NCBI GenBank assembly: GCA_013166775.1
Contig: JABLTJ010000037.1
Coordinates: 1 to 50,674 of the forward strand
Source: Promethearchaeati archaeon
GTDB taxonomy: Archaea > Asgardarchaeota > Heimdallarchaeia > Heimdallarchaeales > Heimdallarchaeaceae
DNA length: 50,674 nt
Reading direction: 5' to 3'
In this document: piece after piece, positions 1 to 50,674 of the stretch
How the letters are laid out: each line of letters opens with the position of its first letter
Numbering within the stretch: the stretch's first letter is position 1
Program-made: the position numbers and the translations under genes
The notes under the pieces: model-generated
The model's database searches: none
Told to the model about the DNA's origin: nothing
The model's input: the letters and a program-made list of their open reading frames with translations, nothing else

Positions 1-211
1 GGGCGAAATGCGGCTGGGAAAGGGCTACGAGCATCCCCACGTCGTCGGCGGCCCTCAGGACCTCTGCGAAGCTCAGATGTTTCAGTAATACTCCATCTTT
101 AAATTTTATTATTTTAGCACCTCTTTCTTTGAATGTAAAAAGTTAGTCTAAGATAAAAAAGAAAATACTTAAGGCAAAAGATATTTATTCAGCTTTGAAA
201 TTCATAGTTAA

Positions 212-1114
212 GTGATAAATTTGAAAGGAATCATTTTAGCTGGTGGAGCAGGTACTAGGCTCTATCCAATAACAAAATCAATTTCTAAACAATTGTTACC
301 TATTTATGATAAACCAATGGTTTACTACCCTCTTTCTGTTCTAATGCTTTCTGGGATAAGAGAGATTCTTATCATCTCTACTCCTGAGGACCTTCCACTT
401 TATGAAAGACTTTTTGGAACGGGAGAACAAATCGGATTGTCTTTCTCTTATGCAGTGCAAGAACAACCTAAAGGGATTGCTGAAGCTTTCATTATTGGTG
501 AAGAATTCATTGGTGACGACTGTGTTGCTCTAATCTTAGGTGATAACATCTTCTATGGTCAAGGATTAACTGCTATTCTTCGCCAAGCAGCTTCCTTAGA
601 TGAAGGTGCGGTTATTTTTGGTTATTATGTCAAAGATCCTAGATCTTTTGGAGTTGTTGAGATCGATAGAGAAACTAAAACTGCGATTTCATTGGAAGAA
701 AAACCTAATAAACCAAAATCAAAGTTTGCGGTTCCAGGATTATATTATTATGACAATAAAGTTTCGGAAATAGCCAAAAATTTGAAACCTTCTGCTAGAG
801 GAGAATTAGAAATAACAGCGTTGAATAATGAATATCTCAAACTAGGTCAACTCAAAGTGGAATTGTTTGGAAGAGGTTTAGCCTGGTTTGATACAGGTAC
901 TCATGACAGATTACTTGAAGCAAGCAATTTTGTGGAAGCTATTCAAAAGAGACAGGGATTATTTATCTCCTGTATTGAAGAGATAGCATTTCGATTAGGA
1001 TTTATAGATGAAAAGCAACTAGAAGAGGTAGCTAAACCTTTAGTCAATACTGAATATGGTGAGTATTTGTTAAGTTTGCTTCAAAGTCCTGATGATTTCC
1101 TTTCGATAGAATAA
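212..1114 (+). CDS. rmlA: Glucose-1-phosphate thymidylyltransferase
   Basis: [49 protein letters not shown] and WFDTGTHD are hallmark RmlA motifs; first gene of the rml cluster. Confidence 0.97.
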
Positions 1115-1123
1115 AGTGATTTT

Positions 1124-1708
1124 ATGTCAAAATATCAAAAAGAAGAAACTCCAATCAAAGATTTATACATTATCAAACCAACTGTCTATGGTGATGATAG
1201 AGGATACTTCTTTGAAAGCTACACAAAAAAAGATTTTCACGAAATCGGTCTTGAAATGAGGTTTGTTCAGGATAACCAATCTAAATCCCAAAAAGGTGTT
1301 CTGAGAGGATTGCATTTTCAAAGTGAACATCCTCAAGGAAAATTAGTGAGAGTTGTAGAAGGTAAAGTATTTGATGTAGCTGTTGATTTACGAAGAGGTT
1401 CCCCAACATATGGTCAGTATTTCGGAGTTGAACTCTCTGCAAAAAATAAATTAATGTTTTATATCCCAGAAGGTTTTGCTCATGGGTTCCTTACGCTTTC
1501 AAATGAGGTTTTATTCCTTTATAAAACAACAGAGTATTATTACGCTGAATATGATATGGGAGTAATATGGAATGATGCTGATATTAATATTAATTGGCCT
1601 TTAGAAAAATATGGAATTGATAAACCAGTTCTATCTACAAGGGATGCCAGTCTTCCTAAATTAGCAGACGTGGACAGTCCTTTTTATTTCAACATTGTGG
1701 GTGGATAG
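1124..1708 (+). CDS. rmlC: dTDP-4-dehydrorhamnose 3,5-epimerase
   Basis: DDRGYFFESY, FVQDNQSKS, GVLRGLHFQ, DVAVDLRRGSPTYG, IPEGFAHGF. Confidence 0.97.
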   Translation: MSKYQKEETPIKDLYIIKPTVYGDDRGYFFESYTKKDFHEIGLEMRFVQDNQSKSQKGVLRGLHFQSEHPQGKLVRVVEGKVFDVAVDLRRGSPTYGQYFGVELSAKNKLMFYIPEGFAHGFLTLSNEVLFLYKTTEYYYAEYDMGVIWNDADININWPLEKYGIDKPVLSTRDASLPKLADVDSPFYFNIVGG

Positions 1709-2572
1709 ATGCGAATATTAATCACAGGAGCCAATGGCCAACTTGGTCAAGATTTCCAGAAATTATTCACTAAGAAAAATATCGAATTCTTTCCTACAGA
1801 TTTTGGTACCGATATAGAAGATTTAGATATAACGGATAGAGATGCTATATCGAAATACATTCAAGATAAGAAGATAGAGCTGATTGTTAATTGCGCAGCT
1901 TATAATGCAGTAGATAATGCGGAAACTGACAAGGAGATGGCTTTTAAGATAAATGGTGAGGCTGTTAAGAATCTTGCATTAGAAGCAAGTAAATCTATGA
2001 TTGATTTGGTACATTATTCAACTGATTTTGTTTTTGATGGAAAAAAAGGTTCTTCTTACACAACTGATGATCTTCCTAGTCCTTTATCTCAATATGGTAA
2101 AAGTAAATTACAGGGAGAACATCATGTAATTAATCTACATACTAAATACTTTCTAATTAGAACTAGTTGGGTTTTTGGTCTAGGGAATGTGAACTTCGTT
2201 AAAAAAGTTATAAATTGGAGTAAGGGTAGGACTGAATTAAGCATTGTTACTGATCAAATTTCTTCTCCAAGTTATACAGTTGACCTAGCTACTGCAACTT
2301 TAGAATTAATCAAAGCAAAAGCTTATGGTTTCTACCATATGACAAATTCTGGAGTATGTTCTAGATATGAATGGGCTAAATATATTCTAGAGCAAATCAG
2401 ATGGAAAGGAGAGCTCAAAGAAGCTAAATCATCAGATTTTCAAACTGCAGCTCAAAGACCAGAATATTCAGCTCTTGATAATTCAAGCTTGAAAGAGATA
2501 ATAGGATATGATTTACCTAACTGGAAGGATGCAACAAAAAGATTTCTACAAGAGCTAGGATATTCCACATAG
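1709..2572 (+). CDS. rmlD: dTDP-4-dehydrorhamnose reductase
   Basis: ITGANGQLG, NCAAYNAVD, YSTDFVFDG, YGKSK (YxxxK), RPEYSALD; ATG directly abuts the rmlC stop. Confidence 0.96.
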   Translation: MRILITGANGQLGQDFQKLFTKKNIEFFPTDFGTDIEDLDITDRDAISKYIQDKKIELIVNCAAYNAVDNAETDKEMAFKINGEAVKNLALEASKSMIDLVHYSTDFVFDGKKGSSYTTDDLPSPLSQYGKSKLQGEHHVINLHTKYFLIRTSWVFGLGNVNFVKKVINWSKGRTELSIVTDQISSPSYTVDLATATLELIKAKAYGFYHMTNSGVCSRYEWAKYILEQIRWKGELKEAKSSDFQTAAQRPEYSALDNSSLKEIIGYDLPNWKDATKRFLQELGYST

Positions 2573-2637
2573 ATCAGAGATTAACTAACCGAATATTTTT
2601 TATGGTGTTATAAGAATTTTAATCGGTAAAGATCAAA

Positions 2638-3597
2638 ATGAATTGGATAGTAACTGGTGGTTGTGGATTTATAGGTTCAAACTTTATTCATTATGCATTT
2701 CAAAAATACGAAGATGTTGAAATAACTAATATAGATAAGCTAACTTATGCAGGAAATCCTGAAAATCTTCGAAATCTAGAAAATAATCCTCACTACAAAT
2801 TTTTTAAGGGAGATATTGCAGATTATTCACTTTTATCAGATATTTTCAATAAGGATATAGATTTAGTAATCAATTTTGCCGCGGAAACGCATGTAGATCG
2901 TTCTATAGAAGGAGGAGATGAATTCATTAACACTAACATTCTAGGAACTCATGCTTTATTGAAATTTTGCCTTAAATATGATATCCGATTTGTCCAGATT
3001 TCAACAGATGAGGTTTATGGTAGTAGTAAAGAAGGATATTTCACTGAAAATGATATTCTGGAACCTTCAAGCCTTTATTCTTCTTCAAAAGCAGGTGCTG
3101 ATTTATTAGTCAAGTCATATGATGTTACATATGGGCTTAGTGTTAATATTACCCGCAGTTCGAATAATTTTGGTCCATATCAGTATCCAGAGAAGCTCAT
3201 TCCACTTTTTATTACTAATTTGATGAGAAAGAAGAAAGTTCCAGTGTATGGAACTGGTCAGAATATTCGTGAATGGATTTATGTTGAAGACAATTGTTCC
3301 AGCATAGATACTGTTATCCAGAAAGGTAAGAAAGGAGAGATATATAATTTAGGAAGTGGAGTAGAAAAAACTAATCTTGAGATTACTAACCTAATTCTTT
3401 CAAAACTAGGTTATGGGAAAGAAATGATCGATTTTGTTCCAGATAGACTTGGACATGATTTTCGCTATGCTCTTGATACCACTAAAATTAGGAATTTAGG
3501 ATGGCGACCAGAATTTAGTTTTGAAGAAGCATTTGATTTGACTATTGATTGGTACAAAAAGAATCAATTATGGTGGGAACCTCTTCTAGTAACTTAA
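2638..3597 (+). CDS. rmlB: dTDP-glucose 4,6-dehydratase
   Basis: VTGGCGFIGSNF, DKLTYAGN, FAAETHVDRSI, ISTDEVYG, YSSSK, PEKLIP, DRLGHDFRYA. Confidence 0.96.
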   Translation: MNWIVTGGCGFIGSNFIHYAFQKYEDVEITNIDKLTYAGNPENLRNLENNPHYKFFKGDIADYSLLSDIFNKDIDLVINFAAETHVDRSIEGGDEFINTNILGTHALLKFCLKYDIRFVQISTDEVYGSSKEGYFTENDILEPSSLYSSSKAGADLLVKSYDVTYGLSVNITRSSNNFGPYQYPEKLIPLFITNLMRKKKVPVYGTGQNIREWIYVEDNCSSIDTVIQKGKKGEIYNLGSGVEKTNLEITNLILSKLGYGKEMIDFVPDRLGHDFRYALDTTKIRNLGWRPEFSFEEAFDLTIDWYKKNQLWWEPLLVT

Positions 3598-3614
3598 TAT
3601 GTTGATGATCTAAA

Positions 3615-4778
3615 ATGAAAATATCGATTCTAACTCCAGATTTATCTCATAATTGTTTGGGAAGAGCATGGGTTTTAGCAAAGATTTTAGAGAAGAAGTA
3701 TAAAGTAGAGATTCTAGGACCCATTTATGGAGATGGAATTTGGAAACCGTTCGAAAATATGGAAGATATTCCTCTTATAGAATTACCAATACCCAAATTA
3801 AAAAATCGCTCAAAATTCAAATCTGCAATTAGACAAAAAATTAATGGAGATCTTATCTATGCGAGTAAACCTCTTTATTCCAGTTTTGGTGTTGGATTGA
3901 TAGCAAAAAAATTGCATAAAACTCCTCTAATTCTGGATATCGATGATTGGCAAATGGGATTCACGAAAGCTTATACAAAAAAATTCAATCTATTTCAATA
4001 TCTTAAATTCCTTTCTTCCTCTTTGTTTTCATTATTTCATCCATCAAATTACTACAATAATTTATACTATGAAAAACGTTCATCACGAGCAGATGCGATA
4101 ACAGTTTCCAATCATTTCTTACAAGAAAAATTTGGAGGAATCATCATTCCTCATTGTAGAGATCCTGAGGTATTAAATCCAATTAATCATTCTGGAGAAA
4201 AAATTCGAAAGAAATACAAACTACAGAATAAAAAAGTTGTTTCTTTCATCGGTACACCTACCAAGTATAAGGGAGTAGATGACATAATTGAAGCCTTGTC
4301 TCTAATTAAGAATAACGATCTTATTTTTCTATTAGTCGGTCTCAAAGATGTACTTTATCACAACTATCTCAGGAAGCTTGGTAAAGAAAAATTAGGTAGA
4401 AGATTTGTCCCTATACCAATGCAACCATTCTCGCTCCTACCAGAGCTACTCGCAGCAAGTGATATTACTGCTATTCCTCAAAAAGAAACAATAGAAACAA
4501 TCGGTCAATTACCTGCTAAAGTTTTTGATGCGATGGCTATGGAAAAACCAATTGTCGCAACAAATGTAAATGATTTACCAATCATTTTAGAAGGAGTAGG
4601 ATGGATTGTTCAACCAGGTAATATAAAAGAATTAGAAGAAGCTTTTCTTGATATTCTTAACTCACCAAAGAAAGCAAGAGAATATGGAAAAAAGGCAAGA
4701 GAGAGATGTATTAACAAATACAGCTTTGCTGCACAAGAAAATAAATTAGTGACACTTATTGAGCAACTGCTTCATTAA
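3615..4778 (+). CDS. Glycosyltransferase family 4 (GT-B)
   Basis: FIGTPTKYKGVD and LPAKVFDAMAMEKPIVATNV donor-binding region; 17 bp after rmlB. Confidence 0.88.
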   Translation: MKISILTPDLSHNCLGRAWVLAKILEKKYKVEILGPIYGDGIWKPFENMEDIPLIELPIPKLKNRSKFKSAIRQKINGDLIYASKPLYSSFGVGLIAKKLHKTPLILDIDDWQMGFTKAYTKKFNLFQYLKFLSSSLFSLFHPSNYYNNLYYEKRSSRADAITVSNHFLQEKFGGIIIPHCRDPEVLNPINHSGEKIRKKYKLQNKKVVSFIGTPTKYKGVDDIIEALSLIKNNDLIFLLVGLKDVLYHNYLRKLGKEKLGRRFVPIPMQPFSLLPELLAASDITAIPQKETIETIGQLPAKVFDAMAMEKPIVATNVNDLPIILEGVGWIVQPGNIKELEEAFLDILNSPKKAREYGKKARERCINKYSFAAQENKLVTLIEQLLH

Positions 4779-4804
4779 TCAAATGTACTTAATCTGTCTT
4801 TAAC

Positions 4805-4993
4805 TTACTCTTCAAAATCTAACAATAAAGTATCTTTTTTGTATGTAAAACTTCTACTCTTATCAATTGTTCTTATATTTTCCTTAATTCATTTCTCCGA
4901 AAATTTGAGTCCACAGAAAGATACTAGTTCTAAATCTATGCATTCCGATGAAGTTTTTAACTGTAAACCTGTTTTTGAGTTCACATTAACCAT
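4805..4993 (-). pseudogene. Cryptic 62-codon frame with an internal TGA, possible sulfotransferase C-terminal remnant
   Basis: Manual translation MVNVNSKTGLQLKTSSECIDLELVSFCGLKFSEK*IKENIRTIDKSRSFTYKKDTLLLDFEE*; ATG lies 10 bp after the stop of 5004..6260; TGA at 4889-4891. Confidence 0.3.
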
Positions 4994-5003
4994 GTTCTTC
5001 TAG

Positions 5004-6260
5004 CTATTCCCTCAATTCAATAAGATGTTTAGCAAATTCTTTAGCTAAATTCCTTCTTTCATACTTTTGTAATTTATCTATATTACAACCATACTTTAAC
5101 TCATTTTTCTTCCATAATTCGTACAAACTTGAGAACTTCCTTCCAATTTCTTTACTGATAGGGTTAACAACATCATAGATTTGGTCAACATCATCACAGA
5201 TTTTTGTAGCTTCTCCTTTATATCCAACAATTAAAACGTGAGAATCAGAATTTAAGTAGTCGTACAATTTTGTAGCTATTGCATACTTGTGTTTTTGGGG
5301 AACCATCAAAACGAGTAAATGAGAATTTTGTAAAAATTCAAAATATTCGTCTCCCTTTAGATATACTAAATCATTGAAATATTCAGAAACCTCTGCTTGT
5401 TGAACTGCACGATTTATTATTTTTCTTGAAGTACTTCCTGCATATCGGAATTCAACTTGATCTGGTTTAAGCTTCATTGTTTCCACAAATTCTTTCAATC
5501 CAGACATCATCTCATTGAAAGTATCTTTATAGAAAAGATAAAAACTTCCTACTAATGTGATAACAAATTTTTTATCTTCTTTTGAGAATGATTCAGCAGA
5601 TAATTTTTCTGCAAAAAAACCATTATTGATTATTTTGAATTCGTTTGGATTTATACTCGTAATTTCTGATATTAATTTCGAATATTCTTCTCCAACAGTT
5701 ACAACTAATGAAGCTCTTTGAGCGATTTGTTTCTCTTTCTTCTTGTATTTTTTTTGTACGAATTTAAATGGAAATTCAATAGTTGGGTTGCCATTCCATG
5801 GATCTCTATAATCAAGAATTAGAGGAATATCAAATTTTGTTGATAATTTTTCTGCAATAAGAAATGAAGAAAATGGAGGAGCTGTAACTACAATATAATC
5901 TGGGTTTTGTTCGTTTATTGCTTTACTACCCATTTTAATTGCAGACTTTATCCACCCAAAATATACATCCGGGAAGAAGAAGATTTTATCTAACTTAAAC
6001 ATCTCAAGAAGAGCTAATATTTTTGTTTTATATCCCCATTCTCGAAGTTTTGTTTTCTTTCCATAGTAAATCTCATCTAGACCATATTCTTTCTGAAGAT
6101 TCTTGTTATCTTTTAGTTCTGATTCGCTTGTCAAAACCACAACTTCTATGCCTTCCTCTGGGAAATATTTAGCAAAACTATATGCTCTTAAACCTCCTAC
6201 ACTAGTGCTTGGAGGGAAAAAATAAGATATAAGTAGAATCTTCATTACAATCATCCTCAT
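5004..6260 (-). CDS. Glycosyltransferase, GT4-like (GT-B)
   Basis: KILLISYFFPP..GGLR, VTAPPFSSF, LILDYRDPW and ATKLYDYL are typical of surface-glycan GT4-like enzymes. Confidence 0.85.
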   Translation of the reverse strand: MRMIVMKILLISYFFPPSTSVGGLRAYSFAKYFPEEGIEVVVLTSESELKDNKNLQKEYGLDEIYYGKKTKLREWGYKTKILALLEMFKLDKIFFFPDVYFGWIKSAIKMGSKAINEQNPDYIVVTAPPFSSFLIAEKLSTKFDIPLILDYRDPWNGNPTIEFPFKFVQKKYKKKEKQIAQRASLVVTVGEEYSKLISEITSINPNEFKIINNGFFAEKLSAESFSKEDKKFVITLVGSFYLFYKDTFNEMMSGLKEFVETMKLKPDQVEFRYAGSTSRKIINRAVQQAEVSEYFNDLVYLKGDEYFEFLQNSHLLVLMVPQKHKYAIATKLYDYLNSDSHVLIVGYKGEATKICDDVDQIYDVVNPISKEIGRKFSSLYELWKKNELKYGCNIDKLQKYERRNLAKEFAKHLIELRE

Positions 6261-6265
6261 TTCTT

Positions 6266-7243
6266 TTATCTCAATATCTTAAAGACATTTTTGGATACTG
6301 GTATAGCATCTTCAGAATAAATATCATCTAAACCAAAAAGTGATAGCATTTCAATTGCTTTCTTTACTTGCTCAGTCTCATAGTTTTTTTTCCATTTTTC
6401 AATCAGATTTTCTCCTGTGAGAATTGCGCTTTCAGCTCTTACTTCTGGAGATGGAATATGAAGCATATTCATAATCTTACTATTGAATTCTACTCCGAGA
6501 AAATCAAATAAAGTTCCTATTGTCTCTTCAGGTCTTGCACAGAAATCCTCGTAAAAAGACACATGTACTTCATCTTTCTTAAATTGCTTTAGGGGAACAT
6601 AATTTTCGATACACCAAGAGAATATTTGTTTCTCAAATCCTGATTGAGCATTTTTTATTTCTCTCATAAATGGTTCCAAATAATCTTCTATCAAGTCCTC
6701 TTGACTTAAAAAGAATTTGAGAGTTGGTCCCCAATCAAGTTTTAATCTTGAATTGACTACTGCCATTGGATGTCTCAGTAGTAAGACTATTTTCATCTCT
6801 GGAAAATTACTTTTCAGCCATTTAAGAAGCAAATTAGCTCTTATATCTTTAATTAATCTATCTCCGCAAATTAGCTTTCTATTGAATCTATCTATCCACT
6901 TATCTCTTATTCGACCCGATAGTATTATTTCTGCTGGTTCTAGAAACTCCCTTTTGGAATTATCTGACCTCAGATATTGTCTATAGTTGAAATCTTTACA
7001 GATATCTACATAATTTGAATGGAAGGGCTCAAACATGTAACGATATTTATTCTTATAATTAATTATGTTCGAAACCCAAGTTGATCCACTTCTACCTGAG
7101 CTTGCAAGAAATATAGTTTTTTTATAATCATGATTAATATTGAAATAAAGTTTACGATGAATTTTGATTTTTATTGAATCTACTAAAGTCCCATCCTTGG
7201 TTTTTCGGTTTATTTTTCGAATAAAATCACTCAACAAATTCAC
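6266..7243 (-). CDS. PAPS-dependent sulfotransferase
   Basis: 5'-PSB loop SSGRSGSTW, FEPF, LIKD, 3'-PB motif LLRHPMAVVNS, YEDF..PEE....LFDFLG. Confidence 0.85.
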   Translation of the reverse strand: MNLLSDFIRKINRKTKDGTLVDSIKIKIHRKLYFNINHDYKKTIFLASSGRSGSTWVSNIINYKNKYRYMFEPFHSNYVDICKDFNYRQYLRSDNSKREFLEPAEIILSGRIRDKWIDRFNRKLICGDRLIKDIRANLLLKWLKSNFPEMKIVLLLRHPMAVVNSRLKLDWGPTLKFFLSQEDLIEDYLEPFMREIKNAQSGFEKQIFSWCIENYVPLKQFKKDEVHVSFYEDFCARPEETIGTLFDFLGVEFNSKIMNMLHIPSPEVRAESAILTGENLIEKWKKNYETEQVKKAIEMLSLFGLDDIYSEDAIPVSKNVFKILR

Positions 7244-7246
7244 CTC

Positions 7247-8182
7247 TTAGTCAGTAAAACCCCAATCAACCCACACTGAAAGTACTTTATCAGTAACGTT
7301 TCTTGGGGAATGGTATCTTAGAACTGCATCTCTATCCACTTTTTTCTTGCTTTTTAGAATTGAAAGAAGATTGGATTTCAATTCATCTATTTCTGGATCT
7401 AAGTATCCTACAAATGATTTCATCACTTCAAAATCAATATTCTCATCGTAATAGGAAGCTGCAGGTACTTCGCAGAATAAAGATTCAATCGTAATTACAT
7501 TGTATGTAGAACCCATTTTTGGATTTATATGATCCACGACTAAATCACAGAAATTCATCATCTCAGGCATTTTTTCTCTTGGATAAGTTTGATTGATTAA
7601 GTGGATATTATACTCGTTTTCCTCATTAATTGATTCAATCGCTTCTTCCAAAAAATGAGATCCTTTTACTTCAGGCGAAGGAGCAAAATGTCCAATAATA
7701 AAATCATAACCTTTCTCATTTTTGAATATCTCCTTATTTTCTTTCACTTCTATATTTTGAGTGAAAAAAATAGGATCAGCACATCTGGGAAGAAATATAG
7801 ATTTATCACTAATTTTTAGAAGTTCTCTCAAAGAGACAAAGGACGGATACTTAGGTTTTACAACACCTAATCTAATTTCAGAACCATGAAAATGATATGA
7901 TGTGTATTTTGATCTTGTACATTTTGGATAAGTGCCATTGATTTGTTGAATATCAAACTTTTTGAAAAGTTTACCAAAAATCATCCAGAAGCTAGTTAGA
8001 AAATAATTCTTCAAAAGAGGTCCTTGAACACCCCCCAATTTATGATAATTTAATGGCATTCTGGAATAGATATTGGATTGAAGGAAATACGTTATATCAA
8101 AATTACATTCTTCAAGCTCTTTCCCTATTAGAAAATTCTGGCTAGCATAGTCTCCAATTATCGCAATCCTCATATTTCTCAC
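7247..8182 (-). CDS. Putative glycosyltransferase (GT-B-like)
   Basis: HFHGSEIR, IGHFAPSPEVKGS, CDLVVDH and YNVITIESL..EVP resemble the GT-B C-terminal domain; glycan-cluster context. Confidence 0.65.
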   Translation of the reverse strand: MRNMRIAIIGDYASQNFLIGKELEECNFDITYFLQSNIYSRMPLNYHKLGGVQGPLLKNYFLTSFWMIFGKLFKKFDIQQINGTYPKCTRSKYTSYHFHGSEIRLGVVKPKYPSFVSLRELLKISDKSIFLPRCADPIFFTQNIEVKENKEIFKNEKGYDFIIGHFAPSPEVKGSHFLEEAIESINEENEYNIHLINQTYPREKMPEMMNFCDLVVDHINPKMGSTYNVITIESLFCEVPAASYYDENIDFEVMKSFVGYLDPEIDELKSNLLSILKSKKKVDRDAVLRYHSPRNVTDKVLSVWVDWGFTD

Positions 8183-8511
8183 AATTATGACCCATTCATT
8201 TTTAATCAGAATCTTTATTACAATCGATAGAATACAAAGAAGGTTTTAATATTTATCTATCAAAATCATACAATTGTTATATCCAATCATGAATGATATT
8301 ATCGGCAGTATAATTTGCTTAAAAGCTTTCTAAAAAAGAAGAATCCAATTTTCTTTACTTTCACTTCTTTGAGAAAAGATTTGTGAAAAAGATATTTTTA
8401 CTATAGATAAAATGCGAAAAAGGTTTATCATTCGTTTGTTAAAAATCTTTCCCGAATCTTGCATAGACTGAAGAAATTTCAAAAAAATACTTATAATTTG
8501 AATTCAATTGT

Positions 8512-9315
8512 ATGATAATGGAAATTGAACCCAAGAAATTCATCGATGCTAAATACTTCTCCCTTCCTTTCAAGGAATTAGTTGAAAAATATCCTGATTT
8601 GAATGCTTTTCTTATCTCTACTAATCCTCACAAATTTAATTTAGGTAACTCTTTTGTTCTCTCGAGAATAAATACTGTTCTTTTCAAAGAAGTTTTAGAT
8701 CTGGAAATTAGAGTACCTGAAGATTACTTGATTCCTTCTACAGGAGTTCGTTATGCTTTTTGTGATTATGTAGTTTCACAACTAAAATCTAACAAAACGA
8801 TTCTAGAGATTGGAACTGGGGCTTCTGCTTCAATGTCACTTATTTTAGCGAAGAAATATAATAAAAATGTTATTGCGACTGAAATAAATCCATTAGCTCT
8901 GGATTTTGCAAAGATAAACGCTGAAATGAATGATTTGGATGAACAGATTAAATTTAAATTGTCAAATGGTGAAATTATTTCAGAATTAATCCCGCAAGGA
9001 AAATATTCCGCTTTAATTTGCAATCCACCAGTTTATGAAGATGACATAACTCGATTAGCTAAGAAAAAGGGATGGAGAGGAGTAAAGGATGAGTTAATGG
9101 GAGGAGGGAAAGATGGTTTGGAATTTACAAAACAACTAATCCACGAATCATTTGAAACTGAAGGAGTAGAGATTGATTTCATTGCGCTTTTGATGTTTAA
9201 TAAAACTCAGATAAATGCTATCTTATCTCAATTTCCAAAAGATAAACGATTTCGTTTAGTTCAAATCAACGCTGGCACAAGAAAGAGATTTATTCTGTTG
9301 ATTGATAGATTATAA
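8512..9315 (+). CDS. RlmF-related RNA adenine-N6 methyltransferase
   Basis: YLIPSTGVR (cf. RlmF LCPPIPGR), LEIGTGASA motif I, ICNPPVY motif IV, ELMGGG. Confidence 0.72.
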   Translation: MIMEIEPKKFIDAKYFSLPFKELVEKYPDLNAFLISTNPHKFNLGNSFVLSRINTVLFKEVLDLEIRVPEDYLIPSTGVRYAFCDYVVSQLKSNKTILEIGTGASASMSLILAKKYNKNVIATEINPLALDFAKINAEMNDLDEQIKFKLSNGEIISELIPQGKYSALICNPPVYEDDITRLAKKKGWRGVKDELMGGGKDGLEFTKQLIHESFETEGVEIDFIALLMFNKTQINAILSQFPKDKRFRLVQINAGTRKRFILLIDRL

Positions 9316-10561
9316 TTGTCTCTGTCATGTATAGCAGCTCAGTGACAGACTTACTATATTTCATTGTATAGATGATTGAAGCAACTATCATTAAGATATA
9401 GAAAATACTTACTTCCATCCAGCTTAAAATTTGCCAGATAATTCTTTTAAATGAATGATTTATCAGTTGAGTAGCAAAAAATCCTTCGAAAACACCAAAA
9501 AAGAAAAGTGCAAGATTTAGCAGTTTAATCGGGCCTTTAGAAAAAAAGCCAACATATAGAAAAGGTATAACCATTGCTAGATATGATATCTGCATTTTAT
9601 GGAAGAAGATCAAATAAACCATCAGAAGAGCTACTGTTTGGTGATAAGACCAATGCCTCTTCCTAAGAAATAGTACTGATCCAACAGCACCTACCATGAG
9701 TATTGTGAGTATTGGGAAAATGAAGCTAAAACTTTCGATATTTATACTAAAAAATTCTTGAATTATTGTTAATATTCCTTCATTTCCAGGAGCTAGTATT
9801 TTGTCTTGGAACTGAAGAAGAAACTGTGAAGGTGAAAGTAGATATAGAGGTAGAACAAATAGTATAAGTCCTAAAAAGAATATTATAGTTTGAATAATTC
9901 TTTCCTTCCATTTTTCGCAATAAATCCAAATAAGAGGAGCCAACAGAATGGGAAAATATTTGAGACCAGCGCCAAGGACTAGTACTAAATTGGCTATTGT
10001 TTTGTTTCCTCTTTCATATAGATAAATTGGAAGAAGTATCAATAAAGGAACTATACATTCATCTGATCCCCAAAAAGAAACCAAGTGAAGAAAGAAAGGA
10101 TTAATGCTATACAGCAGTGCTATTGGAAAAGCGTGTCTATTATTTCTTTTCTCCTCAAGTTTGTAAAGTATCAGTGCGGAGAGTATTATGCATATTGCAA
10201 AGAATATTCTGAATATATAGGACAATAATATCATACTACTGGAATCTATATAATTTTCAACATTAACGAAATTAGTTGAATAGTCGCTTGAACCTATCAT
10301 CGAAATGAGAACTAATGGAGCCCAAAGATAAGAACTTAAGGGAGCTGCATTAACATAAAAATCACGATAGGGAACTCTACCTTGTAAAACACCCATTCCC
10401 CTATTAAAGAAAACAACTTGGTCTGCAATGATAATCCGAAAATCCGGATTAAAGTAACGAGTGTAGATAAAATGTATCATTAATGTAATTGCATATACAA
10501 TCGAAGAGATAAGAATTAACCATAAAACTCTTCTAGATTTATGTATCTTTATTGCTCTCAT
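9290..10561 (-). CDS. Multi-pass GT-C glycosyltransferase (GT87/DUF2029/PIG-M-like)
   Basis: About 10 hydrophobic segments; D..VF..G..VLQGRVPYRDF first loop, WGSDE and GAGLKYFPILLAP motifs. Confidence 0.65.
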   Translation of the reverse strand: MRAIKIHKSRRVLWLILISSIVYAITLMIHFIYTRYFNPDFRIIIADQVVFFNRGMGVLQGRVPYRDFYVNAAPLSSYLWAPLVLISMIGSSDYSTNFVNVENYIDSSSMILLSYIFRIFFAICIILSALILYKLEEKRNNRHAFPIALLYSINPFFLHLVSFWGSDECIVPLLILLPIYLYERGNKTIANLVLVLGAGLKYFPILLAPLIWIYCEKWKERIIQTIIFFLGLILFVLPLYLLSPSQFLLQFQDKILAPGNEGILTIIQEFFSINIESFSFIFPILTILMVGAVGSVLFLRKRHWSYHQTVALLMVYLIFFHKMQISYLAMVIPFLYVGFFSKGPIKLLNLALFFFGVFEGFFATQLINHSFKRIIWQILSWMEVSIFYILMIVASIIYTMKYSKSVTELLYMTETIIIYQSTE

Positions 10562-10580
10562 TTTGCAGAACCTTTAGTTA

Positions 10581-12599
10581 ATGAGGGAAAGACTAAAATG
10601 TATCCATTATTATTTTCTTTTTGCTAAGATGACTGCTGAAACAGAAACCTTGAACATCCGCTCTACCTTTTTCAAATGGATTCCTATTATTTCAACATTA
10701 CTGTTAGCTGGAGTTACTTACGGAGTTCAGAGAACTGCACTATCATTATATGCTGAATCTCTTGCTATTGAACAAGCAGGAGGTCAATTTACAGATTTTT
10801 TAATCTTTATTCAAGCAGCTTCCACTATTATCGCTTATGGTTTATTTAAAGGAATAAGTGCGTTTCTAAGTGCAAAAGTGAGTAATCGTTTTAAGAGAAA
10901 AAACACAATGAGAATTGGATTAGTTTCACTCTTAATAGGTTCAGTAGCAATCGCATTTGCAACTTATTTAGGCTTGTGGGCATTGATAATTGGAAACTTA
11001 TTTATTGGTGGTGGTTTGGGATTCTTCTTTACATCTTCAATGTCAGCTTTGACTGAAATAGCTGGTGCTGAGGGTTCAGCTTTCTCTGTAGGCTCAATGG
11101 AATTCTCTGTTTATCTAGGATCTAGTCTTGGAGCATTTTTCGCTGGTCTGATAGCTAAAGAACCTGAAAACTTCGCAAGGAGTTTTATCTTCGCTTTAAT
11201 TGTCGCTGGATTAGCTGTTCTTTTAGGATTTTTCTTGATTCGAAAAGTGGAAACATCTGAGCTTGTAAAAGGAACAAAAGAAGAGATTCTTCTAGATTCC
11301 ACAAAAGTAGAATCAAAGTGGAGTTTCAGAAATATTTTCAAAACTCCTACATTGCTGCTGTCTTATTTTGCTGGTCATTTCTCAAGAGTTACTGATAGCA
11401 TTATTGTGCTACTACTCCCAGTGTTAGTCAGCACTATCTATGGTTTCCAAATATGGGAGGTAGGTTTAGTAACTGCAGGATTTACACTTGCTTGGGCTTT
11501 ATTGATGCCTTTTACAGGAAGGATAAGCGATCGATTTGGAAGAAAAGAAGCAATCTTCATAGGTTTAGCAGTTGAAGGAATTGCTTTAATTCTTATTACA
11601 TTAACTCACTCATCAATTTATGTTATTCTTCTTTCAATTGTAGCGGGAATTGGAACTTCAATATACTATCCAAGTTTGCCTTCAATCTCAAGAGATGTTG
11701 TGCCAATTGTCAAACGCGAACAAAGTCTGGGAATTTATAGAGCTTCGCTTGATTCAGGTTATGTAACAGGACCTTTATTGGCAATAGGTCTAGCTTATGC
11801 TGCAACTAATTTGAATCTATGGAATTATGCAAGCACTGCTGAGACACAGGTAATAGAGAACATGTTGAAATTTCCCTTCCTAGTATTTGGTGGAGTACTG
11901 GGTCTATTATCGATCCTCTTCATATTTTTTGCTAGAGAGACAAGACCAGGATGGGTTCAAGCTAGTCATTCCTTAAAACATGGATACAAGGTTTTGGAAG
12001 TTTTTCAGAGATTATCCAAAGCTTTTGCTTATTATATTGATGAGGTAAAAACAGAGAAAGCAATAGAGTTCATGGAGGAAGCGAAAAATCTTGAAAGAGA
12101 AGCAGACATTCTAGTAGTAGAAGTAACGCAAGCTCTTTACGCTAATATCAGACCTGCACCTGATGATTACCATTTCTATAAAATAACTGATATCTTAGAT
12201 ACTTCTATTGGTCATAGTCTTAGATCTTTAAGAAAAATCGTTATGATACCTAAAGAAAAACTACCTAAAAGCTTCATTAATTATCTGAAAGAAGAATGTA
12301 AACTTCTTGTCAATATGATTACTAAAGCTGTTGAAGCATTAGAAGTAGTGTGTATTCAACCTCTTGCATCTCATCCTATTTTCGAAGCGGTAAGTGAAAT
12401 CGAAAATGCTTTGGATAAGAATAGTATGAAAGGTTTAACTAGCATAATTAAAGATTCAGGAAATCTAAATACTGTTGAAACTCTTTACATTATTCAAATC
12501 ATTGAAGCAATGGAAATATCCGCAAATCAAATAGAAGATGCTGTTGATGTGATGAAAATTCTTGGGTTGAAGCATCAAGTGAGTCCGTTAGTATTATAG
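10581..12599 (+). CDS. MFS transporter fused to a C-terminal DUF47/PhoU-like helical domain (probable start ATG 10629)
   Basis: 12-TM MFS with motif A GRISDRFGRK; soluble tail with LEREAD..., TDILD, IENALD and ISANQIEDAVD as in DUF47 proteins. Confidence 0.8.
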   Translation: MRERLKCIHYYFLFAKMTAETETLNIRSTFFKWIPIISTLLLAGVTYGVQRTALSLYAESLAIEQAGGQFTDFLIFIQAASTIIAYGLFKGISAFLSAKVSNRFKRKNTMRIGLVSLLIGSVAIAFATYLGLWALIIGNLFIGGGLGFFFTSSMSALTEIAGAEGSAFSVGSMEFSVYLGSSLGAFFAGLIAKEPENFARSFIFALIVAGLAVLLGFFLIRKVETSELVKGTKEEILLDSTKVESKWSFRNIFKTPTLLLSYFAGHFSRVTDSIIVLLLPVLVSTIYGFQIWEVGLVTAGFTLAWALLMPFTGRISDRFGRKEAIFIGLAVEGIALILITLTHSSIYVILLSIVAGIGTSIYYPSLPSISRDVVPIVKREQSLGIYRASLDSGYVTGPLLAIGLAYAATNLNLWNYASTAETQVIENMLKFPFLVFGGVLGLLSILFIFFARETRPGWVQASHSLKHGYKVLEVFQRLSKAFAYYIDEVKTEKAIEFMEEAKNLEREADILVVEVTQALYANIRPAPDDYHFYKITDILDTSIGHSLRSLRKIVMIPKEKLPKSFINYLKEECKLLVNMITKAVEALEVVCIQPLASHPIFEAVSEIENALDKNSMKGLTSIIKDSGNLNTVETLYIIQIIEAMEISANQIEDAVDVMKILGLKHQVSPLVL

Positions 12600-12651
12600 T
12601 GTTGTATATTTAAGACGATAAACTAAAAAGTGAATAATACGATAAGGGGTT

Positions 12652-14526
12652 ATGAAAAAAAGCCATCTCATTTTACTGTTCTTCATGTTAACTTCATTAT
12701 TACACTTGAATATTCGAACAATCAATTCATCAAGAGATGAGGGAACTCTTAATCCTCCTCAACTCGAATTAGAGAAGGTTAATACAAATCTAACTTTGTT
12801 CATAGAATTTGTTGGTTTTGATGAGGAATTTATTGATGAGGGGGAAATTCTTAGCCAAATCACTCATACATTCAATAGAGGTTCATCGTTGATAGGCACT
12901 TCTAAAATAGATTTCGATTTCAGTATCTCTTATGCAACTGATGCAGAGACTAATGCTTTGAAAAATTTCATTGAGATTATTAGTGACAAGGGATCCGGAG
13001 TTGGAAAATCTATTAATAAAACGAGATTATCTGAAGATTTAGCAACAGGTGTTAGAAGTGATTTTTTTATCACGGAGGATGGTATGGTAGCGGATGTTGA
13101 GGATGTTGAAGGTTATATTTCTGCTAATTTTTACGATGAAACTAATGCAGGAGAAGGATATACTATGTTTTTGCTTAACTTTTCTTGTTTCGATACTCCA
13201 GATCATAGTCAGGAACATTGGTATCAGATAAGTAAAGAATCATTTGATACAAATAGAACAATAAATCACTGGTATTCAGGATATAATGGCATACCTGAGA
13301 AACAGACATTAGGGTGGGGGGGAGATGAGAGGTTTTGTTTTATAGATCTTTCTTCAAGAACATGGTACTTCGATTGGATCACAACTGCTTGGCCAAGTCT
13401 TATTCCTAGTAGTGCAATCTATTACGATTACCCAGATGTTGATTCACTTATTCAAAATTATGATCCCAACACACCTGTTGGAAAATCTAAACTTTCAGAA
13501 TATATAGCAGCATGGATACAATCCTATTTGGGGAATCTCTTCTCTGCATATTATGGAGCATCTCCAATTGGAAGATCATACTCCATACAACTGCTCTTCT
13601 TCGAGAATCTAACTATTAATGGTTATTCATTCGAAGATTTTAATTGGATGATGTCTGAGAATCGAATGTTGAATCAACTCATAAAAGATTTTCCTTGGAT
13701 TGAATGGAATATTGAAGTGGAGTATGTGAGGTTTATAGATTACCCTGAAGTATTTGATTACATAGCTGAAAATGTAAAAAAGGATCAAGATGGACTTTAT
13801 ATTGAAGTTACGGATGGATTTTTCACTTACTTACAAAACAGATTGTTTGCAGATTTTAACTACTCAGCAGCAGATATAGTACTTCCCTGCTATGGTTTTC
13901 TAACAGATTATGTGAGTCTCAAATATTATGGAGTAAGTTTCGCAGGTTTAGGGGGAATGGGTTGGGAAATAATAACAGGTAGTCCAGGTTCTATTTTCGA
14001 AGATGGAGACGTATCTAAACCTAGAAGAGGGTTCACCCAAGTTATGATTCATGAACTTGGACATAGTTTAGGTTTTCCTCATCCTCATAACTATGACTAT
14101 GGTTGGGGATCATCTTTCGTTAAAGAAACAATGAATTATTTCTCTCTAGGAGAAGAGAGTTTTAGCACATTCTATAAAGATGGATTAGCAAGATCTCATG
14201 GTAATTTCTACTATCTTCTTGCACTTGAGGAAATGGAATTAGCATATGGAATATTCCTCGATGCAGGAGCACCTTCTGAATTAGATTGGTTAATAGAAGA
14301 AATTTATGGTCTACTCAATGGATATTTAGAACTGTATAATGAATTAAAATATTTATCAGCAGTTCTAAACATGACTACAGCTCTGAATAAAATCGATCTA
14401 ATTCCTTACTATATTGCTCATCCTGAAGAGATACCAACAGAACCAACTGAAAAGACAACCTTTCCACCTGGTATAATCTCCATAGCGATAGTATGGATAT
14501 TAATGAAGAAAAGAAAAAAGTATTGA
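12652..14526 (+). CDS. Cell-surface zinc metalloprotease (metzincin-like) with C-terminal membrane/sorting tail
   Basis: N-terminal signal peptide; HELGHSLGFPH (HExxHxxGxxH); Met-turn ETMNY; tail PTEPTEKTTFPPG + hydrophobic stretch + KKRKKY. Confidence 0.8.
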   Translation: MKKSHLILLFFMLTSLLHLNIRTINSSRDEGTLNPPQLELEKVNTNLTLFIEFVGFDEEFIDEGEILSQITHTFNRGSSLIGTSKIDFDFSISYATDAETNALKNFIEIISDKGSGVGKSINKTRLSEDLATGVRSDFFITEDGMVADVEDVEGYISANFYDETNAGEGYTMFLLNFSCFDTPDHSQEHWYQISKESFDTNRTINHWYSGYNGIPEKQTLGWGGDERFCFIDLSSRTWYFDWITTAWPSLIPSSAIYYDYPDVDSLIQNYDPNTPVGKSKLSEYIAAWIQSYLGNLFSAYYGASPIGRSYSIQLLFFENLTINGYSFEDFNWMMSENRMLNQLIKDFPWIEWNIEVEYVRFIDYPEVFDYIAENVKKDQDGLYIEVTDGFFTYLQNRLFADFNYSAADIVLPCYGFLTDYVSLKYYGVSFAGLGGMGWEIITGSPGSIFEDGDVSKPRRGFTQVMIHELGHSLGFPHPHNYDYGWGSSFVKETMNYFSLGEESFSTFYKDGLARSHGNFYYLLALEEMELAYGIFLDAGAPSELDWLIEEIYGLLNGYLELYNELKYLSAVLNMTTALNKIDLIPYYIAHPEEIPTEPTEKTTFPPGIISIAIVWILMKKRKKY

Positions 14527-14551
14527 AACTAGGTCGTTCTTTTCTTTAAAT

Positions 14552-16567
14552 TTATCCTTCCAATGAAAAAGGTGAAGCCTTAAAAATAGATTCTACAAGA
14601 GGATGAAACTCTTCCTCATTGACTTGTTCTAGAGCTAATTTATCTCTTAATTTAGGAATAGATTCTTTCAGGAATTTTCGAACTAGGAGTCTACTTTCAA
14701 AAGTCTCTGTATCTGCTACTAAAACAACCATTACGTTTTCTTGTTTTTCAATAATAACAGCTCTACCATCATGGGTTATACTCCTCAAAGTTTCTGTTCC
14801 TTTACCAAGAACTTCAGCAGAGAAATTGATAATTGCTGATATAAGTCCTGAGACTAGTAAATCATCTATGCTTTCTTTTCTGGAGAATTTATATGAATAC
14901 AGAGGGAGTCCGCCTTCATCAATAACAAGAAGCATATAGAGAATTATAGGTATTTTTTTTGGAGAACCGAAGGAAAAACTCATAATTTTCTTAAACAAAC
15001 GTTTTGGTCCCCTTAGCTCTTCAATTAAAGAAATCTTGTCTCTTAATCTCATCTGGATTTCTTCTGATCTGTCTGCAAGATTATATCTTTCAGCGAAATT
15101 TAATCCCGTTTTAAGTGTTTCATCAACTTTCTTATTCACATTTCTATATTGGAAATAACTAGCTTTTGTTAGAATAGCATCAATATAGAGAGGATGCTCT
15201 AACTCCTCAGTAATATGCAATAAGTTATCTATAAAATAAAGAAATTTAGTCCCATAATCGTTCTCATCAGTTATCCTGAACAACTCGAAATAACTCTCTG
15301 CTAGAGCCCCATAGGAATAGACTATTCCCTCTAGAATAAGCTGATTCTCAAAAAACTCTAAAGCTCTTTCAAAAAGCTCTACAGCTATGCTATAGTTAAC
15401 TTTTTTCTGATTATAGAGTCCTTTATAGAAATAATAGTAAGACATAGCATTAAAATTAAATTGTTCTTCTGCTAGATTAAATCCATTTTCTAGTGATGCT
15501 CCTTTATCTTTATTTGTTAGAATCTGAACATATCCATAAGTTATTTCAACAAGAGGGTATATGTAACCATAATCCTTGTTCAATTCATGAGCTTCACTGT
15601 AAAACATATCTGCTTTTTCTATCTTATCATCTAAAAGATGAATATCACCTATTTTCGATAAAGTTTGAATACGTAAGGGAATTATTAAGTTATCAATTTT
15701 CAATATTCGTTGATAAATATTCAAAGCTTCAGCTAGACCTCCACTCATCTTTTCTTTTGTAGCTATATTCAGGGAGATAATAGCTTCTAATTTAGAAGAG
15801 CTTATTTCCCTTGCTAGTTTTAGTCCATTATCAATGTGGACCTGAGCTGTTTTCACATTGTATTCCTTTAATTCTATCTGAGCTAATAGATTATAGAGAG
15901 AACATAACATCCCTTTGTTTTCAATGTTTTCTGCACGTTTTATTGCACTTTCCATCCACAGCTCCTTAAGTGTGTCATCTGCTAGATTGTATGCAAAGTT
16001 AAGCAGATCACATAGAAGTGCATCCAAAATGAAAGGAAATCGAACTGCTAAATCTTCAAGATTAATCAAATATCGTAGAAGTTCATTCAAAGCTTTGAAA
16101 CCAAGTTCAGGTTTTTTTTCAGTTGCAGATGAAAATTCATTAAGTGAAAGAATTAGAAAATCTTGTTCTTTGGAATCAGCTTTTTGATTAATTAATTTTT
16201 GAATCTTGGGAAGAACTAGTTGAAATTCTTCAAATTGAAATGTGTCTCTCAGAGCTAAAAGATAACACATCATTATTGAGAGGTTTTTAGTATCAACTTC
16301 TTTTCCAAATAGCTCCTGTAAATCTATAATTTCCTCGTATTCCTTGCTCCAATAACAATACAAGTAGTAGATAAGAAGAACAAATTGATCTTCTTTTTTC
16401 ATCTTCTTCTTAATTGAATTGAGATATCTGGAGAGCTTCTTTCGAATTTGCTCTTCATCCTTCATGTCACCTATAATGCGCTCTAAGAAGCTATAGAAGG
16501 AATCTTCATTACCTTTAATGTATTGATTAATTTCATTTGTAACAAAGCTTGGTAGAGATAAGGTCAT
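14552..16567 (-). CDS. TPR-repeat protein with C-terminal longin-like domain (paralogue A)
   Basis: TPR-like helices (TLSKIGDIHL..AD.FY..A); C-terminus LLVIDEGGLPLYSY..DDLLVSGLISAI..ITHDGRAVIIE. Confidence 0.75.
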   Translation of the reverse strand: MTLSLPSFVTNEINQYIKGNEDSFYSFLERIIGDMKDEEQIRKKLSRYLNSIKKKMKKEDQFVLLIYYLYCYWSKEYEEIIDLQELFGKEVDTKNLSIMMCYLLALRDTFQFEEFQLVLPKIQKLINQKADSKEQDFLILSLNEFSSATEKKPELGFKALNELLRYLINLEDLAVRFPFILDALLCDLLNFAYNLADDTLKELWMESAIKRAENIENKGMLCSLYNLLAQIELKEYNVKTAQVHIDNGLKLAREISSSKLEAIISLNIATKEKMSGGLAEALNIYQRILKIDNLIIPLRIQTLSKIGDIHLLDDKIEKADMFYSEAHELNKDYGYIYPLVEITYGYVQILTNKDKGASLENGFNLAEEQFNFNAMSYYYFYKGLYNQKKVNYSIAVELFERALEFFENQLILEGIVYSYGALAESYFELFRITDENDYGTKFLYFIDNLLHITEELEHPLYIDAILTKASYFQYRNVNKKVDETLKTGLNFAERYNLADRSEEIQMRLRDKISLIEELRGPKRLFKKIMSFSFGSPKKIPIILYMLLVIDEGGLPLYSYKFSRKESIDDLLVSGLISAIINFSAEVLGKGTETLRSITHDGRAVIIEKQENVMVVLVADTETFESRLLVRKFLKESIPKLRDKLALEQVNEEEFHPLVESIFKASPFSLEG

Positions 16568-16631
16568 TTAATCATCAGATACTCTAGAATGAATTTCAAG
16601 ATTTATAAATGAAGCTTTTCCACGTTCTGAT

Positions 16632-18722
16632 TCATATATCGATTTTAATTGCATCACTGAAAATTAATGTTTTTCCAAATAAGGATTTAACCTCATTATC
16701 TATTGTCTTAGCTAAGTGTTCATCTAATTCTCCATGGAAATGTTTGGGAATTTCCAAATTTGCTAGTTTGTCAGTTAATTGATGGATTTTTCTTCTTAGA
16801 GAGAATGAATCATATGCACTTACAGCTACAGAACTGAATCCTTTTGGATGTGCCTCGATGATGATTTTGTGATTGCCATAAGTTATAACCAGCATTTGAC
16901 TCTTCTGTTCCTCGAACAATTCAGTTAGCATATCTTTCACAGCTACAATAAAACCTCCAAAGAGCAGTTGATCCTTAACAGTCTTCTTTAAGATTACATA
17001 AGATCTCAAAGGTATACCAGATCTATGAAGAACAATTAGAGCTAATGGAGATATATCAATCTCAATTGGAGATTTTTGCATATATTTTAAACCGAAATCT
17101 TGAAGATTTGAGATATCATTTCTGAAAGGCTGATTTACCCAACTTATTTCTTTTTTCAGTTTTTGATTTATAACTTGACTAATCTCTTCGATTCTCTCTT
17201 CAACAATCTGCAAAAGTTGCTTGTTTTTCTCTTCTTGTAAAAGCTCTCTTGCTTGTTGAAGACTATTGAATGCTTTTGTATAATCTTTCTTTATTGCGAA
17301 AATCTTTCCTTGTAAGAGATATAATGCAATTTGCTCTTTTAATAATTTGTTCTCATTGAAAAAGGGAAGAATGTGATCCAAATTATACAGAGCTCTTTCA
17401 AGAGCAGCCAAATCATTTTCTATGTCATACTCCGCAATGTTTAGTAGAATGAGATTCATCAATATTTTCGCGGATATTTCTCCTCTTCCTTGAACATCAG
17501 CTTTCTCTAGAGCAATTTTCAGTTGCTGTTCTGCTTTTCCATAATTGAGATTTTTGATATTAAAAATCCCTTTCAAAAATAGAATGTAAGATTCAATTGT
17601 AAGAGAAGGATGGTTCCTCACTTCTTCTTCAAGCGATTCAATCAAACTTTCGAATTCATTGATTTTATTTTTTTGTAAATAAAGTTCCGCAAGAATGCAA
17701 TAATGATAAGTCTCTTTCATGTTTAACTTTTCAATAATCTGTAGAGCTTCTTCATACTTTGATATTGCTTCTTGAAAATCTCCTCGTTCAATTGCTATGT
17801 TTCCCAAACTTTTGATTGTGAGGGCTACATGTTTGTTTTCTTCTAGATTTTGAAATATTTGCAGAATCTCATTAAATATTTTCTCTGCTTGTTTCACATC
17901 TCCATAAATAGTACTTATTGTTCCTAAATTGCCTTTAGAAGCAGCTAATAAACTTAGATTTCCAGTATTCTCGAATATTTCTATAGATTCTTCTGTTAAA
18001 GTCTGTGAATCTTCTATTTGGCCACTATCTCTCTCTAAGAGAGCTAAAAGGTAAGTAATGTGGCCTATGTGATTTCTCTCTTCCAAATCCAGTGCTATAT
18101 GCAAAGCTACATTTAATTTATTTTCGAGTTTAATTTTCTCATCTACATATCTATTCAAAAAGAAATCATCTTTATGACCATCAAGCAGGATATCGTTTAA
18201 TGCTGGTTTTTCAATCCGGGTTGATTTATGAGTTCTTAATCCTTCCTCAAAAAGCATATTCAGATAGAATTTACATTGTTCATAATTACCAAGATTCAGA
18301 TATCCATTTGCTATAGAACGAATCGAATGTAATTTTAATAGAATAGAGATATTTTCTTTATCTTTAATTTTCGAAGCTAGTTTTATAACTTCTTCATTTA
18401 GACCTTTCTCCAAAGAAAATCTAAAGATCCATAGATTTAGAGCTTCAGAGGAATATTGTTGATTTAAAGAAGTGAGTGTATCATAATCCGCAATGTTGAA
18501 TAGAACCTTTCCGAGTGAAAACATAAGGATTTCAGATGGTTCGGAAATATTCAGAACAAGATCTACTAAATAATCCCTTACTTTAATTAAGGAATCTCCA
18601 GTATTGAAATCCTTTCCAGATTCTTTGAACAAATCCTGTTCTTTTTCGCTCATGAGAGGTAGGTAAATCGCAAATTCTTTTGGGAAACCTCTCTTATTTC
18701 CCTTAACCTTCATTAGCTTCAA
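16632..18722 (-). CDS. TPR-repeat protein with C-terminal longin-like domain (paralogue B; possible ATG 18713)
   Basis: TPRs such as SLGNIAIERGDFQEAISKYEEAL; C-terminus LIVLHRSGIPLRSY..DQLLFGGFIVAV..ITYGNHKIIIE..DSFSLRRK. Confidence 0.75.
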   Translation of the reverse strand: MKLMKVKGNKRGFPKEFAIYLPLMSEKEQDLFKESGKDFNTGDSLIKVRDYLVDLVLNISEPSEILMFSLGKVLFNIADYDTLTSLNQQYSSEALNLWIFRFSLEKGLNEEVIKLASKIKDKENISILLKLHSIRSIANGYLNLGNYEQCKFYLNMLFEEGLRTHKSTRIEKPALNDILLDGHKDDFFLNRYVDEKIKLENKLNVALHIALDLEERNHIGHITYLLALLERDSGQIEDSQTLTEESIEIFENTGNLSLLAASKGNLGTISTIYGDVKQAEKIFNEILQIFQNLEENKHVALTIKSLGNIAIERGDFQEAISKYEEALQIIEKLNMKETYHYCILAELYLQKNKINEFESLIESLEEEVRNHPSLTIESYILFLKGIFNIKNLNYGKAEQQLKIALEKADVQGRGEISAKILMNLILLNIAEYDIENDLAALERALYNLDHILPFFNENKLLKEQIALYLLQGKIFAIKKDYTKAFNSLQQARELLQEEKNKQLLQIVEERIEEISQVINQKLKKEISWVNQPFRNDISNLQDFGLKYMQKSPIEIDISPLALIVLHRSGIPLRSYVILKKTVKDQLLFGGFIVAVKDMLTELFEEQKSQMLVITYGNHKIIIEAHPKGFSSVAVSAYDSFSLRRKIHQLTDKLANLEIPKHFHGELDEHLAKTIDNEVKSLFGKTLIFSDAIKIDI

Positions 18723-18779
18723 TATAATTTCTTAAAGCTGAATAAAAACCTTAGCTTTCTATTAAAGTTGTAACTAAAA

Positions 18780-20828
18780 CTAACTTGACCTGTAGCTTCT
18801 TATTCCAAATAGGTTTGCGATAACTGAATCTAACTCATACGATTCGGTTTCACTCATATCTCCTTTATACTGATCTTCAAGAATACCCTTAACAGAAAGA
18901 TGTTCAACAAGTCTATGCATCTTTCTACGGAGCATAAAGCTATCTCTTAAAGCAATTACTACTACTGAAAAAAGATTGGAATAGAATTCGATTAAGAGTT
19001 TGTATTGGCCATGGTCAATAGAAAGTACCCCTTGCTTCTGATCTACAAATAATTCGTTCATTAAATGTCTAATTGCAGATACAAATCCACCGAAGAGCAA
19101 ATCATCACTTACAGAAACATCTTCAGATAAGTAAGTGCTTATCGGTATTCCACTTGAATGAAAAATCAAAATAGCCATAGGTTTCTCTTCTTTTGGAGCA
19201 GCTAATTTCTTTGATTCCTTTCTTAAAATAGTTGAAATTGTACCAATGTCCTCAATGAAGCTGACCATTCTTGCACCTACAATTTGTTCTATCTCGCTTT
19301 CTATAGCTTGCTTAACTTGTTCAATCCTTGCTCTATAATCATCCATTAACAATGGAGTATATGTTCTAGCATAATCTTCTCCTCTTTTCAGAAGAAATAG
19401 AGCAGTTTCAAAATCTAGAAGCATTATTTTGATCTTAGCTCGAATATGATAAATAATGGATAATGATTCATACTTTGCCTTTTCCTCTAAATAAGTTACA
19501 ATATCTTCTAAGCATTTATCAGCTTCAATCAGCTCTTCCAGATTTAAAGAAATAGTATACTTTTTCAAGAAGACCATTGAGATCAAAACCAATGTTTTCG
19601 AACTTAGGATTTCATTTCCTAGTTCATCTGCTTGTACCATTGCATTTTGCAAATACTCTTGAGAAATGCCAAAATTATTACTTTTGTACTCCAGAAATCC
19701 TAGAAGGAACCAATAATATGCTTGTTGAGTTGGTGTTAGATCATCTTTCCACTCTCTATCAATCATCAATAAAATTTCTTCAACTTTACCTATTGCTTCT
19801 TGATAAAGTAGAATTTCAGCATATTTCATATTCATTGAAAGATCTTGGAAACCTTTTTTCTGTAAAATTTCAAGAACTATCTCCATTTCTTCAGTTGCTT
19901 TATCAAAATCCTCTTTAGCATAATAGACATCCGCGAAATTTGAATGCAAAACGTATAAGGAACGATAATCGCTTTTCCATTTCTCAACAATACTTTTGCT
20001 CTTATTATACCAGAACATAGCTTCATCCAGATGACCCATCTGTAAGTAAACATCTCCAATGCTTCCAGTAATGTGCCCTAATAATCTATCCATCTTGATT
20101 TCTCTAGCTATTGCTTCACTTTTTAGAAAGATTTGATGAGCTAATTGAAAATTTCCTCTATCTAGTTCGATTGTTCCTATTGTACTGTAAATTTGTGCAA
20201 AAATGATTCTATCATTTAGCGCACGATTAATGTTTAAGCACTCTTTGGTTTTGTTTCTAGCTAAGGATAGAACGTAGTTTGAACGCAGATATAAAGCATC
20301 CATTTCCAGCATATAAATCTGAATGAGTTTGAAAATATCCCCTCGCATTCCCTTTTCATCTTGAGTATTTAGTGCTATAAAGTTGAAACAATTTTCCCGA
20401 TTTTCAAGATATTTACTATATTTTTGAGTTAAGAAACCACTTATTGCTTCGACATAGTAAATAAATGCAGAAAGAATCGAATCTTTGAGCATGCGTTTTA
20501 GATTATCAATATTCTCATTATATTTTTCGTAATCTCCTTTAAAGATTAAATACATCAAATACCATAAACCCAAACCATCATTGTTGGTCTTTTCATACAG
20601 GTTATTGATTTCATCGAAATGCCCTCTATGGTACAAAATTCGCCCATATAAGAAACCAAATGAATTGGAGAAAGATGTTTCTTCTTTAGCTATTTTAGAG
20701 AGAACAGTCTCAATTTCCGCTAAATTTGTATTGGGATTAAATGCTTTGTAGTTTAAAATGGCTTCTCTCTCACTCTTCTCTAAGGAATGGAAACTAGATA
20801 GAATTTCTGGAGGAAGAACATCCTTCAT
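18780..20828 (-). CDS. TPR-repeat protein with C-terminal longin-like domain (paralogue C)
   Basis: TPRs such as SIGDVYLQMGHLDEAMFWYNKS; C-terminus ILIFHSSGIPISTY..DDLLFGGFVSAI..IDHGQYKLLIE..DSFMLRRK. Confidence 0.75.
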   Translation of the reverse strand: MKDVLPPEILSSFHSLEKSEREAILNYKAFNPNTNLAEIETVLSKIAKEETSFSNSFGFLYGRILYHRGHFDEINNLYEKTNNDGLGLWYLMYLIFKGDYEKYNENIDNLKRMLKDSILSAFIYYVEAISGFLTQKYSKYLENRENCFNFIALNTQDEKGMRGDIFKLIQIYMLEMDALYLRSNYVLSLARNKTKECLNINRALNDRIIFAQIYSTIGTIELDRGNFQLAHQIFLKSEAIAREIKMDRLLGHITGSIGDVYLQMGHLDEAMFWYNKSKSIVEKWKSDYRSLYVLHSNFADVYYAKEDFDKATEEMEIVLEILQKKGFQDLSMNMKYAEILLYQEAIGKVEEILLMIDREWKDDLTPTQQAYYWFLLGFLEYKSNNFGISQEYLQNAMVQADELGNEILSSKTLVLISMVFLKKYTISLNLEELIEADKCLEDIVTYLEEKAKYESLSIIYHIRAKIKIMLLDFETALFLLKRGEDYARTYTPLLMDDYRARIEQVKQAIESEIEQIVGARMVSFIEDIGTISTILRKESKKLAAPKEEKPMAILIFHSSGIPISTYLSEDVSVSDDLLFGGFVSAIRHLMNELFVDQKQGVLSIDHGQYKLLIEFYSNLFSVVVIALRDSFMLRRKMHRLVEHLSVKGILEDQYKGDMSETESYELDSVIANLFGIRSYRSS

Positions 20829-20969
20829 TATTGATGATATTCTATATGTTGTTAAAAATGTTAACTTAAAGGATGAATCCTTATATCCTTAATTCCAAGG
20901 GAAATCGTAATAAAGTGTCCTTGATTGATATCTATATAGATAAGAAATGCTTCTACTTGGAAGATACTA
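20829..20969. promoter_or_regulatory. Divergent promoter region with two palindromes
   Basis: TTTTTAAC on the minus strand at 20851-20858, 22 nt from the ATG of paralogue C; AAGGAT-ga-ATCCTT at 20869-20882; perfect TATCTATATAGATA at 20929-20942 at the TATA position of the methyltransferase gene. Confidence 0.45.
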
Positions 20970-22988
20970 ATGAAAAAGGCATCAATTTCCGAATCTATTG
21001 ACAAAGCATTCGAACTCTTTCACAAGAAAGGATTTTCTATAAATGAAATCAGATCTATTTTCCTGAAACTTTTTCTGCTAAGAAAACATGGTTTGATCAG
21101 TATTGGTGATTTAGAAAACAAGAATTTTCGAATGAAAGATTTTATTGATTCAAAATGTGTTATATCTTCACAATTCCTCAATAGAATGGAAAGGTTTCAT
21201 GTTTCAAATAAAGTAATTTCATCTAATCTAATTAGAGATTTATTCGACGTTTTTCGTGATCTTACTGATAATCAGTTCTTCTTGCTTTTAGATACTGAGA
21301 AGGCTCGTAAGAATAAGGGTCAATACTTTACTTCTCCAGAAATTGTTTCAAAGATTTATTCATCATTACTTCCAAACAGACAAAAAAGTGAAAACAGCAT
21401 TACTCTTGCTGATTTCTCTGTGGGATTAGGAGAGTTTGTCAAACCTTTCATTAATAATACGCAAGTTAGATACTATGCTGTGGAATTAGATCCCATTTCA
21501 TTTGAATTTCTATTGTTTAATTTAATCTGGAACCAAGAGCATGAGTTTTCTCAAAAAGCAAAAACTCTTCTTGTAATTCTTCAAGGAGATTCACTCCTAG
21601 GATATCAAGAATCTCTGTTTGAACAATTGATTGCAACGCATAAGGGATCGGAATTGTTAAAAAACTTGATTCAAATCAGGAAAAGAATATTGGAGAATGC
21701 AAATGAAGTCTCTTTAGAGAACATTTCAGATTATTTCCAGCGCAGAGAGGAAATAGCTAAGTATCATGAATCGCTATCTGAGTTTAATTGGTTTCTAGAT
21801 TTTCCTGAAATCTTCTTTGATGATGAACTAAAAAAACTGGAATTTTATGGATTTGATTTTATTGTTGGAAATCCTCCATGGGTTGGTTTCCAAGCTATCA
21901 ACCATGCTAAATATCGTTCGTTGTTTTCGAACAAATTCTTTTCTAAGGAATTATATGGAAAATTTAATTTCTCATTACCTTTCATGATTCTATCACATGA
22001 GCTCTCTAAACTAGGAGGGGGTGTTGTTATTCCAAGAGGCATTTTATCTGAAAAGTATGCTCAAATTTGGAGAAAAAAAATTATCCAGGATAGCTCTTTG
22101 TCCAAAATCACATTACTGCAAAAACAATGGTTTGATAATGTTCTAAACGAATTCTGTATAGTTTACTGGGATAAGAAAGATAGGAATAATGTTATTGAGA
22201 TTATAGATGAAGAAAATCAACAAGAAATAAAGATAGGACACGAGAGTATTAAATCACCTCTCTTCAGAATTCCACTCATACCTCAAGAAGTTTATGAAAA
22301 AATAGAGCACATTTTTGATATATCTCTAGAATTGCATGAAATATGTGACATCAGAAGAGGGTTAACTTTAAGTAGAATATATCAAGAGGAGTATTTCCAA
22401 AAGAAAGGAAAAACAGCTGAAAGACATCCAATTAAACAGCTAATTAGACACAACAAGAACAACTCAGATCATAAAGAGGGTGTGTTCAATTTTCAAATAC
22501 ACTATTTGGGAGAGGAATTTGTTTATGATAAAAATCTTCTAGGAGCACCAAGTTCTTCTGATTTTTTTGAGCGACCAAAGATAATTAGGAGAAACAGAGG
22601 AAAATATTGGTTAATAGGTTTAGACATTGAAGGCTCATATTATGTTAATGATATCTTTGATGTAATTATTCCAAAACAAAATGGATATGATGTTAAGACT
22701 ATTTTTGGGTGTCTAAGCTCTTCTATCTTTCAGTTTTTAGCTGAAAACTATCTTCAAAGAGATATCACATCCAACTTTGTAAGAAGTCTTCCTTATCCTA
22801 ATCTTTCTGATACAGATATTGAAGAGATTAAGAGAGCAGTTGATAGGTGGTTAACATCGATTAAGAGTAAGGAAGACTTTATTGTTATGAGAGAAAAAAT
22901 TGATCAAGTAATAAATAATTATTATAAACTGTCAAAAGATATTAGAGCAACGCTTGAAAATAACCTAAAGTTACGTTGGGTAGATTAG
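20970..22988 (+). CDS. N6-adenine (amino) DNA methyltransferase, gamma class / Eco57I-TaqI-like, with C-terminal target-recognition domain
   Basis: GQYFTS (motif X), DFSVGLGEF (motif I), QGDSLLG, FNWFLDFPEIFF, GFDFIVGNPPW (motif IV); TaqI-C-like tail with RPKII. Confidence 0.82.
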   Translation: MKKASISESIDKAFELFHKKGFSINEIRSIFLKLFLLRKHGLISIGDLENKNFRMKDFIDSKCVISSQFLNRMERFHVSNKVISSNLIRDLFDVFRDLTDNQFFLLLDTEKARKNKGQYFTSPEIVSKIYSSLLPNRQKSENSITLADFSVGLGEFVKPFINNTQVRYYAVELDPISFEFLLFNLIWNQEHEFSQKAKTLLVILQGDSLLGYQESLFEQLIATHKGSELLKNLIQIRKRILENANEVSLENISDYFQRREEIAKYHESLSEFNWFLDFPEIFFDDELKKLEFYGFDFIVGNPPWVGFQAINHAKYRSLFSNKFFSKELYGKFNFSLPFMILSHELSKLGGGVVIPRGILSEKYAQIWRKKIIQDSSLSKITLLQKQWFDNVLNEFCIVYWDKKDRNNVIEIIDEENQQEIKIGHESIKSPLFRIPLIPQEVYEKIEHIFDISLELHEICDIRRGLTLSRIYQEEYFQKKGKTAERHPIKQLIRHNKNNSDHKEGVFNFQIHYLGEEFVYDKNLLGAPSSSDFFERPKIIRRNRGKYWLIGLDIEGSYYVNDIFDVIIPKQNGYDVKTIFGCLSSSIFQFLAENYLQRDITSNFVRSLPYPNLSDTDIEEIKRAVDRWLTSIKSKEDFIVMREKIDQVINNYYKLSKDIRATLENNLKLRWVD

Positions 22989-23046
22989 AAAAAGCAACTT
23001 TCTGGAATTTTTATCGAGCTTTTATACTTATTTAGGCATTATTATA

Positions 23047-23571
23047 TTGATGAGCTACTTATCTTCAGATAGTCCTACTCAGATTGAAACAAAAACTGAT
23101 GAAGAGCTTAGAAGAATCATTGATGATCTTCATTTCGTCTTTTCAATTTTTGATGAAGAAGTTGGTCCTCTAATCTTATATGATGATTCTCCATTAGTGG
23201 AAGAAGTAGTTCAGAATCTCAATATCAAAGTCTTTCATTTTCTAATGCAAGGAGCTGAATTTGGCCCTGAAAATTATACCTCTATAAGAGGAATTATTCA
23301 GGTACCTCACTCGACTTACTATACCTCAGCAATTGATCTTTTAGTGGAAAAATATGATATTAGAAAGCAAGCTAAAGTTTACGTTCCTTTAGTTCTCTTT
23401 CTTATCTTCCCTAAGAAGGATCTAGTTTTCTACACAAAAATCGCTAACAGCATTGAAGATTTCTTCTCTAAACATTTCAGTGATGGTATCTATGGAATTC
23501 CCACAATACAGACCATTACCACACTTCTGAAACAGTTCAGAAAGAGCATAATTAACTTGCATTTTATTTAA
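23047..23571 (+). CDS. Stand-alone uDENN/longin-like domain protein
   Basis: FVFSIFDEEVGPLILY matches the F..F[DH]...GP.h.h start of NPRL2/FLCN/SMCR8/C9orf72-type longins; helix, beta strands and C-terminal helices follow. Confidence 0.6.
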   Translation: MMSYLSSDSPTQIETKTDEELRRIIDDLHFVFSIFDEEVGPLILYDDSPLVEEVVQNLNIKVFHFLMQGAEFGPENYTSIRGIIQVPHSTYYTSAIDLLVEKYDIRKQAKVYVPLVLFLIFPKKDLVFYTKIANSIEDFFSKHFSDGIYGIPTIQTITTLLKQFRKSIINLHFI

Positions 23572-23722
23572 ATAATGATTTTAATTCCGACAAAAATAAT
23601 TTAGAGGCTCTAAAAAAGAAGTATATTTAAGTAAAAATTTAAACTAAGTATAACTCTTTTATTAAATGAATTACTAATACAAATATAAGCGACGATTGAT
23701 TAAAACATTGCTTAACGAAACA

Positions 23723-23935
23723 TTATATTTTATTTAGCTGTTCTTTCTCTTTAATTCTAGAATTAGAAGGAATTTCTCCATTATAATACTCTTTTGCTAA
23801 AAATTCTGCCAATGCATCCCTAACAAGCTCAGAACGGGAGTGATAATTTCCCGAAGCTTCCATCTCCAACATCCACTTAATCATTGAATCCGTTACTTTA
23901 AATGTGATCAACCTTTTTTTCATCTCAAGCCCCAC
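23723..23935 (-). CDS. Ribbon-helix-helix (CopG/ParD-like) transcriptional regulator
   Basis: LITFKV strand, helix, then GNYHSRSELVRDAL. Confidence 0.85.
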   Translation of the reverse strand: MGLEMKKRLITFKVTDSMIKWMLEMEASGNYHSRSELVRDALAEFLAKEYYNGEIPSNSRIKEKEQLNKI

Positions 23936-24432
23936 TTTTTAGACAAATAATAAATCGTCCTATCCCACATATATAGTTTTTGTCGGTGACCTATTTATGT
24001 AATACCCCGATGATACAATTTTAGAAAAAGCTGAGGATATAGCAAATTGTTTAATCAAACTATTTTTCTTATACTTATTTTTTTAAATGTTTGCTAGACA
24101 CATTTGATTAAATGATTCACACAGATTTAAATAACAAATGTCTAGATGCAAATAAATTAGATTTAAGTCTAATAAACCTAAAGAAAATAGAATTGTAATG
24201 ACAAATAAGCAACCAAAGCAGAAAAATTAGTTAAAATAACATATGAATAAAAAAAGAAAAACCTTAACAATCACAGATATTGTTGTTTGTGTTAAAGATT
24301 TATTCCACAATTTTTTACTCGTATTAGAGCGAGAGAATCATATTTTTTACATAGATTTAAAAACGATTTTTTTTTGACAAAATGTTAATAAGAGTATTTT
24401 GACTGCATTTTCAACTTCCAACTAAGGAGCAT

Positions 24433-25638
24433 TTGAAGAAGATACGGTTGAAAAATAGGATGAGTAAAGTGTTAAAAGAAATAAAGAAAAACGATTTCGA
24501 AAGAATAAGATCTTTGTTTGAAGACGTCTTCTTCAATTTGAATAGTCTAGCAGTCATAAATGGAGATAATGATGGGAGAATATGGGTGGATGATATTGAA
24601 AATCCTCAAACAGGAATGATAGTTGACAATGAATGGGCGATCTATGTTGCGGGAAAATATACAAATAAGGGATTCAATAAATCTGCATGCGAAATAATAA
24701 AAAACGAAATTTTACCTAAAGCGGAAAAACATACAGAAAATGCCAATCCTGAATATAACAGTGGTGAATGGGTTATTTACTATAATGGAGATGAATGGTT
24801 TAAGGCTATAGAACAAGATTTCGGTGTTGAGGATTTTCTACCTTTAAGGAGATTTTATTATACATTCAAGCATTTGAAAATCCCAAATTGGAGAGATAAA
24901 ATTCCTGAAAATTTCTCCATTCAGCAAGTAGATAAGAAATTTCTTCAAAAAATAAATCTAATCAAGTTCGAAGAAGTAGATGGGTGGATAAGTACTAGGT
25001 GGCGTTCGATAGAGGATTTTCTTTCAAGAGGATTTGGTTTTTGTCTTGTAAAGGATGATAAGGAAATCATCAGTTGGGGGATGGCTGATTGGGTAACGGA
25101 AAATCAAGCAGAAATGGGGATAGGTACTAGTGAAGAATATAGAAGACAGGGATTTGCTACATTAGTAACATCAGCGACTGCTGAATATTGTCAAAAGAAT
25201 CAAATCAAACTTGGTTGGCATTGTAGTGAACACAATGATGCATCATGGAAAACAGCTGAGAAAGTAGGATTTGTTAAAGAACGTGAATATACTGCAGCTC
25301 TTAGGTATTTTGATGATAACTATAATCTATGGGAAAACGCATGGTATAGAGGTTTATATCTCAAAGTACCTGAAGAAGGACTCTATTATATTAATAAACT
25401 AATAAAGAAAATCAAACCAGAAGCAAGACATCTTTTCATTAAAGCACAGATATTGCTAGAAGCTGGAAAAAATGAAGATGCTTTAACAGCATTATATGAA
25501 ACCTTAGATTTAGGTCCCCAAAACATTGAAAGGTTTAAATCAATTATTCTTGAGAATGATTTTTTCAAACCTGTTAGGCAGCTTGAAAAATTCAGAAATT
25601 TAGTTGAAAAAATCGATAACGTGCTAAAGAGTTCTTAG
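24433..25638 (+). CDS. GNAT family N-acetyltransferase (YdfB-like) with C-terminal TPR-like extension (alternative start ATG 24460)
   Basis: GRIWVDD N-domain; EMGIGTSEEYRRQGFA acetyl-CoA motif A; WHCSEHNDASWKTAEKVGF; helical tail AQILLEAGKNEDALTAL. Confidence 0.85.
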   Translation: MKKIRLKNRMSKVLKEIKKNDFERIRSLFEDVFFNLNSLAVINGDNDGRIWVDDIENPQTGMIVDNEWAIYVAGKYTNKGFNKSACEIIKNEILPKAEKHTENANPEYNSGEWVIYYNGDEWFKAIEQDFGVEDFLPLRRFYYTFKHLKIPNWRDKIPENFSIQQVDKKFLQKINLIKFEEVDGWISTRWRSIEDFLSRGFGFCLVKDDKEIISWGMADWVTENQAEMGIGTSEEYRRQGFATLVTSATAEYCQKNQIKLGWHCSEHNDASWKTAEKVGFVKEREYTAALRYFDDNYNLWENAWYRGLYLKVPEEGLYYINKLIKKIKPEARHLFIKAQILLEAGKNEDALTALYETLDLGPQNIERFKSIILENDFFKPVRQLEKFRNLVEKIDNVLKSS

Positions 25639-25649
25639 AAACAGTATCG

Positions 25650-26768
25650 TTAGAACTCTCCAAAATCATCTTGTTCTTCGACATCGTATTTCCAACGAGA
25701 ATATTTCTTCATAATGTTCTCGATATCTCCAGAGATAGACCTAGCTAGTTCAGCTGCTGTTACTTCACTATCTTCTTTTTGAGTGGGTGGTGCTATTGGA
25801 GTGGTTTTAATGTCCAAGACAGCTTCTCCACTAATTTCCTCTTCTCGTTCTTTTTCTTCTTCTATAATATCCAACCATTCCCTGTATTTATCTATCTCTA
25901 CTACTTCTTTTCGGTGGTCTTTCATCATTTGAAAAATTTCTGATCTAATTGGTTTGGAGATGTCCCAGCACATTTGCCAGAGCATGTCTGATTGATATTC
26001 AGAGAATTTAATTGCTGTTTTCCTTGACATAAACTCAGTAAACTTCCAGAAATTTTCACCCAGTATATCAGCTATTTTTCTCTCAGCATTTTTCTCATCT
26101 GACTCTATACTAAGGATCGTTTGGATGCCTTCTAGCTGTTGAAAAACATATTTACGTATATAAGGCCACAAGTTTGGGAAACGTAGAAGCTCTTCTTTTT
26201 CTAGCAATTGTTGAGACTCTGGTGTTATTTCTTTATGCTTAACTTTTTTCTCTAACAATGCATGTGCTAGTTGATCAACAGTTTCATATCCGTTATTTTT
26301 GGCAATCATTTTTAGAGCTGAATCTATAGAATATAGAAGAGGTGCAGGATGTTCTAGTTTTGATTCCGTTAATAAATCTTCAACTGCGAGTTCAGAACCT
26401 ATCCCTCCCAATGATAGTGCTGCTCTGCTTTTCACTGATACATTTGGATCTTTCCTTACTGAAACCAATAGAGCAGAGATTGCTTGGGGAGAGGTAAATT
26501 TACCTAGCGATCTAGATGCTGCAAGCCTGATATTCTCGTTATTATCCATTAGGCAGAAAATTAAAGTTTCTATTGCTCTATGGTCCCCAATCTCAGCTAA
26601 AGCATTAATTGAATAAGTCCTATTTTCAATAGTATCTTGATTTACAACCTTAATTAGAGGGGTAACTGCTCTTTCATCTCTTAAATCGCCTAGAGCTAAA
26701 ATTGCTTCTTCTCGTTTTGCTGGGTCTTCGTTAGTTAGTTGTTTAATCAGCTTGCTGATATTTACCAT
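25650..26768 (-). CDS. HEAT/PBS-lyase repeat protein
   Basis: Repeats REEAILALGDL, RTYSINALAEIG, RLAASRSLGKF, KSRAALSLGGIG; acidic helical C-terminal half of unknown function. Confidence 0.85.
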   Translation of the reverse strand: MVNISKLIKQLTNEDPAKREEAILALGDLRDERAVTPLIKVVNQDTIENRTYSINALAEIGDHRAIETLIFCLMDNNENIRLAASRSLGKFTSPQAISALLVSVRKDPNVSVKSRAALSLGGIGSELAVEDLLTESKLEHPAPLLYSIDSALKMIAKNNGYETVDQLAHALLEKKVKHKEITPESQQLLEKEELLRFPNLWPYIRKYVFQQLEGIQTILSIESDEKNAERKIADILGENFWKFTEFMSRKTAIKFSEYQSDMLWQMCWDISKPIRSEIFQMMKDHRKEVVEIDKYREWLDIIEEEKEREEEISGEAVLDIKTTPIAPPTQKEDSEVTAAELARSISGDIENIMKKYSRWKYDVEEQDDFGEF

Positions 26769-26791
26769 TCAAATATAACAAGTTGGTAAAA

Positions 26792-26799
26792 ATATATAA
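26792..26799 (-). promoter_or_regulatory. Archaeal TATA box of HEAT gene
   Basis: TTATATAT on the minus strand, 23 nt upstream of ATG 26768. Confidence 0.55.
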
Positions 26800-26820
26800 T
26801 TGTATTGCTTAATTGATGGA

Positions 26821-27786
26821 TTATTCAGTTTTTTTCAAATTTCTCCAAGAATAGTCTTCTTTTGCAATTAATGTAACAGCTGAATCCTCTTCTTTATCTA
26901 TTATTTGGAGTTCATGGTCTGCAACAATTGCTTTTGAGAATTCATTTATTTTCTCAAATCTAGGCATAATTTCATAAGGAAGCCTTTTTCTTGCATCTCC
27001 TACAGACATAAATCCTTTAGGTTCCAGAAAATGTGCTTCTGATTCCATGAATATTTTTGAATACTCTTCAGGCTGTTCCATATTATATCCTGGAACTAGT
27101 GTTAGTCTGATTACTTTTCGTGTATCAAGTGATGGAAGTAGTTGTATAGTTTCCTTTATTTTATCCCAAGCATTCTTGATAGAAGGTCTTGCAGTCTTTT
27201 CAAACAATTCTTTATTAGGTGCAATCAAGGTTACGTATAGTTGAGTTGGTAAAGGATCCAAGTTTTCCAAAATCTCTGGATTAGTACCATTCGTTACCAA
27301 AAATGTGGTCATATCTCTTGAATGAAATTCTTCTATCAATTCACTCAATTTTGGATAAAGAGTAGGTTCTCCACTCAATGAAATTGCTGCATGCTTTGGA
27401 TTGAGAGATTCTAAATATTTCTTATTTGGTACAGCGGGATGAGCATTATATCCGGCTACAAGTTTTCTTTGCTGTTCAATCATTTGATCAATTACTTCTT
27501 TAGGTTCGTCAACCTTGCAGTTCATTGGTTCTTTATTATACCATGAAGCACTTCTCCAGCAAAATACACATTTTAGATTACACCAAATTACTGCAGGAGT
27601 GCATTGCAAGCATTGATGTGAAGCTATTCCATAGAATTTACTCTTATAACAGCTTCCTTCCCCCTTTAATGAGTGTTTCAACCATGTACAGGTCTTAACT
27701 GCTGAATGGTTCCCAGCTATTCGATACTGCTGTTTCTCCAATTTTTCTCTAACATTTTCTGGGATAGAACAAGGAACAACAGTCAT
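26821..27786 (-). CDS. taw1: 4-demethylwyosine synthase (radical SAM, tRNA-Phe wyosine pathway)
   Basis: HSAVKTCTW, CYKSKFYGIASHQC, CNLKCVFCWR (CX3CX2C), HAAISLSGEPTLY, FLVTNGT; lacks the eukaryotic flavodoxin domain. Confidence 0.95.
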   Translation of the reverse strand: MTVVPCSIPENVREKLEKQQYRIAGNHSAVKTCTWLKHSLKGEGSCYKSKFYGIASHQCLQCTPAVIWCNLKCVFCWRSASWYNKEPMNCKVDEPKEVIDQMIEQQRKLVAGYNAHPAVPNKKYLESLNPKHAAISLSGEPTLYPKLSELIEEFHSRDMTTFLVTNGTNPEILENLDPLPTQLYVTLIAPNKELFEKTARPSIKNAWDKIKETIQLLPSLDTRKVIRLTLVPGYNMEQPEEYSKIFMESEAHFLEPKGFMSVGDARKRLPYEIMPRFEKINEFSKAIVADHELQIIDKEEDSAVTLIAKEDYSWRNLKKTE

Positions 27787-27884
27787 CTAAACTTTCAAAA
27801 AATCTTTCCTTTTTTATTCTTTTGATTCAACTGAAAATTTTCAAAAACGATTGTAAAGAGAGGAAGAGTAGTTATAATGCTTTA

Positions 27885-28277
27885 TCATTCAACTAAACTA
27901 TCCAAAGTTATTTCATCAAGAAATCCAAACCTACTTGCATCACTCAAATATGATTGAGCTTGAAACTCATTATCAAATACTTTGATTTTATCTTTGATTT
28001 CTTTGTTTTTTATTTTCTTCTTCTTTGAGAATAAGAAAGCTATATTTTGAACAATTTTCCCTCTTTCAGCTAATTTATCTGCAATTTTATTAGCTATTTC
28101 TTCTGATTCCTTCACTTCATAATTTGTAACATCAATCATGTAAAAGAGGGGTTTTTTGGCATTTTCATGTTGTTCATCTAAACATCTATCAAATTCTTTT
28201 ACCATTTTATCTGTATATTTTCCTTCAAAACTCATTCTTACTATTACTTGAGATAGGTATCTTACATGAATTGTCAT
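27885..28277 (-). CDS. STAS/SpoIIAA-like small protein
   Basis: beta-beta-G, helix, YMIDVT strand, NIAFL strand and terminal KVFDNEFQAQSYL pattern typical of SpoIIAA-like domains. Confidence 0.55.
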   Translation of the reverse strand: MTIHVRYLSQVIVRMSFEGKYTDKMVKEFDRCLDEQHENAKKPLFYMIDVTNYEVKESEEIANKIADKLAERGKIVQNIAFLFSKKKKIKNKEIKDKIKVFDNEFQAQSYLSDASRFGFLDEITLDSLVE

Positions 28278-28416
28278 ATTATCACAATTTAAACTCTAAC
28301 CAACCACTCCTTAAAATACTTAAAAACGTTGTTTTTTAACATCTTTTCTTAAATCATACAGAATCAATGCATTAGATTTATTAAATCTCAAGAAACTAAT
28401 TGTTTGTGAGTTTGAA

Positions 28417-28956
28417 ATGGTGAATGAAGATAAAGAAAAAAGAACTGAAGTAAGGCAAGAAGAGAAGACTGTATTCATCAATCAAGCTAGACAAATTAGG
28501 TTTCTAAAGTCTGTTGTTGTAAGTGGTATTGGATTAGGATTTTATTACCTATTTGCATTCCTTTCACGTTTGGTTTTAGACAGAATATTCTCATTCAATC
28601 CATTATTTACAATATGGTTTTTAGATGTACGAAAAGAGCTAGTAGCAGCTTCCATTTCTATAGTAATAGTAATGGTTTACAATTATCTAGCGAATAAAAT
28701 GTGGACTTTTAAAGAACAAGAAAAAGAAGCAGAATTTAACACTACAGTTCAATTCATAAAATTTGCCTTAGTAGGAGCTTCAGGAACGTTGATCAATCTT
28801 GGTTTGGTTGAACTTACCAATGGAGTCTTTGATTGGAATTATTACTTAGCACTTACAATCGGTTTTGTCGTCTCTGTGCTAACTAATTTTATTCTGAATG
28901 ATATTTGGACTTTTAATCCTAAATTTGGAAAATTAAAAAAAGTGGAAAATGACTAA
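28417..28956 (+). CDS. GtrA-family membrane protein (putative lipid-linked sugar flippase)
   Basis: 4 TM; QFIKFALVG..GTLINL; internal repeat NYLANKMWTF / NFILNDIWTF. Confidence 0.85.
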   Translation: MVNEDKEKRTEVRQEEKTVFINQARQIRFLKSVVVSGIGLGFYYLFAFLSRLVLDRIFSFNPLFTIWFLDVRKELVAASISIVIVMVYNYLANKMWTFKEQEKEAEFNTTVQFIKFALVGASGTLINLGLVELTNGVFDWNYYLALTIGFVVSVLTNFILNDIWTFNPKFGKLKKVEND

Positions 28957-29362
28957 TTAAGTTCATATCCACAATTAACACAATAATTCCACAAAAATTA
29001 CAGAAATTAGGTCTTATATTTATTACAGAAGGATTCTTTTTCATTGTAGGTGAGAAATCCTGTCTTTCTGAATAACTAGCAGAATGTTCTGTTCTTTCGT
29101 ATGAATCTGCTGGTTTATATGGAGAAGGAGTAGGTGTATAGATTTCATATTGTTTCCTTTCATAGCTAGGATGACGTGTCCTTCTATGTCTTCTCGAACT
29201 AATAATTGCAGGTAGGATGAATAGAAGAAAAACTAAACTAACCATAATTGGAACAAACCTAACATCAAACCAGGTGAATTGTAATAGGAAATAAATTCCC
29301 AACCCTAATATTATAATTGATAAGAAGGATAACCTTCTTCCTCTATATCTCGTTTCGTGCAT
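28953..29362 (-). pseudogene. 2-TM membrane protein with double zinc ribbon disrupted by a frameshifting deletion
   Basis: FCNFCG is in frame; the second knuckle YCVNCGYELN* lies in another frame 2 nt later (junction about 28985-28987); the ORF track reports it as 28919..29392. Confidence 0.7.
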
Positions 29363-29426
29363 TTGTTTTTCTGAGATAGTTTTTACATCCACATTTATAA
29401 ATAATTATAAATAAGAATTAGAGGGA

Positions 29427-29771
29427 TTATGAGAAATCGTATTCTTCTCCACAATTTGAACAAAACGAAGCAGCCTTATCGATTTTATGTTTACACTTTT
29501 TACAGAAGATAACAGAAGATTTTTTGTAACCTGATTCTTTTAGTTTACCTACATGATGAGAATGTAAATAACTATCCACGTCTCGTGTATATTTTGTTTT
29601 TCCTCTCCTCATTAGGAGAGTTGTTGTAAGTAAAATTAAAATTATAACTATAGCAACAATCATGAATATATTTCTTTCAGGAAACAGAAAATAGTAAGCA
29701 ACAATTAACATAGATAACATAATAAACCAAGTTAATCCACTAATACTATACCATTTTTTGTCTATGTTCAT
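29427..29771 (-). CDS. 2-TM membrane protein with C-terminal double zinc ribbon
   Basis: Two TM helices, then FCKKC-x10-CSNCG. Confidence 0.8.
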   Translation of the reverse strand: MNIDKKWYSISGLTWFIMLSMLIVAYYFLFPERNIFMIVAIVIILILLTTTLLMRRGKTKYTRDVDSYLHSHHVGKLKESGYKKSSVIFCKKCKHKIDKAASFCSNCGEEYDFS

Positions 29772-29830
29772 TGTTATATCGCATTGTACATTTACGTTTA
29801 TAAAAGATAGTGTTCAAAGAAATTTAAATA

Positions 29831-31588
29831 TTAATTGTCAGAATTAACAGAATTAGGCGAGATAAATTCAAACTCTATGATTTTTAGCTGATCAAGATTA
29901 AAGGGGAAGGGTTCTGGAAGACTAATTAAGTTGTTTCTCCAATCTTTTGTCTCTATTGACCAAGAATTAAAATCTAAAGCATTAAATGGTATATCAAACC
30001 TCAGAGGTTTATCTACAGTCTGATTGTTAAACACTTGATCTATTTGGTCTCTGAATTTTTCGTAATAATATCTTTCAGATTCACTTACAATCATAAGTGA
30101 TTTAGCATCATTGAATTCATCATCAGCTTTCATAATTAAGAAATCTGCCTTGGATAAATTTCCTAATTGATACTGGAACATTGATAAAATTGAGTAGCTA
30201 TAAATCGGAACATATCTGTTGTTATAAAGCATTTGATAGACTTCTGCAGCTCTTTCATAATAGTTTTGAGATAATTTTAGAAATTCTTCTTTCTTCTCTT
30301 CTCCCCATCTAAATAACCAATATCGTGCAAGTAGAAGAGAAAGTTCAGGATCCCCAATATCAATTCCTTGAGTTTTGATTAGCATTTCCATTTTCTCTAT
30401 TTCTTCAACTAAATCATAGACATAGGCACCTAAAGATATTTTCGCATAAATATTAATCAGATTGAAAGAAATCCCTAAATCCTCTTTTTTTGATTTAATT
30501 AGAAGTTCCGAAACATACTTGTAGATTTCCCTTAATATTTCTTGAACTTCTAATCTAATAGCTGATTTTGTTAGCTCAAGTTTTTCATCCTTTAAATCAC
30601 CTATGTAAACCCCAGTCTTGTATTGAGTTGTAACTAAATCATGAAGGATCTGATAAAATCTGTTTTCTAATAATAACGATTTTTGTTGATAATAGAAACT
30701 TCGAATTGTTTCCGCATATTCAGTATGATCATTGTATTCTTCAAGTTGTTGCAATGCTCTTGAATTTTCCATGAAAGCTATGTTTAGAATCTCTGATACA
30801 TTTTCATTAAGAAATCTAGCGTTTAGAAGGTATAACTGAGCTTTCAATGAATAGAGAGAAGATTCTGATATTTTTGTTCTTAACAAACCAAAGCTAGTCT
30901 CTTCAATTTCCTTTAGATGAGTATGCCCTAATTGTGCCTTTTCAATAGCATCTTCAAAGAGTTTAAACCAAGAGATGAAGTCTTCTCTACTTATTACTGG
31001 AACAGTAACAATAAAATTGAACAACATCAAAACTAGTAATTGAGCATAATTTGTTGCAGATTTGATTATGTCTAATTTCTCTTTTTTGGTTAGATTAAGC
31101 CTAAGAACGGAATCAAGCTGCATGTAATCTATAAGAAATGTTAAGTTCAGCTGCTCTTTTTTCAAAAGCTCTGTAATCTGATCTTTGGGAGGTAATTTTC
31201 CATATTCTATAGTACCATCTAAAGCAGCATGGAGAGTGTAATAGGGATTTAAGCCTTTTAATTTGGAGAATAAATCAATAAAAGCAGAAAGGGCAGGATA
31301 TAACATAAATTGAGAACTACAACTTTCGACTGCGATCCACATTTCCCGTATGTTGTAAACAAGAAAATCAAAATACTCCTTCTTATAGACTCCCGATAAT
31401 CTATAGAGACGAGATACAAAGAATTTGAAGAGAGCAATTTTTGTTACAAATACATCTATATCCACATTTTTTTGATTTAAGGTATCTACGATTTCATTGA
31501 CAATATCTTGAACAAACAGAATCTTTCCCTTTGGTGTTAAAGATAGAAATTCTTTATGCTCTTTTTCAAAATCTAAGCTCATTAACAC
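29831..31588 (-). CDS. Hypothetical all-alpha (TPR-like) protein (probable ATG 31582)
   Basis: 585-aa ORF of amphipathic helices; YYERAAEVY and QYQLGNLSKAD look TPR-like; no catalytic motif. Confidence 0.6.
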   Translation of the reverse strand: MLMSLDFEKEHKEFLSLTPKGKILFVQDIVNEIVDTLNQKNVDIDVFVTKIALFKFFVSRLYRLSGVYKKEYFDFLVYNIREMWIAVESCSSQFMLYPALSAFIDLFSKLKGLNPYYTLHAALDGTIEYGKLPPKDQITELLKKEQLNLTFLIDYMQLDSVLRLNLTKKEKLDIIKSATNYAQLLVLMLFNFIVTVPVISREDFISWFKLFEDAIEKAQLGHTHLKEIEETSFGLLRTKISESSLYSLKAQLYLLNARFLNENVSEILNIAFMENSRALQQLEEYNDHTEYAETIRSFYYQQKSLLLENRFYQILHDLVTTQYKTGVYIGDLKDEKLELTKSAIRLEVQEILREIYKYVSELLIKSKKEDLGISFNLINIYAKISLGAYVYDLVEEIEKMEMLIKTQGIDIGDPELSLLLARYWLFRWGEEKKEEFLKLSQNYYERAAEVYQMLYNNRYVPIYSYSILSMFQYQLGNLSKADFLIMKADDEFNDAKSLMIVSESERYYYEKFRDQIDQVFNNQTVDKPLRFDIPFNALDFNSWSIETKDWRNNLISLPEPFPFNLDQLKIIEFEFISPNSVNSDN

Positions 31589-31633
31589 AAATATATCTAG
31601 GAAACTGATAAAGGTGATGTAATTGTCAAAAGA

Positions 31634-31942
31634 TTATTCACTAATGAATTTATCAATCATTACTGATATGAGACTCTTGAGGAATCGGTATAGAATAAAA
31701 ATAGCTGGGATTGATAAAATGATAGCGATAATTAGACCAAACGACCAAAGATATAAATTATCTTGTCTATAAGCTATTATAAATATTGGAGACAAGGGGA
31801 TAGATGCAAAAATCATGTATGTTAGAAGAGTGAAACTTCTTTCTTTAAATTGCTTGATATTTGCTTTTTTCTCTTCCTCTATACTTAATCTTGTCATAAG
31901 CAAATATAAATAACAGCTTTTTATGTTTAAAAATATACTCAA
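31634..31942 (-). CDS. Small 2-TM hypothetical membrane protein (probable ATG 31897)
   Basis: Two hydrophobic segments; same strand as its neighbours. Confidence 0.55.
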   Translation of the reverse strand: MSIFLNIKSCYLYLLMTRLSIEEEKKANIKQFKERSFTLLTYMIFASIPLSPIFIIAYRQDNLYLWSFGLIIAIILSIPAIFILYRFLKSLISVMIDKFISE

Positions 31943-31977
31943 TATTATATTGAATTAATAAAAGGAAATTTGAAGAA

Positions 31978-33789
31978 TTAGCTTAAATTAAGTCTTGCTA
32001 ATTCCGCTTTAGTAGGAATACCATTTTTATCTAATCCTCGTTTTTCATAGAGTAATTTCCTAGATTTAATGAAGTCTTCTTCATCCACAAAAGCTGTTTT
32101 TCCTTCAGCTCTTCCAGATGGGAGAGGTTCTTTCATGAATCGTTTTGGAAGAGAGTCGAATTCTACAGGTTTCTTATCTCCAAATTCTCTTATATTGAAC
32201 ATTCGTTTCATAATCCAAACTCTGCGAGCTAAATCAATCAGCTCTTCTTCTGTTACTTCTTTATCCCACATAGCTGAAGTAATGTTTACACAATCTTCAA
32301 ATTTCAGTGATGGTTTTATGCTATGAGTAAAATGACAAATAGTTAAACAGTCCTTTATTGTTTTTAGATCTTGTTGCTCAATGAGGGAATCAATAACCTC
32401 TATTGCGCTCTTATCGGGAACATCTTTAGTGGAAGGCCATCCGCGCAAGTGAGAAGCCCCCACAGCAGCTGTTGCATAACTTAACCCCAAGCCAAGTTTA
32501 GCTCTTGGATCCCATGCGGCAAATGGAAGTTTTTTGACATGAATTGCTAAATCTTTGATATTCCAATGTTCAGCAGCTTGAGCTACTCCTTCAGCTAGAA
32601 CATTTCCGATATCTTTTCGATAAGCTATCTTATCAATAAGTTCTAGGAATTTGTCCATATTACCAAACTCGACATCTTCAAACTCAGGTCCTTCAACTAA
32701 TCCTTTTTCTTTTGCTTCCATGGTCATAGCAATTGCACTACCAGTAGAGATAGTATCAAGTCCTAGTTGATTGCAGAGATAATTAGCATGAATAACAGCT
32801 TCAATATCTCCAATTCCGCAATTCCCACCAAGCATTGCTAATGTCTCATATTCAGGTTTAGCTATTTCTTTCTCATCAACCCAATCGAAAACAGAAGCAT
32901 CAAGAGTTTCTGAGCAACCAATTGGACAGTTGTAACAAGGTCTTCTGAACCGTTTATACTTTTCAGCTAGAGTTTCGTGATCTAGTTTCTTGATATCTTC
33001 AAATTCTCCAGCCTGCCAATTACGAGTAGGGTAGTGGTCAAGATCGTTTGCCACATTAACCAACCAGCTAGTTCCATGTTTATGGAGTAGATGACCGTCG
33101 TCTTTAGCATTCTTAGCTCGAGCAACCAAGTCCTTTCTAATTTGATCTATCTTTTCTTGATTACCATTTGTTGGTTTGGTTGATCCTTTTACCGCTACAG
33201 CTTTTAGATTTTTATAACCAAAAACAGCTCCTAAACCACCCCTTCCTGCGTTTCTAAATCCATCAGAAGTTGTGCAAGCAAATTTCACCAAATTCTCTCC
33301 TGCAGGACCAATAGAGAGTACTCTCATTTTTGGTTCTCCCTCCTTTTCTTGGATAAGCTTCTCTGTTAGATTAACATATTTTCCCCATAGGTCTGAAGCG
33401 TCTCTGAATTCGATTGAACTGTCTTTTATGGATACATATACTGGTTTATCGGATTTACCTTCTATAATAAGAAGATCATAGCCAGAAAAACGTATTTCTG
33501 GACCGAAAAATCCTCCAGCATTGCAATCTAGATATAAACTTGTTAATGGTCCTTTGGTTCCCATGGCATACCGTCCGGAAACAGGAATTTTTGTTCCTTG
33601 GATTGGGCCAGGAGCTATGAAAATTTTATTTTCAGCTGAAAGAGGTTCAATCTTTGGTTCTAATTCTTTATACAAATAATAGGTAATATATCCTGTTCCT
33701 CCCAAATAATCATAAACAACTGATTCAGGTATTTCTTCGACTTTGGATGAAGAATCAGTTAAATTGATTCTTAAAAGCTTGTTATTCAT
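31978..33789 (-). CDS. aor: Aldehyde:ferredoxin oxidoreductase family (tungstopterin) enzyme, copy 1
   Basis: YLGGTG, SGR, IGPAGEN, AGRGGLGAVFG.KNLKA, CYNCPIGC [4Fe-4S] ligands, PEYET, LGLDTIS, GASHLRG, TIC, LPKRF. Confidence 0.95.
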   Translation of the reverse strand: MNNKLLRINLTDSSSKVEEIPESVVYDYLGGTGYITYYLYKELEPKIEPLSAENKIFIAPGPIQGTKIPVSGRYAMGTKGPLTSLYLDCNAGGFFGPEIRFSGYDLLIIEGKSDKPVYVSIKDSSIEFRDASDLWGKYVNLTEKLIQEKEGEPKMRVLSIGPAGENLVKFACTTSDGFRNAGRGGLGAVFGYKNLKAVAVKGSTKPTNGNQEKIDQIRKDLVARAKNAKDDGHLLHKHGTSWLVNVANDLDHYPTRNWQAGEFEDIKKLDHETLAEKYKRFRRPCYNCPIGCSETLDASVFDWVDEKEIAKPEYETLAMLGGNCGIGDIEAVIHANYLCNQLGLDTISTGSAIAMTMEAKEKGLVEGPEFEDVEFGNMDKFLELIDKIAYRKDIGNVLAEGVAQAAEHWNIKDLAIHVKKLPFAAWDPRAKLGLGLSYATAAVGASHLRGWPSTKDVPDKSAIEVIDSLIEQQDLKTIKDCLTICHFTHSIKPSLKFEDCVNITSAMWDKEVTEEELIDLARRVWIMKRMFNIREFGDKKPVEFDSLPKRFMKEPLPSGRAEGKTAFVDEEDFIKSRKLLYEKRGLDKNGIPTKAELARLNLS

Positions 33790-33810
33790 ACTTGAAGAAA
33801 AATTAGAATT

Positions 33811-33818
33811 CTTATAAA
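33811..33818 (-). promoter_or_regulatory. Archaeal TATA box of AOR copy 1
   Basis: TTTATAAG on the minus strand, 21 nt upstream of ATG 33789. Confidence 0.6.
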
Positions 33819-33882
33819 GATTGTTTTTCGACGATTAGAATCAAAATTAAGTTTGGTCAAAAAAAATAAGAGTAGAATTGTT

Positions 33883-35691
33883 TTAAATTCCTAAGCGTTC
33901 AATCTCCTCTTTTGTTGGAATTCCAAATTGATCGAGTCCTCTTTTCTTGTAAAGCAATTGTAGCGATTTCTCGTAATCCTCTTCACTTATGAAAGCTTTA
34001 CTTCCTTCAGCTCTTCCTGAAGGCAAAGGTTCTTGCATAAATCTCTTTGGAAGGACATCATAATCTACTGGTTTTTCATCCTCATACTGGTTGATATTGA
34101 AGAGTCGTTTAGTTATCCATATTCTTTGTGCTATCTCCATCATCTCTTTACGGGGAACTTTTCTATCCCATAAAGCTGATAATATATTTTGTCTGTCTTT
34201 GAAAGTAAAACCACCTTCTATCACATATGAAAAAGTACATACGACTAAACAGTCGATCAGGGATTTGTAATCTTGTTGCTCGATCAAGGAGTCTATTACA
34301 TCAATTGCGCTTTTATCTGGAATTTCAGATGTTTGAGGCCACCCACGCAAATGCGATGCTCCCACTGCAGCGGTTGAATAGCTTAAGCCTAATCCTCTTT
34401 TTCCTCTAGGATCCCAAGCTGCAAAAGGTAAACCTTTCACGTGGATTGCTAAATCTTCCACTCCCCATTGTTCAGCTGCTTGTGCTACTCCTTTTGCGAG
34501 AATATCTCCAAAACCTTTTCTATAAGCTATCATTTCCAGCATTTCAAATATCTTTACTCTGTTTCCGAATTCTACACCTTCAAATTCAGATCCTTTGAGA
34601 AAACCTTTTTCCACTGCTTCCATTGTCATAGCAATAGCACTTCCTGCTGATATTGTATCCAGACCTAGTTGATTGCAAAGATAATTTGCTCGTATTATTG
34701 TTTCATGATCACTAATTCCTACATTTCCTCCGAACATAGCCATAGTTTCATATTCAGGTCGTGCTACCTCTTCCTTCTCGGTCCAGTCAAAAACAGATGC
34801 ATCTAATGTACTAGAGCATCCTATTGGGCAATTATAACAAGGTCGTTTGATAGCTGTATACATCTCGTCCAAAATTTCACCACTTAGCTTCTCATACTCT
34901 TCAAATTCACCTGATTGCCAATTACGTGTTGGATATTGGCTCATTTCGTTAGAAAAGGCAACTGCATTACTTGTACCATAAATGAACATCCCTGCTCCTC
35001 TATCTTTTGCTTCTTTTGTTCTTTTGAGTATATCTTTACGAACTTCATCTATTTTATCTGGATTACCATTTGATGGTTTACCGGAGCCCTTTACAGCTAC
35101 AGCTTTGAGATTCTTTGATCCAAATACTGCTCCTAATCCTCCTCTTCCAGGATTGTGATGAATATCAGCTGTTGGACATGAAATAGTTACAAGGTTTTCT
35201 CCTGCTGGACCAATTGCAATTATCCTCATTTTGGGTTCACTTTCATCTTTTCTAATCGTATCCTCTGTTTCGTAGAACAGTTTCCCCCAGAGATGTTTAG
35301 CTTCCTTAATTTTCACTACATCATCTTTAACCGAGATGTAAACGGGTTTTTCTGCTTTCCCTTCAATTATAATCAAATCATATCCTGCAAATCGTATTTC
35401 AGGACCAAGAAATCCGCCTGCATGGCTATCTAGGAAATGATTTGTTAATGGACTTAATGCTCCAACAGCATAACGTCCTGTAATAGGAATCTTACCTCCT
35501 TGAGCAGGTCCTGGAGCTATAATTAGCTTATTTTCTGGAGACAATGGTTCTATTCTCCTCTTTATTTCTTTGTAAAGATAATAACTGATAAATCCAGTCC
35601 CTCCAATGTATTTTTCTTCAATTTCCTTTGGAATTTTCTCTTTGAAAATTTCTTTATTTGTTAAGTTTATTCTCAGAAGATTGTTTTTCAT
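33883..35691 (-). CDS. aor: Aldehyde:ferredoxin oxidoreductase family (tungstopterin) enzyme, copy 2
   Basis: Same motif set as copy 1 (CYNCPIGC, PEYET, LGLDTIS, GASHLRG, VVC). Confidence 0.95.
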   Translation of the reverse strand: MKNNLLRINLTNKEIFKEKIPKEIEEKYIGGTGFISYYLYKEIKRRIEPLSPENKLIIAPGPAQGGKIPITGRYAVGALSPLTNHFLDSHAGGFLGPEIRFAGYDLIIIEGKAEKPVYISVKDDVVKIKEAKHLWGKLFYETEDTIRKDESEPKMRIIAIGPAGENLVTISCPTADIHHNPGRGGLGAVFGSKNLKAVAVKGSGKPSNGNPDKIDEVRKDILKRTKEAKDRGAGMFIYGTSNAVAFSNEMSQYPTRNWQSGEFEEYEKLSGEILDEMYTAIKRPCYNCPIGCSSTLDASVFDWTEKEEVARPEYETMAMFGGNVGISDHETIIRANYLCNQLGLDTISAGSAIAMTMEAVEKGFLKGSEFEGVEFGNRVKIFEMLEMIAYRKGFGDILAKGVAQAAEQWGVEDLAIHVKGLPFAAWDPRGKRGLGLSYSTAAVGASHLRGWPQTSEIPDKSAIDVIDSLIEQQDYKSLIDCLVVCTFSYVIEGGFTFKDRQNILSALWDRKVPRKEMMEIAQRIWITKRLFNINQYEDEKPVDYDVLPKRFMQEPLPSGRAEGSKAFISEEDYEKSLQLLYKKRGLDQFGIPTKEEIERLGI

Positions 35692-35784
35692 GAAAAATCA
35701 AAAGAACACACAATTAAAAATTTTTTCAAATCTTTTCTAGTCTTTAGACAAGATTAAAAAGCGTTTATTGAATCAATTTCTTAG

Positions 35785-36081
35785 ATGATTTATAGCACAA
35801 TTGCTCCTTGTAAGAAGAAGAAAGGATTCGAAGGTTATCCTGATGAATTCTACAATGTTCCTCTTACTAGTATCAAGGACAATTTGCTCCTAGAACTTGA
35901 TTCTTATCAAATTCTTCGAGAGACAAAAGTGTGTTTAATTTTGAAGGAAGAAGATAGTGGGAACAAAATATCCATCTTCCCTTCACTCAGAGTTTTCATC
36001 TATGGGGATGTGGAGGAAAACGAAGCGACTTCTATTTTTGATAAAATCAGCAAATCTGTTGAGAATATTGTTTCATCTTGA
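35785..36081 (+). CDS. Small hypothetical protein, possibly TBP-like fold resembling the C-terminal domain of some MoeB/ThiF proteins
   Basis: N-terminal PC; ISIFPSLRVFIYG followed by a terminal helix (EATSIFDKI); divergent from the AORs. Confidence 0.5.
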   Translation: MIYSTIAPCKKKKGFEGYPDEFYNVPLTSIKDNLLLELDSYQILRETKVCLILKEEDSGNKISIFPSLRVFIYGDVEENEATSIFDKISKSVENIVSS

Positions 36082-36117
36082 TTTTACTTGTTGCTATTAC
36101 GTAAAAAATAAATAGCC

Positions 36118-36924
36118 TTGAGTAATAAAACTGCTGTGCAAGGTGGAGTTCATTTACTATCGGGGTTGATTCTGGCTAGCCTTTCAAAGAGAAAGGAATT
36201 CAAGCTAGGAGCTGTTATTGGTGCTATTCTTCCTGATTTTGATATAATAATTACAGCTTTCGCTTATCTAGCAATAGGAGAAAAAGCTGCAGATCTTCAT
36301 CGCTCTTTCTCTCACAGTCTACTCTTTATTGCAGTTGTTGCTGGAATAACAATTTCACTCAGATTTGTTCCACAAATTAAAAAAAGAACTTCTTATGATT
36401 TTGTTGGTTTAGGGATTGGTTTAGGAATCGGTTTTTTGACTCATGGTGTGCTTGATATGGCATATCTTTACGGAATTCAATTCTTGTGGCCGTTCTCTAA
36501 AGAATTAATAGGTTTTCCAATCGTTCCTTTCGAATCTTTTGATACTAACCTCGCTTCCGATACTCTCAAACTCAAGCTTCTTCAAACAACTGATTTTTAT
36601 ACAGATATTTTTCTATTCTATATTCCTATTCTTTTTCTAGCCTATAAAATGAAAAAACATGAAGAACTACATCTACCATTCTTGATTTATATTATTGCAG
36701 ATTTTATCGTAACAACAGTATTCGTAGGATTGTCTTTTAGAGCTTCAGTATCTTATGAAGACCATACAATTCAACTTTATTATCTTGGAACATTTTTCTT
36801 AATGATTTCACTGATTGCTCCAATACTATTTAGAGATGTTATAAGAGAATTCAAGTTTGAACCTTGGATAATGATAATAATTGTTGCTTTAGTAGTATTT
36901 TCACAATTTCTGTTCTATGTTTGA
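36118..36924 (+). CDS. Membrane-bound metal-dependent hydrolase (YdjM-like)
   Basis: H near the N-terminus, LPDFD, HRSFSHS, THGVLD, GIQFLWP. Confidence 0.85.
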   Translation: MSNKTAVQGGVHLLSGLILASLSKRKEFKLGAVIGAILPDFDIIITAFAYLAIGEKAADLHRSFSHSLLFIAVVAGITISLRFVPQIKKRTSYDFVGLGIGLGIGFLTHGVLDMAYLYGIQFLWPFSKELIGFPIVPFESFDTNLASDTLKLKLLQTTDFYTDIFLFYIPILFLAYKMKKHEELHLPFLIYIIADFIVTTVFVGLSFRASVSYEDHTIQLYYLGTFFLMISLIAPILFRDVIREFKFEPWIMIIIVALVVFSQFLFYV

Positions 36925-36934
36925 TAAATAGAGA

Positions 36935-38584
36935 TTAAATGAAATCATTTTCATCTAATTCTGATAATTGAAGGAAAATATCCTCTTTGACTAGAGTCTT
37001 ACTGACTATCTTCATTAATCTGTTAATTATCTTCTCTGCGATTACTTCTTTACCAGAGAGCATTAATTCTTTGAATATACTTACCAATCCTTCCAGCACT
37101 TCAGGATCAGCTGATAAGTAGAGAATTGTTTTGATATATTGCTTTACATCACTTGGTAAGAGGTCTTTGTTTGCCACTAATTTTGAATATGCTAATAATA
37201 TTTGTTCCATCACTCCTATATCTTTGTGCAATTTCAAACATTCTATAAATACAGAAGCGAATCTCTTTGTAAACTTCTCTGGATGATTAAGTATAAAACT
37301 TTCAATGATACTGTAAGCTCTGAATGCTAAAAACGAATGATGGGATTTGATTGTAACATCCTCCATTGTTGAAAAGATTACAGTCGCTCTTTTCTTTGTT
37401 TTTATAGAAAAAGCATATTTTTCTATGTTCTGGATAGCAGAATAACAAATGTCCTCAACTTTTGTGTTCAATACTATTTCAGTTAATGCTGATATAGCTG
37501 GATCAACTACTTCTTTTTCAGATTCATGAATTATTTGAGTGAAGAGTTCTATAGCTCTGATTCTTACATTCTTATTATGATGCGATTTGAGAATTTTCAC
37601 TATTCGTTGAACATTTTCTTCATTCAAAATTTCCTTAATGATGATTGCTTCCAATGCTTTAAGTCCCATCTCTCTTAATCTATCCTCATAAGTTGCTCTT
37701 ACAATCCCTATTATGAGATCTACTAAAATAGGCATTTTTTCCTCTTGAATCAATACTAAATCAGGATATGAGAAGAGAGCAATCTCTCTTATTTTTTGAT
37801 CATAAGAAAAAGTGAGAAGTTTAACTATATCATTTGTATACAAACTCATTTTTGCTAAGGATTTTTTCTTGACTATGATTTCTTCCAAGCATTTGAAAGC
37901 AGCAATTCGCATTTCACTTTCATCTGATGCCTTATAAAGCATAATATAAGCTTCCGCGATACCGAAAAATGGTGTGTATCTATCAATATTTGTGATAATA
38001 TTATTCAAACAACCGATTGCATTTAATCGTTCTATTTCATCAGAGCTCACCCTCAAGATTTCTGAAAGTGCTATAGCAACATCTCGACCCATATTGGAGT
38101 CATCTATTGGGAGTAAAAGAATTGAATTGATTATTGATTTGACATTCGGTTGTTTTTTCAGATATTTGTCTTTCTCTACAGAGTGAAAGAGTTGTTTTAA
38201 TTCCAAAGAGTCTTTCCAATCAAATTTTGTTTTACGCATGCCTTTTCGAATAATTTCGAAATCCTTAGTGAGATTAAAGAGCTGACCACCAATATTCTTA
38301 GTAAATTCAGTATCTATTGTTTCTTGTGTCTTCTTTAATTCTTCAAGAATGTCTTCTTCTTCAATTTCCTCTGCTGTCATCAGAGAAGCTAAAGCTTGAG
38401 AAGCAGCATCTCTTACACGTGGATTTGGATCAGTAAGTTGAGCATTTAACAGAACCTCCAAAACAATTGATTCTCGATAATTAGCTAAAATGTATGCTGC
38501 TCTTTCTCTTTGTAATGGAATAGAACTATACTTTAATTGTTTTATCAAACCTTCAATATCAGAAGCTTCAGTATGCTCATTCAT
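36935..38584 (-). CDS. HEAT/ARM-repeat alpha-solenoid protein
   Basis: RERAAYILA, VRDAASQALA, RIAAFKCL, REIALFS, REMGLKAL, RIRAIELF repeats. Confidence 0.8.
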   Translation of the reverse strand: MNEHTEASDIEGLIKQLKYSSIPLQRERAAYILANYRESIVLEVLLNAQLTDPNPRVRDAASQALASLMTAEEIEEEDILEELKKTQETIDTEFTKNIGGQLFNLTKDFEIIRKGMRKTKFDWKDSLELKQLFHSVEKDKYLKKQPNVKSIINSILLLPIDDSNMGRDVAIALSEILRVSSDEIERLNAIGCLNNIITNIDRYTPFFGIAEAYIMLYKASDESEMRIAAFKCLEEIIVKKKSLAKMSLYTNDIVKLLTFSYDQKIREIALFSYPDLVLIQEEKMPILVDLIIGIVRATYEDRLREMGLKALEAIIIKEILNEENVQRIVKILKSHHNKNVRIRAIELFTQIIHESEKEVVDPAISALTEIVLNTKVEDICYSAIQNIEKYAFSIKTKKRATVIFSTMEDVTIKSHHSFLAFRAYSIIESFILNHPEKFTKRFASVFIECLKLHKDIGVMEQILLAYSKLVANKDLLPSDVKQYIKTILYLSADPEVLEGLVSIFKELMLSGKEVIAEKIINRLMKIVSKTLVKEDIFLQLSELDENDFI

Positions 38585-38657
38585 TGGACAATTAAATAGA
38601 CGCTTTTGACTATTTGAATTTTGTTTTATTGTTATATTTGTATGATAACAATAAAGG

Positions 38658-38665
38658 TTTAAAAT
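38658..38665 (+). promoter_or_regulatory. Archaeal TATA box of dehydrogenase gene
   Basis: TTTAAAAT 21 nt upstream of ATG 38687, preceded by purine-rich BRE-like ATAAAGG. Confidence 0.55.
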
Positions 38666-38686
38666 AATACTCTCAATTGGTCAAAT

Positions 38687-39679
38687 ATGAAAGTTCTATA
38701 TATGATGACAAAACCAAATGAAGAAAGTGAAAAAACTATTCATGAAATTCTCGACGAATCAGCTGAACTTGTATTTTACAGCGATCTTAATGATGATGAG
38801 AAAGATGTTTCTCTTTCTCAAGCTGATATTATACTTGGTTTTAGTTTATCAGAAGAACAGCTTCAAAAAGCAAAGAACTTGAAACTTCAGCAGACTTTTG
38901 CAACTGGTGTAGATAGGCATCTATTAAAGATATTCAAGGAAAGAGGAATAGTATTTTCTAATAATCACGGACATGCTTTCATTATTGCTGAATTTGGTTT
39001 TGCTTTGCTTAATGCTGCCTCGAAAGAATTAATTCAAAATGATCAATTATTAAGGAAAGGAGATTGGCATCCGAGAAAATATAATTCTGTAACTTTATTT
39101 AATAAAACATTACTCTTTTTAGGATACGGAGAAATTGCCAAGAGTTTCAAGAAACTTGTTGAACCTTTCAACATGAAATTAATAGCAATAAAGAAGTCAA
39201 AAGAGAGTGATGATTCTGATGTTAAGATATATTTACCTGAAAAAAAACTAGAAGCTATTAAACAAGCGGATTTCATCTTTAACAGTCTTCCTAAAACACC
39301 GAAAACAGTTAATTTTCTTGATAAAGAGGAATTTGATTCAATGAAATCCAGTGCGATTGTAATCAATGTTGGAAGAGGAGATACCATAAATGATGAAGCA
39401 CTCTACAATGCATTAAAGGAGAAAAAAATTAAAGGAGCAGCTATAGATACTTGGTATATTTATCCAGATAAAAGAGGGGGAGAAGAACAAGAGCCTATGC
39501 CTTGTTATCCGTCTAAATTACCTTTTCATGAATTGGACAACATTATCATGAGTCCTCATAGAGCTTGGGCAACGGATTTATCTTTATTTGAGATAACAAA
39601 AGAACTATTACTAAACATTAATAGATTCATTAGAGGAGAGCAACTGGTAAATATAGTGGATTTGGATGAAGGGTATTAA
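38687..39679 (+). CDS. D-isomer-specific 2-hydroxyacid dehydrogenase
   Basis: ATGVD, LGYGEIA Rossmann motif, INVGRG (Arg), GAAIDTW, MSPHRA (His). Confidence 0.92.
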   Translation: MKVLYMMTKPNEESEKTIHEILDESAELVFYSDLNDDEKDVSLSQADIILGFSLSEEQLQKAKNLKLQQTFATGVDRHLLKIFKERGIVFSNNHGHAFIIAEFGFALLNAASKELIQNDQLLRKGDWHPRKYNSVTLFNKTLLFLGYGEIAKSFKKLVEPFNMKLIAIKKSKESDDSDVKIYLPEKKLEAIKQADFIFNSLPKTPKTVNFLDKEEFDSMKSSAIVINVGRGDTINDEALYNALKEKKIKGAAIDTWYIYPDKRGGEEQEPMPCYPSKLPFHELDNIIMSPHRAWATDLSLFEITKELLLNINRFIRGEQLVNIVDLDEGY

Positions 39680-39684
39680 TTACC

Positions 39685-40980
39685 TTAGTGCTTAATTTTT
39701 AACACAGCTTTGGGGATAAGTCTCGTCCCGATTACACTTACTATACATAGAATCCAAATTAGAATTATTATTCCACTTATTTCATAAATGTTGTACGCAA
39801 CATCAGCTAAAAGAGGACCAATTACCATTCCAGTGCCATAAACAACACTGTAAGCTCCCATTGAGCTCCCATAATTTTCCTTTTTCGTAAGATCTGCAAG
39901 TAAAGCTAAAGCTGCAGGTGGAAAAGCACCACATCCAATACCTATCACTAGTAAAGCTGGAGATAGATATATCAACATTTTATCATTAGAATGATTTGAA
40001 CCGAATACTAGAAGTGTAACAAAAGCTGCAAATGAAAACATACCTATGTATAGAAAAGGCTTTCTACCTACACGATCACTTAGTATTCCATTTATTGGGA
40101 ATCCAATGAGTATTGAACCAAATATGATTACTAAAACAATTATTAAGCTAACATTATGAAGAGCTAATTCACTAGCTAAATCTTCAGATCTTCGGAGTAC
40201 TATTGCATAAAGACAGATTATTGGAATCCAGACAGGTAACAGGTAGCGAATATTCTTATCTTTAAGCACAGTAACTAGTTTTGTAAAGAAGCCTTCATCT
40301 GTAACTAAATCAGGTTGGAAGATTGTTTTTCGTAAGAAAATAATAGCTAAAATAAGTGCGATAAAGATTACAACTGATGCAATAATGAATAGAGTTTCCG
40401 GTCTGTGATCTAGTAAGAAATACCAGAAAGTAGAAGTCTCAGGAATTAATTCTTCAAAATGAATTTCTAGTAGAAGAAATCCTCCACCAAAACCTAATCC
40501 TAATCCTAGAAGTGTCATTGCATCATAGAAACCCATGAATCTTCCTCGTTTATCAGAAGGTGATTTATCTGCAACCATTGCTAAAGTTGAAGCTACTTGA
40601 GCAGCTGCACCAACTCCCATAATCATGGAAAAAACAAGTAGAACACCGAATATTTGTGTAAAACTAAATAATAAGATAGCAAATCCAGTCACTCCTAAAC
40701 CTATAAAGTAAACAATTTTCCTTCCTACTTTATCTGCCATTACTCCAAAGAAAGCTACTGTAAGTAATTCAGCTAGAGGATAAACAATGAACAATAAAGT
40801 TCGTTGTATAGAAGTGAAACCTACAAGGTAATTTGGATTAGTAAATATTGCAATTGACATATAGAACCCCGCTCTCATTAGAAGAGTTGTAATGAAGACT
40901 ATAATTAATGAGCGAGGTAGAGAAAGAAGGTCTTTTATTCGACTTTTCTTTTCTGTTGGTTCTTTATCACTCTGAGACAT
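39685..40980 (-). CDS. MFS transporter
   Basis: 12 TM; motif A twice (GVMADKVGRK, GILSDRVGRK). Confidence 0.92.
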   Translation of the reverse strand: MSQSDKEPTEKKSRIKDLLSLPRSLIIVFITTLLMRAGFYMSIAIFTNPNYLVGFTSIQRTLLFIVYPLAELLTVAFFGVMADKVGRKIVYFIGLGVTGFAILLFSFTQIFGVLLVFSMIMGVGAAAQVASTLAMVADKSPSDKRGRFMGFYDAMTLLGLGLGFGGGFLLLEIHFEELIPETSTFWYFLLDHRPETLFIIASVVIFIALILAIIFLRKTIFQPDLVTDEGFFTKLVTVLKDKNIRYLLPVWIPIICLYAIVLRRSEDLASELALHNVSLIIVLVIIFGSILIGFPINGILSDRVGRKPFLYIGMFSFAAFVTLLVFGSNHSNDKMLIYLSPALLVIGIGCGAFPPAALALLADLTKKENYGSSMGAYSVVYGTGMVIGPLLADVAYNIYEISGIIILIWILCIVSVIGTRLIPKAVLKIKH

Positions 40981-41174
40981 CTTTGTCTTAATTTTATATA
41001 ATATATTTATGCTTAACTATTTAACAATCTAAATAATATACAGAAAACAAGGATTAATGCTTTGACTCGAATAATTTTCCAGAAAAATAACTTAAACGAA
41101 AATTAAGTGAAATTCTCACCCTCATTTGTTCAAGTTAAGTTCCTTTGATGAGATAATAATCTCAACCAATAAGA

Positions 41175-41182
41175 TTATAAAT
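41175..41182 (+). promoter_or_regulatory. Archaeal TATA box of ABC permease operon
   Basis: TTATAAAT 22 nt upstream of ATG 41205. Confidence 0.6.
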
Positions 41183-41204
41183 ATTCTTGTAGGTTTAGTC
41201 TCTA

Positions 41205-44200
41205 ATGAAGTTTAAAAAACAAGCGTTAAACGGCATTCTGATACTCTTAATTCTAACTAGCACATGCAGTATAATTACTTCAATTCAATCTGATGTAGAT
41301 AATGAAGATACGGAACAGCTCTTTCTTATTTCAAAAAGGGAAAACAATGAAGAATCTATTAAATCTAAGTCAATAACAGATGAATTCGGTAATTTTCATT
41401 TCGTTTCAAAAATCTCATATGATAATAATAGCTTCATTCTTTTTCATACAGTTAATGATCAAGTAAACACGTTAATCATTGAAGAATATGAGTACGATTT
41501 CTTCGAAGTTTTTGCTTTTTCTGGAGGAATTGTTTTATTTTATGCTTATCATAATTTTTATGGAATACTAAAATTCCATATGTACAAGTGGTCATTAAAT
41601 TCATCAGAAGATATTGAAATTCTGGAATTCAATACTAGATTGCTTTATCCAAAAGTATATATTTTCATGGAAGAAGATAACTTTCATCTTTTTATCACGC
41701 AGATGTACTCTGCTAATCCTCAGTCTGAAGATACAGATACAACAATTTATCATTATAGAGTTTTTCTTAATGGAACTTGCACACCTAATAATTTGACTCC
41801 ATCTTGGACAATCCAAAATGAATTTGATTATTTCATTGATCTTGATTTTGTTGATGGGATTCTTTATTTGTTCTATGTACATATTCAAGATTTCTTTGGC
41901 TTTGTACTTCCTGAAAGGTTCTATCAAACAATCGTTTCTTCACCTAATAGCACATATGAATCTAATTTCATGGAAGTGGATGAAGTAGGATTCGATAAAG
42001 AATTTTTTGTTACGGAAGATGGATATATTCATCTAGCTCTTGCTAGGGAAGGAGCATTGTATACTTTAGATTATCTCATTAATCAGTCAATAAGCTTTGA
42101 TATGTGTAATATTTCTGACATTGGTTTAGCAAATTATAATTCTTTTTTCGCAATTAAAACAGATAATAATTATTCTTATATTTTTAATTCTGAACCTCAT
42201 ATTTCAGCTGAGAATCTCTTTAAACAGAAAAGTGTACAATCATCAATAATAATAATGACTCTTACTGATGTTGGTTTTCATAGAGAAATCATCTATCTTA
42301 GAAATCTTCCCATAGAAGCAAATTATCATTCATACCATATACAAAAAATAGAAAACGAATATTGGACTTATATTCATTCAACCATACTAACAAAGAAAGA
42401 TATCGAAAGAAAGGATATAGTTTACAGTAATTTCATTGGATTCTTTATTGAATCAACAATACCTCTGGAGCAAAATTTTGATTTATTATTTCATAATTTA
42501 AGAGTCTTGACAGGTTTTCAATATTTTTGGAAAACTATTGGAGTCTATATTATTGGAGTTATTGGTGGATTAGCTCTTATTTATATCATATTCAGAAAAA
42601 GAATAAACTTAATTGTGAGAAAAAGCGCGAAATTTCTTACAAAGCCTTCAGATAGAAAATTAAGCAAATTTATTCGTATTTTTGTTAATATTTGGATTTT
42701 CATTTCCAGTGGTGTTACTGCTCTTTTCATTCTATTCAAGACTAATAAGAAAAGACACTTCATGAATCTAATTGGAATGACAATACTTGCTGTTATAGTG
42801 CTAACAAGTATCAATATCTATGCTTCAAAACAGCAAGTAATAACTGGTGAATATATAAATCAAATCAATTTAATAAATGATGGAACGCCAACTCTTAGTT
42901 GGACTTTAGATTTTGATGAAGATTTATTCGGAGAAAGAATACCACTAAGAACTGATCTCTTCAATATTAGTCTGGAAGAAATTCTAACAAAAATAAAATT
43001 AGAACAGAAAGTTCTATCAGAAGTTGTATCAGGTTTGGAATTATCATCACATATGCATTTAGCTTCTCACGAATCAGGTGATAATTCCACTTCTTGGAAC
43101 CTCCCTTATTTAATATTATCAGAAAATTATTCAATAATTTTTGAAGAATCTTTAGTATCAGGAAGATTACCTGAAAGGAAAGGAGAAATTATTTTCAATG
43201 CTGATGAAGCAAACGATTTAGGTTTATCAATCGGAGACAATCTGACTTCTTATGGAGCTTTTCTATTGGGGATTGATCCTGAATTTGGAGAGACTAATGT
43301 TATAGTTGAGATAGTAGGATTATATGATTCACTTACAAGAGAAGAACGTGAGTATATATGCACATCAAATGGTATTGCATATGATGCAATCGCACAATTA
43401 TATCCTGCATTATTCGAAGGAATGGTAGCATTCACTGGTTTTGGTTTAGAATCATTAGAAGGCTTATATCCATATTATTTGGGCATTTCAACCCAAATCC
43501 AGTTCTATTATGATTTTAGTCAATTCGATTCTGCTTTATTGTCTACTTTGAGAGAGGAATTAGCGAGTCTCTCTGAAGGCAATGATCATTTGTTTGGTTT
43601 TTCTTCCCATGCAGTATGGAGTTTTGGAAATGAATTACTTCCAGTAATTGAGAATCTGGATACCAAAATACAATCATCTATATTTTTATTCTTTATACTA
43701 GCAGTTCCGATTCTTTATTTGGCAATTTTTCTGATAGTAGAAACTAATAATATCTATAGTAAAAATCAGGAAGAGGAGATTTTTATTTTTCAATCAAAAG
43801 GAATGCCTAATTCTAGAATCATCTTAAATTATACAATACTAAAGGTAATTGAGGCTCTATTTGCCACATTATTTGGTTTCTTAATATCACTTGCTTTAAC
43901 TCCCATTTTTCTTAAAATAGACAAGTTTATTTCCTTTCAAAATCCATCTATAAATACTAATATTTCTACAGTGGGAATTACTTTCATTTATACAGCAGTA
44001 ATTCTAGTTCTTGTTTCTCTTCCAAAAATTATACAAATTTCAAGAAAAAGGAGAACTAGTGAAAAATCCCCTAAAAGAATTATTTCTTTATTACATAGAA
44101 TAAGATTAATGCCAATAATTATGATAGCAATTGGAGCAGTGGTTCTTTATTCTAGTTCTAGACTTTATGTTATGTTATACCAAAGCCTAGAAGGAATTTC

Positions 44201-45539
44201 AAGCGTAACAATTTTAATGATTTTCATTTACATTGCTGGCTTAGGTCTCATGTTAGGTTTATTTGGAGCAGGATTACTCCTAAAAGAGTTTCATGCTATT
44301 TTAATGATCGCTATCAGTAAAGTAGTCTGGAAGATTAAGAAATCTGTAAAATCTTTTTCCTTAATTGAAGTACGTTCTGATATACATCTGTTTAATAATC
44401 TATTCTTAACTTTCTTTATTTTAGCAGGAATTATTCTACCCTCAATCGTATGTCCAATTTCTGTACAGTATAATTTTGAGAAAGACTCCTATCTTAGAAC
44501 TGGATCTGATATGTATATCTTCAACTGGGAGGATCAAAATCAATCTTTGCTACCAGATATCATGAATCTCCCTAATGTTGAAAGTGTAACAAATATTACC
44601 GCAATAGAAGGAAATTACGAAGGATACAATCTTAACTTCTATTTAATCAATAACACCAAAGACTTTTTATCAACAGCATATCAACCTCCGAAACAACTCT
44701 TTAGCAACTGGGAAGAACGAATCTCGGAAATTGCTGGGACAAATACCATGTTAACAACAACTTATTTCATAAATTCCATGGTTGAAGGACAAAGATTAAG
44801 TTTTACATTCGAAGATTCGGTAGAAGGCATAGATGAAGAATTTGTTATATTAGGGGAATTTGATTATCTTCCAGTATTTTATGAAATTGGTCCTTATACA
44901 GGAGTATCAGGAAGAGAAAGATCCATGATTATGACTGCTCAGAACTTTGCTCTAATTGAAGAATCAGTAAGCAGTAAAGCTTCCTATAAAGATAGGCTTT
45001 TGATTAAACTAAAAAAAGGAGCAGAATTCAGTAGAACAAAAACAACTCTAGAAGAAGAATTTCTTTTAGATGTTAGAGTGGCTAAAGAGGAAATTGCAGA
45101 TGCGCAATTTGCAAGCTACCCATTCTATTCAATGATAGCTGCGGAATTTGTTATCTCAATGTTAATCTGTATAATAGCAATCATTTTCATTAGTATAAGT
45201 AATCCAATTAAGATTCTACAGCATAGAACACATAAACATGATAGACTCAAGAAAATGGGAATATCAACAAAAAGGATTATTAGATTAACAATATGGGAAA
45301 CATTCTTTTCAGGTGTTCTGCCAGGTCTAATTGTTGGAGCTGGAGCAGGTTTAGCATTAATTTACTTATTTATAACTACAACAAAGAAATACTTCTACTC
45401 TGGAATAAACTTTCTTTACATTTTTCCACCTTTATCAATTATTTTGAGCTTTGTAGTTGCACCTTTATTGTTCTATACTATATTCTATTTATCAATGAAA
45501 AGAAATTACGCGAGGTATATGCCCAGAAATATTGAATAG
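41205..45539 (+). CDS. Giant FtsX/MacB-type (type VII) ABC permease with extra N-terminal extracellular domain
   Basis: Signal peptide; GRLPERKGEI and LSIGD of the MacB extracytoplasmic domain; two FtsX-like TM blocks (FQSKGM..I, LKKMGISTKRII); TGSDM. Confidence 0.85.
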   Translation: MKFKKQALNGILILLILTSTCSIITSIQSDVDNEDTEQLFLISKRENNEESIKSKSITDEFGNFHFVSKISYDNNSFILFHTVNDQVNTLIIEEYEYDFFEVFAFSGGIVLFYAYHNFYGILKFHMYKWSLNSSEDIEILEFNTRLLYPKVYIFMEEDNFHLFITQMYSANPQSEDTDTTIYHYRVFLNGTCTPNNLTPSWTIQNEFDYFIDLDFVDGILYLFYVHIQDFFGFVLPERFYQTIVSSPNSTYESNFMEVDEVGFDKEFFVTEDGYIHLALAREGALYTLDYLINQSISFDMCNISDIGLANYNSFFAIKTDNNYSYIFNSEPHISAENLFKQKSVQSSIIIMTLTDVGFHREIIYLRNLPIEANYHSYHIQKIENEYWTYIHSTILTKKDIERKDIVYSNFIGFFIESTIPLEQNFDLLFHNLRVLTGFQYFWKTIGVYIIGVIGGLALIYIIFRKRINLIVRKSAKFLTKPSDRKLSKFIRIFVNIWIFISSGVTALFILFKTNKKRHFMNLIGMTILAVIVLTSINIYASKQQVITGEYINQINLINDGTPTLSWTLDFDEDLFGERIPLRTDLFNISLEEILTKIKLEQKVLSEVVSGLELSSHMHLASHESGDNSTSWNLPYLILSENYSIIFEESLVSGRLPERKGEIIFNADEANDLGLSIGDNLTSYGAFLLGIDPEFGETNVIVEIVGLYDSLTREEREYICTSNGIAYDAIAQLYPALFEGMVAFTGFGLESLEGLYPYYLGISTQIQFYYDFSQFDSALLSTLREELASLSEGNDHLFGFSSHAVWSFGNELLPVIENLDTKIQSSIFLFFILAVPILYLAIFLIVETNNIYSKNQEEEIFIFQSKGMPNSRIILNYTILKVIEALFATLFGFLISLALTPIFLKIDKFISFQNPSINTNISTVGITFIYTAVILVLVSLPKIIQISRKRRTSEKSPKRIISLLHRIRLMPIIMIAIGAVVLYSSSRLYVMLYQSLEGISSVTILMIFIYIAGLGLMLGLFGAGLLLKEFHAILMIAISKVVWKIKKSVKSFSLIEVRSDIHLFNNLFLTFFILAGIILPSIVCPISVQYNFEKDSYLRTGSDMYIFNWEDQNQSLLPDIMNLPNVESVTNITAIEGNYEGYNLNFYLINNTKDFLSTAYQPPKQLFSNWEERISEIAGTNTMLTTTYFINSMVEGQRLSFTFEDSVEGIDEEFVILGEFDYLPVFYEIGPYTGVSGRERSMIMTAQNFALIEESVSSKASYKDRLLIKLKKGAEFSRTKTTLEEEFLLDVRVAKEEIADAQFASYPFYSMIAAEFVISMLICIIAIIFISISNPIKILQHRTHKHDRLKKMGISTKRIIRLTIWETFFSGVLPGLIVGAGAGLALIYLFITTTKKYFYSGINFLYIFPPLSIILSFVVAPLLFYTIFYLSMKRNYARYMPRNIE

Positions 45540-47285
45540 GTGAGAAATATGATAAGAGGAGTAGATCTAATAAAAATTTACGAAGATCCTGTTACAGAGT
45601 ATAATGTAGCAGCGTTAAGAGGATTAGATATAGATGTTGATGATGGGGAATTAGTATCTATAATTGGTCCTAGTGGTTCAGGAAAAACAACTCTGATAAA
45701 CATTATTTCAGGAAGAGATATACCAAATGGTGGGTTGCTCATAGTAGATGGGTTAAGAATAGATAAATTAACTGAAAAAGAACGGAGAAGTTTCAGATAT
45801 GAGAACATTGGAATTGTTAATCAATTTGCAAGTCAGAATCTCTTTTCACATCTAACAGTGAGAGAGAATCTAATTATGCCAATGAAATTTAGGTATAAAT
45901 CAAGAAAAGAAGTTAGAGAAGATTTAGAAGAATTACTCCACTTATTCAATATTAAACACATAGAAAATAATAAAGCTTCTAGGATTTCTGGAGGAGAATC
46001 CATGAGATTATCTCTAGCAGCAGCAATGGCTAAGAAACCTAGATTTATTCTTGCTGATGAACCAACAGGAACTCTTGATAGTCAGAATACGTATGATGTC
46101 ATTGATATTCTAAAGAATGTAAACAAAAACATGGGTACAACTATTTTAGTTGTTACGCATGATATAAGATATAGGAATGTTTTCGACAAAAGTCTTACAA
46201 TCAGAGATGGGAGATTGGTTGGAATAGGAAATGAAACTGATAAAAAACAGCTTGATTTCCTAAAAGATTCTTCAGAATTAAATAAAGCATATATTGATTC
46301 TTCTGGATTCATACAAATTCCAGAAAAGATAAAAACATTGATTGCAATGGAAGATGTCGCAGAATTTGATATACATCCCTCTAAGAAATTAGCCATTCTA
46401 TGGAATCCAAAACTTATTCCTAAGGATGAAATTATAGATATATTACAGAAACCTGCTGGAGAGTGGATTGAAGAAAAACAAGAAGATCTAATGTTTGAGG
46501 ATATCGAAGACATATTTTCAAGAGTATTTAAACCAGAAAAAGAAGAATCACCTATTATCAAAATTAAAGGATTGACTAGAAGTTATGAAATATATGGGAA
46601 AAAGTATCCAGTAATTAAGGGCATAGATTTAGAGATTAACAAAGGTGATTTCATTTTTATTTCAGGTCCTTCAGGTGTTGGAAAGACCACTTTGCTAAAT
46701 CTGATAGCAGGACTTATACGTCCAGATGAAGGGAAAATCACAATAAAGAATTTTTCGTACAACAATAAAAATGACACAGCTATATCAGATTTCAGACTTG
46801 AAAATATTGCTTATATAACGCAATATCACTCGTTATTTGAACCTATTCCTTTGAAAGAAAATCTGCAGATTCCTTATCTATTCTTGAAAAAACCTTATGA
46901 TCAGATTTTTGGAGATGATGTTTCAAAAAGATGTCATATTTTTCATAAAAGAGATCAGTATCCTAATGAGTTAAGTGCAGGGGAAAAGCAAAGAGCAACC
47001 TTATCCTTGGCTTTGACTAGAAAAACACCAATCTTACTTGCTGATGAACCAACAGCGAATCTTGATTCAGAATTAGCAAGGGCCCTCATGAATGTTCTTA
47101 TGGATGTCGTAGAAAAGTTCAACGCAACATTCATCATGTGTTCTCATGATCTTTCACTTCTACGTTCAGGTTTTAGACATATTAAACTATCAGACGGAAT
47201 TGTTACTGAAGATACTCGAATGACAAAAAATAAGCTGAAAAAAACAATCAATGAATACTTACAGATTGAGAATAATAAGAAATAA
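45540..47285 (+). CDS. ABC ATPase with two LolD/MacB-type NBDs and a central AbrB/SpoVT-like segment (probable ATG 45549)
   Basis: GPSGSGKT/ISGGE/ILADEPT/VTHD and GPSGVGKT/LSAGE/LLADEPT/CSHD; linker AYIDSSGFIQIPEKIK; SD-like AGGTGA at 45538-45543. Confidence 0.9.
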   Translation: MRNMIRGVDLIKIYEDPVTEYNVAALRGLDIDVDDGELVSIIGPSGSGKTTLINIISGRDIPNGGLLIVDGLRIDKLTEKERRSFRYENIGIVNQFASQNLFSHLTVRENLIMPMKFRYKSRKEVREDLEELLHLFNIKHIENNKASRISGGESMRLSLAAAMAKKPRFILADEPTGTLDSQNTYDVIDILKNVNKNMGTTILVVTHDIRYRNVFDKSLTIRDGRLVGIGNETDKKQLDFLKDSSELNKAYIDSSGFIQIPEKIKTLIAMEDVAEFDIHPSKKLAILWNPKLIPKDEIIDILQKPAGEWIEEKQEDLMFEDIEDIFSRVFKPEKEESPIIKIKGLTRSYEIYGKKYPVIKGIDLEINKGDFIFISGPSGVGKTTLLNLIAGLIRPDEGKITIKNFSYNNKNDTAISDFRLENIAYITQYHSLFEPIPLKENLQIPYLFLKKPYDQIFGDDVSKRCHIFHKRDQYPNELSAGEKQRATLSLALTRKTPILLADEPTANLDSELARALMNVLMDVVEKFNATFIMCSHDLSLLRSGFRHIKLSDGIVTEDTRMTKNKLKKTINEYLQIENNKK

Positions 47286-47366
47286 TATACTTCCAACTTC
47301 TCTTCTGTTTTTTCAATAAATAGAATAACTTAATACTATGAATGAAATATTTCTGATGACCTTAAA

Positions 47367-48911
47367 ATGAAATACTATCTTGAAGCACATTTTAATCTAA
47401 GCGGATATATTCCAGAGGAGAGCAAAGATGAACTTCAAAAAATCTTCAATGAGTTTGTTACAAAAACTAACGAGACAAGATTAGAAGGAAATTTTGAAAT
47501 CCAAAAGTGGGAATCAAAGGAGAACAAACTTTTTCTAAAGATTGACTCAGAAGATTCTCTATCACCTCATGTAGCTATCTTAAGATTAAGGAAACAACTA
47601 TCCAATCAATTTGGGAAGAAATATCGTTTAGGAGTAAGAGGATTCAATTTTGACAAGTACACTATTGAGAATAAGATTGAAGACTTTCCTACCTCAGAGT
47701 TTACTCTACCATTGACCAAGAAATTAGATTTCAAAGAACAGAATGGGAAGAAATGGGTCAAGATAGAGATAGATCCTGAAATCGAAGAAGATTTCATCGA
47801 AAAAGGAGCTATTGAAAGAATTGTTCGTAGGGTTGGAGAAAAAATCTCCAAACAGCTTTATGGTTCTAAGAAAGAACATCATGAAATTGTATGGTACAGT
47901 GGAAAGAAAGAACTCCACACAGATGAAAATCCCACTCAATTAATGCAAAAAGCAAATTGGATTCAACGAACAAATTATCGTAACCAATGGATCCTATCTC
48001 CTACATTAACAACGTTAGCTGAAGCATTAAAACAAATAATGGTAGATCAAATTTACAAACCATTAGGATTTGACCAAATGATGATCCCAAAACTTGTGGA
48101 TTGGTCAGTTTGGATGCGATCAGAACATGCTGAAGGGATTTATCAAGGAGGATTTGAACCTTATTTTGTTGTTCAACCAAAAGAACCAACACCTGAATAT
48201 TTCGAGGAAATAGCAGATTATATTACAATAACGAAAACAATACCATCAGAAAAACTAGCTGAGAAAGTAACTGCGCCAATAGGAGGGCTTTCTTATGCTC
48301 AATGTCCTCCATTCTGGGTTTGGTTACAAGGTAAAACTCTAGCTAAGGAAAGTCTACCAATCAAAATTTATGACTGGTCTGGTCCAACATATAGGTATGA
48401 ATCTGGTTCAGCTTATGGATTTGAGAGAGTTGATGAACTTCATCGTATAGAAACTCTATTCATTGGTTCTCCTGAACAAACAAAGAAAATTGGTGGAGAA
48501 GTACGTGAAAAACTTCGTCTGATTTTTGATGAAGTACTCGATTTAGAAGTAAGAGAAGCTAGAGTAATGCCATGGTGGTTACAACAATCACACAAAGAAG
48601 AAGAAATGGATGCTGAAGAAGAACTTGTTGTAGGAACAATAGATTTCGAAGCTTACATGCCTTATAGAGGAAAGCGAGAAGATAGTGAATGGTTAGAGAT
48701 GCAGAATGTATCGGTGATTGGCCACAAGTATCCAAAGGGTTTCTCAGTAAAAGCTGAAGAGAATATTGAACTCTGGAGTGGATGTTGCGGTGGATCATTT
48801 GAAAGATTTCTTACAGCTTTCATAGCTCAAAAAGGAATAGACCAGAGCAAATGGCCTGAATCTTTCTTGAAATATATAGATAAGCTTCCAGAACCAATTA
48901 AGTTTCACTGA
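47367..48911 (+). CDS. serS: Serine--tRNA ligase, type 2 (methanogen-type, zinc-dependent)
   Basis: Mixed alpha/beta N-domain with H.AILR.RK...GK.YRLGVR; YAQCPPFW, YRYESG..GFERVDELHRIE, WLEMQN, LWSGCCG..FER. Confidence 0.92.
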   Translation: MKYYLEAHFNLSGYIPEESKDELQKIFNEFVTKTNETRLEGNFEIQKWESKENKLFLKIDSEDSLSPHVAILRLRKQLSNQFGKKYRLGVRGFNFDKYTIENKIEDFPTSEFTLPLTKKLDFKEQNGKKWVKIEIDPEIEEDFIEKGAIERIVRRVGEKISKQLYGSKKEHHEIVWYSGKKELHTDENPTQLMQKANWIQRTNYRNQWILSPTLTTLAEALKQIMVDQIYKPLGFDQMMIPKLVDWSVWMRSEHAEGIYQGGFEPYFVVQPKEPTPEYFEEIADYITITKTIPSEKLAEKVTAPIGGLSYAQCPPFWVWLQGKTLAKESLPIKIYDWSGPTYRYESGSAYGFERVDELHRIETLFIGSPEQTKKIGGEVREKLRLIFDEVLDLEVREARVMPWWLQQSHKEEEMDAEEELVVGTIDFEAYMPYRGKREDSEWLEMQNVSVIGHKYPKGFSVKAEENIELWSGCCGGSFERFLTAFIAQKGIDQSKWPESFLKYIDKLPEPIKFH

Positions 48912-49686
48912 TCTTATTCAGTTTTTGCTTGAAGTATAATTGTTGAGCATTTGTTTTCTTTTCATTGATTTTTTGAGCAACAGTTTGTATTGCATTATTT
49001 TCAAGTATCATTTCTTCTATCTTGAAACCGTTTATTGTGAGAAATAACCGCAATTCATCTTCAGTAAATGCTCTTAACATGATTTCATCTTCGAAAGTCT
49101 GCTTCTTTTCGCCTTCTTCTACTTCATATTTAGCATTCCATTTCCAGGTCCAACCATGTTCTAAATCGAAAGAGGTCTTACTTTTTCTCGAATACTTTCT
49201 TCCATCATAATTTGCTTTGTGTGACATTTCCTCTTTAAATGCAGTAAAGATTTCATATGCATTGAAATTATCAAACACAAGCCAACCTTCTTTCTGTAGA
49301 ACCTCATGAATAGAATTTAGTGCAAACATTACATCATGATTAGTAGTCATATGTGTAAAGGTTCTACCAGTTACAATAACAGCTTCATATTCCTCATCTA
49401 GTTCCAAATTCCTCATATCTCCACGAATGAAATTGCCATCAGGAACCATTTCTTTTGCAAGTTCAATCATTTCTTTCGATATGTCAAGACCTGTATAATC
49501 ATATTTGTGCTCAATAAAAAATTTGGCTAGATTCCCGCTTCCACATCCTATTTCTAGGATTTTACGGCAATTCAGTTTTGACAAATGTTTGTGATAGAGT
49601 TTGAAACCTTCTTCATAATTGAAGATTGATTGATACATTTCATGGTAAACTCTTGCAAATTCAGAATAGATTTTCATGACTTTCAT
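48898..49686 (-). CDS. Class I SAM-dependent methyltransferase
   Basis: ILEIGCGSG, GLDISKEM, GDMRNL, L..EGWLVFD. Confidence 0.9.
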   Translation of the reverse strand: MKVMKIYSEFARVYHEMYQSIFNYEEGFKLYHKHLSKLNCRKILEIGCGSGNLAKFFIEHKYDYTGLDISKEMIELAKEMVPDGNFIRGDMRNLELDEEYEAVIVTGRTFTHMTTNHDVMFALNSIHEVLQKEGWLVFDNFNAYEIFTAFKEEMSHKANYDGRKYSRKSKTSFDLEHGWTWKWNAKYEVEEGEKKQTFEDEIMLRAFTEDELRLFLTINGFKIEEMILENNAIQTVAQKINEKKTNAQQLYFKQKLNKISET

Positions 49687-49708
49687 TAAATATTTGTTTT
49701 TGTCTTTC

Positions 49709-49716
49709 TATATAAA
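49709..49716 (-). promoter_or_regulatory. Archaeal TATA box of methyltransferase gene
   Basis: TTTATATA on the minus strand, 22 nt upstream of ATG 49686. Confidence 0.6.
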
Positions 49717-49801
49717 TCTCATTCTCAAAGAGTTTAACCTTGAGTAGAGTACTCTTAATTCTCTCTAAATACTTTTAAGATTTAAATTTTATAACTATTC
49801 A

Positions 49802-50208
49802 ATGTTCTCTGCAAGAGTTAAGAAAATTATATTGCGTTCTCTGTTACTATTGTAGTAATTTTCACACTAAGTATAGTATTAGCTGCAAGAGATTCAGAAG
49901 CATTTTTTGGGATAGGATTAGGTTTTACTCCAGTATTTGGAGGTATTTTCAGGAGTGCTTTCATAAATAAGAAAGATGTAGCGTCTATCATTGGAATAAT
50001 GTTTGTTTTAGATTCATTTGTATTTGGTCCCATAATTCATGAAGTATGGTATGTAATGACATTTTCATCTGATTATTTATTTGGTATGATGATGGGAATG
50101 ATAGCTGGAGGAATTATGGTTATTGTAGGTTTCTTAACACTTCTTTTAAGACACATAATAGAAAAAAAATGGTTAGCAAATAAAACATCAGATAGTAATA
50201 ATCAATAG
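49802..50208 (+). pseudogene. About 135-aa 4-TM membrane protein with a single-base frameshift near its 5' end
   Basis: The frame of ORF 49999..50208 stays open and hydrophobic back to 49822 with no start codon; ATG 49802 (MFSARVKK) joins it if one A is added in the run at about 49823-49826. Confidence 0.6.
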
Positions 50209-50421
50209 TATCTGTTAAGATTTGGATGAATTTAAATGTACATAAAAAATATACTTTAATCAAAAAGCTAATAGTGTTATGTAAAAAAGGTTAGAAAATA
50301 ATTTCTATCCCAATTTAGTTTAATCATACCCTTAGTTTTTGTGATGAGTTTGATGATTAACATGAAAAAGAAAAGGGTTTCAAATTTGATTCTTTGTAAA
50401 TATCTTTTTTTTTATTTTAAT

Positions 50422-50674
50422 TTAACCAATACATATTTCAGGATGAAATATAAACAAGAATATTCCAATTATAACTAAAATACCAAAAACACTCACTGTG
50501 ACAATTATACCATATCCTAGAATTGAATTTAATATGAGGGATAATGAAATAAGTCGTCTATTAATAATCTTAAGTTCATCATCCTTTTTTTTCAAATTGT
50601 ACAAGAAAATGATAAAGCTTAGAGCAAATATTATCCATGAAATTATAAGAATTGGAATAAGATAAGGTCTAGTC
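50422..50674 (-). CDS. Partial (5'-truncated) membrane protein running off the window end
   Basis: The frame of ORF 50422..50604 stays open to the window edge (TRPYLIPILIISWIIFALSFIIFLYNLKKK...). Confidence 0.6.
   Translation of the reverse strand, partial: TRPYLIPILIISWIIFALSFIIFLYNLKKKDDELKIINRRLISLSLILNSILGYGIIVTVSVFGILVIIGIFLFIFHPEICIG

Follow-up and report, generated by a model that had tools for sequence, protein, structure and literature searches.

Genes C and B of the window, by which we mean the whole 50,674-nucleotide stretch of DNA analysed here, are an ancient sister pair of TPR-longin genes that has been kept adjacent in the four genera of Heimdallarchaeaceae that were searched. 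Gene A, which follows them, is a separate and older paralog that lies beside C-B only in this genus. We do not read the locus as a single unit of three parts, and a fixed heterotrimer is not supported; most likely it is C and B that act together. The reading we favour, at a probability of roughly 0.55, is that of a conserved C-B pair acting together, with A as a separate paralog, in which a longin dimer would dock a small GTPase and the TPR solenoid would bind a partner.

Eukaryotes dock small GTPases on the longin fold, and longin heterodimers are the catalytic heart of TRAPP, Mon1-Ccz1, CPLANE, BLOC-3, folliculin and GATOR1, which regulate Rab and Rag proteins. Asgard archaea have many longins and many small GTPases.

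Architecture and paralogy of the three genes

The open reading frame list agrees with the earlier note on three co-oriented genes, all of them intact and on the minus strand: A (14552..16567, 671 aa, ATG start), B (16632..18722, 696 aa from TTG) and C (18780..20828, 682 aa). The database call for gene B (P0007) starts at an ATG 9 nt downstream of the TTG and gives a 100% identical product of 693 aa, and this ATG at 18713 is likely to be the true start. The spacing is 64 bp between A and B and 57 bp between B and C, or 66 bp with the ATG start of B. An AT-rich, TATA-like run is found upstream of each gene (for B it was read by eye, before the ATG).

In each protein a TPR-type alpha-solenoid of approximately 515 residues is joined by a short helical linker to a C-terminal domain of about 130 aa. 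The source databases label such fusions only as "tetratricopeptide repeat protein". The N-terminal parts are TPR solenoids, as had been proposed. TPR_12 scores 33.6, 57.8 and 52.1 bits on A, B and C respectively (cut-off 30.1; E 1.3e-15 for B and 7.7e-14 for C) and TPR_MalT scores 53.5 bits on B (cut-off 45; E 2.9e-14), with these Pfam matches sitting mid-protein in A, B and C. The full-length AF2 model of B (pLDDT 86, pTM 0.82) has a solenoid at residues 12-515 followed by one longin domain at 558-685. On the DNA this solenoid is 17061..18713 on the minus strand and is modelled as about 26 helices with a linker helix at 531-546. Foldseek matched it to the TPR superhelices of LGN/Pins, KLC1, APC/C and OGT, a resemblance that takes in peptide-binding TPRs such as LGN and KLC1.

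Measured against the nearest species, purifying selection on A, B and C is strong (dN/dS 0.03-0.09, with 0.065 for gene A), and B and C show tighter constraint on the longin than on the solenoid. A, B and C are genuine paralogs, maintained by selection, within a large TPR-longin family that spans the Asgards. Between paralogs the solenoids are 19-22% identical and the longins 24-37%, which bears out the claim that the TPR part has diverged while the longin was kept. In pairwise BLASTP the homology of the three far exceeds chance, and B and C are indeed closer to each other than to A: E is 2e-48 for B-C, collinear across 662 aa, against 1e-10 for A-B and 5e-7 for A-C, the last in the longin part only, and the highest longin identity is that of B with C (36.6%). 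In trees the clade of B and that of C group as sisters with support of 99-100, each containing deep orthologs, and A falls outside them. With an identity of only about 25% between B and C, their duplication is an old one.

The C-terminal domain and its relatives

The C-terminal domains of A, B and C are, on models and profiles, genuine longin folds. They lie on the minus strand at 14555..14965 in A (residues ~535-671, from a sub-threshold Fuz_longin_1 match and a family-profile match), 16635..17060 in B (residues ~555-696 of the TTG form, from AF2, Foldseek and VIA) and 18783..19211 in C (residues ~540-682, from alignment to the B longin and a profile match), close to where the earlier note had put them. 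The fold was predicted for B only, while the longins of A and C were assigned by alignment and by their matches to family profiles (E 1.4e-30 for A, with profile A3, and 1.6e-34 for C).

The AF2 model of B residues 550-696, made with 79 sequences, has a pLDDT of 87.1 and a pTM of 0.83. Its elements (E12-17 E22-27 H36-53 E61-66 E69-76 E80-86 H91-105 H119-136) follow the longin order beta-beta-alpha-beta-beta-beta-alpha-alpha that had been anticipated, and the order is repeated in the full-length model. VIA matches include VAMP7 (Z 11.3, 116 aa, rmsd 3.4), AP5 sigma (11.1), Trs23 (10.7), the Lokiarchaeal longin dimer 8yqg (10.4) and Fuzzy (7q3d_C, 10.4), with the Mon1 and Ccz1 chains at 9.1-9.6. 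These Z scores of 9-11 extend over model residues ~9-137, which is the whole domain with its C-terminal helices. A roadblock domain differs from a longin in having an N-terminal helix and no alpha-3, and the MglB/roadblock matches (Z 9.3-11.2) are confined to residues 6-112. With Foldseek the B domain likewise finds longins, with Bet5 and VAMP7 as the best matches.

Full-domain matches of the B longin come from TRAPP (Bet5/TRAPPC1 and Trs23/TRAPPC4) and sedlin, with 2j3t_C as the top Foldseek match and 7b6d_C, 1h3q and 3cue_A also found; an atlas match to eukaryotic sybindin/sedlin reaches TM 0.67/0.70, and BET5 is the only PDB sequence-profile match of the longin (E 0.45). The longins of TRAPP, unlike A, B and C, are small subunits in their own right, with Bet3-family subunits on either side and no TPR fusion, and no Bet3/TRAPPC3 gene was found in the neighbourhood of the locus. 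By sequence, the nearest curated family appears to be the first longin domain (LD1) of the tri-longin Rab GEFs, Fuz/Mon1/HPS1 (PF19036/PF19031), at scores below the Pfam cut-off. PF19036 Fuz_longin_1 matches A with E 5e-4 and 20.7 bits (curated cut-off 26.1) and 15 of the 79 TPR-longin family members at E <= 0.01 (best E 1.1e-6), and no match to this LD1 family was found in B or C. Human MON1A LD1 aligns weakly with the A longin, sharing a G-x-P-x-Y-S hairpin and the helix-1 pattern.

The alignments also confirm the shared motifs hhhxxxG[IL]Ph and DxLL[FV][GS]G[FL]hxAh. The first of these contains a hairpin Gly that is invariant (79/79 family members), followed two residues on by Pro at the beta1-beta2 hairpin. 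This is the place of the GP motif in the GAP longins FLCN-FNIP, NPRL2-NPRL3 and C9orf72-SMCR8, in which the motif precedes beta-2 and is accompanied by a conserved arginine finger (PMC12290439), and it could therefore be argued that the proteins are GAPs of the folliculin/NPRL2/SMCR8 type. We consider this highly improbable, as the motif reads G-[IL]-P instead of GP and aligns with G-K-P-V-Y-S of MON1A, a GEF subunit, while the Pfam matches are to Fuz/Mon1 LD1 and not to folliculin. An Arg at the start of beta-3 is widespread (56/79 family members) but absent from B and C, where the position is Val in 23/24 B orthologs and Ser in 17/20 C orthologs, and no other Arg is conserved across A, B and C in the alignments. 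Because they lack this Arg, the longin surfaces of B and C are unlike those of most of the family. The TPR-longin family as a whole comprises at least 800 sequence clusters.

The B longin is also alike in fold to those of Mon1-Ccz1, Fuzzy-Inturned (CPLANE) and HPS1-HPS4 LD1, and C and B, as diverged paralogs side by side, recall the two-subunit logic of Mon1-Ccz1. The pair might be seen as an archaeal counterpart of Mon1-Ccz1, an exchange factor or platform made of two longin subunits, and as a stand-alone prokaryotic forerunner of the tri-longin Rab GEFs, in an archaeal family that is often placed closest to eukaryotes. Two diverged LD1-type longins would then form the GTPase-binding heterodimer, with TPR arms in place of the eukaryotic LD2-LD3 or accessory subunits. 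Tri-longin subunits have three longins per chain where B has one, and no tri-longin protein has a TPR solenoid of ~515 aa in front of its longin as A, B and C do. We judge the reading of the pair as such an exchange factor or platform to be improbable.

Gene order of C, B and A

C followed by B is found in all four Heimdallarchaeaceae genera searched, comprising this genus, with at least 12 species, and three others that include two closed genomes. The pair also occurs on metagenome contigs L016, L036 and L048. Among the 24 species of this genus 22 have an ortholog of C and 17 an ortholog of A, and the C orthologs of the other three genera are invariably beside B. Against a fixed pairing, contig L039 carries a C-type gene without a neighbouring B.

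The earlier note took the three genes to encode the parts of a single solenoid-longin scaffold, GEF or proto-adaptor, in effect an obligate A-B-C heterotrimer. At least 12 species of the genus do have the order C-B-A, on one strand and with identical flanks, and the purifying selection on all three genes also speaks for such a complex. Against it, A is the outgroup of B and C and is not linked to them outside the genus, lying 440-490 kb away from the pair in two closed genomes that belong to a second genus, on a separate contig in a third, and not found in the fourth. Nor is A needed where the pair is retained: in L031 (G013) it is cleanly missing between B and an HExxH gene, leaving a gap of 78 nt, and in L016 an HxlR gene takes its place beside C-B. 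A deeper A-type ortholog stands alone next to an MFS-PhoU gene. The earlier note had named a lineage-specific triplet as a refuting outcome, and the triplet proves to be just that, while the C-B pair is conserved; an obligate heterotrimer is very unlikely. That the three-subunit reading is disfavoured for these tandem genes is a caution against reading too much into similar loci.

A less easily dismissed alternative, though still an unlikely one, is that A, B and C are independent paralogs that work solo or as longin homodimers, with the adjacency of C and B an uncoupled relic of an old tandem duplication. Tandem duplication is habitual in the family, whose arrays run to 3-8 copies elsewhere among the Asgards, and the solved Lokiarchaeal longin 8yqg is a homodimer. 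With 57-134 nt between the genes there is space for separate promoters, and each gene has its own TATA-like stretch. On L018, a distant contig, the B-like gene and the C-like gene are in convergent orientation and so do not form an operon there. However, the duplication is old, and yet adjacency and order have been kept in four genera while the surroundings changed; neutral adjacency seldom lasts so long in archaeal genomes.

Small GTPases and the proposed role of the pair

The link to a small GTPase that had been suggested finds no backing in gene order in this genome. When the entire assembly (88.7% complete) was searched with PF00071 and PF00025, no small-GTPase gene came up on contig C10, nor did any lie less than 8 kb from one of the eight long TPR-longin genes. 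The adjacent small-GTPase gene of MglB-MglA-type operon coupling is thus absent at this locus. Members of the same longin family do follow Arf-type GTPases in fusion proteins of this genome (L005, L007, L010), and others are proteins of ~150 aa. Asgard longins and roadblocks have been described both as fusions to GTPases and as stand-alone proteins (Tran et al. 2024, PMC10933270; Liu et al. 2021 preprint, 10.1101/2020.10.19.343400), and this longin family falls within the expansion of roadblock/longin proteins known from Asgards.

In other Asgards (G086, G144) the same TPR-longin architecture is found in arrays that end at a Rab-like GTPase. The earlier note had called such fusions known in Asgard genomes; in the main text of the literature searched we found no description of the architecture as such, the only mention being of ESCRT-related Vps28-C/adaptin/longin proteins with optional TPRs (PMC10936438). 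The array members match the longin profile at E 1e-36 to 1e-46, and in architecture, longin profile and tandem habit the arrays are the same as the A-B-C locus. They differ from it in having 3-8 copies and a dedicated GTPase, whereas no GTPase gene adjoins A, B and C, which fall in a clade of their own (31 of the 123 rows of the tree). The Rab-like GTPases of different arrays are 68-77% identical to each other, and no clear ortholog of them was found in this genome, where the best matches are ~35% identical.

The arrays raise the possibility of a sensor repertoire, in which TPR heads are fast-changing binding modules and longin tails give a constant output to one GTPase. Paralog solenoids that are far more diverged than the longins would fit this, as would the presence of Asgard TIR-TPR proteins among the atlas neighbours of TPR-longin proteins. 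We nevertheless give it little credence for A, B and C, each of which has 1:1 orthologs across genera and a solenoid under purifying selection (dN/dS 0.065-0.093), at a constant copy number of two or three and with no GTPase gene nearby.

For the C-B pair we infer dimerisation and GTPase binding, and any GEF or scaffold activity is put forward on the same footing. Solved longin and roadblock dimers pair through helix alpha-1 and the edge strand, and by analogy the longin domains, B with C or each with itself, would dimerise through the same elements. A small GTPase whose gene lies at another site in the genome could then dock on the dimer, the TPR groove would take a peptide or protein partner, and the bound partner would be coupled to the GTPase switch. 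The Arf-type fusions of this genome and the arrays of other Asgards that end at a Rab-like GTPase lend context to such docking. Should the pair have no GTPase role, the family, with its at least 800 clusters, would point to a non-GTPase use of the archaeal longin fold. C and B offer a clean, conserved candidate pair in Heimdallarchaeaceae to set against a finite number of GTPases, the small-GTPase complement of this genome being roughly 35-40.

Three related genes and their neighbours

The ORF listing places the three genes exactly where the earlier note had put them, all on the minus strand: gene A at 14552-16567 (671 aa), gene B at 16632-18722 (696 aa counted from a TTG; the database gene call of 693 aa starts at an ATG three codons in) and gene C at 18780-20828 (682 aa). 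The database label of these proteins is just "tetratricopeptide repeat protein". B and C match each other at E 2e-48 and are collinear across 662 residues, and A matches B at E 1e-10 and the C-terminal part of C at E 5e-7. These pairwise comparisons put the homology of the three proteins well beyond chance. Public orthologs carry the organism names Candidatus Heimdallarchaeaceae or Heimdallarchaeota archaeon. The sequencing runs listed as containing the locus are eight DNA runs and no RNA run, and the three with most of it are marine-sediment metagenomes.

Relative to the nearest species, the dN/dS values of solenoid and longin domain are 0.065 and 0.064 for A, 0.093 and 0.049 for B, and 0.075 and 0.030 for C. 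Identity across orthologs is 62-97% in the longin domain and 30-92% in the solenoid parts, for which two regions were scored. The three genes are stable and under constraint, each with 1:1 orthologs, which argues against a fast-turnover repertoire.

The two flanking ORFs of 672 aa are unrelated to the three. One (10581-12599, plus strand) encodes an MFS transporter with a C-terminal PhoU_div (DUF47) fusion, and both the fusion and its position are kept across the family; in a closed genome (locus L046) a deeper A-type TPR-longin gene directly adjoins the MFS-PhoU gene. The other (20970-22988, plus strand, divergent from gene C) encodes an N6 DNA methyltransferase of the Eco57I type that carries a TaqI_C specificity domain; no restriction partner was noticed. 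It is kept at the same spot within the genus at 36-77% identity and adjoins C-type genes at two further loci, L016 and L039. Between the MFS-PhoU gene and A, a gene on the plus strand (12652-14526) encodes a protein of 624 aa that has a signal-like segment at its N-terminus, a hydrophobic anchor at its C-terminus and an HExxH zinc-protease-like motif, HELGHSLGFPHPH; a Pfam search of this protein gave no match, and the gene is kept in this position genus-wide at 44-84% identity. The remaining genes of the window, in which we found no functional clue, encode a glycosyltransferase and a sulfotransferase, methyltransferases, GNAT and HEAT proteins, TYW1 and two tandem aldehyde:ferredoxin oxidoreductases of 602-603 aa (31978-33789 and 33883-35691, minus strand) with near-identical Pfam scores.

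A longin domain at the end of a TPR solenoid

Pfam models TPR_12/TPR_MalT score above threshold mid-protein in A, B and C, and the only Pfam match in the three tails is a sub-threshold Fuz_longin_1 in A. With 79 family sequences as alignment, AlphaFold2 models residues 550-696 of B at a pLDDT of 87 and a pTM of 0.83, in the order beta-beta-alpha-beta-beta-beta-alpha-alpha. We compared this model exhaustively with 48,161 PDB representatives, and the top matches are longins: VAMP7 (Z 11.3), AP5 sigma (11.1), Trs23 (10.7), synbindin (10.6), Fuzzy (10.4), a Lokiarchaeal longin dimer (10.4), Sec22 (10.3) and Mon1/Ccz1 (9.1-9.6). Roadblock and MglB proteins reach similar Z scores, but they cover only the common core, to about residue 110 of the domain, while longins match residues 9-137 or so, including both C-terminal helices. 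Because of this difference in coverage, and because Foldseek agrees, the C-terminal domain as modelled is a longin and not a roadblock, which bears out the fold that had been read from the sequence pattern.

Among curated sequence families, the domain comes closest to the first longin domain of Fuz/Mon1/HPS1, which 15 of the 79 members match at E <= 0.01 (best 1.1e-6). Against the sequences of solved structures the family profile gave no significant match (BET5 E 0.45, dynein roadblock E ~1), nor did the longin of A by itself (MON1A E ~1). The tail of A aligns weakly to human MON1A LD1, and the two have G-x-P-x-Y-S in common. Searched against 1.84 billion cluster representatives, the tail profile matches 3188 clusters at E <= 1e-3, of which 801 reach E <= 1e-10, and the best matches are mostly proteins of 580-800 aa that carry the domain at the extreme C-terminus.

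The full-length model of B (pLDDT 86, pTM 0.82) is predicted to consist of some 26 helices over residues 12-515, a linker helix and the longin domain, and its solenoid resembles the peptide-binding TPR superhelices of LGN/Pins, KLC1, APC/C subunits and OGT.

The locus is part of the expansion of roadblock/longin proteins already known in Asgard archaea (Liu et al. preprint 10.1101/2020.10.19.343400; Tran et al. 2024, PMC10933270). In the full texts that we searched, neither the TPR-plus-longin architecture nor the C-B pair was described; the family may have an asCOG number. The locus is a genuine, tidy representative of an Asgard protein family for which we found no published description.

A pair plus one

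The earlier note had proposed that A, B and C are subunits of one heteromeric complex and had observed that B and C are closer to each other than to A. The second point is confirmed by the BLAST match between B and C and by the trees (FastTree on 123 rows, IQ-TREE LG+G4 on 37 rows), in both of which the B and C clades are sisters with support of 99-100, each with deep orthologs, and A falls outside. The apparent sister of A is the paralog on contig C75, a join flagged in both trees as a possible long-branch artefact. Our phylogenetic placement of A is therefore limited to a position outside B+C.

Roughly 20 species carry the locus. Within the genus, at least 12 species have C-B-A with order and strand unchanged, with the methyltransferase gene on one side and the HExxH-protein/MFS-PhoU pair on the other. 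In one genome (G013) A is precisely missing and 78 nt separate B from the HExxH gene, and at locus L016 an HxlR gene stands in the place of A. C and then B still adjoin in the three remaining genera of the family, and A is separate from them: two closed genomes from one of these genera place it at distances of 440 kb and 487 kb, in the second genus it lies on a separate contig and is interrupted by a stop, and in the third it was not found. Two A-type orthologs (genome G109, contig C1, 712101-714095; genome G120, contig C33, 14630-15649) each have one in-frame TAA within the match, and A may be decaying outside the window's genus.

C-then-B pairs also occur on two metagenome contigs (L036, L048), and C-type genes tend to adjoin a methyltransferase, as at L016 and L039; two loci depart from the pairing: at L018 B and C are oriented convergently, and at L039 C lacks a neighbouring B. 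In genome G011, from one species of the genus, C and the methyltransferase are on one contig (C55) and B-A on another (C32), with 2.8 kb of other sequence upstream; either the locus is rearranged there or the assembly breaks in it.

From the trees, the absences of A, its distances elsewhere and the contexts of a lone A-type gene and of C-type genes, the triplet looks like two old loci joined within this genus. The synteny conserves C-B adjacency in all genera of the family that were searched and not the triplet, and A is separable from C-B by trees, absences and genomic distances. A-B-C would not be the three-subunit proto-adaptor that was proposed, but a pair plus one. Gene order is explained most economically if B and C act together, possibly as a heterodimer, and C-B is a plausible two-subunit candidate. 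In complex prediction the B longin with the C longin, each from its own alignment, gave scores of 0.26 and 0.29 where the mark is 0.32, which speaks neither for nor against binding.

Longin surface, arrays and GTPases

By analogy with the longin/roadblock models of TRAPP Bet5-Trs23, the LD1s of Mon1-Ccz1, MglB and Ragulator (PMC10933270), the longin tails would probably form side-by-side dimers with alpha-1 and the edge strand as interface, the dimer would probably be a platform for a small GTPase, and a peptide or protein is the probable ligand of the TPR groove. The closest likeness of the locus is to the tri-longin Rab GEFs, but it is not a member of that group: those have three longins, whereas each locus protein has one, with the TPR arm replacing LD2-LD3, and its Pfam scores for the tri-longin family are below threshold.

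The domain is carried by 143 of 151 sampled genomes across the phylum, in which 600-760 aa ORFs with a terminal longin domain are common and often tandem. We examined five TPR-longin arrays of other Asgard genomes. In G086 (L041, contig C33, 12001-26000) there are five copies and one more, with a small GTPase after each set; in G144 (L044, contig C48) three copies precede a GTPase, and in G069 (L042, contig C3) eight copies are consecutive. Three GTPase ORFs that follow the arrays of G086 and G144 were compared and are 68-77% identical to one another. No ortholog of this Rab-like GTPase could be assigned in the window's genome, where the best matches are about 35% identical and scattered over several paralogs. 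That 3.85-Mb assembly, 88.7% complete, encodes roughly 35-40 Ras/Rab/Arf-like GTPases. The window is the whole of its 50,674-bp contig C10; no small-GTPase gene lies there, and none lies within 8 kb of the eight long TPR-longin genes of the genome.

In the family alignment, an arginine at the start of beta-3, in the pattern [ED]-R-I, is present in 56 of 79 members (column 69). The same column holds Val in 23 of 24 B orthologs and Ser in 17 of 20 C orthologs; in A, and by a weak alignment in human MON1A, the arginine sits one position before it. The B/C clade has, on this alignment, lost an arginine retained by most of the family, and its longin surface would therefore be unlike that of the GTPase-adjoining arrays. 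The missing arginine may be of importance. Alpha-2 starts with an LRRK motif (R94/R95 of B) that is invariant in B and C. In textbook longin topology the start of alpha-2 and the beta1-beta2 (G-x-P) hairpin are at opposite ends of the sheet; R94/R95 would thus lie away from the hairpin, and we rejected them as an arginine finger.

Elsewhere in the window's genome, members of the same longin family are fused behind Arf-type GTPases, stand as proteins of about 150 aa or form part of other architectures. Three Arf-family GTPases of 302-336 aa have a C-terminal longin fusion (contig C97, 80333-81340 and 59058-59963; contig C16, 92705-93712), and two of these three genes have a further Arf-like gene within 1.5 kb.
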